A DNA stretch of 64,000 nt from Mayamaea pseudoterrestris (lineage: Eukaryota): NCBI GenBank assembly GCA_027923505.1, contig BROI01000019.1:124001-188000 (forward strand), written 5' to 3'. Positions 1-64,000 of this stretch are shown here, piece after piece. Under the pieces are notes generated by a model that saw only the letters and a list, made by a program, of their open reading frames with translations, searched no databases and had not been told where the DNA came from. Within the stretch, counting starts at the first letter, position 1. Every line of letters starts with the position of its first letter. The position numbers and the translations under genes are program-made.

Positions 1-75
1 GTGGAGCAGTTTACCGAGGGCGTTTCCGCCAAGATGCTTACCGTCGACTCCTTTCACACCGTCAACATTCAACGC
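1..75 (+). mobile_element. C-terminal tail of a probable tyrosine recombinase (DIRS-order retrotransposon); ORF enters from the left edge
   Basis: Frame 1 reads VEQFTEGVSAKMLTVDSFHTV, which resembles, from recall, the segment following the GRWxSDAF..YIR motif in diatom DIRS-type YR proteins. The catalytic motif itself lies outside the window. It is followed by the split repeat. Confidence 0.55.
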
Positions 76-76
76 C

Positions 77-103
77 ACCAACAACAACAACAACATCAAC
101 AAC
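77..103 (+). repeat. (CAA)n microsatellite
   Basis: caacaacaacaacaacaacatcaacaa. Confidence 0.8.
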
Positions 104-171
104 CTCATTACATTTCCGATCAAACAGAACAACGGACGCTCCCATGCCATGGGACCACGTTGCCCATCGCC

Positions 172-712
172 TTCAACGCGCCCGCCCACGCTCCCCCGCC
201 ATCAATGGCACAGCAGCAGCTTCTGCAGCTGACGAGTGATCGCGCTTTACCGCCGATCAGTCACTGTGTTCAGTGGGGGAGGCTTTGGTTCCGACACATT
301 AGCTAAACCAAAGTTTTCTGCAAGCGCCAGCTTCTTCATGTAGTTAATGAGGAATCTGTTTTGAGCCTGGTTCTTTTGGGATTCTGGATTGGTCGAAATG
401 AGAGGTGGTGCTTTCAGGATTCCAAGTTCCTTCAAGCCACGCCAGCGGCGTTCGCAGCGAACAGCCTCTTCAATCTTTCCTTGTTCTTCGGTTCGGAGTG
501 GCGCATGTCCCGCGGGGCATTCACTGACAACTCCGAACTAGTCGTGGTCATCCGGAACAATGACCTTGATCGTGGATGACCATTTGGCCGCAAAGCACAC
601 GCAACACACCAACAACGAACCAGTCTGCTCCTTTGATTGTTGTTGTTGCTGCAGCTCATAATTCCTGGATCACCCCGAGTCTCCCGTCGAGACCAGTAAT
701 TATAGATTTTTA
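172..712 (+). repeat. Terminal repeat region, block B (~172-373) then block A (373-712), of the putative YR retrotransposon
   Basis: Reverse-complement matches: 211-348 to 8401-8542, 346-373 to 7294-7321, 373-460 to ~8818-8907, ~650-712 to ~8570-8630. Confidence 0.9.
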
Positions 713-730
713 AGTCTTCCTCCCATCAAG

Positions 731-1576
731 ATGTCTTCCAACTGGCTCTCCTACTACTCGGACCCGAGTCGCAATCGCCGCGTTCTTCCTCCGCTCTACA
801 ACGGACTCGCTCAAACCATCATGACGTTCCAAGAGCACAAGGTCGAGAGCTCCTTGGAGAAGCTCTTTGCAACTCCCGCGACTCCAGTTGCTCTCATTTC
901 TTTTGATGGAGACAAGATTGGAGTGCATGTGGCTCACCATTTCACGTTCGCTCCCAAGGATCAAAGCAACCCTCGCAACGCGTCAACGTTGTTTGCCTTC
1001 CTCGGTCACAAGGCCTCCGCTCCGGTCACTTTGATTGACGTCAAGACTCTTGAGCTTGTTACCAACAAGGCGACGCCTGTCTACACGCCTCTGGGCGAGG
1101 TTCTGTTCGATTTGAAGAACTTGGAGCGTCCAGTCCTCGAGGAATTGCTCAAGCTCGAAACCAACGTTTTGTCGCCTCTTGTTTCGCCCGCCTGCTTTCC
1201 CATCCCGCCACTTGCCATTGAGGCCATTGCCAAGCACGGTCCATACGATATTGAAGGCATCCTTTCAGCCTTTATGTCAACCTTGTGTACTTGGCCCACT
1301 CAGTATGCCTCTGTGGTCTCTACAGTCGACGTCTACCACAACGCCTTTCCCTTTGCTCAATTCCTTTGGTGGGCGTTGAAGGTGACCAGCAATTCGGACT
1401 TGTCTTCGGCCGACGAGGCGATACTTAAGTCCCTTCCTGGTTTGCCTACCATTTTGGACGCCGACTCCATTCCAGCGGCAACCCTCGAAGATCTTGCCGA
1501 GCACGCCAAGTTTGCCAACATCCCCTTTATCCACGCGACCACGAAGACGATGGAACTTGGAATTCTCGTCCGTTGA
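731..1576 (+). CDS. Putative gag-like ORF1 of the YR retrotransposon, probably 3'-truncated
   Basis: 281-aa intronless ORF starting ~20 nt after block A; no recognisable host domain; assignment rests on position. Confidence 0.45.
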   Translation: MSSNWLSYYSDPSRNRRVLPPLYNGLAQTIMTFQEHKVESSLEKLFATPATPVALISFDGDKIGVHVAHHFTFAPKDQSNPRNASTLFAFLGHKASAPVTLIDVKTLELVTNKATPVYTPLGEVLFDLKNLERPVLEELLKLETNVLSPLVSPACFPIPPLAIEAIAKHGPYDIEGILSAFMSTLCTWPTQYASVVSTVDVYHNAFPFAQFLWWALKVTSNSDLSSADEAILKSLPGLPTILDADSIPAATLEDLAEHAKFANIPFIHATTKTMELGILVR

Positions 1577-1659
1577 AAACTGTTGAAAAACGTCGATGGC
1601 GCGGCGCGCGCTAGCGGCGCGGTCCCCTCACCTCATTCTTCGTTCAAGCAGTGAGCACC

Positions 1660-2667
1660 ATGATGGCGACTATGAACATGCTGCCGCCACCAAACCGAAT
1701 ATCTCGACAATTCCTGGCGTATTTAGCAGCTCTTTGGATAGTCTCTGATATTTATGGAAACGTAACAGCGTTTTCCATCCAAACGTCGCGGCGAAACCGT
1801 GGCAGTGCCATGCAAATCATCAAGAGCCAGTCTCTTCTGCATCATCGACGACGACTACTCATTACTCCTCTATATTCCACTCCCACCAATAATAATGACG
1901 ACGACAAAGACTCTAGAAAAAACAATAATGATAAAACTCAACAACAACAACCATCACCAATCGACGTTTCCGTGGACGCTCGCTTGACGCGCGTGCGACT
2001 GTCGCGCGCCATGGGCATTGACTGGGGCACGGACCTTTCCTTTTCGTTCGTCTATGTGCGCGCCATGGACCCCAATGGAGATGCCTACATGTCGAAGCGA
2101 GTGCGCGTCGGTGATCAGCTATGCGAAATGACGCCAGTGAGTAGTCAAAGTGCAGTTGCTGCTCCAGTCAATCTCGTGGGCGCACCCTTTGACTTTGTCA
2201 TGGAAAGTTTTGCAACATTGGATAAAACGATCCAGCAAGTGGACTTGGTCTTTTTTAGAGGCACCAAGGATGAACTCAAAGCCTTGGTCACTGGCCAGCC
2301 TGTTTCTACGACCAACGAAGACTTGATTACCGTCACTGTCATTCAAGACAAGGGCTCGCCGCAGGAAACGACGCGACAACTGCAAGCACCGCGCGGCACC
2401 AATCTGCGCCAACTCTTGGTGGACAACCAAATCAACGTTTACCAGTCACTCACGCGCTGGACCAACTGCAAGGGCAAGCAGCTATGCGGAACATGCATTG
2501 TCAATGTCACTGACGGAAGCATGCAAACGAACCGCAAAAGCATGGACGAAGCGTCGACGCTGCGCGAGAATCCAAACTCGTATCGTCTGAGTTGCGTCAC
2601 GTTTTGCTACGGAAACGTGCAAGTGGAAACCTTTCCGCCCGTGCAAGTGTCGCAGTGGACGAGGTGA
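1660..2667 (+). CDS. Plastid-targeted PDZ + 2Fe-2S ferredoxin-domain protein
   Basis: Signal peptide ending VTA-F; PDZ-like RAMGIDW...VRVGDQL; ferredoxin cysteines NCKGKQLCGTC...YRLSC. Confidence 0.8.
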   Translation: MMATMNMLPPPNRISRQFLAYLAALWIVSDIYGNVTAFSIQTSRRNRGSAMQIIKSQSLLHHRRRLLITPLYSTPTNNNDDDKDSRKNNNDKTQQQQPSPIDVSVDARLTRVRLSRAMGIDWGTDLSFSFVYVRAMDPNGDAYMSKRVRVGDQLCEMTPVSSQSAVAAPVNLVGAPFDFVMESFATLDKTIQQVDLVFFRGTKDELKALVTGQPVSTTNEDLITVTVIQDKGSPQETTRQLQAPRGTNLRQLLVDNQINVYQSLTRWTNCKGKQLCGTCIVNVTDGSMQTNRKSMDEASTLRENPNSYRLSCVTFCYGNVQVETFPPVQVSQWTR

Positions 2668-2819
2668 ATGAGAGTGGGCGTATGGTCAGTACTACTTAAT
2701 GATGGTATTGCTCAATGCTGACAAGCACAATTGTCTGGCTTTAGCTTGTATACAAAAAGTTTGTATGCAAATCGTTGTTATGTATGCATGTGTGTTTAGA
2801 TTGGTGCTCGCCGCCATTG

Positions 2820-3298
2820 CTACTTTGCCGCTGCATTTTTCGTCAGTCGGACAACTTCACTGCCATCGTCCGCTTCCTGCGGCACGAGTGGGTCATCCTC
2901 ATCGGCATGTTCATCGTACGCCTCGCTCAAGTCTTGGTGGTCAAACGAAGAAGAATGATGCTGCATTTTGTTGACAGTTTCCACTTTGCGTTTGCGCTGG
3001 AATCGTCTGTTTATAATGTGTGTTGGAATGTGACAAAGAAGTGAGCATCAAGAGCCAGGAGCCAGAAATGGACAAAGGGGAAGCAACTTTTTTACTGCCC
3101 CTCTTTGTTGAACTCATCATCCACCAAAACATACACTGGCTTCACACAATCTACTAAATCATTCATAAATTTCACTCACCGAAAGAACCTTTGCACATTG
3201 TCCGTGGTGCGCTGATAGCAAAAGGCTGCGAGTCGCTTCACGAGGTCAAAAACGTCGTCATGCACCGCCACTTCCTGCGACGACGGCAATGGAGGCAT
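2820..3298 (-). CDS. Small two-exon hypothetical protein (~101 aa) not shown in the ORF track
   Basis: Exon 3298-3180 (MPPLPSSQEVAVHDD...QRFFR), intron 3179-3007 (GTGAGT..AAACAG), exon 3006-2820 stays in frame (RFQRKRKVE...DEHADEDD...AAAK*). Confidence 0.55.
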
Positions 3299-3557
3299 GT
3301 TTTTCACAAAAACGTATAGAAAGTAATTGATGTACTATCTGTAAGGCACTGCATCGCCATGTGCAAGGGCCAACTCGGCCAAAGAACGGATGCACGATCA
3401 AAGGCAAAAAAGTCATCCGCGTGAATACCGGTTTTGCTCGTAACGGTACCCCAACGGAGATGTTGGTAACGGTACGACACCTCTTCACGCCGACTTTTGC
3501 GACTCGGGCATTCACAACACACACGGCCAAGCCCACTCAACAACTTGGCTTTTCATC

Positions 3558-5096
3558 ATGTCGGAACCATTTTGCGTGACAGAGTCAGCAGCAGCACAAG
3601 ATGTGTCAACTGTCGCATGGAACGTCCATCAAGCGGTGGAAACGCTGCGCCAACTCGACCTCCAAGACGTTCCTGCCATGCGCCGCACGTTGCGCGGCTT
3701 GGATCGCGCCACGATCGATTTGGTGACTCATTTGCAAAACTACAATACCCCGGAATGTCCCGTCGTCTTGCCCGACTACTACCACGTGGATGTGCAGCAT
3801 ATATTGGCTCGTCCGTACGTACCCGACGAGCAGGCGCAAATACTGCTGGCCAATGTCTTGAGTCGACTCGCACCCTTTCTGCAGCTGTCGCCCGACAATT
3901 TAAATACGCTACTGTCGCTACTAGTGTCGTGGGTGCCACGCGCGGAGCTGCAGGTGGCGTGGCTGCAGCTACTGGTGCACGCGGGGCATATTGCGTGGGA
4001 AACGCAGGCGGGAGTGGCAAACGTGTTGACGGCGGAACATGGTGGTGCTTTGGCTGCGACGCGCAACACTAGCAGCAGCAATCCGTGTCCGTGGTTTGAG
4101 CGGCTGTTTCTGCTGCTCCAGCGCGTTTTGAATGAGCAGGTGCCGCAATGGTCCGTGAAGGAAGCCAAGAGTAAGGAGCATGCCGCATTGGTGCTGTGGC
4201 GGGGATGTATCATTCGCGTGTTGAACGTCATTTCGCAAATGTATCGATCGCAAGCGACAATGGCCGTTGACACTGCGGCTGGAAACGGTTTCGATCAGAT
4301 AGACATGTTGACGTGGATGTTCAACTGGCTGGCGAGTCATTTGCAGTCCTCCGCGACCCAGCCTCCGCTTCAAACACTTGAAATTCGATGCTCCAACCTT
4401 TTAAAATTGACTGGTCGTTTCGCGCAGCAAATGGTGGAATATGCCATGGACGCGCTCGATGGTGCCTTGATTGCAGCAACGCAGCAGCAGCAAGATGAAG
4501 ATGACGCTGATGCATCTGCAAACACCTATTGGGCCATGCACCAAGCCATGTATCATTTTGAATCCGCCGTCTACGTGTTGCAGCTGACGGCCGAGTGGAA
4601 GATTGTGCCAGACCTTGCAAGTACGCTGGAAGCCATGTGGAAGCAATGCTCGCAGGCGTTTATTGGTCAAGACGAAGATGGCGTCGTTGCGCGCGTGTTG
4701 CTGCAAGTGGCGACGCAGTATCTGGAAATCGCGGCGGCCACGAGCATTGGTGGGACGGAGAATGGAAGCATTCCATTGGACATGCCCGTCTTTATTCTCA
4801 CACTCTTTCGCGCTGTGGAATCGTGTCCTTCTGCATTGTTAGAAGCAAAATTGCTTTGGAGCGTGCTTGCATCGCAATTGAAGGAGTCCAAGTGCAAGGA
4901 CGTAAGGTCGGCGGTGCAACTCGTTCTTTTCTCACTTTCGACTGAGCTTGTCGGTAACGCAGCTGACGACCCTGTCAAGGTTGAGCTTGGTAACAAGTTT
5001 CTCCGACTGATGAATACTATCCGGGATGACATTGAGAACGAAGGAGACGAGTGGGACGCGTACTTTATGCGTCGCTTCACGAATGAGCAACAGTAA
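3558..5096 (+). CDS. Hypothetical alpha-helical protein (512 aa)
   Basis: Long ORF with Leu/Ala-rich helical composition. Confidence 0.75.
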   Translation: MSEPFCVTESAAAQDVSTVAWNVHQAVETLRQLDLQDVPAMRRTLRGLDRATIDLVTHLQNYNTPECPVVLPDYYHVDVQHILARPYVPDEQAQILLANVLSRLAPFLQLSPDNLNTLLSLLVSWVPRAELQVAWLQLLVHAGHIAWETQAGVANVLTAEHGGALAATRNTSSSNPCPWFERLFLLLQRVLNEQVPQWSVKEAKSKEHAALVLWRGCIIRVLNVISQMYRSQATMAVDTAAGNGFDQIDMLTWMFNWLASHLQSSATQPPLQTLEIRCSNLLKLTGRFAQQMVEYAMDALDGALIAATQQQQDEDDADASANTYWAMHQAMYHFESAVYVLQLTAEWKIVPDLASTLEAMWKQCSQAFIGQDEDGVVARVLLQVATQYLEIAAATSIGGTENGSIPLDMPVFILTLFRAVESCPSALLEAKLLWSVLASQLKESKCKDVRSAVQLVLFSLSTELVGNAADDPVKVELGNKFLRLMNTIRDDIENEGDEWDAYFMRRFTNEQQ

Positions 5097-5173
5097 TAAC
5101 GACAAGTAGGTGACGCTTTAATTTAATATGGAACAACGTAGGAGTATATTTAATCTTTATATGCGTGCCGTTA

Positions 5174-7195
5174 TCAAGCAGTAGCCATAGGCATCATGGC
5201 AAAAAAGCGATTTGCAATCGCTGTCAAAGGTTGTCCCGACATCCAATTATTTCCGTCATTGCCCGTTCGTCGACGCAGTTCCTCGGCAATTTGTTCATTC
5301 TGTAGCCGAATGGCCCACTGCAAGGGAGTGTAACCATTCCCAGCTTCAACATTCAATGGAGCTCCATAATGATCCAGCACGGCGAGTGCCGGTACTGCGT
5401 TGCTTCCCGCGCAAAAGTGTGCCGCCGTCCACCCGTTCTTGTCTTTGCGACTTACATTGCAAAGGCCGCCATCAGCTCCTTCATCATCCGTATCAGCTTC
5501 TTGGCTCGCGACGACTGGAGTGGCATTGAATGCCTCTACGCTACTACCGGTAGTAGTTAGCTTGATGCTGTCGTCTTCGCTAATGCCTCGACATAAAAAG
5601 TTGAGCACTTGCGTCGATCCATAAAACGCGGCAGCATGCAAGGCGCACGTTTCGCTTCCATCGCTCCCCAAATAAAAGCCGTCCACGTCCAGCGACTGAA
5701 CCAAGTCCTTGACAACATGAAACGTTTCGTCCGACCGACAGGCATCCAAAAATGTGCGCGTCAATTGTTCCTGCTCCTCCGGAGTCAAGCAGTCGAATCG
5801 TGCCTTGCGTTGATCCTTGATCATGGAACACACCTGCGTTTGTGCCTGGCGAATGGTGCGAACGTAGGATCCAAAGCAGCCACTGACGCAGGTCACTGAC
5901 TCATCGCATGATAATGTGATTGCATTTGGTGCGACCCCTCCACCGTCATTATGCAAAGTGTTTGTCTTCATTTCAATTTGGTGAACATGCTCGTAGGCAG
6001 CTTGCATGCGCCGAAACAAAGGACTCCTTTCCATAAGAACGCGTCGAAGCTCTTGTACTCCCATGGCCAAGGAGTTTGTGGCGTGTTGTTGACTACTCAT
6101 ATCAACGCGCTCACCATTGGGCGCATCCGGTGCGTTCAAAAGTGATTCCGCATGACCATCACTAGCAGCAGTCGCATTCTCCGTTACTGTTGCGTGATTC
6201 GTATGCATCGTCTTGGCGGCCCCCATGAGGCTTCCGACAAAGCCAAGCTTGAGCAAAACGTGCGAAAACTCGGCATGCTGCTCCAAGTAGACGAGCGCCT
6301 CGGACGCCTCCGCTCCCGTTAATGCTGCCGCCGCGGCTCCTCCCAAGACTGCCATGAGCAAGGCCGCCTTGGCCAAGTTGCGCGGGTCTGGTGCAGATTC
6401 CATCATGTGATGCTCCTTGAGAAAGGATTGGACGCGATGGGACAGCGAATTTTGGGAAGATGAGCCAGTTAGATTTTGGTTGGAGACATGTCTGTCACTA
6501 TATTGCTTTAACATTGCTTCCGCTTGATGCCTGTCCAGTTGAGCGAGCCGGGTAATGACAGCAGTCTCGTCCCTGCGCCCGTGATTCTGGTTGTTGACTG
6601 CTCGTTCCAGCTGCAGTTGCAAATGCCGGTAGCATGTTGCGTTTGGCTTGCGGGCCGTTTCGGAAAAGGCAGCCATGGACTTGAGATCCAAAAAGGTTAC
6701 AACATGACTCAAGACATCGTCTTGTCGAAGAATGGGACAGGTGCTTGTTGACATTTCTGCATGACTAGCTCCATGATTTGTTGCAGCAGCTTCCATGCAA
6801 GAACCAGCAGCTGCTGAAGCTATTGTTGTATCGTCCTGGTCATCATCCAGCAACCAAAGACTCAATAAATCATTCGTCGAACTAAATATATCATCTCCCT
6901 GCGACGAATTTATCGACTGCGCGTCCTGCTCGGACTGAATGGAAAAGTAGCATGAGGAAACCCGTCGGAGCTCGTGCTCAATGGCTGGCAGTAGCGATAA
7001 GTTGCTCTTGGTCAATGGATAGAATGTAGCTTCGTTTGCAGCAGTACTGCAACCATTTTCATCTCGATTCGCAAACTCATCCAATGGCTCGTTGGCCGAC
7101 GGCGCTCCATCATCTGCCTGCTGACGCGAAAAGCCTTTGTCGGCTGGAGATGCGGCTTCGCCGTCAATCGACTGCTCGAGGCTACTGCTTTGCAT
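5174..7195 (-). CDS. Ankyrin-repeat protein with F-box-like segment and hydrophobic central helices
   Basis: ANK motifs CALHAAAFYG, GWTAAHFCAG, GYTPLQWA; F-box-like DDVLSHVVTFLDLKSM; first ATG at 7195. Confidence 0.8.
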   Translation of the reverse strand: MQSSSLEQSIDGEAASPADKGFSRQQADDGAPSANEPLDEFANRDENGCSTAANEATFYPLTKSNLSLLPAIEHELRRVSSCYFSIQSEQDAQSINSSQGDDIFSSTNDLLSLWLLDDDQDDTTIASAAAGSCMEAAATNHGASHAEMSTSTCPILRQDDVLSHVVTFLDLKSMAAFSETARKPNATCYRHLQLQLERAVNNQNHGRRDETAVITRLAQLDRHQAEAMLKQYSDRHVSNQNLTGSSSQNSLSHRVQSFLKEHHMMESAPDPRNLAKAALLMAVLGGAAAAALTGAEASEALVYLEQHAEFSHVLLKLGFVGSLMGAAKTMHTNHATVTENATAASDGHAESLLNAPDAPNGERVDMSSQQHATNSLAMGVQELRRVLMERSPLFRRMQAAYEHVHQIEMKTNTLHNDGGGVAPNAITLSCDESVTCVSGCFGSYVRTIRQAQTQVCSMIKDQRKARFDCLTPEEQEQLTRTFLDACRSDETFHVVKDLVQSLDVDGFYLGSDGSETCALHAAAFYGSTQVLNFLCRGISEDDSIKLTTTGSSVEAFNATPVVASQEADTDDEGADGGLCNVSRKDKNGWTAAHFCAGSNAVPALAVLDHYGAPLNVEAGNGYTPLQWAIRLQNEQIAEELRRRTGNDGNNWMSGQPLTAIANRFFAMMPMATA

Positions 7196-7293
7196 TTTCT
7201 TGTTTCCTATTTTTGCTTTCAAAAGCTCCTAGACTCGATTACACTCGACTCATTAATTAAGCAGATTGTCTTGGTCGTGGATGTTCATGGAGC

Positions 7294-8907
7294 GAACGAG
7301 GCTCAAAACAGATTCCTCATTAGAGTGTCCTCGCTGACGATTTCATGTTGCATGTCGTGTCGCATGTTCACGAACTTTGCCACGTCATAAATGTCAAAAG
7401 AGTCATCAAAGCACATGCGCCATTTGTTGCCACTCGGCGCGCGCCTCGAATCGTTCGATGCTGCACGTCAACACCCGTTCGCCCCTCGTGCCTCTCGGCC
7501 TCTCGGGACCACCACTTGGCTGCTGCTTGACTGCAAGCAATTGAGTGGTTGTAAACCATTCTACGGCTTTATGATATTGCTTTGATGATGTTCAGTTGAG
7601 TCCTAGCCCTTGATGGCTTCTCCTTTGGCATGCATGCTGCCTCATCACTCGCGCACAGCGCACAGTATAATAATGGACTTTTCACCATCAGACTACTATC
7701 TTACATACTGCAATTTATAATAGACAAAACGTTTGGACTACAAGATGAATTATTTCAGTCTCTGCAGTAGCATATGTACTGGAGCCATAACGGCAGTTGC
7801 ACCGCACGACGACACGACGACACCGTTCGCAGACAGGACCAAAGCCAACTGCAAGCTCCAACGGGATCATGACCAGCAGACTGCGTTTTTCCAAAGCATA
7901 TGCCTCCTTTGTTTATAACAAAGTATTTGGCTGTCCCTTGGTGAGAAATAATGGCAGTTGATGCGGCAAAGGAGCGTTCACGACGAGACGGCGAGCGACG
8001 AGCGACTCGTCCGCGCGATGACACCGTGGAAGTCGAAAATCACGACACGAAAGTGGCCAAAGTTTGACCAGCCACAAGCAGGTCCAAACAAGACCAAACC
8101 AAAACCTTTTGTGATTTACTTGTACCTCAAGACTTTGATTATCTATAAATCATAGTAGCATAGTGATATTCCATCTAATAGTCAAGTTATGGTAGGAGCA
8201 AAGGATGCAACATGGAGGCTGCTCGTGTCCGAGTTGGTTTTTGAAGTCTGACATTTCGACGCAAAATGTCGCGCATTGGGGCGCATTAGGGATAGAGGAT
8301 ACGACATGAAGTCGAACATTCGTGTGATGACTCATCACGGTTCACAAATACGTCATCACAACATTGACATGCGACACGACATCGCCAGCGAGGACACTCT
8401 ATTAACTACATGAAGAAGCTGGCGCTTTGCAGAAAACTTTGGTTTAGCTAATGTGTTGGGACCAAAGCCTCCCCCACTGGACAGAGCAGTGAATGATCGG
8501 CGGTAAAGCGCGATCACTCGTCAGCTGCAGATGCTGCTGCTGAGCCCAGGGATGGGATGGGTGGGTGTTTAAGTCTATATTTACTGGTTTCGACGGGAGA
8601 CTCGGGGTGAATCAGGAAATAATGAGTGCAACAAAAGCAACAAAAGTGTTGTTGCTGCTCGAGTGAAAGGCATCCAAACAGTCATAGCGGTCGTGGAAAG
8701 TTTCAAGTGACCGAACAAGTGACTGTGACCGTTCGGAGTTGCCCAAGAGTGAGCCGTAATGAATTCCGGGGAACATGCCGTTGGGGCACGGAGAATCTAA
8801 AATGCCGAAATGATATTGATCGCTGGGAACGCCACTGACGTGGCTTGAAGGAACTTGGAATCCGAAAGCACCACTTCTCAATTTCGACCAATCCAGAATC
8901 CCAAAAG
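7294..8907 (-). mobile_element. Diverged solo A-B copy of the YR-retrotransposon terminal repeats, interrupted by a TIR element
   Basis: The minus strand reads block A (8907 to ~8570) then block B (~8566-8401 plus 7321-7294); ~532 bp after removing the insert and one TSD. Confidence 0.8.
7322..8400. mobile_element. Non-autonomous TIR DNA transposon (MITE-like, 1079 bp, 3-bp TSD ATT; PIF/Harbinger-like)
   Basis: TIR AGAGTGTCCTCGCTG(A/G)CGAT..GTCGTGTCGCATGT at both ends; ATT at 7319-7321 and 8401-8403; empty site GATTCCTC-ATT-AACTACA on the minus strand at ~339-356. Confidence 0.9.
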
Positions 8908-9331
8908 CACTGTGTGCCCCGAAGAACGCATTCCCTCGACCTCCATCGTGACACCCGGCCTGCTGCTGACGTAGGCATGCAAGTGTGTCGCGGTGTGACA
9001 GATGGGACATATGTCGCAACGTCACTCCCTCATCGACGAGCCGTTGAAACGGCTCGAGCACAAAATTTTTGCGCGCTTTTGTTCATCAAACATCGTCGTC
9101 GCTTCTTGCCTTGTTGCTGGTGATCTTGCGGAAAGTAATAGGCTGCTCTTGTCATCGACAGTAGTTTGCTGGTATCTTGCAAAAAGGAGAAAATTATTTA
9201 GTCAGCAACACTATTTTCAGTTGGAACGTATCGCTGCTCCATCGTCACGCTGCTGTCACCTCTACTACTTGCAAATTGTAGCAGCGCACCCTTGAAAGAC
9301 ACTTGAAAGAGTCAAACGACACAATATCATT

Positions 9332-12300
9332 ATGAATTATTCCTATCGCCAGCAGGCTCCGGCTCCAGTCATGTCCAATCCAGTGATTGACCAAGAGTAC
9401 GACTATGGACCATCCTCGTCCTTTCACTCGTCCGCCTACAATGGTTCTCCAGCAGCAGCTGCTGCCAAGAATACTTCCAAGCAAGCAGCGACGAGTCCGA
9501 CGGTGGATGGAGATGAAGCCTTGCTGGACTTGGCGCAACTGGAGGAGTTGCATCGGGAAGCGGAAAAGATGAAGGCGCTTGGAAACAAGCACATGGCGAC
9601 GCAGGTAAATTACAATGACTTGATGTTAATATGCATGGCGCATGACGGAGAATGTTTACATTTTTACAGCAACATGAATCTCATTCATCATCTCTCATTA
9701 TATCTTCAGGAATACACTCGCGCCTACAATGCCTACTCTGCCGCGCTGCAGCTTTCACCGGTCGGTCCCTCCTCGCACGTGTTTCTGTCGAACCGCGCCG
9801 CTGCCTTACTTTCGCTCAAGCGCTACAATGCCGCCGCCACGGATGCCCGACGGGCCATTGCACTGGCGCCAACCTTTGGCAAGGCGCATGCGCGGCTTGG
9901 ACAGGCGCTGTACTTTCTAAAGGACTACCAAGGCGCGGTGGCTGCCTATGAGGATGCCATTGCGTTTGAACCAGACAATAAAGTGACACTGACGTATTTG
10001 GAAAAGGCCAAGGTGAAGCTCGATAAACAAAAACGTCGCATGAGTGGAGAGGAAACGTCGATTGCTACCAGTGCCGCTGACTCTCATAACAATTACGTTC
10101 CGAGCGTGGCCACGACGGATCCGCAGGCGCACGGCATGGGCGGAAATGGATATCGCAACGTGCGGGGCAATCATGCGCTGGCGGCAGCGGCTGCACGACG
10201 ACTCGTTTCGCCAACGGCGAGTCAAGCTGGTGTGCCGCCGCAGCAGCAGCAATATAGTAGTGCCAAAACGTCGCCAAGTAACTTTGCCACCGGTGGACCA
10301 CCGATGAACCTTGTGCATGGCATGCCAATTGGAAATGGTGGTGGCAGCAATGGATATCGCAACAATAACAATACGGGTAGCGTTTCATTGCTCGGATCAC
10401 AGCAACGCTACCATGATCCAAATGCTGATCCCGACTTTGAGGAAGCTTTGCGGATTCAAATTCAAGCCAACAAGTATCTTTCCAACAAGCATTATAAAAA
10501 CGCCGTTGAGGAATACACTGCCGCCTTGTTCTTGGTGCCGGACGATGTCAATCTCAGTCCCGAGCTCCACTTGGGTCGGGCGCACGCGTTGAATGGAAGT
10601 CGGCGGCATGAGCGGGCCCGCAACGATTGCTTGCTGGCGATTCGACTCAAGCCATCGCCGGCAGCCTACTCGACGCTGGCCAAGTCATACTTTTACATGC
10701 GCGACTATAAAGCGAGTTTGCAGGCGTTTCAGGATTGCATTAGTTTACTGCCACCGGGCGAGTCCTTGGGAATGTTTGATCGAGCATATTACGAAAAGGC
10801 GGAAGCTGCCATTGAAGAGGAGGAGGCGAGTTTGAGCAATACCAGTCCGTCGCGAGGGTTTGGCGGAGGCATCAGTGTGTACTCGAATCGAACCGTTCCC
10901 AAGCTTCCGCCCCCGCGGTTTGTCCCGCGTGACGAAGCTATTCATGCATCTCCCAGCTTGCCAGCCATGCCCAAGCAGTGGCCGCAGCAGTTACCCAAGA
11001 GTCCGACGGCATTTCGATGTGGAGCTGAGCGTCAAGTGACGTTTCTATCAGAGGGACTTGGCATTAAACTAAATCGAGGATCGGATGGCATGGTGCGCGT
11101 CTTGTCAGTTACACCGTCTAGTCCAGGGTCGCCGTTGGTGCGGCGGGGAGATATCGTTCCCGGTGATGTTGTACGAGAGTGTGCCGGCGTTGACCTACGA
11201 CGTCCGATTACGAATATTATGTGGGGCGATACCGTCGCTCTCGTTAAAATGGCTTCACGGCCGATCACCTTTGTTGTGGCCAAGGAACTAAGTGAGGTGC
11301 CACCAGTCGTTCAAGAAGAACTAAAACGTGCCAGCGCGGCGAATAGCCCGACAAACAAATCTTTGACTCCGCAGCGGCCTTCCAATGCGAGTGGTGACGA
11401 AGCTGTGCGAAAAATGGACGACAAGTTTTCGTCGGAAGTACGTTTTATTTGAGTTAGCTGCATCATTGTATATGACTACCAATTGCAAACAATTGGTTGC
11501 TCACCTACTCAATTGTATACTATCGTCAGCTGATGTAATATTTTGTTGCCACAGGCTATGTCAAACGATCCGCTGGTAGGCGAAAACCAGCTGCATGAAT
11601 CATCAACAATAGAGACCGTCGTGTCTACCGGTAGTACTGGTGTCGAGCTATCACCGGAAAATAGGTCAAATGAAGAGTCGTTGATAACTCTGTCGGACGA
11701 TGTATCTTCATCAGTTCCGACAAGTGAACGGGTGGAGTCAACGAATAAGGCTCGACAGGAGACGTGTGACGTTGCAGAACGGACAAACCACTCGAATGAT
11801 GCTTTGATCACATATGCATCCCAAGCAGCCGTTCCAACGGATCTTCTAGCTTCCGAGTCACTCCAAATGAGAGGTTTAGAAGATCGACTTATTGGAGGCG
11901 AGATATTGTTTATTGCTCCCCCATCGAATTTTGGATGGGACAATCTTCGATGGCTCTCCTACTCGGGAATACGGAAAGTTGCTTTCGCCCAGCTTGGATA
12001 TCGATACTTCGAAAAGGCGAGGAAGCAGCTATTATGGTCAACCGAGACTTCATCCTACCAGAAGCGGCTGTTGGCGATTTACGATGAACCTAGTCTGATT
12101 TTGATACTGCGAAGGCCTGACAATGAGACGGAGCTGGTAGACGTGCTTGGACTCTCAGATCTAGATGATTTAAATGATGATCACTCGCTGGAAGCTTACT
12201 GGATTGTTGAGTCAGTGGTCGAACCCACAGCCTGTGCTTTAAAGCTGTCTACGTTAACCAGCGTATGTTCGATCCATTCGCCTAACGCGGACGAGCGACG

Positions 12301-14299
12301 CCTGTCATGTTTTGAGCTGCTAACGCCGGTTGAAACCATAGTATTTTCAGCTGTGCGAGTTCGAGAAGGTATTAAGCACTCGGAGCGGTCTTTTGGCGAC
12401 AGTGGCGCTTTTCTTGAGACATCGGCGACGGAGACAGCGTTGAGCAAGAAGCTCTGTTCTTCGCACGAGCAATCAAATCTCCTTGGTACCCCAGGGTCCG
12501 ACCTCTCTTGGAAGCACCAAATTATTCAAGGCACACTCCACGCTGTTGTTGTTTCTGGGAATCATAAATTGCTCGAAATGTCGCTACAGCTTGCTATGAT
12601 GCGAGCACAAGCGGATGCTGATGGATTCGCCGACATTAGTAAGTTGTCTCCGCGCATAATTGACGAGCAAGATGAGAGCGGGCTTACGCCACTCTATTAT
12701 GCCGTTACAAGGAAAATGAATCAGGCCGTTGCTTTGCTAGTGAAGGCTGGAGCGAGCACTGATTTTCGGGATGCCACTAGCGGCGAGACACTTGTGCATA
12801 TCAGCGCCCGACTGCATGACGACAAGTCCCTGTCAATTCTCTTAGCCTCTGAGTTGCCCCGGCCTAATCCTAATGCACTCGATGCTATGGGACGGACCCC
12901 AATGCATCTTGCTTGTCTCGATGGCAACGACGACTCGTTGTGCTTAGAACGCTGTCTGATGTCGCTTGAGGCTTGGGGTGGCAAAGTATTGATTCAAGAT
13001 TCCCTTGTTCCCGTTCAATCGCCGCTTGCTCGTATAGCTTCTCTTTGGCAGGCAGATAGGTTGTCTGTGGTTCTTCGTCATGTGCCTTTTCGACTACCGT
13101 TTCAACTAGACGATTCTCTTCGCGACAGTACCTTGTCGCTTGGAGCTCTTTACGAATATCCAGTTCATTCCGCTGTTGCCGCTTTTAACAGTATTTTACC
13201 AAAAACAGACGACACGACTCAGGCTGATAGCCATTTGATAAGAACTTTACGCGTTTTAATTGACCATGGCTTTGAAACTAACGAGCGCATGGATCGACTT
13301 CCGACTGTTGACACAGAGTTTGTGGGTTTCACCCCCCTCCAGATTCTGGCAATTCTCTCGCTCCGTTTAAAAGGAAATATCGATACACAGCAGAGAAAAG
13401 CGCATCTCCTCTCTCACAACCATGGCAGAGACGTTGCGCTGTTTCTGGTTTCGAATGGGGCAAGAATTATGATGGAGGCGCCGATCTCACGTCGGCCTAT
13501 TCTAATGGCATCTCCCTCAACAGACCAACTCAGTGCAGTCGACAATGACGAACATGTCAGCACTATTGCCTGGACTTCAAAGAATGATTTGTATCATGCT
13601 CTTGGAGTGGATGACGAAGCTGTAAAGCAAGCTTGGGCATGGTGGAAGGATTTACAATCAGCTCCGGCCTGCCCAACGCTCAACCTTTTGGATAATGATG
13701 CTTTGGATTTTCCAAACATCAACGGAATTGGTGGAAATAACGAAAAGTCGTGTGCGGTCTGCTGGAAACAATTTGGGGCGTTTCTTAATCGAAAACACAA
13801 ATGTCGTGTCACCCGACGCTTCGTATGCGATGAATGTTCTACAAAACGAGTGATTCGAGGAGAGAAGCACTACAGAGTTAGTGACGGACAATACATGCTT
13901 GCTCGAGCGGATGCGTCGTTTATAGATCGACATCCGCCAACCAAAATACAATCACATAGCGCAGACCAAGTGGAATCTACAGCTAAAGGGTATCCCGCGA
14001 ATAATCAGTTTAAACGTCGAGAAGCAGATGACCAAACGAACCGAAACGTTTTATTTGGTGGTGTGCTCAGTCAAGCTGCAGAATTAATCTTTGGCGAAGA
14101 TGCGGCGCAAGACCGCTCGTCTGCCTCGCTCAGTGGCCTTGCGGCCTCGCTTGGTGAGACGCGTGAGGCACTGAACCAACGAGGGGATAAACTAAGCCAA
14201 TTGGGCGACAAGAGCGCCGATCTCGTGGATGCCAGCGAGAGCTTTGCGAAAATGGCGAAAGAATTGGCCAAGCAGTCTGAGCGTGGAATTTTTTGGTAA
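9332..14299 (+). CDS. Multidomain protein: TPR-TPR-PDZ-ankyrin-FYVE-like-R-SNARE coiled coil (three exons predicted)
   Basis: Introns 9605-9709 and 11438-11554 (both GT-AG, phase 0) join ORFs 9332-11452 and 11543-14299. Motifs: TPR SNRAAALLSLKRY; PDZ GLGIKL; ANK GLTPLYYAV and GRTPMHLAC; FYVE-like CAVC..RKHKCR..VCDECS; SNARE ALNQRGDKLSQLGDKSADL. Confidence 0.75.
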
Positions 14300-14353
14300 C
14301 GAGTATTACTAAAATTGCATATGTATGCTATTTTGTAAGTTTTATAAATAAGT

Positions 14354-17300
14354 CTATGCGTAATAGTGAGGAGTACTCGTAACGTCTTCGAAAGCTTCCA
14401 GTTGCTCTTGCGTGAACATGCTCCGGTGAACGTCCCAGCTATCAGACATGTGCGTTCGCTTGTACTCTGCACAGCATTTCTTTACAGTGTCACGAACTCC
14501 CAGCGGTGCACTTCGTTCGAATGAATGCTTTGAAATCGCCTCCAGTGCTTGCGGTACATACGATGGAGTCTCGTATGGTTGTGACATGATGGACGAGACA
14601 AGGAAAAAGACCGAGACTTGCTGATCATGCGACCTTTTCTTTTCCTGTAAGAAATCTTTTTCCGTGACAAAGGAAACTGTAGCATCCTTTTTGGGTTTTT
14701 TCAGTCTTGTGCGATTAGCCAGCTTGGCATAACTATCGACCTTTCGAGCGACATTAGTTGTCGGCGATGCAGCCAGTATGCCAACCAAAGCCGACATTCC
14801 AGCCGATGACACTTCTCGACGCTCGTCAGCTAGCAGGCTAACTGCAATTGTAGTCGCTTTCTCGGCATCTTCTGGTCGTAGTAAAAATTTATGCGCAAAT
14901 TGGAAACATCTTAAAAAGTTTGCACCTCCCAGTCGCACCTGCCACTTTTCGTGCTTGCACGCAAATTCGGTGGCATCTAATAGCTGCACCATATCCTCAT
15001 CTCGTCCATAGGATACCACCGCTGTAATGCTGATATCAGAGATCATGTAACGATAAGCTTTGACAACCTCGGCCTCCAGAGCACGTCGTGTAGTATTTTC
15101 ATCCTGGTCATGTAAAATTCCGTTGCTTATCTCGTCCTCCGATGCCGAATCTAAAGCCTCAAATACCAGCGGAAGCAACGGCACGACATACTCAGAGTAT
15201 TCAAATTTTGACTCCCCAAGATGCACGCAGTAAGATATAAATCGTCGAACGGTGTTCAGGGCGTGACATCTTTCACTAAACTCCCAAGAGTCCACATTTC
15301 GTAAGGACATGATCTTGTGCAATATCATCGAGCTGGGGTCTTTCATTTTGTGGATTAACGGTGCTTCATGGGATATCCCACGCACGGCGCTCCTGACCAA
15401 CCGTCGGTAACTATAACAAATCCAAAACAAAGTGCGCGCAATGTGGTCACGACAGCTGTCAAAGGGATGGCCGAGGGCGCCTGTCAAAAAAGGCAAGAGA
15501 TTGTCATTGATAATGTTCCATAGTTCCGCCCAGCCAAGGTTTAACGATTTGCTTGAATTGCTAGCGAGAGTAAGTGGTGCCACAGGAAGCAATGCTGACT
15601 CGTACCATCTCCAAGAAGTGCATCGATTTCTGACGCTGCACTCGTCCATCTCAATTATTACGGCCGACATCAAGTGCAACCACTTCGACTGTGCCGTAAA
15701 GCCATCTGTTCCAGAATTGTGTCCATTGGTATCAGTCACAGTATCAACGACATGGCTCCCTGAGGCCTTTGACTGCCACAACGTACTTTTGACTTTGTCA
15801 GCTAGCCAGGAGTTTAGATGCATGAAAGAGGTGGCACGCGCATATTGCAGTGAAAATCTAAGTGCATCAAAATAGGCCCCACAAAGCGAGAAAGGGACTC
15901 GCGTTATGGCGTTCTCCAGATGCGGAAGTAAAGTTTCACCCCATACAGCCTCCAGATCACGAGAAGAGCGAATGTAAGTACTAGACACACCCGCAAAAAT
16001 TTCAGCGGCTGTAACCTGCTGATTTCGCTGGTCCTCGCTTGGTGGCGCCGAGGCGAGCTCCTCCGAAAAAAGCAATAGCTTTCTTGTAATGTCGTCCAGC
16101 ACTTGAACGTTATCAATGCTCGAGAGTGCTCTTTCAATTAGCTGGGAATGAGCGATTTTAAATGACCCAAGACTTTGGCTTGTTCGCTGAAACGGAAAAA
16201 GCGACTTCGGCGCAAGGTGGCGCGACGCGTCGCGAATTATGTTCTCTACGCCATTTGACCATTCTGATTTGTGACCGCCGCCGAAGCTTGTGTCTTCCTT
16301 GTGATCGTACACTAGCGCTTGTCCAAAAACCTTACAAAATGAGTCATTAGACAATCGCTGAATGAGCGATTCATGGTTTTGAGCTTGTTGCGGCAATAAT
16401 ATGAGCTTGCCCAGCATGCCAAGTGCTACCCTCTGAAGAGGCTGTCCGTTATTATTTTCAATTAGACTGAAGCATGTGGACCATAAAGCCGCGCACACAG
16501 GTGAATCCTTTTGAATATCTTCTTTGTCAGTGAAGTTTAACAAAAACCAACCAGCAAAGAGCAACATCTTCCAATGCGCCTTTCCACTGTCGGCACTGTC
16601 GCTCTCTTCCGAATCATTTAATTCTGTAGCCAGTTTGTCGGACACAGATAGCATGCCAATGAGGAAAGTGATACACTTGATACGATCGCCTTCGTCTAAT
16701 AAAGTGGTTGCAGGAAGGACATAAATACTTGACCGAAACGGTGAAAAGATAGCTTGGAGGTAGTGCACTACCTTTTGAAGTTCCTCAGCTGGCAGCAATG
16801 TCATTAACTCGTCTGTATAACAAAGTGTCTGTACAAATTTTAAACGCAGGGTCCATGAGCCAAGCAAAAGGCGCACTGATCGAGGCAGAGCGAGAATGGC
16901 ACAAACACCTTTTATTGCTTCGGCAAGTCTCTTCCGTTTCCCTTGCTGGTTGAGTTCGTTGGAAAGCTGCAAACATGACGGAACACCGAACTTTCCATGT
17001 AAATCATTGTCTTGTAAAGCGAGACCGCTCAGTAACCGGGGCACACGCGGACCTAATATCCAACCAAATCGTGTCAGCGCATAGTCGATGACACTGATTG
17101 CTGAGGCCCTTATATGGGTGTTAGAATGACAACAGAGTGCAAACAGACCATCGATAACTCCTTCATAGAGATCCAGTGGTCGACAAGACACCGTCTGTAA
17201 CATAATCTCGCGCGTTGCTATCATATCTGACAATGCATGGTCGACACTAAACAGAATGTTTCGATTCCGGTTCTGATCTCGCTCGTAACGTCTGAGTCTT

Positions 17301-20300
17301 CGAGGAATCTGAAAGCTAGCATTTCGCTGTAATAAATCATGAAACAGTTGAATGCGAGTAACAAGGAGTCGTCGAGAAATCGTTTTTCCGGCATCTTCAC
17401 CGTCTTTGAACAATATGCTTGATGAATTGCCATATTGATTGCCCATTTGTAGAACTTCCACAAGTCTGTCGACTGCTGCGCAAAGTGTAAAATCTGTTGC
17501 CAACTGCTTCTGAGCCTTCCATATCGTCCGTCCCTCCTGGGACCGAAAAGCAGCTCCCCTGCGCGTGAGGAGTAGCAAAGATATGTCGCAGCATTCCTTG
17601 CAAATTTTGGGATCAGAGGCGATGAGCGGCAACGTCTTTCGGTATGGATCATCAGCAGGAAGCGTTGCCGCTGCGTCTGGATACAGTGTGTCTGATGCAA
17701 TAATCGACGACAGTACGATCAATGTACTGCAAAGGCGACCACGGATCCCTCTCAATGCTGAGATGCTCTCTGTTGAAGCGATATCTAGTAAACGCGAGCT
17801 CGACTTCTCGTACGGCACAACGTCAGAATGATTTGCTCCTTCTAACTCACAATCTAAAAGCAAACCCGATCCACCGCGAACGACATAGCGAATAATCCTG
17901 AGACAACGCCGCAAGCCTATTACATCAGTAGTGCTAAGCATTACGCTCCTGCCCGATATGCCAAATTCTTCAGCAGCGTTACAAAGCTCGTCAAGGGGGC
18001 ATATTACGTGACTGGAGAGCAGCTCGGCGAAAAATTCAACGCATGAAATGTCAGGTACATGCCATATTACTTCGTCGCGATGCAACTGAGCCGACCGTCC
18101 TAAAATCAATCTCTTGCTTTTATCCTTGTATAGTCGCGGTCGGTAGTCACTTGAAATTGGGTAGGATTCCGACAAAGTGGCGAGCGTGTGACGAAGCAGT
18201 TTGCACCCAGTTTTCAGCAAATGCCGGTCATTCGAGGCGAGTGCGAACTCAATAGCTTTCGAAATGAGATGTCGGTGCTTGAGAAGTCCCGAGCCCGCTG
18301 ACTTGACAGCGCCCGCCAGACACCGCAACCTATAAATCATCGTCTTCGTTGAAATGTGACTACATTCCCCCGCGAGAGTTCCAATTAAGATATCAAGTCC
18401 CGGACTATCGACTAAACCATCTCGTACAAACCGTGCTGCCGCAGCAGCCTGACAAACAATAGCGACGTCCTTCTCAGCGGACAAGAGAGTCTCCTCTTGA
18501 ATAAAGCGTTCTACGGCCCTGACGGCAACGTCGTGAATCTCATTATCCATAGCTGCAAACAACTGCATCAAACATTCTGTCAGTACCCGTGAGAAATTTC
18601 TTGATTGGTGAACATCCGCAGAAGAGTGCCGGGAAGCAATTCCTGAAGATGACTTTGCTCTCTTTTCTCGCTCGCCTGATGCTCTCAGTAAACCGAACAC
18701 ACGTTCCAGAAACGCTAGTGACCAGTCGCCCATGGCAGCCGATGCTTCTCTCAACAAATCTTCTTCTTTCCCACAAATATCGTCATACGATGCGACATGA
18801 ACGCCCTGTCTGAGAAGTGAAGTATGAGGCAGGCTTTCTACAGCATTAATGTAATCGGGTGAATTACGCGTTGACGAAAAGTATCCAATCAAGTGTTCAG
18901 CGATACTCCTGGTCCCGTCTAACCGGTTTGTATCCCCAATATCGAGATCAAGAACGTTCCATGATTTTGAATTACCACCGATAGGGATCCAAGATGATAG
19001 GCTTCGATAAAGAATAAGCGTCCGAATGCACTTGTGTTGATCATTGCTATCTATCCCAGCAAGGCTCATGCGCAAGATATCCGGTAAACGCGACAATAAA
19101 ATCACCGGATCACTACGCAGCGAGGGCTGGATAAGCCCTGTCAAGGCGGACAAGGCGGCCGGAGCTTGATGGCTCATATTAATTGCTGACGTATCCAAGG
19201 CACTCATCGCAAAATCCAGAAAAGCCGGAGTTGAACGGACTGGATCAATTTGCACCAAATAGAGCATGGCAGCTTCTCCAGCGCGGCCGACGTGGGCATT
19301 TTTGCTGTAGATTGCTTGCTGGCATAGTGGTAGTAAAGCATCTAACAATATAACAATCTCGTTAGCAGGCACGTCTGCTCCACTCGCCCCTGATAGATTC
19401 ATCACAAACTCGCTCGCTAGCTCTGGATGAGTTGCTCGCAACGCCTCCAACCCCGCTGCTTCGCCACATCGGCAACACAATTCAAATGCAAAGTAATGTA
19501 GAAATGCCCCAAGTGTAAACGTCCAAGGACCAATATTGCTCGGATTAAAGTAAGGAGTCACGAAGGACAAGAATCGCAAAACATCACCTGTGCCTTCCGA
19601 GACACAAGGCGCTGTCGACCCTTCAGCTTTGTGCTTTAACCCACTTCCCAAACCTGACACCAATAGTTTAACAACCTTAGCAATAAAATCAATACCTTCC
19701 TCATAAGACGAGTTGGATCCTGCAAACGCCTTTAACCGCGACGGACATGCCCTTGAACGCGGATTGGGTGCTCTCGGAAAGCTCTTGTCCATGGCTGTTC
19801 CACCAATCGGCAGCTGCAGCCAGTACTGTGCATGCGTCAGGAGCCGGCGGCGAATCGGTCCCCAGTCGTACTTTGACGACGAAACATGCTTGCGAGCCCG
19901 ACAGAGGAGCGTCAACCATAGAAAATCGTACTCGGGACACCGTTCGATGTTTGTCCAGCATTCGAGCCACTCCGGCAAGACTTTTTCGTAGTAAGCGGAC
20001 GAGCATCGGGACGGCTGAAACAAGTACAACATGATGCTTCCTCGATAGCAGGCATGAGTATGCGAATGATACATGCAGTCCGTCCGCACCATGTTCCACA
20101 CCTCGTTGGCGGTGGCGTCGTTTCGTTGATCAAAAAAGTGGCGCGCATCCCGAATCATTTGACTCGTTCGCTTCACAATGTTGGATTGACGCGTGTGCGA
20201 GTCCGACGGCGAAGCGGACTGCTTGTGCTCGTCCAAGTAAGGTGCGGTTCGTAACAGGGCTCGCAGAAAGGACTTCCAGTGCAAGACAAGTCTGATTCGT

Positions 20301-21214
20301 TCAATATCGTCGCCGTCGCCCTTGCCAGGAACGTACAATGCCGCATTCGAAACGGCACGAAGCGGACCTTTGTTGGACAAAATATTGATAATAATAGAAA
20401 GAAGAACTTCGCGCGTCGGTGTTGGCAAGGCGAACGGCCGTTCCAACTCGCAATCCAGCGCCTCCTTTTGGGCGGTGTACGTTTGTTCGGCTGCATCGTC
20501 AGTTGTGGCTTGCTGCTCAGACTCTTCATCCTTGCCAAGAGTATAACTTCCATCATTTCCATTAACAATGACTACTTGACCAACCGACTCGAAATGCAGC
20601 TCGCGTGTCTCTGCATCATAACTGGCCATGACAAGATTCAACAAGTGCAGCAACACATTGGAAAGCTGCGTCTGCGAAAACCCGCTGTATTTGAGCTGCT
20701 CCAGTCCCGTCCACTGCGCCTGCAGTCGAGCGCACTGCTTGCCGAGCGTGGAAAGTTTGCAGGTGCGACTTGTGGAGCTGCTGCTGGATGACGACGTTGC
20801 GCTGGATGGAGCATCCGGCAAACCGGCGTCACCATACTCGTCGTCGTCATCGTCGTCATCCATGGCAGAGTCAATTGCTTCCTGGTCAAACCTATTGCCT
20901 TGCTGCTCAGACTCTTCGTTGGCAGACGATATATATAGCATTTCTGGTGTTAGCTGGATTGACATGGCAAGCTGGTAAAGTTCTTTCGCCTTGATCTCGC
21001 AATAGGTTGTAATATAGGGAATTCCAGTCTCCGGATCCTTGTGATGGTCTGGCAGGTTGTAGTGAAAGGCATGAGGCTGCACGAATGGTGGTGTTTCGTT
21101 GCTGGTCTCGTCATGCTTGGTAGGCAATGATAATGATGGAGGAGTGAAAGTGCTCGTCGATGAAGCTGCAGGACGTGTCGTCATATCCAAGTCCATCGGA
21201 TCGTCGTCTTTCAT
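14354..21214 (-). CDS. PSME4: Proteasome activator PA200/Blm10
   Basis: 2286-aa HEAT-like protein; GIDSNDQHK motif; C-terminal region PYETPSYVP...EYKRTHMSDSW ending in HbYX motif YYA*. Confidence 0.93.
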   Translation of the reverse strand: MKDDDPMDLDMTTRPAASSTSTFTPPSLSLPTKHDETSNETPPFVQPHAFHYNLPDHHKDPETGIPYITTYCEIKAKELYQLAMSIQLTPEMLYISSANEESEQQGNRFDQEAIDSAMDDDDDDDEYGDAGLPDAPSSATSSSSSSSTSRTCKLSTLGKQCARLQAQWTGLEQLKYSGFSQTQLSNVLLHLLNLVMASYDAETRELHFESVGQVVIVNGNDGSYTLGKDEESEQQATTDDAAEQTYTAQKEALDCELERPFALPTPTREVLLSIIINILSNKGPLRAVSNAALYVPGKGDGDDIERIRLVLHWKSFLRALLRTAPYLDEHKQSASPSDSHTRQSNIVKRTSQMIRDARHFFDQRNDATANEVWNMVRTDCMYHSHTHACYRGSIMLYLFQPSRCSSAYYEKVLPEWLECWTNIERCPEYDFLWLTLLCRARKHVSSSKYDWGPIRRRLLTHAQYWLQLPIGGTAMDKSFPRAPNPRSRACPSRLKAFAGSNSSYEEGIDFIAKVVKLLVSGLGSGLKHKAEGSTAPCVSEGTGDVLRFLSFVTPYFNPSNIGPWTFTLGAFLHYFAFELCCRCGEAAGLEALRATHPELASEFVMNLSGASGADVPANEIVILLDALLPLCQQAIYSKNAHVGRAGEAAMLYLVQIDPVRSTPAFLDFAMSALDTSAINMSHQAPAALSALTGLIQPSLRSDPVILLSRLPDILRMSLAGIDSNDQHKCIRTLILYRSLSSWIPIGGNSKSWNVLDLDIGDTNRLDGTRSIAEHLIGYFSSTRNSPDYINAVESLPHTSLLRQGVHVASYDDICGKEEDLLREASAAMGDWSLAFLERVFGLLRASGEREKRAKSSSGIASRHSSADVHQSRNFSRVLTECLMQLFAAMDNEIHDVAVRAVERFIQEETLLSAEKDVAIVCQAAAAARFVRDGLVDSPGLDILIGTLAGECSHISTKTMIYRLRCLAGAVKSAGSGLLKHRHLISKAIEFALASNDRHLLKTGCKLLRHTLATLSESYPISSDYRPRLYKDKSKRLILGRSAQLHRDEVIWHVPDISCVEFFAELLSSHVICPLDELCNAAEEFGISGRSVMLSTTDVIGLRRCLRIIRYVVRGGSGLLLDCELEGANHSDVVPYEKSSSRLLDIASTESISALRGIRGRLCSTLIVLSSIIASDTLYPDAAATLPADDPYRKTLPLIASDPKICKECCDISLLLLTRRGAAFRSQEGRTIWKAQKQLATDFTLCAAVDRLVEVLQMGNQYGNSSSILFKDGEDAGKTISRRLLVTRIQLFHDLLQRNASFQIPRRLRRYERDQNRNRNILFSVDHALSDMIATREIMLQTVSCRPLDLYEGVIDGLFALCCHSNTHIRASAISVIDYALTRFGWILGPRVPRLLSGLALQDNDLHGKFGVPSCLQLSNELNQQGKRKRLAEAIKGVCAILALPRSVRLLLGSWTLRLKFVQTLCYTDELMTLLPAEELQKVVHYLQAIFSPFRSSIYVLPATTLLDEGDRIKCITFLIGMLSVSDKLATELNDSEESDSADSGKAHWKMLLFAGWFLLNFTDKEDIQKDSPVCAALWSTCFSLIENNNGQPLQRVALGMLGKLILLPQQAQNHESLIQRLSNDSFCKVFGQALVYDHKEDTSFGGGHKSEWSNGVENIIRDASRHLAPKSLFPFQRTSQSLGSFKIAHSQLIERALSSIDNVQVLDDITRKLLLFSEELASAPPSEDQRNQQVTAAEIFAGVSSTYIRSSRDLEAVWGETLLPHLENAITRVPFSLCGAYFDALRFSLQYARATSFMHLNSWLADKVKSTLWQSKASGSHVVDTVTDTNGHNSGTDGFTAQSKWLHLMSAVIIEMDECSVRNRCTSWRWYESALLPVAPLTLASNSSKSLNLGWAELWNIINDNLLPFLTGALGHPFDSCRDHIARTLFWICYSYRRLVRSAVRGISHEAPLIHKMKDPSSMILHKIMSLRNVDSWEFSERCHALNTVRRFISYCVHLGESKFEYSEYVVPLLPLVFEALDSASEDEISNGILHDQDENTTRRALEAEVVKAYRYMISDISITAVVSYGRDEDMVQLLDATEFACKHEKWQVRLGGANFLRCFQFAHKFLLRPEDAEKATTIAVSLLADERREVSSAGMSALVGILAASPTTNVARKVDSYAKLANRTRLKKPKKDATVSFVTEKDFLQEKKRSHDQQVSVFFLVSSIMSQPYETPSYVPQALEAISKHSFERSAPLGVRDTVKKCCAEYKRTHMSDSWDVHRSMFTQEQLEAFEDVTSTPHYYA

Positions 21215-21939
21215 CTTAACCGCAAAATGAACTTTTCAACAAACTATGCAGCAAAACAAGGAAGATGAAGGATCAATAAGAAAAATTTGATAGATGCCTG
21301 CCGAGTGGTATCGGACATCAATTGAAACATCGTCAAACAGTCTTCATTTATCGACGTACCTTTTTGTCGCCACTTCAAAACCCAGTCTGTTCTTCAAAGC
21401 CAGAGGATCCTTGCGCTGTATAATAGTGTTTCGATATGCACCAATCGCCACCCTCTCAATGCTCTCAAGGCTGGAAAAAGGTCCTGTTTTGATCTTGACT
21501 GATGGATGCGCCGCGATGTCGTCTTGGGCAAGCGCGTCACGAAGCGGTACTGAGAAGCTCTATACGACTTCAGGTTCATTCGCGCTGTGCGGGTTGACTC
21601 ACTGGTAAAAGCTGCGGGAACAAGGGGACCTCACGGTCTTTGGCACTGCCCCGGCGCTTGCGCGCGGAATATATGTACTGAACAGTATATCGCTCCTGCA
21701 GCAAATTGCAATTCTGTGGCGCTAGCGACGAAGCGAAGGAATTCATTTCATCACGTCGCATCGCGACTGAAAATGAGCGTTGCTCGGACAGACGGCCTTC
21801 GACCATGGGACGACGATCGCAATGATCGTTTCATCATTCGCCTTGCCTTGTTTATCTCGATAGTATTCTCAGTTAACTAAACTCAACTAACTATACTTCA
21901 GTATCCAAGCTTGCTTTTAATCGAATCAAAAACGTTATC

Positions 21940-24090
21940 ATGGCTCATCGCATCATATTCGTTAGCTGCTGGCTCACTGCCATTGCTTGCTCGGCAGTTT
22001 CCGCCCAGGAATGTTCCGCCGCAACGACGGACCAAACATGCATGGCCGAAGAAACTGAAACATCAAAACAGAAAGTGTATCCAGAATGCGGTGTCTATAT
22101 GGCACCAAGTACGCTAGGCGAAACCACCAATATGGGCATTTATGCTGGTAGTGCCGTCCAGTTTAAACGAGGCGACGAAATAAATTGGCCCGAAATTGCC
22201 ATTCCGCTATTGTTTCGCGAATGGGGAAATCACAAGGTTGGCTACGTGGATGGTGAAATTTGGGACCGCTACATTTGGGAAGGGCAAACGGCCAATATTG
22301 AAACTTATACAGACACAAATCGACTGGATCAAAGAGCTGTTTTCGTTCCAGGCATTGGCTGCACAGTCAACTCTATTATGGACATGTGCAACATTGAGTC
22401 GACGCATGGGAGCCACTATGATACAGCTGGTTTGCATCGGAAGCGTGATCCTGGAGCGGGAGCGTCATGTCCGTACCATGCGTCGAATACAACGGCGCTG
22501 GAAGATATTCCGGCTGGAGCTGAGCTTTTTGCGAGCTATGGAGACTACTGGATTCCAGAAATACCTGGAGCACAGATTACACTAAATGCAACCTTGGATG
22601 AAGCTGAAACTTGGCTGCGAAGCAAGTACTATACGTTTGTCAAGGATCATGATCACAGTTTGACAGACGACATGAAGGAATCATTATGGGATTTTGTCAT
22701 GCAGGACTTTCCCATTTACAGCAAGGCGTTCTCCGTTTTGCCCCGAGGAGTCAAATGGAAGGATGTTGAAGCGGTTATGGCGCAAGTGGAACAGAGCAAT
22801 GACAAAAGTATTGTCAAGCAGTTTATTCGCAAGCAGTCAATTCGCACCATTGACTGGCTCAACGAACGTGGATGGTGCCAGGATCACATCCAACCAAAGG
22901 TGTCGACCCTTCCTCAGGCCGGACATGGGGCTTTTGCGACACGGAATTTGCCAAAGGGAACCGTTGTGGGGTACTCGCCGTTGATTCACATCGGTGTTCA
23001 TGGGAGAGAAATCTTTAACGTGAGCTTTTCCGAGGCGGATCCACATGGAAAGGTGAGTGATAGACTGGTTGATAGATTGAGAAGTTGATAGATTGAGAAG
23101 TTTATCATAGGTCGTCAAATGCTCATATTGCAAGTAACTCTTATCTTCGCACTTGACACAGCGCACACAAATGGACTTGGTCATTAACTACAGTTTCGGC
23201 CATCGCAACTCGACCATTCTCTTGACTCCCTACGGAGGCATGGTCAATTACATTAACCATCATAAACAGAAGGCTAATGTTAAAGTACGCTGGCCAGATG
23301 GTGAAAAGGTGGCGCATAAGCCATCATGGCTCAAGGAAAAGACGCCGGAGAATCTTAAGTATACAGTTGAAAAGATTGGGCTCTCTTTTGAATACGTTGC
23401 GTTGCGTGATATTTCTGAGGGCGAGGAGGTGTTCATGGTACGTCTTATGCGACTTGTTGTAAAGTGTTTCTGCGCTTATTGCAAACATCACATGCTAAAC
23501 ATTACTGAATGCAGGATTATGGCGACGAGTGGCAAGCTGCGTGGGAGGAGCATGTTTCAAATTGGGAGCCGGTACAAGGGTCTGAAAATTACATTCATAG
23601 GACTGAATGGAAGGAAGAGCACGTACGCACTATCTCTGAGCTAGCGACCAATCCATATCCAGACAATTTGATTGTCATGTGCACGGAATCGTATGGCGAC
23701 TCTGGTCAAGGAAGTTACACATTCCTTCCGGTTCTAAACGAATTGCCTCACCGAGTATACTGTCGGGCTACTAAAAGAAGTGAATCAAAGCCTTATAAGT
23801 ATGAGGTGGAGATGGATGTGCGAATCAACGACAAACCATACACCGTCGTTGTCGAAAACGTTCCGGAGGAAGGCATTTTTCTCTATGAAAAGGCATTTGC
23901 CGCTGATTGGCATCTGCCAAACAGCTTTCGTCACGAGATAATGATTCCTGATGAGCTGTTTCCCGACATTTGGCAGAACGGACCGTGGACGGAAGAGCGT
24001 CGGCTGTACGATAGCGAAGCCGACGCACAAGCGAGTGTTGACGAAGCAGATGCCTTTTACGATGACATCGACGATGACAATTTTGACTAG
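21940..24090 (+). CDS. Signal-peptide-bearing tandem SET-domain protein (three exons)
   Basis: Introns 23053-23161 and 23438-23514 keep frame; SET motifs DIPAGAELFASYG, AGHGAFATRNL, NYINH, ALRDISEGEEVFMDYG. Confidence 0.85.
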
Positions 24091-24160
24091 AGTTATTATA
24101 GGTCTGCTCTGTATTCTTTGTAGCAAAGGCTCATTTTTTATCAAAGTTATTTTCCACATT

Positions 24161-25810
24161 TTAGTCCGTCGCCACAACCTCGAAACCATGTGATGCTAGC
24201 TGATTACTGGAAAGGTCCCAGCCAGCCTTGGAGCATTGCCTCGTAAAGTCGTTCCAAAGATGGCCATTCAATCGCGTGACGGTTTCCATTTCCATTCGTC
24301 GTCGCACGTTGCAATCGCTCGTTGCCGTTGCGCCGTCCTGGCGCATTTTCGACGCCACTGCTTCCGTCAGCAGCAAGGCATGCACGTAGGCCTTAATTTG
24401 ATCATTCTCGGATGCTCGCGCCGACAGCGCCACGAGTATGCAAGGCTTCTTATCGCGCCGCTTGTGTCCGCCAATGGCGATGTAGTATGCCGGTTGACCG
24501 GCCAATTGTAGACGGAGCTCCTCGGGCGTTAGTCCGGACCGTCGCGAGTACTCGGAAAAGGAAACTCCAAACATGACTGGTATGTTTGCGGGTAGCAGGT
24601 GATTGGACGATACCCGCTGATGCATTCCGACAAAGCAGAGAGGCTCCTTCTTGGTGACTTGTGCTGGCGTCAAAGCCTGCTCGCTGTATACATCGGGCGA
24701 GGAGGCCTTGGTTAAGAAGTCGGCCACAACAAGCTTGAGTCGTAGCGTATTGAATGTATCAAGTGCGAGCAACCGCATGCACTTGATGTTTGCAAAAATG
24801 TGCAACGCCGTCAAACATCCGTAAATGAGCCACAGGACGCGCAAATCCACCTGCGACGCTGATCGAGCAAACAAGGCGGAAAAGACCAATCCCAAGCTTC
24901 CAGCCACTGTATTTTGTGCGCCAAACTTGGCCTGAATTTCCGAAATGTCCGCTGATCCATTGCTGCTGCTCCCATCCATGCGATGGTTATTGTTGCCAAA
25001 CCCCTTGGCCCAATACATGTTGATGCTTCCACCACACGCACCAGCCGCCACACCGCAAACAGCCTTGCACATGTTCCCAACGCTAATCATGGCCAAAAAG
25101 TATGCCGGAGGCATTTGCACCGCCAACACTTCCAGTGTAATGCCAACGTCAATCATGACATCGGCCAAGAGTCGCCACTGCTTGACATGATACTTGAACT
25201 TGCTTGCCGCCAACGAAGTGAAAAAGAGTGACGCCGCCATGCCGCAACCGTCGCGACACAAGAAATTCAATAGCGCCGAAAGTGCCGTCGCTCCCGGTCG
25301 TCCCACGCCGACGCCTTCCAGCACGCGCTGGGTGGCCAGTACGCTGCGCAGCTGCGTCGTCAAGTCTTGCACCAAGGACCAGGTGCAATACTCCAGAAAC
25401 TGTTGGCGCGACTTGCTGGGATAGCCGGATGGAAGAAAGGTGCTTCGAAAGGCGGCCTTGAGTGTGCCGAGTGGACGAAAGCGGGATTGTTGCTGCTGCT
25501 TGGCGAGTTTCTTCTTGCTGGTGGGAATCGAGTAGGATTGCTCATGCTGCTGAAGTAGCGGCTGTAGCATTTCTGAATCTGGAAAGGTGTATGATTCGAC
25601 GTGTCCATTGTTCTTGTTGCGTGAAACGACTTGGTATAATGGAGGAGATGATGGCGATGACACTGACGTTGGCGATAATCCAGTCGCCGCCAGCTTGGCC
25701 TTGCTGCGGCCGTCCTTGAAGGAGCTCGACGCAAGACTGGCAGCAGCTGGCAGAATCACAATCAAGCATGATAGCAAGAGTAGCAGTTGCTTTTGAAATA
25801 TGGATCGCAT
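24161..25810 (-). CDS. ROOT UVB SENSITIVE (RUS1/DUF647) family protein with N-terminal signal peptide
   Basis: FLPSGYP, LCRDGCGM, KQWRLLAD, ADISEIQAKFGAQNT, LHIFAN and TFNTLR motifs. Confidence 0.88.
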   Translation of the reverse strand: MRSIFQKQLLLLLSCLIVILPAAASLASSSFKDGRSKAKLAATGLSPTSVSSPSSPPLYQVVSRNKNNGHVESYTFPDSEMLQPLLQQHEQSYSIPTSKKKLAKQQQQSRFRPLGTLKAAFRSTFLPSGYPSKSRQQFLEYCTWSLVQDLTTQLRSVLATQRVLEGVGVGRPGATALSALLNFLCRDGCGMAASLFFTSLAASKFKYHVKQWRLLADVMIDVGITLEVLAVQMPPAYFLAMISVGNMCKAVCGVAAGACGGSINMYWAKGFGNNNHRMDGSSSNGSADISEIQAKFGAQNTVAGSLGLVFSALFARSASQVDLRVLWLIYGCLTALHIFANIKCMRLLALDTFNTLRLKLVVADFLTKASSPDVYSEQALTPAQVTKKEPLCFVGMHQRVSSNHLLPANIPVMFGVSFSEYSRRSGLTPEELRLQLAGQPAYYIAIGGHKRRDKKPCILVALSARASENDQIKAYVHALLLTEAVASKMRQDGATATSDCNVRRRMEMETVTRLNGHLWNDFTRQCSKAGWDLSSNQLASHGFEVVATD

Positions 25811-26411
25811 ATTAATAATATGAGCAAGGAAAAGGAAAAGTAATGATGCACAAAAGGAATGAGGTGCAGAAGCAGAATCCAAAGCCAAGCCAGCTTTCCT
25901 TTCGCGTCGTAGCTTTCTATTGGAGCAGTGAAAGTTTCTCTCGCGTTATAGTTCCTCCTCTCTTGCTTCTGTTGCTCTCCAAGTCCATGGACATCTTTAA
26001 CGTGACAATCAAAACGAAAGATCTTTGCCCATCATGGCGACGTTTCATCCAAGAAGCTCCAGGGGCGCGCCAAGCTCAGTACCAGACGAGAACCGCTACG
26101 ACGTCTGCTGGTAACGCTGCGACACCAAATGGATGACGACGAACATTATCTTCGACGATGAGCCTGCACAAGCAAAATTGCAGCATCGGCTATTGTATAT
26201 CATCAGCTTCATTCAACACTTTATCTCGATCTTTGTGGTAGCTCGAGTGTATTAAGGTTGAGCGAGTGATAAGTTTTAAATTGAGCTCAGCTGGGAGACA
26301 GTCTTGTGCGCCCAACCATTGTAAAAGAACGGCCTTCTTTGTCGAATTACCCGAAGTTTACACTGTCAAATTGGAAACTGCTGTGAAATAGGCCATACAA
26401 ACAATTAAATC

Positions 26412-29400
26412 ATGCAGGCTGCAACTGAAAATATAGCAGACGCAGCAACTATCTTGGTGCAGGACGTTATATCCGATGCGACGGCTGTTGCGCAAGCCTA
26501 TTCACCCATGGAAGAATTGTTGCGCCTCTTGCGTGAAAGTCAATTGCTTCCCAATGTCATGATCAAGCTACTCGCTGCAGCGTACCAATTCTATCAGGAT
26601 GCCTTCTACTACCTTTGTTTATTTGCCAGTTTCTGTTTATTGATTGTCGCATACTTTGTCTGGCAGCACATTCGGCCCCTACCAGGTTTGCCGCTAAAAA
26701 AGCTACCCAAGCGACCACTGCTTTCCGTCCTCTTTCAACCCGACGACATCACCGGAACGCGCGTCCTGCAGCAGCAGCGACAGGAAAAGGTGACGCGGGA
26801 GCGACGAAACAGCTCCAGCAAACCAATGGTGGTAACGACAACAAAAACAACCACGACGAAAACTACCAAAGCACTTGACGCCAAGCATAAAAAGGACGAC
26901 GATGCACCGTCGGCGCCATATTCCGATGACATGGATGACTTTGACAGTGGCAAGGGATTTGATATTGATGACGATGATGACTTAGACGATGATGACTTGG
27001 ACGCAGATATAAATGGGTTGGATCAAGACGTGAATGACGACGACGATTCGCTCGACGGCGAAACACCACCGCCGCCGCAGCAACCGTTCTTTTCCAGCAG
27101 CAACTACAAGATTGACATGCCTGATTCCTTTGCTCCTCTTTTGTCTAGCAGTCACGTTGAGGTGCTACTGAATCAATTGACTGCCGACTTGATTCACGGC
27201 GCCAAGGCGGAAGCAACCATTCGACTACGACCAGGTCAGTATGAGATTCCCCTCGACAAGGACTCGTCGCGACCACAATTGACACTGCAGGCGCCAGAGA
27301 AAGGATGCAAGGTTTCCGTGCTGGCACTGGTTGGATCGGATCGATTGACAACGGCGCAGGATTTGTCGGGATCGATTGCCACCAGTGCGCGGTCGCAAAC
27401 CATGGTCAAGGCGGCGGGACTAGTGTTGGATCCGCCATTGGCGCTGTTGAATGTTGCACCAACCTTGATTCACTTTCCGACACTGTTTCAGGATGTTTAC
27501 TTGCAGCATCAGGTCCGCAAGTGGCAGTTGCTTCGATGGCTCAAGAGCTGGATTGTCAGTTTGCATAGCTGGATTGAAAAGTTCTTATGGATATTGGAAA
27601 GCAAGTGTCAGATTCACTTGTCAAAGATTACTATTCGACCAATCTATCAGGGACGGCAGTATGGAACCTGGAAATGGTATAGCAAGTGGAGAAATCGTAG
27701 CGAGGTGCCGACGGATGCAGAGTCAATAACGGCAGCGACGCCCGGAAATGGCGACAGTCCTGGCGGTGTTACAAAGGACGATGACTCAAACGACTGGCGT
27801 TTGTCATTATCGTTCAGCGGACATGTTTTGTTGTGGAATTGGATTCCAATTCCATTCATAAATATTGTTCTACCAACCTTTATCATTCCACAACCACACG
27901 CACTGCTGCATCGGTTGTGCACCACTCAGCCGCTCGCGTCTGCCAAGGTGCGCCGCGAGCTAATCGCTGAGCAGCGTATTGCCATTGCCGCACTAGAGGC
28001 GGTGGACGCATTTGCGACTCACGTCAAGGTCATGGCAACGCCGCCAGCAGTGGGTATCGATATCACATTGCCTGGTGGACTAGCTGTGGCTATGGAGCTT
28101 GGGTTGGGTAGAGATCCGTATGCGGGTCAGTATTCCTTGCCATCGCGCGCAGCGGACGATTTAAACTCGCCTTCAAATCATGGGCCCGGCAAGCAGTCAG
28201 ACATTCCAGTGGCTTCGGATGCATCCTTGTCGTCCTGGACTACAAAGCCGGAAAATACAAGCGGATTACTACATCGAACCACAACGGGAAGTTTTAGACA
28301 AAGTTCTCCTTTTGATGCAAACCAAGTAGTTCCGTGGCTGTTGGAGTTCCAGGCGAAGGGTACAGTTAACCATGATAAGCTGTCGATACATATTCTCAAG
28401 TGCTCTGCGAAACACGAAGAAGTGAGAAATGGTGCACCAGCTATTAATCAGCTTTCAGTGCGAGGGAATATGGCCGTTTGGAAGCTACCTCCTGGGTGCG
28501 GCAATGTATCTTCACCGGTACCGATGCAACGAAAAGTTCCAGCGTTTGGGATCCGTCGCCGAAACTCGAATCCAGTGGTTGGTATCGAAGATACACCGGC
28601 TGTTGCAGCAGTGTTGCTTTTTCCCGAAGAAACAGAAGCCTATCGCCAAGATCAACGCATGCTCAAGTATGACTATAGCTTTGACGTGGCGGAAGATAGC
28701 AGGATTGACGCGATTACACTTTCCGTCGGAGCCAGTCATATGATGTTAAATGGCGGGACGATGATGACATTCATACTTGAAAACCTTTATGCCTTTGGAA
28801 CGTTTGCTGCCAGGGACGATGCGGTCCTTGATCCCATTGAGCGTCATCGGAAACGCAACATCCTGCGTCACCTACCAGCAACCGATTTCGCTGCCGGTGT
28901 CCAGAATGTATACATTCCTGTGGAGAGCAATAGCTATTCTGACGACGGACTGACTCTGTTCGTTCCTAGTGTTGACGGTGGACGATTGCACGTTCGAATG
29001 CTCGGAGGCTTTGACGAAAATGCAGAAGCTTCGATTGGGAGTCATGGTACGCCGCTACCTCAGCATGCTGTCTCTGAAGGAGTCAAACTTCTCGTCGATT
29101 TTGAGTTACCGTCACTTGTAATGAACACTGAAGGAATTATTAAGGAGTATCCAGAGCTTGATATATTTGACGGCGTCAAACTTCGTTCCCATCTTTCGGG
29201 AGTTATCAGCGGCAGCATTCGGGCCCATTTGAGACCGCAAGTTGTGCCGCTGATAGTATCATCTACAGGCCCTAATATATTCAATCCTCTTGAAGCATAT
29301 GAGATTGATTGTTCAGGATCATCAATGGCTATCAAGATAAAGGAATACACAGCGACGCTCGGTCATCGCCGAGTCGTTTTTCCCGCAGAGTCGACGGTAA

Positions 29401-32400
29401 CTTTGCAGATCATTGAGAGCGTTGTTGATATGGGCTTTGAAGGACGAACCAGATGCGAGTTGGGATGGGACTTTCAGGGGCTGTCACCAATTTTGCAAGT
29501 AACTAAGCCTGGCGTCTCCCCAGGTGACGCAGATCCGGAGCAAAAAGAGCAGGTTTCGCTATTAATTAACGCACTTCGTCAAGGCAGGCTGTCACTTAAT
29601 GTTTCGCCGGTGGGTGGAATCACCATTAAGCAAGCTGCCACAGCTCGCGAGGACAAGGACGGCCTGTACGACTGGAAGTTTTTCAATGCGTTAGTCTCAC
29701 CTGACGACGACTCCTTGGGTCGTCTCATTGATGTTCTCCACGACAAACGGACAACTGATAGAGTGCTTCAGGTTGCTAAGCTCATCAGCTCTGACCTCCA
29801 CAGGATACTGAAGGCCATTTTGGAGCAAGTTTGGAAGTTTAAAGAGACGTTGGACGTAGAAGGAATCAAGGAGGCGAAAGATGGCCTTCCAGCAAATAGG
29901 CTTGCGTGTATTGTTACCCGATTCGTCACCGGAGACGTTGCAGATGTAAATCGAGTGCTTCCTATAATCGAGAAGATTGTAAGCGGCGAGGGCCTAGATA
30001 TTGCAGCCGTGAAGGATCTCCTACGCGAGCATGTCCCGGAGACTTATCAGAATTGGAGTCCGGAAATTGATCGTGTTGTTCGGTGGGCTGCTGTCATGTC
30101 CGGGCCAGTGGCAGCTGCGCAACCATATGTTGAAGAAAAAGTACCACCACTGGCCGAGTTGCCCCATTATGCCTCTCGCTTGCGTGGTATTCCTTCAGCG
30201 CAGGAGTTGTACGAGAGGACACTTGACAAGCCACACATGCCTTTGGATCCTTCGCTTTCGCAATTGGTTGGTAACATTGCTCCATATTTGACGTTTCGCC
30301 AAATTGAATTTTTTCTGGAGGCTCGGGATGCTGGTGATTGGCAGGCGAATGACCTAAGACGCTTACGATATGTTTATTCTATCAAGCGGAAGGTACTCGA
30401 CATCGCGGAGAGCTATGGAGGTCTTTCATTTTTGCCTCAAAGTTTCCTCGTTTCTGTGTTCCTTGGAGAAGCCACAAGAACTAGTCTGCGAGCATCACTC
30501 AAGCGGAAGCACAAGACTTCCCAACAGCGACGCCAGAAGACGATTGGTCAACGTTCAAGGCCATTTAAATCTCGTATGTTCAGCAGCGGAGCGTCAACAC
30601 TGTCCAGTCTTCGCAGCCGACGCGGTAGTGGACACTCACAGGAGCGTACCGATGGTTCCAACTTGACCGCGGCAGAACGAGCCGCTGGTCTTCGAAATTT
30701 CGACTTCTCAACGCTCGGTGCAACACCCGAAAACCTTGTGCTCGAGCTTTCACCGAGGGGAGCATCTTTGAGTGAAGTATATGAACTCGGTGATTCTCTG
30801 CTTGGTCCACAGGACGTTGCCATTTTACTTCAAGCTGGATTAACGTCAGTCATGAAGGCGTCTACAGTTGTGCAGCTCAACCAACGCATGCTGCTGGACT
30901 TGATCTGTAGCCAATCGCGCACATTTGCTGTCGCTGTTCTCGCTGAAATCGGATCGACGGGGTCGCCTCGTGGTTTGACATCAGCGCTTATGTCCCTGCT
31001 GGAATTGGATCAGACGGCGTTCAAGCCAAGCCACAAGGTTGACATGCACGCTTTGCTTGAGTCATGGTTGCCTGGTCTTTCTATTCCAAGGCGCGAAGAT
31101 TATTTGGCCGGAGGGAGATGGGCACGTCAGAGCTACTATGAGGCCCTGTATTCCGTCGCATCCAGTATTCTCGAAGAAGCCGAGCTCTACTCGGCGCTAA
31201 AGGGGCACATTCAGCGCGTTCGTCGCTACTCGGAGTCTGATCCTATTCCAGCTCCGCGTGAAGGTTTAGACGAGAAGACCGAGAACGGTGACTCTGGCGG
31301 TACCTCTAGACTGAAGCAAGCCATCCAGCAGGCTAAGTCTTTGATTGCGGAGGCCGATCAGCTAGGATTTCAGACAATGAAACGCTTGCAGATAGATGAG
31401 CAGAAGGAGAAGCAAAGCAAAGAGTACGCGAATGCGATTCAAAAATATCATGATGCTTTTGAAGCTTGTGCCAAGGTTCGCGACTTGGACAAGCACTCCT
31501 TCCATGCTCGTTGGTTCAGACAGTTCTACAAACGAAACTACGACGCGCTGACTATCAAGTCTTTGTTTGACAACGTTATTGATGATGTCGACAATGTTAG
31601 ATACTGGTTGCACGTCCTTCGCTCAGGGAGTCGACGTGAAAAAGAGGCAGATCCCGAAACGGTGTTGGAAGACATTATTTTACCCCGTTTGTCACTGGAG
31701 CTTGAACTCTGGACAGAGGCGAAAGCCAGCGACATCCCCGAGGATGATGAGATGTTTCTTAAGCCTGAAAATCATTCAGAACAAGTCTTGCTCGACGCTA
31801 TCATCGATGCCGTCATTTACGAACCAAGCGACCGCGAGAAGCTTCGCAAAGACCCACTTGTTCGTTTGCTAATTGACAACTCACCTGGGCATTACAATTT
31901 CAACATTGTTTCGGCCATGGGCGTCGTGACTGAAGGCAAGAAGGGAACCGAACTAGCTCTTGCTTACAAGCGGCTTGAAGAAAAACGCGGCATCAAGGTT
32001 ATTCGAGCCGATACGGCCACTGCTCGGTCGCTCGAATACAATGCTGGCAAGATCGAGGAAGCAATTGAGGAAGCCATTCAATTGGGCAAGCCATATGGAT
32101 ATATAGGATATTCTCAAGGCTGCGCTAATGCCTTGTTGGCTGAATCTACTCTACTGACGGGCACCCCAAAGCAGCAACATGCAGTGACGTCTTCAAACGC
32201 CGGCCTCGTTTGTCGCATGCTCTGCTTCTCTGCTGCCAATGGATCATTCCACGGACCCGCCATGGAGAAGAAGATTGAGCGACTCATTGTCTTGTGCGAG
32301 GAATTCTTCAAGTACCAGCAAGGATACGTGAGTCGATCACTCACGGCGACCATTCTCGAAAATATTAATACGCTGCTCGACTCGTCCACCTTTCACAAAA

Positions 32401-32945
32401 TCATGGGCGGCGCGCAAAGCTTTCTGCCCGACGGCTGTCGCGCCTTTTGGCGGGAAGCCCAGCATCTTGCGACAGTGCCAACCTGCACCATTCGCGGCGT
32501 CATGGAGGAACACACGACACCAGAAGCACTGGAGCTGATGCGAAACCTAATGACCAAGCAGAGTGGATCAGCCTTGCACGACTCGCAGGTGCACGTGTTC
32601 GACGCTGTCGGTCATCCCATCTACTACCGCAACCGCAACGGCTGCGTTTTGGAGCAATGCGACGTTGGCAACGGCTGCATCCAGCGAACGCACCACTGGA
32701 GTCCGCTCGAGCAGGAGGTGGAGTTTCTGCGAACGACCAAGGACATTATGATGGCATCGTACGACTGCGCCAAGGATCGGCACGTGGCGCCGTGGGTGGA
32801 AGTGAATGCGCGGTTTGGATTCATCAAGTATGCCGACTATAATCGACATGATAGCGGCAGCTTGGAGAATATTCTTTTGCGCAAGGAGGTGCACTCGTCC
32901 AAGTTGGTGCAAAAGGAACAAACGGCGTCAACGGCCACGGGTTAA
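26412..32945 (+). CDS. Very large membrane-anchored protein with a C-terminal alpha/beta-hydrolase-like domain
   Basis: 2177-aa ORF; N-terminal TM helix; GYSQG nucleophile elbow followed by SAANGS, HDSQV and THHW. Confidence 0.75.
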   Translation: MQAATENIADAATILVQDVISDATAVAQAYSPMEELLRLLRESQLLPNVMIKLLAAAYQFYQDAFYYLCLFASFCLLIVAYFVWQHIRPLPGLPLKKLPKRPLLSVLFQPDDITGTRVLQQQRQEKVTRERRNSSSKPMVVTTTKTTTTKTTKALDAKHKKDDDAPSAPYSDDMDDFDSGKGFDIDDDDDLDDDDLDADINGLDQDVNDDDDSLDGETPPPPQQPFFSSSNYKIDMPDSFAPLLSSSHVEVLLNQLTADLIHGAKAEATIRLRPGQYEIPLDKDSSRPQLTLQAPEKGCKVSVLALVGSDRLTTAQDLSGSIATSARSQTMVKAAGLVLDPPLALLNVAPTLIHFPTLFQDVYLQHQVRKWQLLRWLKSWIVSLHSWIEKFLWILESKCQIHLSKITIRPIYQGRQYGTWKWYSKWRNRSEVPTDAESITAATPGNGDSPGGVTKDDDSNDWRLSLSFSGHVLLWNWIPIPFINIVLPTFIIPQPHALLHRLCTTQPLASAKVRRELIAEQRIAIAALEAVDAFATHVKVMATPPAVGIDITLPGGLAVAMELGLGRDPYAGQYSLPSRAADDLNSPSNHGPGKQSDIPVASDASLSSWTTKPENTSGLLHRTTTGSFRQSSPFDANQVVPWLLEFQAKGTVNHDKLSIHILKCSAKHEEVRNGAPAINQLSVRGNMAVWKLPPGCGNVSSPVPMQRKVPAFGIRRRNSNPVVGIEDTPAVAAVLLFPEETEAYRQDQRMLKYDYSFDVAEDSRIDAITLSVGASHMMLNGGTMMTFILENLYAFGTFAARDDAVLDPIERHRKRNILRHLPATDFAAGVQNVYIPVESNSYSDDGLTLFVPSVDGGRLHVRMLGGFDENAEASIGSHGTPLPQHAVSEGVKLLVDFELPSLVMNTEGIIKEYPELDIFDGVKLRSHLSGVISGSIRAHLRPQVVPLIVSSTGPNIFNPLEAYEIDCSGSSMAIKIKEYTATLGHRRVVFPAESTVTLQIIESVVDMGFEGRTRCELGWDFQGLSPILQVTKPGVSPGDADPEQKEQVSLLINALRQGRLSLNVSPVGGITIKQAATAREDKDGLYDWKFFNALVSPDDDSLGRLIDVLHDKRTTDRVLQVAKLISSDLHRILKAILEQVWKFKETLDVEGIKEAKDGLPANRLACIVTRFVTGDVADVNRVLPIIEKIVSGEGLDIAAVKDLLREHVPETYQNWSPEIDRVVRWAAVMSGPVAAAQPYVEEKVPPLAELPHYASRLRGIPSAQELYERTLDKPHMPLDPSLSQLVGNIAPYLTFRQIEFFLEARDAGDWQANDLRRLRYVYSIKRKVLDIAESYGGLSFLPQSFLVSVFLGEATRTSLRASLKRKHKTSQQRRQKTIGQRSRPFKSRMFSSGASTLSSLRSRRGSGHSQERTDGSNLTAAERAAGLRNFDFSTLGATPENLVLELSPRGASLSEVYELGDSLLGPQDVAILLQAGLTSVMKASTVVQLNQRMLLDLICSQSRTFAVAVLAEIGSTGSPRGLTSALMSLLELDQTAFKPSHKVDMHALLESWLPGLSIPRREDYLAGGRWARQSYYEALYSVASSILEEAELYSALKGHIQRVRRYSESDPIPAPREGLDEKTENGDSGGTSRLKQAIQQAKSLIAEADQLGFQTMKRLQIDEQKEKQSKEYANAIQKYHDAFEACAKVRDLDKHSFHARWFRQFYKRNYDALTIKSLFDNVIDDVDNVRYWLHVLRSGSRREKEADPETVLEDIILPRLSLELELWTEAKASDIPEDDEMFLKPENHSEQVLLDAIIDAVIYEPSDREKLRKDPLVRLLIDNSPGHYNFNIVSAMGVVTEGKKGTELALAYKRLEEKRGIKVIRADTATARSLEYNAGKIEEAIEEAIQLGKPYGYIGYSQGCANALLAESTLLTGTPKQQHAVTSSNAGLVCRMLCFSAANGSFHGPAMEKKIERLIVLCEEFFKYQQGYVSRSLTATILENINTLLDSSTFHKIMGGAQSFLPDGCRAFWREAQHLATVPTCTIRGVMEEHTTPEALELMRNLMTKQSGSALHDSQVHVFDAVGHPIYYRNRNGCVLEQCDVGNGCIQRTHHWSPLEQEVEFLRTTKDIMMASYDCAKDRHVAPWVEVNARFGFIKYADYNRHDSGSLENILLRKEVHSSKLVQKEQTASTATG

Positions 32946-33002
32946 GATACAGGACGTATGCATGTTGTAACATCATAGAAATAGCTAGCTATATTTACAT
33001 CT

Positions 33003-33974
33003 TTACTTCTTGGTATACACTATTTCATAGTATCGCACATCCACGGGTCGGCCTCTTGCTGCCTCCCACATTTTTAGCGCCATTGGATCATTCTGCGATG
33101 GCAGTAAAAAGGCAGCCGACCGCTGTCGACAAGTGAACGAGTTTGCATCGTCGTTGAGCGTGTAGAGTGACGTTGTTTCAATCTCCTTGAGTAGCGGACG
33201 ACGCTGCGTATTGCCATTCATCACGACATTGCCCTTGCTGTCCAGTGTGGACACAATTTCGCGAACCACTTCGGAGCAGTCAAACCGTGAATCGGAAACA
33301 GTTTCCTGCCTTCGGTTCAACGTGATCAAATCAACCTGGAGTAGATTGGGCGACCCAGTGGGTGCGAGAATGCACGAGAACTTGTTGGGCGAAACTAAAT
33401 TGACATTGATCAAGCTGTTGATGCCCAAGGCCGCCTTGGCAATGCTGCCAATGTTGAACTCGCGATCGGCAATGCAGTATTTCATTTCATCAGAACCAGT
33501 CGAGACTGGAACAAAGCGACTCGTATATTCCAGCGTCGTTCCAATCTCCGACAGTGCCTTTTGATAGGTGACATTGCCTCCAAAGAGTGCCAATCCGCAT
33601 GGCGCTAGTACGCTTGTTGTATTGGACGCCACCTTCCACGTTCCCGCCATGCGTTCCGGATAGTATACATCGGAAGCTTCCATTCCATAGGGAGGTTCAC
33701 TCAGTACATTCTCCGTGACTCGCGTCTCCAATAGTCCAACGGGAAGGCTGGCGGAAGCGCTTGTAGATGTGTAGTAGTCGGCTGCGTTGCTTGGCAGTAA
33801 CGTCATTACCTGAGCAGTCGTTGTTGTCATGATTTGATTGAGTACTCTTCGTCGATCGAGCTGCCGTTTCCCTGCATTCCACGAATAGCTGCTGGAGCAT
33901 GTCACAAGACAATGTATAATGAGAAGAAGGAGCGACGAAGAAAGCATCTTGTCCATGTCATTCGCTTGTGCCAT
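33003..33974 (-). CDS. Conserved plastid-type hypothetical protein (DUF6816-like)
   Basis: Signal peptide then RRR/AAD lumen-like presequence; YYPERMAGTW and ADREFN motifs. Confidence 0.7.
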   Translation of the reverse strand: MAQANDMDKMLSSSLLLLIIHCLVTCSSSYSWNAGKRQLDRRRVLNQIMTTTTAQVMTLLPSNAADYYTSTSASASLPVGLLETRVTENVLSEPPYGMEASDVYYPERMAGTWKVASNTTSVLAPCGLALFGGNVTYQKALSEIGTTLEYTSRFVPVSTGSDEMKYCIADREFNIGSIAKAALGINSLINVNLVSPNKFSCILAPTGSPNLLQVDLITLNRRQETVSDSRFDCSEVVREIVSTLDSKGNVVMNGNTQRRPLLKEIETTSLYTLNDDANSFTCRQRSAAFLLPSQNDPMALKMWEAARGRPVDVRYYEIVYTKK

Positions 33975-34390
33975 GGTCGCAACGAAAAAAAAGAAGGCCG
34001 ATGAGATCAGTCCCGGTAGGACGAACGTAAAACCGGTGCGATTTCAATTATTCTCACTGCCATGAGCAATGTTCCTATATAGCAACGCGACACCAAGCAC
34101 TAGACGTTATACATCGAATTGTTGCACGGCGGGACCAAGAAGATGAAGAAAATGATGATGCAACCATCAGAACTTTAAACGTGGCATTTGGCACATCGCC
34201 TTGAGTGTGCGGGAGCTTGTTTGGCACTCGCACACTTAAAGCATTGCCGGGTTGTGTATTGCATTGCCATTGCTTCCTTTTCTCACGTCATCATCTTTAT
34301 TTGTTTTAAAGATGAATCACCAAATGTGTCTGATCAGGACGGAAGATACGCGATGATGTACGGGTATGCGAGTCGACGCAAGTTCGGCCA

Positions 34391-34771
34391 ATGACGACTT
34401 TTTCATCAATGCATTCTCACATGGTTTCAGATGCTCTCGACAGAATTCTCGACGCGGCGGGAGATCAGCGTGATATCATGTTGGCTCTTATGCATTATTA
34501 CGCCATTGCTGAACGCATCAATCTTCCTGGTATACCCGAACGTTATCAAATACCTTTGATGCACGACTTTGCACGTGAACACCCTGACATTGGTTTGGAC
34601 GCCAACACTGTTTTGGGACATGTACGAGCCCTTGTTGACGATCCAGTCTATATCCTTGGCATGAATTGGCTAGACTACTATGCAAAACGTCGACCGCGAC
34701 CGTCTTTGCCAAGCGAAGCCGACATGCAAGAAAATATGACAAAGTCGCATGACAGCAACTTAGACAAATAA
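34391..34771 (+). CDS. Small hypothetical protein
   Basis: 126-aa ORF with protein-like composition only. Confidence 0.4.
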   Translation: MTTFSSMHSHMVSDALDRILDAAGDQRDIMLALMHYYAIAERINLPGIPERYQIPLMHDFAREHPDIGLDANTVLGHVRALVDDPVYILGMNWLDYYAKRRPRPSLPSEADMQENMTKSHDSNLDK

Positions 34772-34944
34772 GGGGAATGTCAGTTGAGCTGGTTAGAGAA
34801 CATACCTCCAATATGAACGTCGACTTTTGCGGTGATTATCGCTAAGTAGCATAATATGAGTTATAAAAGCAGTTATATGGATCTGTAAATTACATACAAA
34901 GACTCCCGCAGGGCTCATGCAATGTTTCACGATGAACTTGAATA

Positions 34945-36573
34945 TTAGTACTCCCGACAATTCTCGCGTATGAGATCTTGCAGGTCCCATTCATTGCGTC
35001 GAATAAACTCATAAAGCATGAGCAAATCAACAGCTTCCACAGCCTCCAGCATGCCGCGTCGACGATCAGATTCCAACTCAGCAGTAGCAATGCGCTCAAA
35101 CTTGGGTCCGTGAATAATCCGCTTGCGATTCAACTCCAATACATGTTGAACTCGGGCACACCAGTCTGCACTAACGTGCTCATCCTCATGCATCAAAATG
35201 ACTTCTGCTAAATGTCGAACCCCTTGATCGAGAGCTTTAAGCAGCGCTTCCGAAGCAATGGCAGGGCCGGTGTAGCCTGGCGCGATGCTAATAGTCAACT
35301 TTCGCAATGTGGTACTCTTCTCAACGTAGCGGGAAAGAGCTTCATCGAATGATTCGCCCCAATCCGCAACAAACAGTGTCACCTCTTCAAGCCTCCACTT
35401 GCAAGCGTTTCGTAAAAAGTCGCTCAATGTTTTGCTCTTGTAAAAGTAGCAGCAATCGGCCAGGTAAAACGAGCCCAAGCTGAGCACTCGAATCGCCGTG
35501 GCAGGGTTTCCTAAACCGTTACTAAAAGCTTCCAAAAAGTCTGGATGGGCGGATGTTTGATATTCAAGTTCCACAAGGTTTGACTGCAGGAGCGCATTCG
35601 CCAGCGTAACGTGCGTTTCCTGAGGCAACACCCAATTGTAAATTGTTAGCTTTTGAAGCCTAGACGCAGCCAAAGCATTGATAACAATCCTTGCAACTTC
35701 AACATTGGCAAGCTTGATGTTGACAAGCACCAACGTCTCCAGATGCGGCATTGCAAGGACACCAGCAATCGTGTTTGCGTCTTCGACAGAAGATAAGTTA
35801 AAGCGTTGTCCATCCATTGAAACCATGGATAACTGTGGCATCGTAGGCATCGACGACCACAAGGCTCGAAAAGTGTGAATTTCAATACCAACCATGTCAA
35901 GATTCTTAATATTGGCATTGTTAGCAATGCATGCTTCCAAAGCTGGGAGCTGGTCGACATCTTCCTCGTCGGCAGTGAAGTTGAACCCAACATAATCCAT
36001 ATGTCGACACGCATTAATAACCGCATTGATAAAAGCCATGTTAGCGAAAATACCTTCACCGCGAAACTCAATAAACAGAGGGCTTCCAAATCTACGCCCG
36101 ACGGCAGCTCCACAAGCGGCAACTTGATCCATGTCAGTAATCCCGGCGGCTCTGAGATGCTCCATCTTCTGAGCCATTCCCGAAAGTGAAAAGATGATAT
36201 GATAGACTTTACACTGAGATAATGCTTCGATCAGCTTATCTTGTAGACTAGCATTCAAAGTGAGACCAACAATGTTATCATCCGTCAGAGTCATGCGCGC
36301 TACCGGATCGTGCTTCGAGCTCGCGCCAAAAGAAAACCCGGCAATGTTTCCCTCGCAGTAATGCTGCATGCGATCTGCCGCAGACCGCCAGTATCGTACG
36401 TGCTCCGGCCCGCCTGGCGGCAAAAGTGCTGCATCCAACTCTTGCTCCGCCTGTTCCGCAGCGGCTTGTTCAAAAGCCTCGAACAGCATTTCTCGCTCGA
36501 TAGGATCTGCTCCTTCGGCTGGTTGCCGTTCCTCCACGAATCGTCGAAAAGCATTCCAGTCAATGTGAGCCAT
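34945..36573 (-). CDS. RNI-like/degenerate leucine-rich-repeat protein
   Basis: Repeated LxxLxL units (HLETLVL, RLQKLTI, TLRKLTI); LNR..LYEFIRRN-type C-terminus. Confidence 0.7.
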   Translation of the reverse strand: MAHIDWNAFRRFVEERQPAEGADPIEREMLFEAFEQAAAEQAEQELDAALLPPGGPEHVRYWRSAADRMQHYCEGNIAGFSFGASSKHDPVARMTLTDDNIVGLTLNASLQDKLIEALSQCKVYHIIFSLSGMAQKMEHLRAAGITDMDQVAACGAAVGRRFGSPLFIEFRGEGIFANMAFINAVINACRHMDYVGFNFTADEEDVDQLPALEACIANNANIKNLDMVGIEIHTFRALWSSMPTMPQLSMVSMDGQRFNLSSVEDANTIAGVLAMPHLETLVLVNIKLANVEVARIVINALAASRLQKLTIYNWVLPQETHVTLANALLQSNLVELEYQTSAHPDFLEAFSNGLGNPATAIRVLSLGSFYLADCCYFYKSKTLSDFLRNACKWRLEEVTLFVADWGESFDEALSRYVEKSTTLRKLTISIAPGYTGPAIASEALLKALDQGVRHLAEVILMHEDEHVSADWCARVQHVLELNRKRIIHGPKFERIATAELESDRRRGMLEAVEAVDLLMLYEFIRRNEWDLQDLIRENCREY

Positions 36574-36870
36574 TGTATAGGTAGGAGGATTAAATGTTTA
36601 TGATCCCCGGACTTAACAACGCAATATTGTGAGCGGAGCGAAGCGTGGAAGTTGTGTGGATGTTCGATGGAGAATCGATGCGCCCGATGCCGCGGTCAAG
36701 TTTCACCGTTCGTAAGCTAGTCGTACCGGTACTTGATCTTGCCACTGGGTACCGTTCCGACATCGACTTTCGTCCACGCGATGAGCCACCATGGCAAGCT
36801 TTTCGCGAGAACGAGATCTTTGCATGCTGCTGAAGCTTCCATTTGATACATATACATACAAATTAAAAGC

Positions 36871-39318
36871 ATGAAGATTGAAGAGATTGTCAATGAGTTA
36901 CTCGACAGCCACGAAGACGAAGGCAGTCGTCGGCGTGCAGCAGCCGTCCAAGCGTTTGCCCAAGTGGACTTGCTCGACGAACACAACTACTTGCACCAGG
37001 CGAATGATAGTGACGCCGTCTTGCCCTTTTTGCTGGACGAGGAGCAAGAATTGGCAGACTTTACAACGGATGCTTTGTCCATGCTGGATGAGAGTGATGA
37101 AGGCGGAGGTGACTTGGAAAATGGAGCTCAAGCAGACGCTGAAGGAAGCGCACCACTAGACGACAGTCTCCTGCAGCATTCGTATGAAGCCTTGCCAGAG
37201 ATTGACATGATTGGAACGGACGATGCGTTTCTCGCTCCCATTGAAAATTTGACGAGTGTCTTTGACGACTTTGCGCACTTTCGGGAAACAAAGGATGACC
37301 AAGATCAAGATGATGGCGACGACGACGATTCCAAGGCTTGGACCAAGGAAGATGAAGATGATGAAAGTAACTCGAATACTTCCATTGCAAACGACTTTGA
37401 TGACAACGCTGACTTTCAACCATCTCGCGTCTTGGATCAGCTTGGAAAACTTACTATGGATACCAAATCCGGAGCTGCGGATGAATACAATGAGCAAGAT
37501 ATCAACAATGACAATGTAAATGACGACAACTACTTTGTCTGCCAACCATGCACGCCTATTAACCTGCAAATGCAGTGGAAGGAGGAGGACTCACGTCTTG
37601 CCATTGAGCAAAAGCGCCTTGGATTGGGTCCAGTAACCGACCAAGATTTGGAGGAAATGATGAAACACTTTGCCGGCGGTCTGGACTTGGAGCATCAATT
37701 GACAGCGGCGGATTTGCGGCTACGAGAAACACTCATGAACGAATCAAGTACAGCAGGAGCTGTAACCTCAACAGACCATGCGGCTCCTACTCAGCCGTCA
37801 CCAGTCCGACCAGCTGCCATGGCTGCCGCCAAGCCTTGGTTGGAGGCATTTGCGCAAGACGGCGCTAGCAGCAGCAAGCCTACTACAGCAACGAATCCCA
37901 GTGAGCAAGTCTTGCTGGGCGGTCACCGCGAACGCATCCTTGGCATGGACTTGGACGAGTCTGGCCGCTACTTGGCAACGGCCAGTCAAGACTCCAACGT
38001 TTGCGTCTGGGATGTTTGCAGCAACAAGCTTTTGCGAACCTTGCCGCACAATGCCAAGTTTGAGTGTCTTCGCGTGGCATGGGCAAGTAGTACTTGGGCC
38101 GATCAAGTGCTAAAGTCGTCGACGCAGCTGCGGCCAAAGTATTTGCTGGCGACGGGCACGGCGGAAGGCGTCGTTTTGTTGTTTGGGACGGACGATCCAG
38201 CCAACGAGTGGAAGTGCTTGTATACCATTGAGCATTCCGACTTTAACCATGTTGCGCCACAAGACGAGGACGACAAGCCGCAAATCTACGCGCTTCAATT
38301 TATCGATCACTATAAGGCGCTACCCAGCGCAGACGATGATGTCCATAATAGTTTTCTCATGACATCGTCCAATGACTGCATTCACTTTTGGGAGCTGGAT
38401 GCCCAAAAGAGAAGCAAGGTTGACGAAGTCGGATCGTCCGAGCATCAGCTGCATTTACGCGAAGTCATGAGTCTGCGTTTCACGCACTTGCATGGAGTTG
38501 GATATGGCGTGCGACCATGTCAAGTCACGGGACGTGCCACCATGAGTGCGCTGCCGTCGGCACATACTGTTGGTCCGACTCTAGACAATGAGACAGCTAC
38601 CAATGACGACGCGGAGACTCCCTATGGAGGCGCCCATCGCAATCCGAACCACTTTATCTTTGTCTTTGACGCCTCGTACTGCTCGACGAATTCGTTGCTT
38701 GGCGCGGCGCTCTCGGACGGAAGCCTTCGCCTCATGAACGGTCGCGGCGTTTGCTTGAGCGCCTTGCAACTCCCGGGTGTGCAGTCGCACTTGACATCCT
38801 TTTGCTGGGACACCACTGGCACCCGCCTGGCGACGAGCGTTGCGACGGGATACGTTGTGGTTTGGTCGGTAATCAACGTGACAGTGCAGAACAGTGGATA
38901 CGAGGAGCTCAAAACGTCGTGTCTGTCGGCCATGCAGGGTGGACATGAGCTGGACCGACCGCTGTTTGGAGTTGCCTTTTGCGGCGGCGAGCAGGAGGAG
39001 TTGCTGCTGTCGTGGGGTGTGGATGGTCGCTTGTGCCTGTGGGATTGCAAGAGTGACGACGCGGACGTATATGCGCCACTGGCTACCTTGCTGGATCGCA
39101 ACGACTATCCCATTTATGCGACAGCGTTTCATGCTCGCATCGGACTTTTGGCAATTGGAGGCGGTGCAGATGGAGGCTTTATTGGTATTCCGGCGTATCT
39201 ATACAAGATTGCGAACCTTGAAACGATTGATGCGGAGCATGCGGACAAGAAAGCAAAATCTACTGAAAGCACCGACCAAGAAGAAGATGTGGCGACGAAA
39301 GTAGAGACAGAAAAGTAA
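36871..39318 (+). CDS. WD40-repeat protein with acidic N-terminus
   Basis: GHRERI...LATASQDSNVCVWD; GHE...LLSWGVDGRLCLWD. Confidence 0.85.
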   Translation: MKIEEIVNELLDSHEDEGSRRRAAAVQAFAQVDLLDEHNYLHQANDSDAVLPFLLDEEQELADFTTDALSMLDESDEGGGDLENGAQADAEGSAPLDDSLLQHSYEALPEIDMIGTDDAFLAPIENLTSVFDDFAHFRETKDDQDQDDGDDDDSKAWTKEDEDDESNSNTSIANDFDDNADFQPSRVLDQLGKLTMDTKSGAADEYNEQDINNDNVNDDNYFVCQPCTPINLQMQWKEEDSRLAIEQKRLGLGPVTDQDLEEMMKHFAGGLDLEHQLTAADLRLRETLMNESSTAGAVTSTDHAAPTQPSPVRPAAMAAAKPWLEAFAQDGASSSKPTTATNPSEQVLLGGHRERILGMDLDESGRYLATASQDSNVCVWDVCSNKLLRTLPHNAKFECLRVAWASSTWADQVLKSSTQLRPKYLLATGTAEGVVLLFGTDDPANEWKCLYTIEHSDFNHVAPQDEDDKPQIYALQFIDHYKALPSADDDVHNSFLMTSSNDCIHFWELDAQKRSKVDEVGSSEHQLHLREVMSLRFTHLHGVGYGVRPCQVTGRATMSALPSAHTVGPTLDNETATNDDAETPYGGAHRNPNHFIFVFDASYCSTNSLLGAALSDGSLRLMNGRGVCLSALQLPGVQSHLTSFCWDTTGTRLATSVATGYVVVWSVINVTVQNSGYEELKTSCLSAMQGGHELDRPLFGVAFCGGEQEELLLSWGVDGRLCLWDCKSDDADVYAPLATLLDRNDYPIYATAFHARIGLLAIGGGADGGFIGIPAYLYKIANLETIDAEHADKKAKSTESTDQEEDVATKVETEK

Positions 39319-39491
39319 AATGTTTGTGTAAATTATGTAGTTTTCTATATTACTTTGTATCATGCTATGCTTCGCAACCGTCATCGATGCGCTAATCAAA
39401 GCACCGTGTTCAGTCATAATCATGGTCGAAAGACAGCCCTGACGCTGCGTTCATTTTGCCAAGAACCTGACTAACTTCATTCGTTAACGTC

Positions 39492-40144
39492 TTATATAAA
39501 GTAAGATCCCGGACTGGCATTCGAATCCGCACTCGTGACAACATCCGTCGGAATGGAAACGGCCGAAAGCAACGCTCCTCCGACGGAAATGGCCGCCAAG
39601 ACACCAATCCAAAACTGTCGCAAATGATGGAATGACAAGATAAGAGATAAGATAAACTTACTTGCTGACCTGTACATTCATTCTTTCACTCATTCATTTA
39701 CTCATTTATTCACACACTCTCCTACAACATATAATTTACCTTCCAATCTCCCTTGACCGAATCCCACGTTGGCAGTTCCATACCGCCCACCAAATCCTCC
39801 GCGATGCGATCCACTTGCTTGGTCGCCTTGTTGGCGGCGCGAATGGCGGCAATCTCGGCGTCCGACTTGTAAAAGTCCTTGCCGGGTCGATTTTCTGTGA
39901 TTTTTTGCTCACGCACCACCTTTTTCCATTCCTCGTCCCAGTCAATGCTTCCGGTATATGACGTGTTTTCTTCGTCGGGCATGTTGCTGCTTCCTTCGGA
40001 TGGTTTGGAAGGTGGTGCAACGAACAGCAACGTGGAATGTAGCGTTCTGGACGACGTGTGACTGCTTCGTTGCAGGCGAAAGGCGATTGCGGCATCCAAA
40101 GCGACGCCGGCTACGAGCAAGCTCAGTGTAGAAGATAACCTCAT
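39492..40144 (-). CDS. Plastid-targeted small membrane protein (two exons)
   Basis: Presequence ending AIA-F; intron 39739-39615 joins GDWK to FWIGVLAAISVGGALL (TM helix). Confidence 0.75.
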
Positions 40145-40476
40145 TTGTTCCAGTATAATGTACAGGAATTGTTGTGTCTACCGATAGGTATCTCGACAAA
40201 AGATAATGATGATCTTCCTTGAGCTGCGCCGAAGCTTGTGTCATGGTGAAGGTTCGAGCGCGGCACGAAGCAGATCGACCGACCACCTCGGATGACGTGG
40301 TTGTTGAAGCGTGACTGTATCAAGCGTGAATGAAAAGAAGGCCACTCCCGTTGCGACATCTTACAGTGCGCGACCACGACCGCTCGTGACCATGGACAAG
40401 AGTGAATCTCCGTCCATTGCTCGCTTGCCTTCTTGATCTGAACCTACACATATATACAGCTCCAATCAATTTCACC

Positions 40477-41622
40477 ATGACTGATTCTACTTCCACCAAA
40501 GGATCCGCTAACTTGCGATCGCTGATTTACGATCCATCCGCTCCAAGCCTCCAAGTCCTCGATCAGCTGCTGCTGCCGCACCAAAAAGTGTACCTCCACA
40601 TACGCAACGTTAGTGACGCTTGGAAGGTCATTCGATCCATGCAGATACGAGGCGCTCCACTGATTGCCATTGTCGCCTGCCTTGGTCTAGTGGTGGACTT
40701 GCATTCAAATGAAACCAAGCAAGCCATGGAAGCTTGTGCAGATGCCGCGGCGCTCGCTGAATATTTGCAAACCAAACTGGATTACTTGGCCACGTCGAGA
40801 CCAACGGCGGTCAACTTGTTTCATGCGTTGAAGTCAATTGGAGAAATTGTCAAGAAAGAGACTGAAGAGACGACTAAAAACAGCACAAAACTCCAAACGC
40901 GCCTCGTGAACGCCATTCAACAATTCGCCCAAATTCACATTTACCTCCGCGACGAGCGGGACAATATATCCATTGGCAATCACGGCGCAAACGCCATACT
41001 ACTGGCCGCCGAGCAGCCCCACCAGCTGCGCGTCATGACCATTTGCAACACTGGTAGCTTGGCCACGGGCAACTACGGCACGGCGCTCGGCGTCGTGCGC
41101 ACCTTAAACAACCGGCAGCGACTGTTGCAAATTGTTGCGCTGGAGACTCGTCCGTACAATCAAGGTTCGCGACTGACGGCGTTTGAGCTACAAGAAGATC
41201 AACTACCAGGCTTGCTGATTTGCGACAATATGGCTGGTTATTATATGGCGCAGCACAAGGTGGACGCCGTTGTGGTGGGCGCGGATCGCGTCTGCGCCAA
41301 TGGCGACGTTACCAACAAGATTGGAACGTACACGCTGGCGCTACTGGCGACCGCTCATGGAGTGCCCTTTTACGTGGCGGCGCCACTGACGACGCTCGAC
41401 GCGAGTCTGGAGAGTGGAGCAAATGTCGAGATTGAGGAGCGTCCGGCGGTCGAGTTGATACGTTCGAGTCAGGCGCCGGAGCACATGCCCGTGTGGAACC
41501 CGGGGTTTGACGTGACGCCCGCCAAGTATATTCATGGCATTATTACCGAAAAGGGAGTCATTGTGAAGAATGCGGCTGGAAAATTCGACGTGGCTGGCTT
41601 TATTCGAAAACACGCAGATTAA
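40477..41622 (+). CDS. MRI1: Methylthioribose-1-phosphate isomerase
   Basis: LDQLLLP, MQIRGAPLIA, SRPTAVNL, CNTGSLAT.YGTALG, ETRPYNQGSRLTAFE, GADRV..NGD..NKIGTY. Confidence 0.96.
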   Translation: MTDSTSTKGSANLRSLIYDPSAPSLQVLDQLLLPHQKVYLHIRNVSDAWKVIRSMQIRGAPLIAIVACLGLVVDLHSNETKQAMEACADAAALAEYLQTKLDYLATSRPTAVNLFHALKSIGEIVKKETEETTKNSTKLQTRLVNAIQQFAQIHIYLRDERDNISIGNHGANAILLAAEQPHQLRVMTICNTGSLATGNYGTALGVVRTLNNRQRLLQIVALETRPYNQGSRLTAFELQEDQLPGLLICDNMAGYYMAQHKVDAVVVGADRVCANGDVTNKIGTYTLALLATAHGVPFYVAAPLTTLDASLESGANVEIEERPAVELIRSSQAPEHMPVWNPGFDVTPAKYIHGIITEKGVIVKNAAGKFDVAGFIRKHAD

Positions 41623-41706
41623 CATAGACTCTCTGTATATGTATGTGTGCGATTATACATGTCTATTATTACATTACAAAAGTGTGTCTGCAGATTGTTG
41701 CTACAC

Positions 41707-42950
41707 TTAGTACACGAGTCCCGCCCAAAGTTGCTGCAAATCCTTGACCTGCATGTTTCCGCCGCTTCGACTGACGCATTTCAAATACTTGTGGCCGAGC
41801 ATTTCGTACTCGAGCTTGCCGCGGTCCTTTTCGTGCGCGTACGGACTCACAAAGGACTGAAACTCCGGCATGCTCTTTAGCGTGTCATAGTATAGCTGAT
41901 GCATTTCCTTGTCATTGGTCAAGAATAGTTTCGACTCGCAAATTAAAAAGGGATAAACGTCTTTCGCAGCAACGCCAGCATGGTCCACAAACTGGTAAAA
42001 GCCTTCCACCACGCCGGGCCACGTGCTGTGGAACCAGTCGTCGAGAATGACAATGCCGCCCGTCAGTAGATTGCAGAATGCTAGTTGCAGGTCGTTAAAG
42101 GTAAATGCCGCGCTGCGTAATTGACGAACACAATCATGAGATGATACAACACATAGCTGCTGCATGACTTTCTTTTTGATTGTCAAACATTCATTACACA
42201 TCACATTTGCACTCACGTGTGAGACGCATCGACAGATACAATCCGAAAAGGTTCCATGAGTGCCTTGCCCGTCAAATCAAAGGGCAACTCGTCCGTGGAT
42301 GCTTCAATCACGGCATGAATGGCTCTCGGGTGCAGTCCATACGTTAACAAGCCTCTCATAAACATTCGCTTGTCTCCCAACCCCGACTTGTCCACATTCT
42401 TGTCCTGCTGACCAAACAAGTCGCCAACAATGAGCTTTTCCGTGTCTCGCGCCGTGATAAACAAGAAACCAGTGAAACGCCCATGATGCACACCAAACTC
42501 GCCCAGCGTGCCATACAAGTTGCGCGAATGCTGCAAACGACTCAGCACACTCACAATGGGACCGCAGGCAGTCACTTCGCCGGATCCTCTGGCAATGAGC
42601 TTGTAGCCGCCGCGCGCAAACTGTTGTTGATCGTGTAGTGATACTTTGGGGGTCGACGACGCTGGCGCAAAATTGGTGCTCCTGCTGGCGACGCATTCAC
42701 TCGTTCCGGCACGTCGATGCGTCAACGGTAGACTGCTTGTTGCTGCTGCCGTTGATGGCGAAGCAGCGGATATCGCCATGGTGGCGCGTGACGAAAAACC
42801 ATCTTGGTGCGAAAGTAGGAGAATTTGCGAGACGAAAGCGGCTGCGAAGAGTGCCAGAAGAATGAGCAATCGAACAAACGACCGATGGTAATCTCCAAAG
42901 AGTGTATGACGAATCCGTAACGAGGATCGCGAGGCGCTTTCCGTCGCCAT
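41707..42950 (-). CDS. Membrane-anchored class I SAM methyltransferase (Methyltransf_24-like), two exons
   Basis: EFGVHHG, VSVDASH|T, GGIVILDD; intron 42216-42113 keeps frame; N-terminal TM helix. Confidence 0.82.
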
Positions 42951-43136
42951 GGTGGAATCGAAATGAGCGGATAAATGTTGTGATGGTCACGATGATAGGG
43001 TTCCATCACCATGATGTTTTGGCGAGCGTGACGATGATGCCAGCCACGCTGCGTGCGCGAACGGCACGTTGAAACTGAAACCAGTGCGACACTTCCTTCC
43101 TCGTTCCACGCACCCATTCTTTCGTCAAACATCATC

Positions 43137-43895
43137 ATGTCGATGTTCGACGAGGACCCACCAAGGGACCACCTTGATAGTCTACTACAAGCATGTGATT
43201 CCATCGCTACTACGGCGCAAAGGAAGTGTCGTATTGTTTCACCGCTGAATAGTATCAGTTCGTCGGCACCAATACTCGACCAAGTGGCGCGCGAGCGAGA
43301 CATTGCAGCCTGGATCAATCGACAAATCCTGCAGCATGAACGCTCGGAGTTGCTATTGAATAGTGCAGGTCATGATGATGACGATGATGATGATGCGCCA
43401 CAGAAATTGTCTGCTGATGAAGCAAACCGCAGTAACGTTCTGTTGGAAGCGTGCGCGAAACTCCAATGGGAGCATACATGCTTGTCACACATTCACAAGA
43501 CCAAAACATTGGGCGCAACACTCTTTTCCGAACATGCGAATGACAATGAGCGACTGTTGCGAATACAAGTTTTGAAACAAAGATACGAGCTGGTGAATCA
43601 ATCGTTGGCATCGAGTCGGCAATTAACTCACACGAGGCAGCGGATACGACAGTTGGAGATGCAAACGCAACAGCTTCGCCAAGACTGTCGCATGATTTAT
43701 AGTCAGTTGGAGCGAAACAGTATTCCTACGAGAGAGCGTGATAACAGTGGAGCACCGGAACACCAAGTTCAAAAACGGGAATCGCAAATGATGGAGCAAG
43801 TCATCACGGACCTACTCGCAGCGTGCGATTTCGGCTCTGTTAACGACGAGCGAGTGAATCAGATTCTTTCACATCGAAATAGATTAAAGGTTTGA
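43137..43895 (+). CDS. Coiled-coil protein, weakly CENP-H-like
   Basis: Long heptad region; C-terminus EQVITDLLAACDFGSVNDERVNQIL. Confidence 0.55.
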   Translation: MSMFDEDPPRDHLDSLLQACDSIATTAQRKCRIVSPLNSISSSAPILDQVARERDIAAWINRQILQHERSELLLNSAGHDDDDDDDAPQKLSADEANRSNVLLEACAKLQWEHTCLSHIHKTKTLGATLFSEHANDNERLLRIQVLKQRYELVNQSLASSRQLTHTRQRIRQLEMQTQQLRQDCRMIYSQLERNSIPTRERDNSGAPEHQVQKRESQMMEQVITDLLAACDFGSVNDERVNQILSHRNRLKV

Positions 43896-44605
43896 AAATG
43901 GTGACGCTGCTATAAAACACTGTATCTATGACTACCGCCTCCAAGAATAAACAAGCCAACCTTTTGCGCGTCACCTAATTTATTTGAGTCATATCTATAT
44001 TCTTTTCCTTTACAACCACTGCCAGCAAGCTTAGTTACTCCTTTTCAGCCTTTGCTTTTCGCTAGCCGCGGGTCAGTGTTTTCGGCTTGGCCCGACTCGC
44101 AGAGTGCGCGCCCGATAACGGGCGCATACTTGGCTTTGTTGGAACCGCACGAAAGTCGAATGTGTATGTGACACCATGCTTACCCCCTCATCCTTCCCAC
44201 CTGATTTACTCACGCCACTAAGTGGATGGGTGCACAATAGTTTATGACAGAGGAGCAGGCCGCGGAACGTCTAAACCGTGACCGGGAACAACAAGCGATG
44301 AAAACATTGGAAAAAACCCAGTGTGATAAAAAGTATATCGGTACGACAACGCACAAAAGTTGCATGTTTCACATCCATGAGTGAAAAGACAAAACAGCTG
44401 CGTTCCGGCATGAAGAAACACCATGAAGCGGGATTGCATCTGGTTAAAAAAATCGAAATGCACGACAAGATCCTGCTTTATACTGCAAGCCGGAAGTTGA
44501 GACCATGCAGATATGATCTGGCAAAAACAGTGGTGTCCTATTGTTTGGCTCAAAAATCGAAAAAAGATCTCATAGTCAACCCGCAACCGCACCGACAAAG
44601 CAACC

Positions 44606-45463
44606 ATGACCATCAACCCTTGCGACCCCATCTACCAAGTCTCCAAAGACTTTGCACCAGACAAAGAGTCTACATGGCCCCATCCAAAGGAGCAGGACGG
44701 CTGGGTGTTGGCACACAACTCGCTTCGCAGCGAGATCACCGCTTTGAAGTCTGCCTTGATGGCCATTCACAAGCGCGGAGGCATCAAGACGCAGTGGGAA
44801 ATCAAAGCGTTGCAGGGTGCATCAGCGGCGCACTTGGAGCATATCCATGCGCACCACTCCAACGAGGATGAAATCATGACTCCTTTCATTACGACACGCG
44901 CCAAATATCCGGACAGGGTGAGTGTCGAAATGCTACATGCTTTCGTCTTTCTGATTTGGAATCATTGTCAACGGTACGATTCGAAGCACTGACACCCTAC
45001 GCTTCACCTCACCACTCTACAGCTTACGGAAGACCATGACGGCATTGTTAAACAGCTCCGATTGCTTGAAAGCATGATCATGGCGCTCAAAGTCAGTGAT
45101 AATGTCGAAAAGCTCCTCAAGGAATTCATCGCCTACGAAGAGGACCTTTTGCCGCACTTGGCCGAAGAGGAAGAGATTGGCCTCCCACTCATGCGCGCCT
45201 ACTTTACACCCGAGGACCTCAAGCCAGCCATTGCTCGCATTGTCAAGCAATCCACCAAGCTCGAGTTGGGCAGTTTGGTTGGGGCTGCTGGGGAAGATTA
45301 CATTCGCAACACGTTCATGCCAAACGAAGGAATCCCATTTTTCGTTTGGCACATTGACTTTTATTGGAAGTACCGTCTCTTTCGCAAGCAGTTTTCCAAC
45401 AATGTGCAGGCCTTGGTGGAAGGCCAGGAGCAGAAGAAGAGCTTTTTGCGCACGTTGTTGTAA
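44606..45463 (+). CDS. Hemerythrin/HHE cation-binding domain protein (two exons)
   Basis: AHNSLRSE, HAHHSNED, EDH, PHLAEEE; intron 44918-45022 keeps frame. Confidence 0.88.
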
Positions 45464-45882
45464 CGCGAGAGGATGATTCAACCATACTGTCCCGGTTTGC
45501 GACGTGAATACATGTCAGAATAACACAGAATCATTAACTCTTTCGAGTAAAACATCTTTTATTTGTCACCATCTTCTTATCTACCTTCTACTAGCATCAT
45601 TTGAACGTTGGAAACCATTCAGCCGAAAATAAATTGTCCACATGCGAGCCAAAGCCACCACACAGGTTTTGCCAGCAAGATCAACATTCATAGAAAGCAG
45701 CCGTTTGCAAATTTTATCAAGCGTCACAGCAGAAAATGCAGCACTCGGTAACATGTAAGAATGAAGAAGGAGGGCTATCGATTTGCGCGGTTGCGGAATG
45801 CGAAAGCTCGGCATGATCCGAATGCACTTCATTGCAGCAACAGTAAGGAAAAGTAGACAGCTTTCCCATACATAAGCGACAT

Positions 45883-46737
45883 TCATCCCGCTTCCTCGAT
45901 ATCTTCCGTACTTGCTGCCGCGTTTGAGTCAACGTCTGCCGCCACAAGCGTAACAGCGGTGGCATCAGCAGCAACTTGATCCGGATCGGAGGGGCCAACA
46001 ATCAAATTATCGGCGGTAGGAATGGTTTGATTGTCACCAAGAGCATTTGCAGGATCCGTGTTTGTCGCATTTTGCGTCGCTGCTGCTTCTGATGCCTGTA
46101 GAGCTGTCGTCGCATCTGGCAAACCGATTGATTTCGACCGACTTGCCTCCGCATCGACAGGCCCGACAACAATTACATTGTCTGCCTCATTAATTGTAAC
46201 ATTACTGACTGACTCTTGAACATTCATATCTGCACTGTTCGTCAGCAAGTGCTCCTCCATCCAATTCGAGTCCTGCCGAGCCTGCGCATCGCTTCGACGC
46301 AATCGGACGGTCTGCGCTTGCTCCTGCTGCAGCTTGAGCTTGTTTGGCAAATGCGTCTCCTTCCATCCAAAGACCAAAATCGGAATGATTAAAAATACTG
46401 CCAGAACAATATACATGAGTCGAACTGGAATTTGGACGCGAAAAGTGCGTTTCGCTGTTGCGTCCGTCTTGTCACGCATCGAATAAAGTTCCACGGCGGC
46501 TCCTGTATTTGAAGTATTCAATTTCTGCTTTCGACTTGCAGTCCCAGAATAGGAAAAGGAGGGAGCATATCGACGCATCATTGTCGAGAAGGAACTAGCC
46601 GCTGCACCTGCCGCCGTCGCGTTGCTGCTTGACAATCCAGTGCTGGAGGCACCGGCTCCGTGCTGCGGCGTATACTGACGCCCATGACGCTTGTGCGCCG
46701 CAACATCTCCTCGATCGCTAGTTTTGTCGTCAAGCAT
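45883..46737 (-). CDS. Hypothetical single-pass membrane protein
   Basis: One TM helix (LMYIVLAVFLIIPILVFGW) and an acidic low-complexity tail. Confidence 0.7.
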   Translation of the reverse strand: MLDDKTSDRGDVAAHKRHGRQYTPQHGAGASSTGLSSSNATAAGAAASSFSTMMRRYAPSFSYSGTASRKQKLNTSNTGAAVELYSMRDKTDATAKRTFRVQIPVRLMYIVLAVFLIIPILVFGWKETHLPNKLKLQQEQAQTVRLRRSDAQARQDSNWMEEHLLTNSADMNVQESVSNVTINEADNVIVVGPVDAEASRSKSIGLPDATTALQASEAAATQNATNTDPANALGDNQTIPTADNLIVGPSDPDQVAADATAVTLVAADVDSNAAASTEDIEEAG

Positions 46738-47567
46738 ATTGTTCTCAATCGTCTATTAAAAGTCTTGGTTTTCTCTCTGGTGCATGTTGCCTTTTGCAAT
46801 GCAGGATGCAGGATGAATGGATTCGCTTGCAGCGTCAAGACGTCCCATTCACGTCGTAGTGAGACTGATTAAGGTGTCGGAGCGTGACTGACTGAACTTC
46901 GGTCGTGCAAACTTTGGTTGATGGCGCTAGCGCGTCATTGGCATACATGAACCGTCATCGAGGTACGTTCACGACAGCTGCGTCCGATTTGCTATATGCC
47001 CCTCGCGATAGCAAGTTGCCTCGAGAAAGTGATACAACGTTGTGTACGAGCTGTTTTCCGAACGCCTAAGTACTTTTGATCCTCGGACCATTTGGCAAAA
47101 CGTCCGAGCAACGACTGCAATTGCGTTTGTCGAAGATAGCAAACGGTGGACGAGCTTTCCAGTCCGTTTTTATTCACGTGGCGACGCGAGAGCCAATTGC
47201 CTGCGAGCAATCCTCGGAAGTTCAAATGTCATTGCGAGCGTCGGACACTTACCGGTACACATGGACGCAGGCGAGAATTGAGCGATGAAGAATCAACGGT
47301 GAACCATCGCTATCGACCGGAGAGTACATCTTTCAAGCAAAAAAGTATTTTCATTCACACTTATCGGTTGTTTTGATTGTAAACACTTGCTATGTTCAAA
47401 TTTGATTGGTGGATTTCGAGTTCGCGTTAATTCACAAAGGCTTTCCATGCGCAAGTCACCAACGGCTTCGCATGCGGATCCAACCCGACGACAAGCGCCG
47501 ACTCAAAAATCGCACACAATTCGAAAATGCGCATACTACGAATTTACCAGCCAACTACTTCGAAAGG

Positions 47568-48751
47568 ATGAAGATCTCCCAAGTGTACTCGACTCTCCTG
47601 TTCCTCGCCAGCGCGACGTTGGCGCGCAGCGTTGATTGCGAGTCTGCTTACGCTCTCTGTGGCCAAGGCACGACACCCCAGTGTTTCCTTGAAGATTCAC
47701 GATTGCCCAAGCCCAAGAAGTGGGGCTGGCACAACCAGATCACTGGTACGTTTGATGCGACGACCGAAATCACGTGTACCCTGTGGGCGGGCGCGGCAAA
47801 GTGCAATACCGACGACAAAACAAACGTGGGAACTGCAACTATTACGTCCGACTCCTTTTCTATCGATTGGGCGGGGGGTTATGATATCGGTGAAGTGCAC
47901 TTTTACCATGGTACTGTTCCGTACCCAAAGCTCAACGGAGTGAACACTGTCGCTCCCGGTCAGTTTTCCAATGGCTTGGTCTATCCGGCTTCGGAGACTT
48001 CTTGGGACATTTTTGGTGATCCACTGACAATGGGTAATTACTTTATCCTTCACGCAAAAATCTGCCCAGTTGTAAGTAATATTGTTGAGATGATCAGAAC
48101 AACGCATATCTTACTCAGCGATCATACTAACTGCCTCTATCTTCATCGCAGGCTCCAAGTGGATCCCCGTCGGCCGTTCCAAGCCCTGGACCTTCCGCCG
48201 TTCCAAGCCCATCGCCTTCCGCCGTTCCAAGCCCATCGCCCTCCGCCGTACCAAGCCCAACCCCCTCCAACGTCCCGAGTCACACTCCTTCCAATGTCCC
48301 GAGTCGCCGTCCCTCGTTGCGCCCGGTTGGCACATGCCAGGAAGACACAGCCTACGCCAAGTGCGAATTGGTCAATAACCCCGTTTGCTTTACGGATACA
48401 AACAACTGGGGTTGGACTCACGGAGTGCCGAACATTGGTACCTTCAGCTGCACACTCTGGGCTGGAGCGGCGCAATGCGACACAAGTGACTTGAAGAAAC
48501 AAGCTGGTACCGCCATTTCCACCGACGGTAAGGAGTTTACGATTAGTTTGAACCCCCAGTGGCGTTTGTTGGAGGTCCATTTCTATCATGACGTAGCACT
48601 CCCGACCAACGGTGCTGGCAAGGTTGTTTACGCGCCGGGCACGTGGACGGGATACACTGTCGATAACGTGGACTTTACCTTTGATATCGACGAAGGAGGT
48701 TTGCAGACCAACGAATATTTCATCTTGCACACGAAGGTTTGCAAGTATTAG
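47568..48751 (+). CDS. Secreted protein with two homologous Cys/Trp domains joined by a Pro/Ser repeat linker (two exons)
   Basis: Signal peptide; intron 48072-48151; both domains share C..AYA.C, WGW, CTLWAGAAxC, EVHFYH, APG and YFILHxKxC. Confidence 0.85.
48155..48315 (+). repeat. 24-bp coding tandem repeat (PSAVPSPS)
   Basis: Several degenerate ccttccgccgttccaagcccatcg units. Confidence 0.85.
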
Positions 48752-49025
48752 TGAGGAGTGCTGCATACAGATCACTCTAGGGTAAATAATAGCGATTTAG
48801 CGCATCGGTTACGACATCCTTGCTCTCAAGTAGCATTCAAATATACCGTAGTATGTGCACTGCATAGGCTATTCATAATTAGCAAGTTATCGCAAGCTAG
48901 CAACATCTGGCAACCTGATTTTTTCTAGCAATGGAGTCATCGGTGCGACATGCACGTCCGTCATTCACCCGTTTCATCGCGCCTTCCATCCATCGCGCGC
49001 TGCACAACATTCTTTCAAAGTCACC

Positions 49026-50894
49026 ATGGCGAGTCTGTTCCAACAGCCAGCTACACAGGCCATTCGCGGACAGTTTGATGATGCCGTTGAAGATGATAAT
49101 GATGAGCTAATGTCGCTAAGATTGTCAAGGGAGCTTGATATAAGGGCGCCCTTGCCGGTCAATTCGCAGCAGCAATCGACCGACCGACAACAATTTCTGC
49201 ATCATGCTGTTGATGAAACTAGCGACGAGGACGACGATGACGACTGGTACGACGACCAAGACGACGACATGGATCCAACCTCCATGAGTCATGTTCGTTT
49301 AACTAGCAACACGAATAGCGCCGGCACTAGCATGTCGAGCAAGCAACTGAATTTGAGTCATGCCGTTGCCAATCGCGTCAATCAGCTGCAGCACTTGGAG
49401 CTTTCCAAGTCAAGCAAAACGCAGGGCCGAGATGATCGAGCGACGAGTGAGCAAGTCATGGATCCGCGGACTCGCATGATCTTGTTCAAGCTACTGTCGA
49501 GAGGGTTCCTGAAAAAGATTGACGGGTGCTTGTCGACGGGCAAGGAAGCCAATGTTTACTATGCAACGTCTGGAGCAACTGCAACTGCTGCTGCCATTGG
49601 CAGTGAAATAGACGCATTTGAAACTACAACAACAGCTATTACAGAATACGCCATCAAGATTTATAAAACATCCATTCTCGTCTTCAAGGACCGCGATCGC
49701 TACGTTTCCGGCGAAAACCGTTGGAAGCGAGGCTACTGCAAAAGCAATCCCCGCAAAATGGTCAAGGTTTGGGCCGAGAAGGAGATGCGCAACTACAAGC
49801 GCATTTACGGTGCCAACATTCCTACGCCATGTCCAATACTGCTCAAGAGTCATGTACTCGTCATGGAGTTTCTTGGCCGCGACGGATGGCCGTCGCCTCG
49901 ACTCAAGGATGCCGTCCTGTCGGAGAAGCGACTGCGGGAAGCCTACGTGCAGTGTATACTTATACTGAGACGCTTGTACCAACGCTGTCGGCTGGTGCAT
50001 GGCGACTTGAGCGAATACAATCTACTGTGGCATGATGAGCAAATTTACGTCATTGACGTTTCACAATCGGTGGAGACGGATCATCCTTCCGCCATTGACT
50101 TTTTGCGCAAGGACATATCCAATGTCAATGACTATTTTCGCAAGATTGGTAACTTGAATGTCATGACGACGAGACAGCTCTTTGAGTTTACGACCATGCC
50201 ACTGGATGACGATTCGGAAGCGACCGAGCTGGCATGCTTGGATAAGATGATGCACTTTGTTGACGATCATGCCGAGCAGTTGGCGCAGGCGACGGATCAA
50301 GATCGCCGACGGACGGAGCAACAAGAGTCGGTTGACGAAGCCGTGTTTATGAGCAGCTTTTTGCCACGCAGCTTGAACCAAGTGTCCGAAGTCGAGATTC
50401 AAAAACTTGCCAAAGGCGAGGTGGAAGATACGTATGCACACGCGGTTGCCTCGTTGACGGGTAACAAGGACGTTGTCGATGCCGTGGCCGAAAAGTTGGG
50501 ACGGGAGAATGGCATGACCAAGACGATGCAGTCTATACTACAAACGTCCGACGATGTAGATAACGATGGTAGCCGTGATGGACGCGTCAAACATGTTCAA
50601 ATCAATGTCGATCAGTCGAACGAATCAAATAGCAATCCTGCCGAGGACTCGGACGGCGATAGCGACGATGATAGTGAGTCGGACGATGACGGAGTGAGCG
50701 ACGGAAGCACCGACTTTGTCAGGAAACCAATGACACCCGAGGAACACGAAGCAACGCGAGCAGCGAGGCGCGCGGAGCGACGAGAAAACAAAAAGAATGT
50801 CAAGGAGTCGCAGAAGGACAAGAGAAAGGAAAAGATTAAGAAGAAGGACAAGAAACGAGCTATTAAAAAGTCGAAAGCCGGAAGTAAAAAGTAG
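49026..50894 (+). CDS. RIO1: Serine/threonine kinase RIO1
   Basis: DRATSEQVMDPRT, STGKEANVY, AIKIYKTSILVFKDR, LVHGDLSEYN, IDVSQSVE; Lys-rich tail. Confidence 0.97.
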   Translation: MASLFQQPATQAIRGQFDDAVEDDNDELMSLRLSRELDIRAPLPVNSQQQSTDRQQFLHHAVDETSDEDDDDDWYDDQDDDMDPTSMSHVRLTSNTNSAGTSMSSKQLNLSHAVANRVNQLQHLELSKSSKTQGRDDRATSEQVMDPRTRMILFKLLSRGFLKKIDGCLSTGKEANVYYATSGATATAAAIGSEIDAFETTTTAITEYAIKIYKTSILVFKDRDRYVSGENRWKRGYCKSNPRKMVKVWAEKEMRNYKRIYGANIPTPCPILLKSHVLVMEFLGRDGWPSPRLKDAVLSEKRLREAYVQCILILRRLYQRCRLVHGDLSEYNLLWHDEQIYVIDVSQSVETDHPSAIDFLRKDISNVNDYFRKIGNLNVMTTRQLFEFTTMPLDDDSEATELACLDKMMHFVDDHAEQLAQATDQDRRRTEQQESVDEAVFMSSFLPRSLNQVSEVEIQKLAKGEVEDTYAHAVASLTGNKDVVDAVAEKLGRENGMTKTMQSILQTSDDVDNDGSRDGRVKHVQINVDQSNESNSNPAEDSDGDSDDDSESDDDGVSDGSTDFVRKPMTPEEHEATRAARRAERRENKKNVKESQKDKRKEKIKKKDKKRAIKKSKAGSKK

Positions 50895-51145
50895 GAGCTT
50901 GTCAATAGCATAGTCAGCAACCTTTTGCTTGTGTTTTAATGACAGAACATGTTTACAGTTAGTACGTTTACATGACACCACGCGATGCAATATCACCACT
51001 TTAATAAAATATGTATACTAATAGACGTAGTTCACCAGACTATTCTACTCGCATTATTCTTCCTTCTCAGCAAACATCTTACGTAAACATCCATTCGCAA
51101 TTTCAAAAAACAAAGCAACCTGTTCCGACCCAGCACTAGACCAAA

Positions 51146-52916
51146 TCACGCCTCATTGGCCCGCTTTTCCTCCAACTTTTCAATCTGTCCGGTCGACACA
51201 AACTCGAGAATTTTCTCCGCACTCTTTGCCCCAATATTCGCAACTTTGGTCTTAGCGCCTTTGCCTAAACTCATGGCATTCTCCGGAGTCACGACAAAGT
51301 CAAGGTTCTGAAGCGCAGTGGCAACTTTCGAGTGGACGACACCGCCATTGCGATTGCCTTCCTTGAAATAAAACTCAGCAAGTGCCTGAAAGGCGCTCAC
51401 CACCGGAAGATTCTCTGGACACTTGCAACTGTCTTTCAGCGCCGCTTGCTTCTTCGCAGCCTTGTCGTCCTTAGCCTCGCGGAACCCAAGCTCGTTGACA
51501 AGGCTCCGTACAATATCAGCCACTGGCTGCGAGCGATTGGCCGCCACCATGGCGCCAACCTTGTGCTTGGCATCGCCTTCGTCATCCGGCAAGTCAATCA
51601 GCTTGGAGCACGACTTGAGCAATTTGTAAATGGCAGCCGTTGCCTTTTTAATGCCTTCATTGTTATGCAGCTCCAAATCAAGTTTATTGGCTTGTTTGAT
51701 CAAGTCGGCAATAGCTGGATCGCTGTCAGAAGTAGATGGCGCCTCACCTTTGGCTTCGGCAATGAGACGATCCATTTCCTCATCCTCCTCCTTGGTCGGC
51801 ATCTTCATAAGCCTGTCGTATTTGTAGTAAAAGAGTGAGAATCATCGATTCAAAAGCAACAAAGGATCGACCAAAAGAAACGCACCATGGTTGCCAGCGC
51901 GGGGCACTCTCCGCCTTGCCATGATATTGACACGCAACTCGCACGTTACGCTCCTCGTCAAAGGCTCCACTGCAAGTCACCGTCGCACCGTCGTCATGCA
52001 GCTTCAATCGGCCACCCTCACAAAGGGTGCATCGAGCCAGTCGTCCTCGCAAGGCTCCGTCCAAAACGCGAATCATGAGAACTGGCTTGGTTCCAGTCAC
52101 ATGCTGACGGTTCCACTGGAGAATTTCCTTCAAATCAGCGATTGAAAGCTTGTGAATGGCTCCATACGTTTCAACGAGAATACTCATGTCATCCTTGGTC
52201 TTTTTTGAGGCCGACGGTTTATCGTCCTGCGTCGCATCGTAACGACTCTTGATTTCCGCCAGCCACGTTTTACCAGCCGACGACTCGTTGTCGCCATCCT
52301 CCTTGCTCTTGGCAACGGCTGCCTTTTTCGCTTCCAGTATCTCTGCAATCTCATCAGCGCGACTTGGCAAAATGTCTCCACTGTCATCGCGCAAATTGTC
52401 GCGCACAAAATCATGGGCCGTGACGCCTTGCTGCACCATTTTGCGAGGAAGCGTAAAGCACTCCAAATGGTTCCAAAAAGTCATGTCAAAGTCGTCGCGA
52501 GGAGTGTGCGTTCCAATGCGCATCGCATCTTTTTCAATCTTGGACTTGCACTTTTTGCACGAGGCGCGGCTACTCTTGGCGAGCTATAAAAATGTGTTAT
52601 GTTTTGTTGAAAGGTGAAAGCATTGTGAATGAGTGGAAGGAAATCGCAAGTGCAGTCGTAGCAAATGAGAAGATTGCAGAGTTCATGTTATAACATTTAC
52701 ATGCAATATGGAAGAAGGAAAAGGAGATTGTCGAAACGTGTCAGACTGTTTGATTATGCGAACAGTGTCATTGGGACGAGCAAATGCAAGCAAGCCATGC
52801 GCCATGCACCCCATCGTCGAGACTGGTAAATTGAAGATTGAAGGCAGCATGATGCGTTGCGATCTTTATTGCTCAAACATATTCCTTACCTCGACCGAGT
52901 ACGTTGTACTGCTCAT
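51146..52916 (-). CDS. PARP-type zinc finger + PADR1 + helix-hairpin-helix protein with no PARP catalytic domain (three exons)
   Basis: Exons 52916-52890, 52583-51886 and 51812-51146; YSVE|LAKSSRASCKKC..WNHLEC; GRLARCTLC..VTCSG..VAC; KVANIGAKSAEKILEFVSTGQIEKLE. Confidence 0.8.
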
Positions 52917-53392
52917 GTTTGCTCAGAAAATAATAGTCAAGGGTACGTTTTCGCAATGGTTTGGCAGCGCAAGGTTGCCTTCGTGCATTTTGTGTGTTGC
53001 AGCTTCGTGCGGATCCAAGGCGCGCCAAGGCATATCTTAGCGGTACTCAGGCGCGGCAAACGCAAGATCCAATGCGTTTTGGCGATGCTACCGTTGATCA
53101 TCACGAGCTTGAACTTGGCAATTGATTGTTGGTCAAAGCGATTTGAACTTATGAATTGAGGTATTTTCGTTCGTATGCTCTGTTTGACCCCAAAGAATAC
53201 CAAGAAATATTGCACTCACTTGAATGAAGACATTACATTTACAGTTAGTGATGGCGTACGTATGGAGCTGGCTGCGATTAAAAATGTAACTCTTGATGTA
53301 TGTACCGTAGGTGCATGAAGTTCAAACTATCAATAAAATTAGCGAGTGAAAATAATGCATAGCTTATGTAGTTTAAGATACAAAAAGAACGT

Positions 53393-54196
53393 CTACGCCG
53401 CAGCCGCCCCTCTACTTGTGCACGACAATGGTCCACCGCCACTGGAGCAATCCAGCAGCTGCAACTGCTGATGCAGCTTTTGTAAATGCTGACAGCAATG
53501 GTTCTGCGCCATTACGGCTGACGGCGTCGTCATTGACGGATCAGCTTGTTGTTGCTGCCTTTTCAGCAGAGTGGCTTGCACCAGACTGCACGTGGCAACG
53601 TAGGCGACGGCCATGATGCAGTGACACTGCGTAACGTTGGCGACGCGGTTGTCTGCTTCCGCGGCAGCCATGGTTTGCTCATATCGTTTAGATAGCATGG
53701 TCAAGCACAGTCGCAAGAGTTTTCTAGCAGATGGTGACGGTGATGATGACTTGGCGTCTTGACTTTTGCGAACATTGCTGCTGCTGCAAAGTTGCGACGC
53801 AGCGTAGTTTTGTAGCGCAATGCAGGAATCAATCTCCAAGTCTCGTTCACCTTGATTCTCGCGTCCGTAGTCTTCAATGCGAATCAGAGTCGTTTGCTTG
53901 ACTCGGATGCTGCCATGGTCGTGAACAAACGCCGAGCTGCAAGCGTCATCAGATACAATGACAAACATGCCAAGTTCCTTGGAGTCTCGTCGCGGCTTGG
54001 TCAATCGTTGCATGGCGCGATGGACCGTTTGCTCCACCTTTTTTGCCTCCTCGTCCGACTGGCCTGACGATGCAATCTTGAGCAAGACGATCACGTCACG
54101 AAAGGTTGCCTTGGCTTGACTGTGGCATCCCTTCTCCATTAAGGAGCATCCAATGTTGTTGAGCGCGACTGCGCCTCGGTAAGCATGGTTCATCAT
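53393..54196 (-). CDS. Hypothetical protein with N-terminal TPR-like helix pair
   Basis: AVALNNIGCSLMEKG..AKATFRD; ends GAAAA*. Confidence 0.7.
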   Translation of the reverse strand: MMNHAYRGAVALNNIGCSLMEKGCHSQAKATFRDVIVLLKIASSGQSDEEAKKVEQTVHRAMQRLTKPRRDSKELGMFVIVSDDACSSAFVHDHGSIRVKQTTLIRIEDYGRENQGERDLEIDSCIALQNYAASQLCSSSNVRKSQDAKSSSPSPSARKLLRLCLTMLSKRYEQTMAAAEADNRVANVTQCHCIMAVAYVATCSLVQATLLKRQQQQADPSMTTPSAVMAQNHCCQHLQKLHQQLQLLDCSSGGGPLSCTSRGAAAA

Positions 54197-54858
54197 GATC
54201 TATATATAGTAGGTTTGGTTGTTGATTGCACGAATTACAATTGTGAGAGGAGAGGAGGAGAAGAGGCTTGTCGACAAACGCTCGAGCGATTAGTCCGAAT
54301 GCAAACGTGACTTCGTTTTCTCGGACTTTCTTTTTCCGTTCTTCGCATCATATGGCAGATGTTTTGTGTGTCAATGGCAAATAAAGTACGTTTTCCTACA
54401 ACCTGACGCACAGTGACGCTTTGGAAAGTGCGTGAGTGATCTTGGTCTGACTCGACCAGATTTTTCACCGTATGGCAAAGCCATGTTTGCTCAATAAAGT
54501 AGCTAGTACATGGGGTCCATAACCTACCTTACTATAGAATAGTATTACCTTAGAGAATTATATTATTCAAAAGAGCAGAAGTGGCAGTTAAAACATGCGC
54601 TGAAAGCAGTACACTTAATTACCTGCAGGTTGAATTTCAATGCGAGTCCGACCATGGCGATAGGGAAACGTACTCGGAAAGGCACAGCATGCATCCGGAG
54701 TAATTATGGTTCACCTTTGTGACACATTCGTCACTCGGCGAGATTCCGAGACGAAACGGTTGAGTGCCGGATGATTCATTTTCTTTCGGAAGCTTCTTTG
54801 ATCGTCGCATTTGATCCGGTCACACTTGCCAACGCGAATAGCTTGTTGACGTCGCACC

Positions 54859-56652
54859 ATGCTCTTCTTTCTTGACATGCCAAACAACATATGCGGCGAC
54901 AGCAGCAGCAATGCTGATTCTCATTCGTGGTTGTGGATCGGTCTATGGCTGTGCCTCTACAAGATCTATGCGGCATCATTGATGGCCCTTTGCTCCGGCG
55001 AGTCCACGTCTGACGAAACAACATACTCTCGTCGCTGCTTGCTGTCAAACGTCAAGGAACACTTGCTGGTATCGATATGTCCCAGGCGAAGAGCAAGATT
55101 TTTAAAATGTCAACAGCGTCGGCGCAAAACTTGTCGACGAAGGGACGACGAAGAAGGTGACAGCAACGAATCTCACCAAGAATCTGCATCATCATCATCG
55201 TCATGCTGTCGCCAGGCGGACCAATGCTGCGACAAGCTATGCGAGTTTGGCAAGGCGTTCTTCAAGCTTCACTTGCCTCCTCCACTTCCCTTTTTCAAGC
55301 GACGCAAGTCCAAGCAGCAGAATGCATCTTGTCCCGATGACGCTGCTGACAATGATACCAGTTCATCGTCCGGCGACTCATCCACGTCTGAAACAATTAC
55401 GAAACCGCCCCAGCATACAGTGCCGCAGCCACTACAGAAACCATCTCGATCATCATCAACACTATTGATTGACATGGCCCGCATGCAGCAGTGGAACGTG
55501 TTACTGAATCACGTCAATCGCCGCGGCGCCAAGCATCGCGACCAGGATGGCTTGCATCCCCTCCATTGGGCCTGCAGCGGATCACCGCCACTCGCCGTAG
55601 TACAAGCCCTCCTTGACGCTTACCCATCGGCGGCGCGCAAGCTGGATGCGGAAGGATCGACGCCGCTGCATTTTGCGACGCACTACGCGGCGCCACTCGC
55701 CGTGATGGAGTGTTTGCTGATGGCGTATCCGAAAGCGGTCAAGATGCAGGACAAGTATGGTCGGACGCCACTATATCATGCCGTGGAAAAGTCGCTGAGT
55801 CTTGATGTCATCAAGCTGCTCGTCAATGTTGATGCTGGTTGCATATTGCTACCATGTTTGCCCAAGAGCAAGCGAACTGCAGCGCCAGTCGAAACGCGAG
55901 ACGTTGCCGTTCGAACGCCACTGTACTTGGCGTGGGCGTCTGCGCTCAAGGATCGATCCACGCGACTCAAGTGCAAGGGCAAGCAGTGGGACAAGGCTGA
56001 ATGGTTGCTGCAGCAGGCTGCAATGACACGAGCGAATGTTGACGCCAAGAGTTTGTTGGAGCAGATTGTGACAATGGATTTGTTCATGCCGGAGCAACTA
56101 GTTAATTTTGTCTTGCATGCTCGACCCGAACTTGGCAATGAACCAAACGCGTTAATGACAGCCGCGTCGATGCAACATTACTCGTGTGAGCGCGCCATAC
56201 ATCTCATTCGCGCGTTGCTGCATCATAATACTGCCGCTGCTTCGGCATTGACGGGCAATGGAAGATCCATTTTGGCCTGCGCCGCCAACGCAAATCAGCC
56301 ATGGGAAGTGATACAAGCATTGTTCGAGTTTTCGCCAGAGATGATTCAATGGCGAGATGCACGCACCGGGCTTGCGCCCGCCATGTTGGCAGCAGCGAGC
56401 GAGCAAGTGACTGTCATGAGGCAAGGCGTGCATGGAGTCATTGATTCGGATCCTTACAATTTGCTGCCGGCCAAGGAAAAGGAGCTGTTGAACGCGTCAA
56501 CAATGACGACAATGCCGTCTACATCATTGGAAGCACCTATCAATCATGATGCATTACATTTGAATACAATATATAATTTGCTGCAAATGGATCCATCGGT
56601 TGTATGGAATGCGAGCAACCGTCCGTTATCACGCCCTATTTTGATGGCGTAA
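54859..56652 (+). CDS. Ankyrin-repeat protein
   Basis: GLHPLHWAC, GSTPLHFA, GRTPLYHA, RTPLYLA. Confidence 0.85.
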   Translation: MLFFLDMPNNICGDSSSNADSHSWLWIGLWLCLYKIYAASLMALCSGESTSDETTYSRRCLLSNVKEHLLVSICPRRRARFLKCQQRRRKTCRRRDDEEGDSNESHQESASSSSSCCRQADQCCDKLCEFGKAFFKLHLPPPLPFFKRRKSKQQNASCPDDAADNDTSSSSGDSSTSETITKPPQHTVPQPLQKPSRSSSTLLIDMARMQQWNVLLNHVNRRGAKHRDQDGLHPLHWACSGSPPLAVVQALLDAYPSAARKLDAEGSTPLHFATHYAAPLAVMECLLMAYPKAVKMQDKYGRTPLYHAVEKSLSLDVIKLLVNVDAGCILLPCLPKSKRTAAPVETRDVAVRTPLYLAWASALKDRSTRLKCKGKQWDKAEWLLQQAAMTRANVDAKSLLEQIVTMDLFMPEQLVNFVLHARPELGNEPNALMTAASMQHYSCERAIHLIRALLHHNTAAASALTGNGRSILACAANANQPWEVIQALFEFSPEMIQWRDARTGLAPAMLAAASEQVTVMRQGVHGVIDSDPYNLLPAKEKELLNASTMTTMPSTSLEAPINHDALHLNTIYNLLQMDPSVVWNASNRPLSRPILMA

Positions 56653-56800
56653 TAAGAACACGGACTCTCACTGTGGACACATTTATGTTCTATATAATCT
56701 TTTGGCTGTACATAAGATATATTTTCTTTCTTATACGTATATATACAAATATTATCTGGCACCTGCTAATCCATGTCCTCATCATGTACCTACTTTGTTC

Positions 56801-57337
56801 TGTTGGAACATGTCTGGGAGAACACTAATTTAGCTACCCTTTGGTGATTCGGTTATGAGGGCTTTGCCGCGTCAGTCGACGGGCACCACTGGCTGGACCT
56901 CGGGACCGATGCACCCGATCACCGATTCGCTCATCTTTCTTTGTACCCTTTAAACTAAAAGCATGCCATAGACCTATTGTTATACCAAACAATAAGCCTA
57001 TAAAGCCTACAGCTATATATCTAGGATTACTCCCAGTTGAATAAGAAGCGGGAACGTGGATATCAACAGGCAAGTACCCAGTGGCCCTACCGATCCATCG
57101 GCCACGAACCAGACTGTTGCAATTGCCGCATAATTGGCCGGAGACGGACAAGCTGACTGGAAACGGTTGGTCTGCAAGGAATACAGCCTATCAACCGTCG
57201 AGTAGAGTCATTGTAGCAGGCCAGTCCTCCTTTGATCCGAACGGCACCCGCAAACGGATTCATTGAGTAGCGTCAGTGATAGTCATTCCGCTGCAGCAAC
57301 CCGACCAAGCTCACAGCTGTGCAAGCTTGTTCTAACA
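56801..57337 (+). repeat. 5' LTR (537 bp)
   Basis: Begins TGTTGGAACA and ends TGTTCTAACA (9/10 inverted match), directly followed by a PBS; the second LTR is outside the window. Confidence 0.8.
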
Positions 57338-57350
57338 GGTTACCGAGCCC
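57338..57350 (+). promoter_or_regulatory. Primer-binding site
   Basis: GGTTACCGAGCCC directly after the LTR terminal CA; resembles copia GGTTATGGGCCC-type PBS. Confidence 0.65.
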
Positions 57351-57381
57351 AAATTACAACACCACTGTGTCCAACATTACC

Positions 57382-60132
57382 ATGAGTGCGCCGGATGATC
57401 CGAAGTACTTAGCCCTCCTAGCGCAAGTAGGAGAAGCGGAGGAGAAAGCTGGGGTCGCCATCGCAACGACAGCGTCCATCAAGGCCGAACTAGACGCCCT
57501 GAACGAGAGAGCAGCGTCGTACCAACAGTTCATGGATCTCGAAACGGATGCAGCCATGCGCGCGAAGCTCGCTGAAACGTTTGATCCGTTCCAAGCTCGC
57601 CTCGCCGGAAAAGCCACGGAGTATGCGGCTGCCGTGAGCTCCGAGGAAGCTGCCAAGGCAGCGGCTGTCGAGACCAGGAATACGCTCGAGACGATACGAG
57701 CCTTTATCCTTGCCGACTCAGACGAAGCTTTCATCCAAGTAACAGGACGCAACAAGGCGGCGAAGAAACAGCCGGCGGCCGCAGATGCCACTCCTAAACC
57801 CGCGCCGCCTCAGCCATCCGCTGGTCCGAGTCCTGCCGCCACAGCAACACCCACCACGACAGCGATCGTCCCAGCAGCTATCACACCTACTCCTGGCACT
57901 ATTCCACCGAAGGCGTCGAAGAAAGTGATCAAGAGACGGTCCAAGAAACTCTCCACTGCCGCTCAAGCCGCCCTGGACGATCAAGCCATGGCCGAGCAGC
58001 TTGCTCTCAACAAGGCCGCCGCCGGTGCTACTGCCGCCAGTGCGGACCGCACCTACTCTGCCCTCGAACCCGGCAACGACGGTTACACCGACAGCGACGC
58101 CGGGAGCAGCGAGCGCTCAACCGTCTTTGACTTGACAAACACTGAGATCGGGTTCCGCCTCTTCGATACAGCCATCGATCCTAGTCAGCTCCGCACGCTC
58201 ACCTACGAAACGATCGGGCTAGACGATTTACTCGATGCATCAGGGCAGTTCCGCCGCGATTGGCGCACCAACCATCTCTATCCCAGCATCCGCAACCAGC
58301 TGGTCGCTTTGATCGGCCTCCTCGACATCGATGGCACCGACGAAGCGAATCGCCTTCTGTCGATTTTCGACTCGCTTGCCTCGTCCAAAACGCTACCTTT
58401 GGTGTTTGCTGACAGTGAGACCAAGAACAAGTATGGCGTATTCAATGCTACTCGCCTTCTCAAGAAGCTTTCGCAGTGCAGTACCCTCACGCGCGCGGGT
58501 CAAGACGGGGATCGTGTGTTCCAGTTTCTCTTTCCATCCGGCGACATCCTTAAAGCACTGCAAGTGGCCACCTCTGCCTCTCCGTTCTATTAGTCGTCGC
58601 CGTCGCGATCTTCTCCAAATGAGGAACCAAAGTTCCTTCTTGGCCGCGGCAACCGGCAAACTCCGGTGTTGCACACCCAGCGCTATGAATCACCCGCTCC
58701 GTCTGGGCGACAGATCCTATGGGACCCGCTCACGCAGTACGGTACCGACAACATCCACCGCTCTTACGCCCGGGAGGAAGTCCTAGAGGAACGTCAGCGC
58801 AACCCTCCACAGCGCCATGTATCTCCTAGTTGGGAATACATCACGTATCCGTCCCCAGAGGATCTTACCCTCGACGAAGAGACGCAGCGTTTCCCGCACT
58901 GGCTCGCTTTCTGCTCCGCCTCTGCGTCCAAGGACCCGATTCCCATCTACCCGATCCCTTATCATATTCCTCTCATGGATCGTCGCATGGCCATGGCTGC
59001 TCTTACCGATCACAGTCGCCTGGCCACGGCTGAGATGCTCGCCAAGTTTGCGAAGAACAGCTCCATGCCTGTTTACGTCCCGCCGCCTACGCCCGCCACA
59101 CCTGCCTCTGTCGAAGCGTCACTCATCCTCTGGTATAATCACCTTGCCCTTTTCGGGCAAGCTCATGGATTCTTCATTCCTCCACTTCATACCATGATTG
59201 TTGACGACGACCTTGGCGCCTGGGGCAAGTACTTGAATATTCACCAACATGGTTACACCGAGACCATTTGGCAGACGCATCTTCTGATGTATCTCAAGAA
59301 CCCCAAAACCGGGCTGAACAGTGAGAAGACTCCGGTCCGCCTTCGCAGTTGTGTTGAAACGGCTACCAACGGCTACCATGCTCTGTATCTTCTCGGGGTT
59401 GAAGCCAACAGTCGCCTGCGCGAACGTCCCGAGCTCCTGGAGGCGCCTCGTCAATTGGCTACCCAATCTGTCAGTGCCTATCTCAACGCATGGATTGGCT
59501 ACGCCAACAAGAAGCTTCTTGGACTTACCATTCTCTCCGATCGCGGTTTCGTGGCCGGTTTTGTCGCGGGTCTCCTCCCGTTCTACCATCAGCATTACGG
59601 TTTGCACCTCCTCAACTGCCTCCGCTTCGCGCCTTGGGACCGTTGCCTTCCATCGAAGTTTCATCCTACCGCACTCACCAACACCATGAGCGATATCGTC
59701 GGTGAGTCTCACACTAGCGACGCTCTGTTTGCGACTCCTCGGGCCTCCGTTCGCCCTGCGCTTCCTCCCAGTCCTCCGCCCGCGACTCGATCGGGCCGCG
59801 TCTACAACGCTCATCAAGTCCGCTTTACCGACCACTCCGACGATTCCTCGGTCGACCCCTCTCCTCCACTAGACTCGGCTGCCCTCATTGCCGCCCTTGA
59901 GGCCACTGGTGAGTATACTGTTCACGCTCTTGATCGTGATCGCCAACTTTCTCCTTGCGGCTGGTGCCTTGAGGATCACCTCGCCTCCGCCAACTGCCCT
60001 CTCGTTGTGCGCCTTTGCCGCGACTGCTCTCCCGGGTCTATCTCTACCTTAACCCGCAAGTTGGACGCTCTCCTTCGAACTCAACCGCGCCCGCCTACCG
60101 CTTCCGCTCCCGCCTCGGCGGATTTTCAGTAG
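57382..60132 (+). CDS. gag: gag-like region with one in-frame TAG at 58591-58593
   Basis: ORFs 57319-58593 and 58666-60132 share a frame with a single stop between them; knuckle-like CGWCLEDHLASANC near the end. Confidence 0.7.
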
Positions 60133-60170
60133 CCCGGCATGCCGACCATCCCTCCGCATGTGAACGGGTT
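60120..60170 (+). promoter_or_regulatory. Predicted -1 ribosomal frameshift signal
   Basis: G GAT TTT (60120-60126) just before the gag stop; stem 60131-60142 pairs with 60156-60170 with a GAA bulge. Confidence 0.75.
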
Positions 60171-63100
60171 TTTGATATTACTGCCGTTGTCGGGACAGAA
60201 TCCGGACGAGATCCTGGTTTACCTCTCGTCTGTCCCGGTCTACCCTCCGAAGGGGACGTTTTGTCCCATCCTCTACCCTTTGAACCACCTCCGGCGACCC
60301 TGCCTGTTTGTGCGCCTCCAACCCTCTCTTCTTCCTCCCTCGGCTTGGATTCGGGGAGGGCCCCACCCAGTGACACTATCGATGACGCCATCGACCTCCG
60401 GGATTCGCCAGATTCCTTTTCCGACCTTCTTGATGATGAGCCGGTCCCTTTTGGCTCTTCGCCTACCCCGTCGCCCGTTCCGTTCGCGACGCCCGAGGCC
60501 AATGCCGCCTGCGCACCTATACCGCCTCCCGGCCTCGTCGGCGACGGTGCGGCCCCGCAATGTACGGCTGCCGAGCGCGCACCTATGCGTCATAACGATG
60601 CGACCCGTCATAACGATGCGACCCGGATCGAGCAAGTGATATGCGAGATGGAGATCCTCGACTTGACAACAATTGGCCTGGACTGCATTATGGACGACGA
60701 AGGCTACACAGACGATGATTGCCCCATGGTCGACTACGCCCAAGATGCCGAAAATTGTTCCGCCTTTGCGGCGCACGCCCCAAACGAGGATCCCGACGAC
60801 GGCCACGGCAATCCCGATGATGTTGTCTACCATCTGAACCAAGTTCTCCTTGCCTCCAAAGCGGAAAACATTCCTGACGACGCCATCCTGGAGTCCATCA
60901 CCGCTACTCATTCGCCTGCGGACCGCGGCCTACACGAGTTCACTCGCATCTGTTGCCGCATGCCCGAGTGCACGGTAAATGAAGTGTATGAAATCCATCG
61001 CGCCACTCATGGCGACAGCCTGGCCGATCGCGGCCACATGGACGCTGGAGCATCACTGTCCACCACTCCGGCTAAAGAGCTGCTCTGGAATTACCGCACC
61101 GTTGATGGTCCTACCCTCGTCGTCGCAGACGGCTCCCGACATAAGGCCATCGGAATCGGTTTCGCAAAGGTGCCTCGTCTACCCACAGAGCGACCCTGGC
61201 GTCATTCCACAATTGGCCCTACGCACGAGTTTATTCCGGTCTACCATACGCCTGGAGTCACCGCCACCATTTTATTGCCTCATCACATCTCCAAGCACTT
61301 CCACTGCAGCGGCCATAGCACTGTAACGTCCTACGACATATCGTCCTCGACCATCAAGTTTACTTCCTGCCTCCGTCGTGCTACTGCCGATATCTCTTTG
61401 ACGCTTGATCTTGTTGGCGGCCTCACCTACACCGGCCCCTGGACGCGTCCGTCTGCTCTTGAGCATCTCCAACCCCTACCGCGCTCGGAGGATTTCTGCG
61501 TCCACCAAGTCTCTGGCGCGCGCCCATGTCTCTGTGGGACAAGTCCTTGCCCGGCGTTCAAAGGCTTCTGCACGGTTATTGATGCGCCGCCTGCGCCCGT
61601 CAGTCTACACGCTCTTGTTGGCGACCCGATCCAGTACCACGTCCATCACTTGACCCATCGCCAAACAGCTGTCCTCTGGCACCAGCGCTGCGCTCACCTC
61701 AATCACCGGCGCATGTCCCAGCTTCATCAACATGTACGCGGCGTCCCGCGACTACCGCTTACCGACAGTCTGGACAACTGTCCTACCTGCCAACAGGCGA
61801 AGCTCACTCGTGCCGCCCGCGGTCATGGTGACTCGCGACGCGCCACAGTCCCATTTCAAGGGCTCTCGGTTGATTTTGGTTTCATGGTACAAAAGCCCAC
61901 CAACTCTGAGCGCGTTCGCGATCTTACTGGCGTCAACGGTGAAACGTGCTACTGCCTAGTGGAAGACCATTTCTCTGGAGCTCTTTTTGCTCGTACTTTT
62001 CGCACCAAAGCGCCTCCCTTGGCGTATCTTTCTGAATTCCTCGCTGCTCACAATCCTGGCGAAGGCGTCGATCGCTACGTTCGGTTTGAGCTTGGCGGCG
62101 AACTCGGCCGTTGCGCCGCTCTCGTCGACTTGTTTGGCTCCGCCGGCTACTCGGTTGAGACTACTGCACCCGACTCGTCGCACCAGAATGGCCCAGTTGA
62201 ACGTCCTCATCGCACGATCGCCGCTGGCGTCCGCTCTTCCTTGATAGGTGCCGGGCTTGAACCAAAGTACTGGCCCTATGCTCTACATCATTTCCTCCGC
62301 GTCTTCAATGCCACTATGCCTTGTGGGGATGACCACAAGACGCCGTTCGAACTGTGCGTCGGTCATCAACCCGACATGTCCAATTTTAAGACGTTTGGCT
62401 GCCGTCTGTATGCCCTCCCTAGTCACGGCCGTTCCGCCAAAACCCTCAACGAAGCGAGGACTGGTGTTTTCCTGGGATACGCGCGGACAACCAAGAATGC
62501 CCTATACCTGGACCTTGCCAATGGGCAAATCAAGACTTGCCAGCATGTCTCGTTTGACGAGTCTTTCAATGATTTGCCGTTTCACTTAAAGCCTCCCAAT
62601 GCGCAACGGCTCGATACAATCCGCGATGACGCCGAGGATCAGGCAGATAATCACCCTCTGGCCCCTACCGACTTAGAGCAATCTCTTCTCGACCTCGACG
62701 TTTCTCCCAACATGTTCTACCATACCACCGCCATATCAATGGCCTTGCGCGACGGCGCCATTGCGTGTGACTTTGCACAATGCGAGTACTTGTCTCGGCC
62801 CTACGTGTCGGAGTTTCACTCGCTGCCTACCGCCCGCTTTCGTAGCTTTCCTGCTTTTCGCAAGAAATTTGTTGGCTCCTACGTTGGTGCCATCAACGGC
62901 ACTCCTGTGTATACTGCCGACGACATCGCCGTCCAGATTGCTGCGCTTGCAGCCACGGCTCTCCATTCCGAAGTAACTCTCGACCTCGCCCCTATTGCGT
63001 CTACCGATCGTTCCCTTCGAACGACGCCTCTCCATCTCCGCCTCGCGGACATTCGCCGTATCAGCGCTCTTATTGCTGTTGATGGGGAGGGGGACAGCGC

Positions 63101-64000
63101 TCAGGCATATCAACGTACACTGACAGCCTTCGCGCGCGCTCCCGCAGATAGCGAGCTTCACGAAGCACTACTCGCTACGCACCGCGTAATCAACAGAATA
63201 CAAGCGCCTTGCCTCCGCCCACTTCATCGTCTCCAATCTACCACTATGACCGACGAGGAACGGCGACTGCCTAAACTGAATCGCTCCAGCCTTCGACGAT
63301 TGTCCAACTGGTCTGAATGGGATGCGGCTCACGACAAGCAAATAGATCAACACTACAAAGATGGCACCCTCGGCCTCCCGATGGCGACCCCGATGCCAGT
63401 AGACGGGAAGCGCCCGAATGTCCTACGCGTGGTTTGGTCCTTTATGGTGAAGGAAGACGGCCGGCGAAAAGCGCGTTCATGCATCGATGGATCCAAGCGC
63501 TCTGCCCCATGGCTGCGTCAATTTGCGGAAACATACGCATCCTGTATTGAATTACCATGCCAACGCCTCTTCTTTGCCCTCGCAGCCGCCAAGAATTACG
63601 TGGTCACTATCGCGGACACCACCAATGCGTATCAACAGTCGCCAGGCCCTTCGGAGCAATGCTACTTGCGCATAGACGACGCATATCGCTCCTGGTTTCG
63701 CAAACGCCATGGGCGAGATATTGATCCTGCGACTCATGTGGTTCCCATGCTCAAAGCTTTCCAAGGCCACCCTGAGGCTGGTCGCCTATGGGAACGAATG
63801 ATCGTCGGTATTCTTACGAAACTCGGCTACAAATCGACGACCCACGAGCGCAATCTATATTGCGGTACTACCGACGGCGAAGATGTGATTATATGCCGCG
63901 AAGTGGATGATTTTGCTGTTGCATCAGAGCATTCCGAGACCGCTGATATTCTGATTGGCGCCATCAACGAATTCGTCACCACGGAGAGCAAGGGGATTGG
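60123..64000 (+). CDS. pol: pol polyprotein (protease, integrase, PDZ-like segment, reverse transcriptase); partial and absent from the ORF track
   Basis: Frame 3 is open from 59973 to the end: HMDAGA, LWHQRCAH..CPTC, SVDFGF, HQNGPVER, GVFLGY, RKARSCIDGS, DTTNAY, KAFQGHPEAG, REVDDF. Confidence 0.92.

Follow-up and report, generated by a model that had tools for sequence, protein, structure and literature searches.

A 64-kb window of the genome of the diatom Mayamaea pseudoterrestris (the window being the whole stretch of DNA that was analysed) was found to carry two copies of a pair of repeats, here designated A and B. In copy 1 (207-727) the order is B then A, and this copy lies between the end of one protein-coding body and the start of another. 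Copy 2 (7294-8910) is inverted, reads A then B, and is split by a 1078-bp inverted-repeat transposon. The features, in window coordinates, are as follows:

1-141, + strand: last 47 preserved codons of a polyprotein ORF, its body upstream of the window (tblastn, residues 1982-2029 of protein P0126)
142-206, + strand: variable stretch from the ORF end to B, differing among other copies
207-369, + strand: B, internal copy B1, the 3' trailer, 93-97% identical to the reverse complement of 8546-8401 plus 7322-7298
370-373, + strand: core GTTC of the head-to-tail B-A junction, to which both ends of copy 2 map
374-727, + strand: A, the 5' leader, directly after B, aligned with the reverse complement of 8906-8568
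731-1576, + strand: first 275 codons of the polyprotein in a second, 3'-truncated unit, which leaves the family at about 1555 (stop at 1574-1576)
7294-7297, - strand: right core GTTC of the solo A-B, matching the joint in the empty-site contigs
7298-7322, - strand: last part of B of the solo, 20/21 over 349-369 (BLASTN match to 345-373)
about 7321-8401 (7323-8400, 1078 bp), no strand: nested non-coding transposon in B of the solo, with 36-nt inverted ends and a 3-bp duplication
8401-8546, - strand: first part of B of the solo, 93% identical to 207-348
8547-8567, - strand: C-rich A/B boundary, a spacer of 21-23 nt found only where A precedes B
8568-8906, - strand: A of the solo (BLASTN and alignment)
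8907-8910, - strand: left core GTGC of the solo (comparison of the inverted pair and of the ends)

BLASTN of 100-800 against the whole window returned, besides self, four matches and no others, each of them to the inverted copy: 207-348 with the reverse complement of 8546-8401 (93.2%), 345-373 with that of 7322-7294 (96.6%), 370-463 with that of 8910-8817 (91.6%) and 637-709 with that of 8643-8571 (85.1%). A third copy of A or B was not found elsewhere within the 64 kb by this search. The permuted arrangement, B-A against an inverted A-B, had been proposed in an earlier sequence-only reading and is borne out by the matches and alignments, but several of its limits moved. The verifiable start of B is at 207, with weak similarity from 199, and not at 172; homology of A does not stop at 712 but extends in a control alignment to about 727, 3 bases short of the ATG at 731; and the removable insert, first placed at 7322-8403, is present with bounds of 7323-8400. 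Likewise, the outer ends of copy 2, claimed to coincide base-exactly at 373, do so only within a shared 4-nt core, both corresponding to bases 370-373 of copy 1 (GTTC/GTGC). A measures about 354 bp and B about 165 bp, and the A-B unit about 0.53 kb.

Segment-wise global alignment of the two copies gave 84/90 identical positions at the start of A (374-463, 93%), 103/173 in its middle (464-636, 60%), 64/76 at its end (637-712, 84%), 136/146 in B and 20/21 at the end of B, and in no segment did any of 300 shuffles score as high as the observed alignment. Conservation is uneven, being 93-95% in the roughly 90 nt from the start of A and in all of B and 60% in mid-A, as would be expected of ends required in cis. 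This conserved part is non-coding; within its longest frame the third codon positions hold only 2 of 9 substitutions, and the frame is broken by three 1-nt indels between the copies. The only database match of that frame, a TPR repeat, was judged spurious.

Both flanks of copy 1 correspond to P0126, a 2059-aa protein annotated elsewhere in the M. pseudoterrestris genome. Window positions 1-141 match its residues 1982-2029 (tblastn, 47/48 identical, one Q indel), and the Tyr of this protein that is a candidate for catalysis (LSY, 1975-1977) ends 5 residues ahead of residue 1982. The recombinase-bearing body predicted upstream of position 1 is supported in this way, HSLR...GRW...LSY of P0126 lying just before the matched residues. 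Similarity to P0126 fades past residue 2029, in the variable stretch, and contigs of X1, X2 and X6 depart from the window at 141 and re-enter it at 201 (side 31, 31 and 18, respectively); one X2 contig covers exactly 207-715 with 1 mismatch. On the other side of A, residues 1-275 of P0126 are matched by 731-1555 at 266 of the 275 positions, and an X1 contig over 915-1550 stops at the break of the truncated unit. The ORF at 731-1576 is annotated by NCBI as a 281-aa protein, whose sequence shares a 90% cluster with P0123-P0126 from two other contigs of the same genome. Depending on the gene model, the body of about 2059 aa is one frame or two genes of 719 and 984 aa.

Copy 1 joins two units, an element with its body upstream of the window and a second one cut at about 1555. 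Since the body starts right after A and ends just ahead of B, A serves as 5' leader and B as 3' trailer, with GTT(C) as the exchange core. The layout of the locus is body, B-A, truncated body, so that of the A-body-B-A-B structure first proposed the B-A joint after a body was found, but A leads into the initial 275 codons of the polyprotein instead of B2. The pieces of A1-[body]-B1A2B2 are seen separately, not together in one copy, as body-B-A (1-727), as A with the body start (374-1555) and as A-spacer-B in the solo. When contig depths were summed, A/B reached about twice the ORF start (224 against 107 and 83 in X1, 672 against 426 and 293 in X2), a weak hint compatible with two copies each of A and B for every body, such depth not being equivalent to copy number.

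For copy 2 an empty site was recovered in one contig each from X1 (depth 26.5) and X2 (depth 87.5), two public studies, with 89 letters on the shorter side of the joint. In these contigs 7297 is joined to 8912 with two letters between, and 7298-8911 (1614 bases) is absent. GTTC occurs once in the empty site and once at the B-A junction, while the solo is flanked by GTGC and GTTC; one further base differs between the flank and the empty allele. Because GTTC stands only once where 7298-8911 is lacking, copy 2 represents the insertion of precisely one A-B unit, which upholds its description as a solo A-B. B-A is likewise upheld as a head-to-tail junction, with the short core that is also present at the flanks. 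The element begins where A starts and finishes where B ends, and the B-A joint, both flanks and the empty target share the core GTT(C); the core argument concerns 4 nt with one mismatch, at a single insertion only. Copy 2 occurs on just one of the haplotypes and was struck afterwards by another transposon, which is foreign to the retroelement; in the contigs, other copies show loose ends at 7321 and at 8401-8407. The solo is either the remnant of A/A recombination or an inserted A-B mini-circle.

The A-spacer-B order recurs in X1 and X2 contigs, where 724 is joined to 8566, and in an X3 contig a 23-letter stretch resembling the A/B spacer of the solo links 710 to 207. Position 373 is a breakpoint in two contigs, one of X3, whose next 519 letters are unlike the window, and one of X6, where base 1826 adjoins 373 after GAG, not GTT, with only 30 letters on the A side.

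Inspection of P0126 by eye disclosed RT-like motifs at 1262-1453 (PKYDWKSAY, FGGSPCP, FLDD and LGWEID), an RNase H-like motif at 1567-1633 (TDA...DN) and recombinase-like motifs at 1843-1977 (AMRSCE with the candidate R, HSLR, GRW and LSY), in addition to a CCCH finger at 702-721 (Pfam zf-CCCH_12, E 0.0095, under the cut-off). Only about 130 residues separate the RNase H-like from the recombinase-like motifs. The motif assignments and the meaning of R..HxxR..Y are in part what we take to be general knowledge. The profile searches for RT, RNase H and recombinase that the sequence-only reading had suggested recognised none of them in P0123, P0124 or P0126: Pfam was negative at E up to 10, as were NCBIfam, PHROGs, PADLOC and PDB sequences, and Phage_integrase was not matched in Pfam, NCBIfam or PHROGs with E-values of up to 10 allowed. 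Pfam gave no rve integrase or protease match in P0126, and no methyltransferase match in searches that also miss the RT and the recombinase. BLASTP against the Copia polyprotein of the window itself returned nothing (best E 0.85), and single-sequence folds were of low confidence (mean pLDDT 45.1 for the recombinase-like part, 35.8 for the RT-like part).

Residues 740-984 of P0123, the homologous part, have language-model neighbours scoring 0.90-0.93, in an atlas where scores of at least 0.9 are reached by 4-10 of 100 shuffled proteins and with a method calibrated on whole proteins, the query here being a part. Among the 8 neighbours listed, 7 have a named family, mostly tyrosine-recombinase-related: Phage_int_SAM_1, NDC10_II, Phage_int_SAM_4, DUF3435, DUF3504 and Phage_integrase (two rows). 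Three of these families are integrases by name, and NDC10_II and DUF3435 are presumed by us to be recombinase-related. DUF3504 is reported to derive from a Crypton recombinase (PMC3212892). The motifs, together with the language-model lead, make the RT and the recombinase of this polyprotein candidates.

The repeats probably belong to a low-copy retrotransposon of M. pseudoterrestris, most likely one integrating by a tyrosine recombinase (DIRS order, with Ngaro/PAT-like split direct repeats). Judged from its sequence, it seems to add a new and strongly diverged member to the Ngaro/PAT-like elements, which are known but rare. Under the DIRS-order model, RNA would be copied into DNA, the internal B-A joint would specify the circle junction, and the recombinase would exchange strands between the B-A junction and a target site whose core is similar, which would leave one core copy per side without a true target duplication. 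As in the DIRS order, the same short core was found at the junction, the target and both flanks without true target duplication (one insertion), and, as in Ngaro/PAT-like elements, a solo A-B (7294-8910) exists alongside an empty allele.

The Mayamaea element appears to share the A1-B1-A2-B2 repeat logic of the PAT-like elements (PAT, Kangaroo and TOC elements; PMC4157794) and of TOC1, a non-autonomous element of Chlamydomonas (bioRxiv 10.1101/2022.06.16.496473), and Pat1 has a similar zinc-finger-bearing Gag-like N-terminal part (PMC4157794); however, PAT-like elements possess a methyltransferase domain (PMC4157794), whereas none was detected in the Mayamaea element. In another stramenopile, Cafeteria burkhardae, A1-[ORFs]-B1A2B2 elements of Ngaro-like type are reported together with isolated AB repeats (PMC8547959). 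The Mayamaea element resembles these in its split direct repeats with an internal B-A joint, in the isolated A-B repeats in the genome, in the order Gag-like, RT/RNase H-like, recombinase-like, and perhaps in lacking a methyltransferase, for which the roughly 130 residues from the RNase H-like to the recombinase-like motifs would leave no room. It differs in that its RT and recombinase are invisible to Pfam, those of Cafeteria being found by conserved-domain searches (PMC8547959), in that one gene model is a single 2059-aa frame, in that the joint in the window precedes a second body and not B2, and in its diatom host. Most DIRS1-like elements have at either end an NTT trinucleotide that matches the circle junction (PMC3266345, PMC7192593), here GTT, and tend to lie beside or within other copies, as here; FLDD and HSLR resemble YL/IDD and HSTR, their RT and recombinase motifs (Piednoel 2011, PMC3266345). 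DIRS1-like elements are nevertheless described with inverted terminal repeats and an internal complementary region in the excerpted text of these sources, in contrast to the split direct repeats found here.

A Crypton-like DNA transposon, whose double-stranded circle would be cut and pasted by a recombinase without RNA and of which A-B would be a non-autonomous derivative, is improbable. Cryptons (CryptonS of oomycetes and Phaeodactylum) do possess a tyrosine recombinase and, at both ends, direct repeats only 4-6 bp long, taken as recombination substrates, one is known in a diatom (PMC3212892), and an RT profile match was absent in all our searches. The excerpted text of the same source, however, gives Cryptons as DNA transposons without RT-like part or long repeats, and TATGG as the usual CryptonS terminus. 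Here the B-A joint is internal and chromosomal, FLDD, FGGSPCP and TDA...DN sit between the N-terminal and recombinase-like parts of P0126, and that protein far exceeds the size of a lone recombinase; a class with a recombinase only and no long repeats was therefore rejected on the B-A joint and the 2059-aa body with RT-like motifs. We consider very improbable an ordinary LTR retrotransposon, in which A-B would be the LTR, 7294-8910 a solo LTR, B-A a tandem LTR-LTR or two-LTR-circle joint and GTTC a 4-bp target site duplication. A unit of about 0.53 kb between 4-nt repeats and the empty site would suit it, and the Mayamaea genome is rich in Copia elements (PMC9724779, Table S3), with one at 59973-63998 of the window; but that Copia was recognised at once, whereas P0126 has neither rve nor protease match and a C-terminus resembling a tyrosine recombinase. 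Moreover, the A-B ends (TTTTGGG... and ...GAGCCTG) are neither TG...CA nor inverted repeats, the body opens 3 bases past A and B follows just past the stop, so that A and B are separated by the body and not paired at both ends, and GTTC also stands at the internal B-A joint.

A small repeat circle (eccDNA or a satellite monomer), inserted by microhomology repair of the host without a recombinase, would likewise give exactly one unit in permuted phase and 4 nt shared by junction and target. This is highly unlikely, given that the breakpoint at 373 is shared by the solo and the X3 and X6 contigs, that A and B are leader and trailer of a protein-coding element, and that the ends are much better conserved than the middle. 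A rolling-circle element of Helitron or Replitron type, with B-A arising by tandem read-through, is extremely improbable. Because 4 nt are ambiguous, a TC start and a CTGG end can be assigned to the unit, and Replitrons carry short direct terminal repeats (PMC10288648), but neither end has a significant hairpin (DNA folds, z +1.13, +1.06, +0.49 and -1.38), the repeats have no HUH or helicase protein linked to them, the protein that is linked bears RT-like and recombinase-like motifs, and Replitrons were not found in diatoms according to the excerpted text of PMC10288648. A retrozyme or ribozyme circle was rejected as well; an Rfam E-value scan over 1-9200 returned four matches, all of them weak (E 1.5-6.3), with no ribozyme and none in A or B.

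Beyond the preferred reading of a recombinase-integrated retrotransposon, a joint reading that we hold to be unlikely makes the A-B unit a mobile mini-circle re-inserted at GTT-like cores, the family still moving and the polyprotein a deep branch. The mini-circle would be made when the recombinase resolves two B-A sites of a replication intermediate, and solo A-Bs would be insertions, not deletion scars. Continued movement would be suggested by the solo, which is hemizygous, and by a joint at 1826 that may be strain-specific, and the polyprotein would represent a branch of recombinase retroelements so far unseen, missed by standard profiles.

The literature searched, part of it in excerpt, reports Cryptons from Phaeodactylum, DIRS/Ngaro-like elements from Ectocarpus and Ngaros from Cafeteria; no tyrosine-recombinase retrotransposon described in diatoms was found in it, and the words diatom and stramenopile are absent from the excerpted text of a 2011 overview (PMC3266345). 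The Mayamaea family escapes Pfam, and in the published repeat table of the species, as excerpted (PMC9724779), only the entries 'Gypsy/DIRS1' (51 elements) or 'unclassified' (7.36%) could contain it. Fragments of the element, among them the 281-aa ORF at 731-1576, have been entered in the annotation as hypothetical genes of the ordinary sort. Retrotransposons of the recombinase type are rare, and how they integrate is poorly documented. Here the junction, the occupied site and the empty site can all be read to the base at a single locus, in a diatom that can be cultured and whose genome is small.

Copies 1 and 2 of the unit, composed of the repeat parts A and B, were compared by a BLASTN search of positions 100-800 against the whole 64-kb window. 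When the self match was set aside, four matches and no further ones were obtained:

207-348, with the reverse complement of 8546-8401: B, 93.2% identity
345-373, with the reverse complement of 7322-7294: end of B, 96.6% identity
370-463, with the reverse complement of 8910-8817: start of A, 91.6% identity
637-709, with the reverse complement of 8643-8571: end of A, 85.1% identity

From these four matches copy 1 reads B then A. Copy 2, taken on the minus strand, has A first, then a C-rich stretch of about 21 nt as boundary, then B, and both of its outer ends map to bases 370-373 of copy 1. The segments 207-727 and inverted 7294-8910 are two copies, in different phases, of a unit of about 0.53 kb, which confirms the permuted repeats (B-A versus inverted A-B) proposed in the sequence-only reading. 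Its start of B at 172 was not supported, as firm homology of B begins at 207; the right edge of A is at about 727. The core at the ends of copy 2 is GTGC on the left and GTTC on the right. The ends of the unit are conserved and identity between the copies is uneven along it:

first 90 nt of A: 84/90
middle of A: 103/173
end of A: 64/76
B: 136/146
end of B: 20/21

A 1078-bp piece at 7323-8400 splits B of copy 2; its ends are inverted over 36 nt, and a 3-bp duplication (TTA/ATT) accompanies it. This 1.08-kb transposon (7321-8401, within B of the solo unit) is non-coding, and many further copies and internally deleted forms of it were present in contigs of the public sequencing runs, with loose ends at 7321 and 8401-8407 and internal-deletion joints from 7537 to 7855, 7878 to 8039 and 8032 to 8179. 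The published repeat table of the species, in the part available, gives 0 DNA transposons (PMC9724779).

Contigs of four public runs (X1, X2, X3 and X6) were compared to 1-9000 at 80% likeness. X1 and X2, which come from two studies, each gave one contig that joined 7297 to 8912, skipping 1614 bases, with two other letters between and a shorter side of 89 letters; the depth of these contigs was approximately that of one haplotype. These empty-site contigs bear out the earlier suggestion that copy 2 is a solo A-B: it is an insertion of exactly one A-B unit, and it is hemizygous. The sequences at the site (minus strand) and at the joint of copy 1 are:

empty site: ...CACAC GA GTTC GCTCC...
filled site: ...CACACA GTGC|TTTTGGG...GAGCCTC GTTC|GCTCC...
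copy 1 joint: ...GAGCCTG GTTC TTTTGGG...

Thus, the joint and the target each hold a single four-base core, and the insert is flanked by it at either end. Between the haplotypes at the insertion this core shows one mismatch, with one indel next to it.

Six window ORFs were looked up by exact sequence, which placed the 281-aa ORF at 731-1573 in a 90% cluster with four more proteins, P0125 (719 aa), P0123 (984 aa), P0124 (650 aa) and P0126 (2059 aa), encoded on two other contigs of the same genome. The start of P0126 matches 731-1555 (266/275 residues identical) and its residues 1982-2029 match 1-141 (47/48, with one Q extra in P0126), while residues 2030-2059, the last 30, depart from the window sequence. 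The C-terminal match at 1-141 means that the window opens just before the end of a polyprotein frame whose element lies upstream, in keeping with the body foreseen upstream of position 1. The order is the end of the polyprotein, B shortly after, A directly, and a second ATG 3 bases past A; this second polyprotein copy departs from the family at about 1555, and an X1 contig (915-1550) stops there too. The 281-aa hypothetical protein annotated by NCBI (731-1576) is a 5' fragment of a retroelement polyprotein, followed by unrelated sequence from about 1555. One full element, on other contigs of this genome, is annotated as neighbouring genes of 719 and 984 aa or, under another gene model, as one protein of 2059 aa. 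The gene models of P0123, P0125 and P0126 disagree in the stretch from the RNase H-like to the recombinase-like part, pointing to a frameshift or a mis-called intron there. No match was obtained for ORF 731-1576 among proteins of near length, its relatives being longer than that length band, nor for ORF 1-306 among longer proteins of up to 2000 residues, a length that P0126 exceeds; Atlas, a language-model protein neighbour search, gave no usable match for ORF 731-1576. The diatom origin of the window was confirmed by ORF 40390-41622, 100% identical to an NCBI protein of Mayamaea pseudoterrestris, with next relatives that are all diatoms.

The following motifs were located in P0126:

702-721: CCCH-type finger, Pfam zf-CCCH_12, E 0.0095, below the cut-off
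PKYDWKSAY 1262, FGGSPCP 1305, FLDD 1384, LGWEID 1448: RT-like motifs
TDA 1567 ... E 1601 ... DN 1628: RNase H-like triad
AMRSCE 1843, HSLR 1943, GRW 1967, LSY 1975: recombinase-like motifs

The last three we take to be the RT motifs, the RNase H triad and the R..HxxR..W..Y of a tyrosine recombinase. In DIRS1-like elements the motifs are reported as 'YL/IDD' for RT and 'HSTR' for the recombinase (PMC3266345, Piednoel et al.), and the recombinase tetrad is given as R-H-R-Y (PMC3212892, Kojima and Jurka). The only independent computed lead to the recombinase identity came from the Atlas neighbours of P0123 residues 740-984 (scores 0.90-0.93), which had a named family in seven of the eight rows shown, namely Phage_int_SAM_1, NDC10_II, Phage_int_SAM_4, DUF3435, DUF3504 and, in two rows, Phage_integrase; the eighth had no common family. 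Integrases by name account for three of these families, and NDC10_II and DUF3435 were counted by us as recombinase-related. DUF3504 is described as derived from a Crypton recombinase (PMC3212892). RT, RNase H and recombinase were not named by Pfam (E up to 10), NCBIfam, PHROGs, PADLOC or PDB sequences, and the two single-sequence folds, one of P0124 and one of the last 267 residues of P0126, were unusably poor (pLDDT 45.1 and 35.8). Because profile and PDB searches were negative and the folds poor, the three identities in P0126 are likely but not proven; the expectation of a recombinase, RT and RNase H in the body agrees with the motifs and, for the recombinase, with the Atlas neighbours. The window also carries a Copia-type polyprotein (59973-63998; gag_pre-integrs, SH3_retrovirus, RVT_2), open at the window's end, and BLASTP of the polyprotein family against it found nothing.

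Most likely A is the 5' leader and B the 3' trailer, the element has its ends at A's first base and B's last, and the repeats follow the logic of the split direct order A1-[ORFs]-B1A2B2, an arrangement known from Ngaro, PAT-like and VIPER elements (PMC4157794, PMC6681497, PMC8547959). In the model for this tyrosine-recombinase retrotransposon order, the internal joint would dictate the circle junction. The trinucleotide of the Mayamaea element is GTT, inside GTTC, comparable to the NTT at the start and end of most DIRS1-like elements (PMC3266345). The geometry is what the sequence shows, and an RNA step, a circle and the action of the enzyme are inferred from that model. The contig joints fit the split-direct-repeat scheme:

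body end to B: 141 to 201 in contigs, other copies varying in between
B to A in line: X2 contig spanning exactly 207-715, 1 mismatch
A to B through a 23-letter boundary: 710 to 207 in X3, 724 to 8566 in X1 and X2
A's first base beside unrelated DNA: X3 contig (record 13), 519 letters unlike the window

In X1 and X2 the summed contig depth over A and B was about double the value at the ORF start, such depth not being copy number. After A2 the window has a truncated body, not B2, and the simplest reading is two head-to-tail units, the second cut at about 1555. A circle could have entered an older copy at its left end, a reported habit of DIRS-1 (PMC7192593), or copies could have recombined with each other. 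In an X6 contig 1530-1826 stands directly before 373-402 (1 and 0 mismatches), preceded by GAG and not GTT; its A side, of 30 letters, is one under the rule for bridging. This joint is a lead, possibly to an insertion specific to the strain or to a tandem duplication that stops at the first base of A. Base 1826 lies in the N-terminal part of a Fer2-domain ORF (1660-2667), in whose low-complexity N-terminal region a 153-nt in-frame stretch (1803-1955) is missing from X1, X2 and X3 contigs (joint 1802 to 1956).

A Crypton-like DNA element would have a recombinase and short direct repeats in common with the Mayamaea element, but leaves the internal joint and the RT-like part unexplained. An ordinary LTR element fails, since its ends do not fit, A and B are kept apart by the body and an rve integrase was absent from the searches. 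Insertion of a stray circle by host repair explains neither the recurrent breakpoint nor the link to a coding body. A rolling-circle element lacks support, with no hairpin or Rep found and Replitrons, as far as the source extends, not found in diatoms (PMC10288648); Replitrons and introners were considered and set aside.

The conserved A/B block is non-coding. The longest frame over the B|A joint (minus strand, 247-537) had 2/9 substitutions at third positions, three 1-nt indels and no Pfam match, and a small protein across the joint was rejected on this substitution pattern and the lack of a Pfam match; the only database match of the frame, to one representative protein, was a TPR-repeat artefact. 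A small circular RNA or ribozyme element was likewise rejected, Rfam giving no ribozyme or relevant match, and no hairpins beyond those of shuffles were detected at the B|A joint or element ends. Positions 1-206 are not a decayed A copy (local alignment no better than shuffles, of which 231/500 and 72/500 reach the score) but the end of the polyprotein. An inserted circle at a second site with a 7-nt CCATCAA repeat (199-205, 723-729) is unneeded for copy 1, because the left edge of B and the right edge of A are where the body stops and starts. Scans gave 0 metagenome loci for a 25-mer of A, 0 viral loci for a 19-mer of A, and 5 metagenome loci (63-69% G+C) for a 20-mer of B, attributed to chance as only the 20-mer was common.

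At 2900-3640, as at other places in 1-9000, the contigs give two versions of one stretch that are about 10% apart and carry many small indels (for example, 45 other letters and 32 gaps at 3172-3635), far above the heterozygosity of 2.97% given for the species (PMC9724779).

The sequence-only interpretation was supported in its main points. The window holds one head-to-tail joint and, on one haplotype, a solo A-B. Cryptons are known in Phaeodactylum (PMC3212892), DIRS/Ngaro-like elements in Ectocarpus (PMC3145265) and Ngaros in Cafeteria (PMC8547959). Word searches of the literature, incomplete in coverage, found no recombinase retrotransposon described in a diatom, and none is named among the Phaeodactylum and Thalassiosira families in the available part of a diatom TE survey (PMC2806351). 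Repeats of Mayamaea pseudoterrestris are reported as 19%, mainly Copia, with 51 'Gypsy/DIRS1' elements and 7.36% unclassified (PMC9724779). Judged from its sequence, the element is likely a new member of the Ngaro/PAT-like recombinase retrotransposons, and a very divergent one; this kind is already known, and the host group and the divergence would be what is new.
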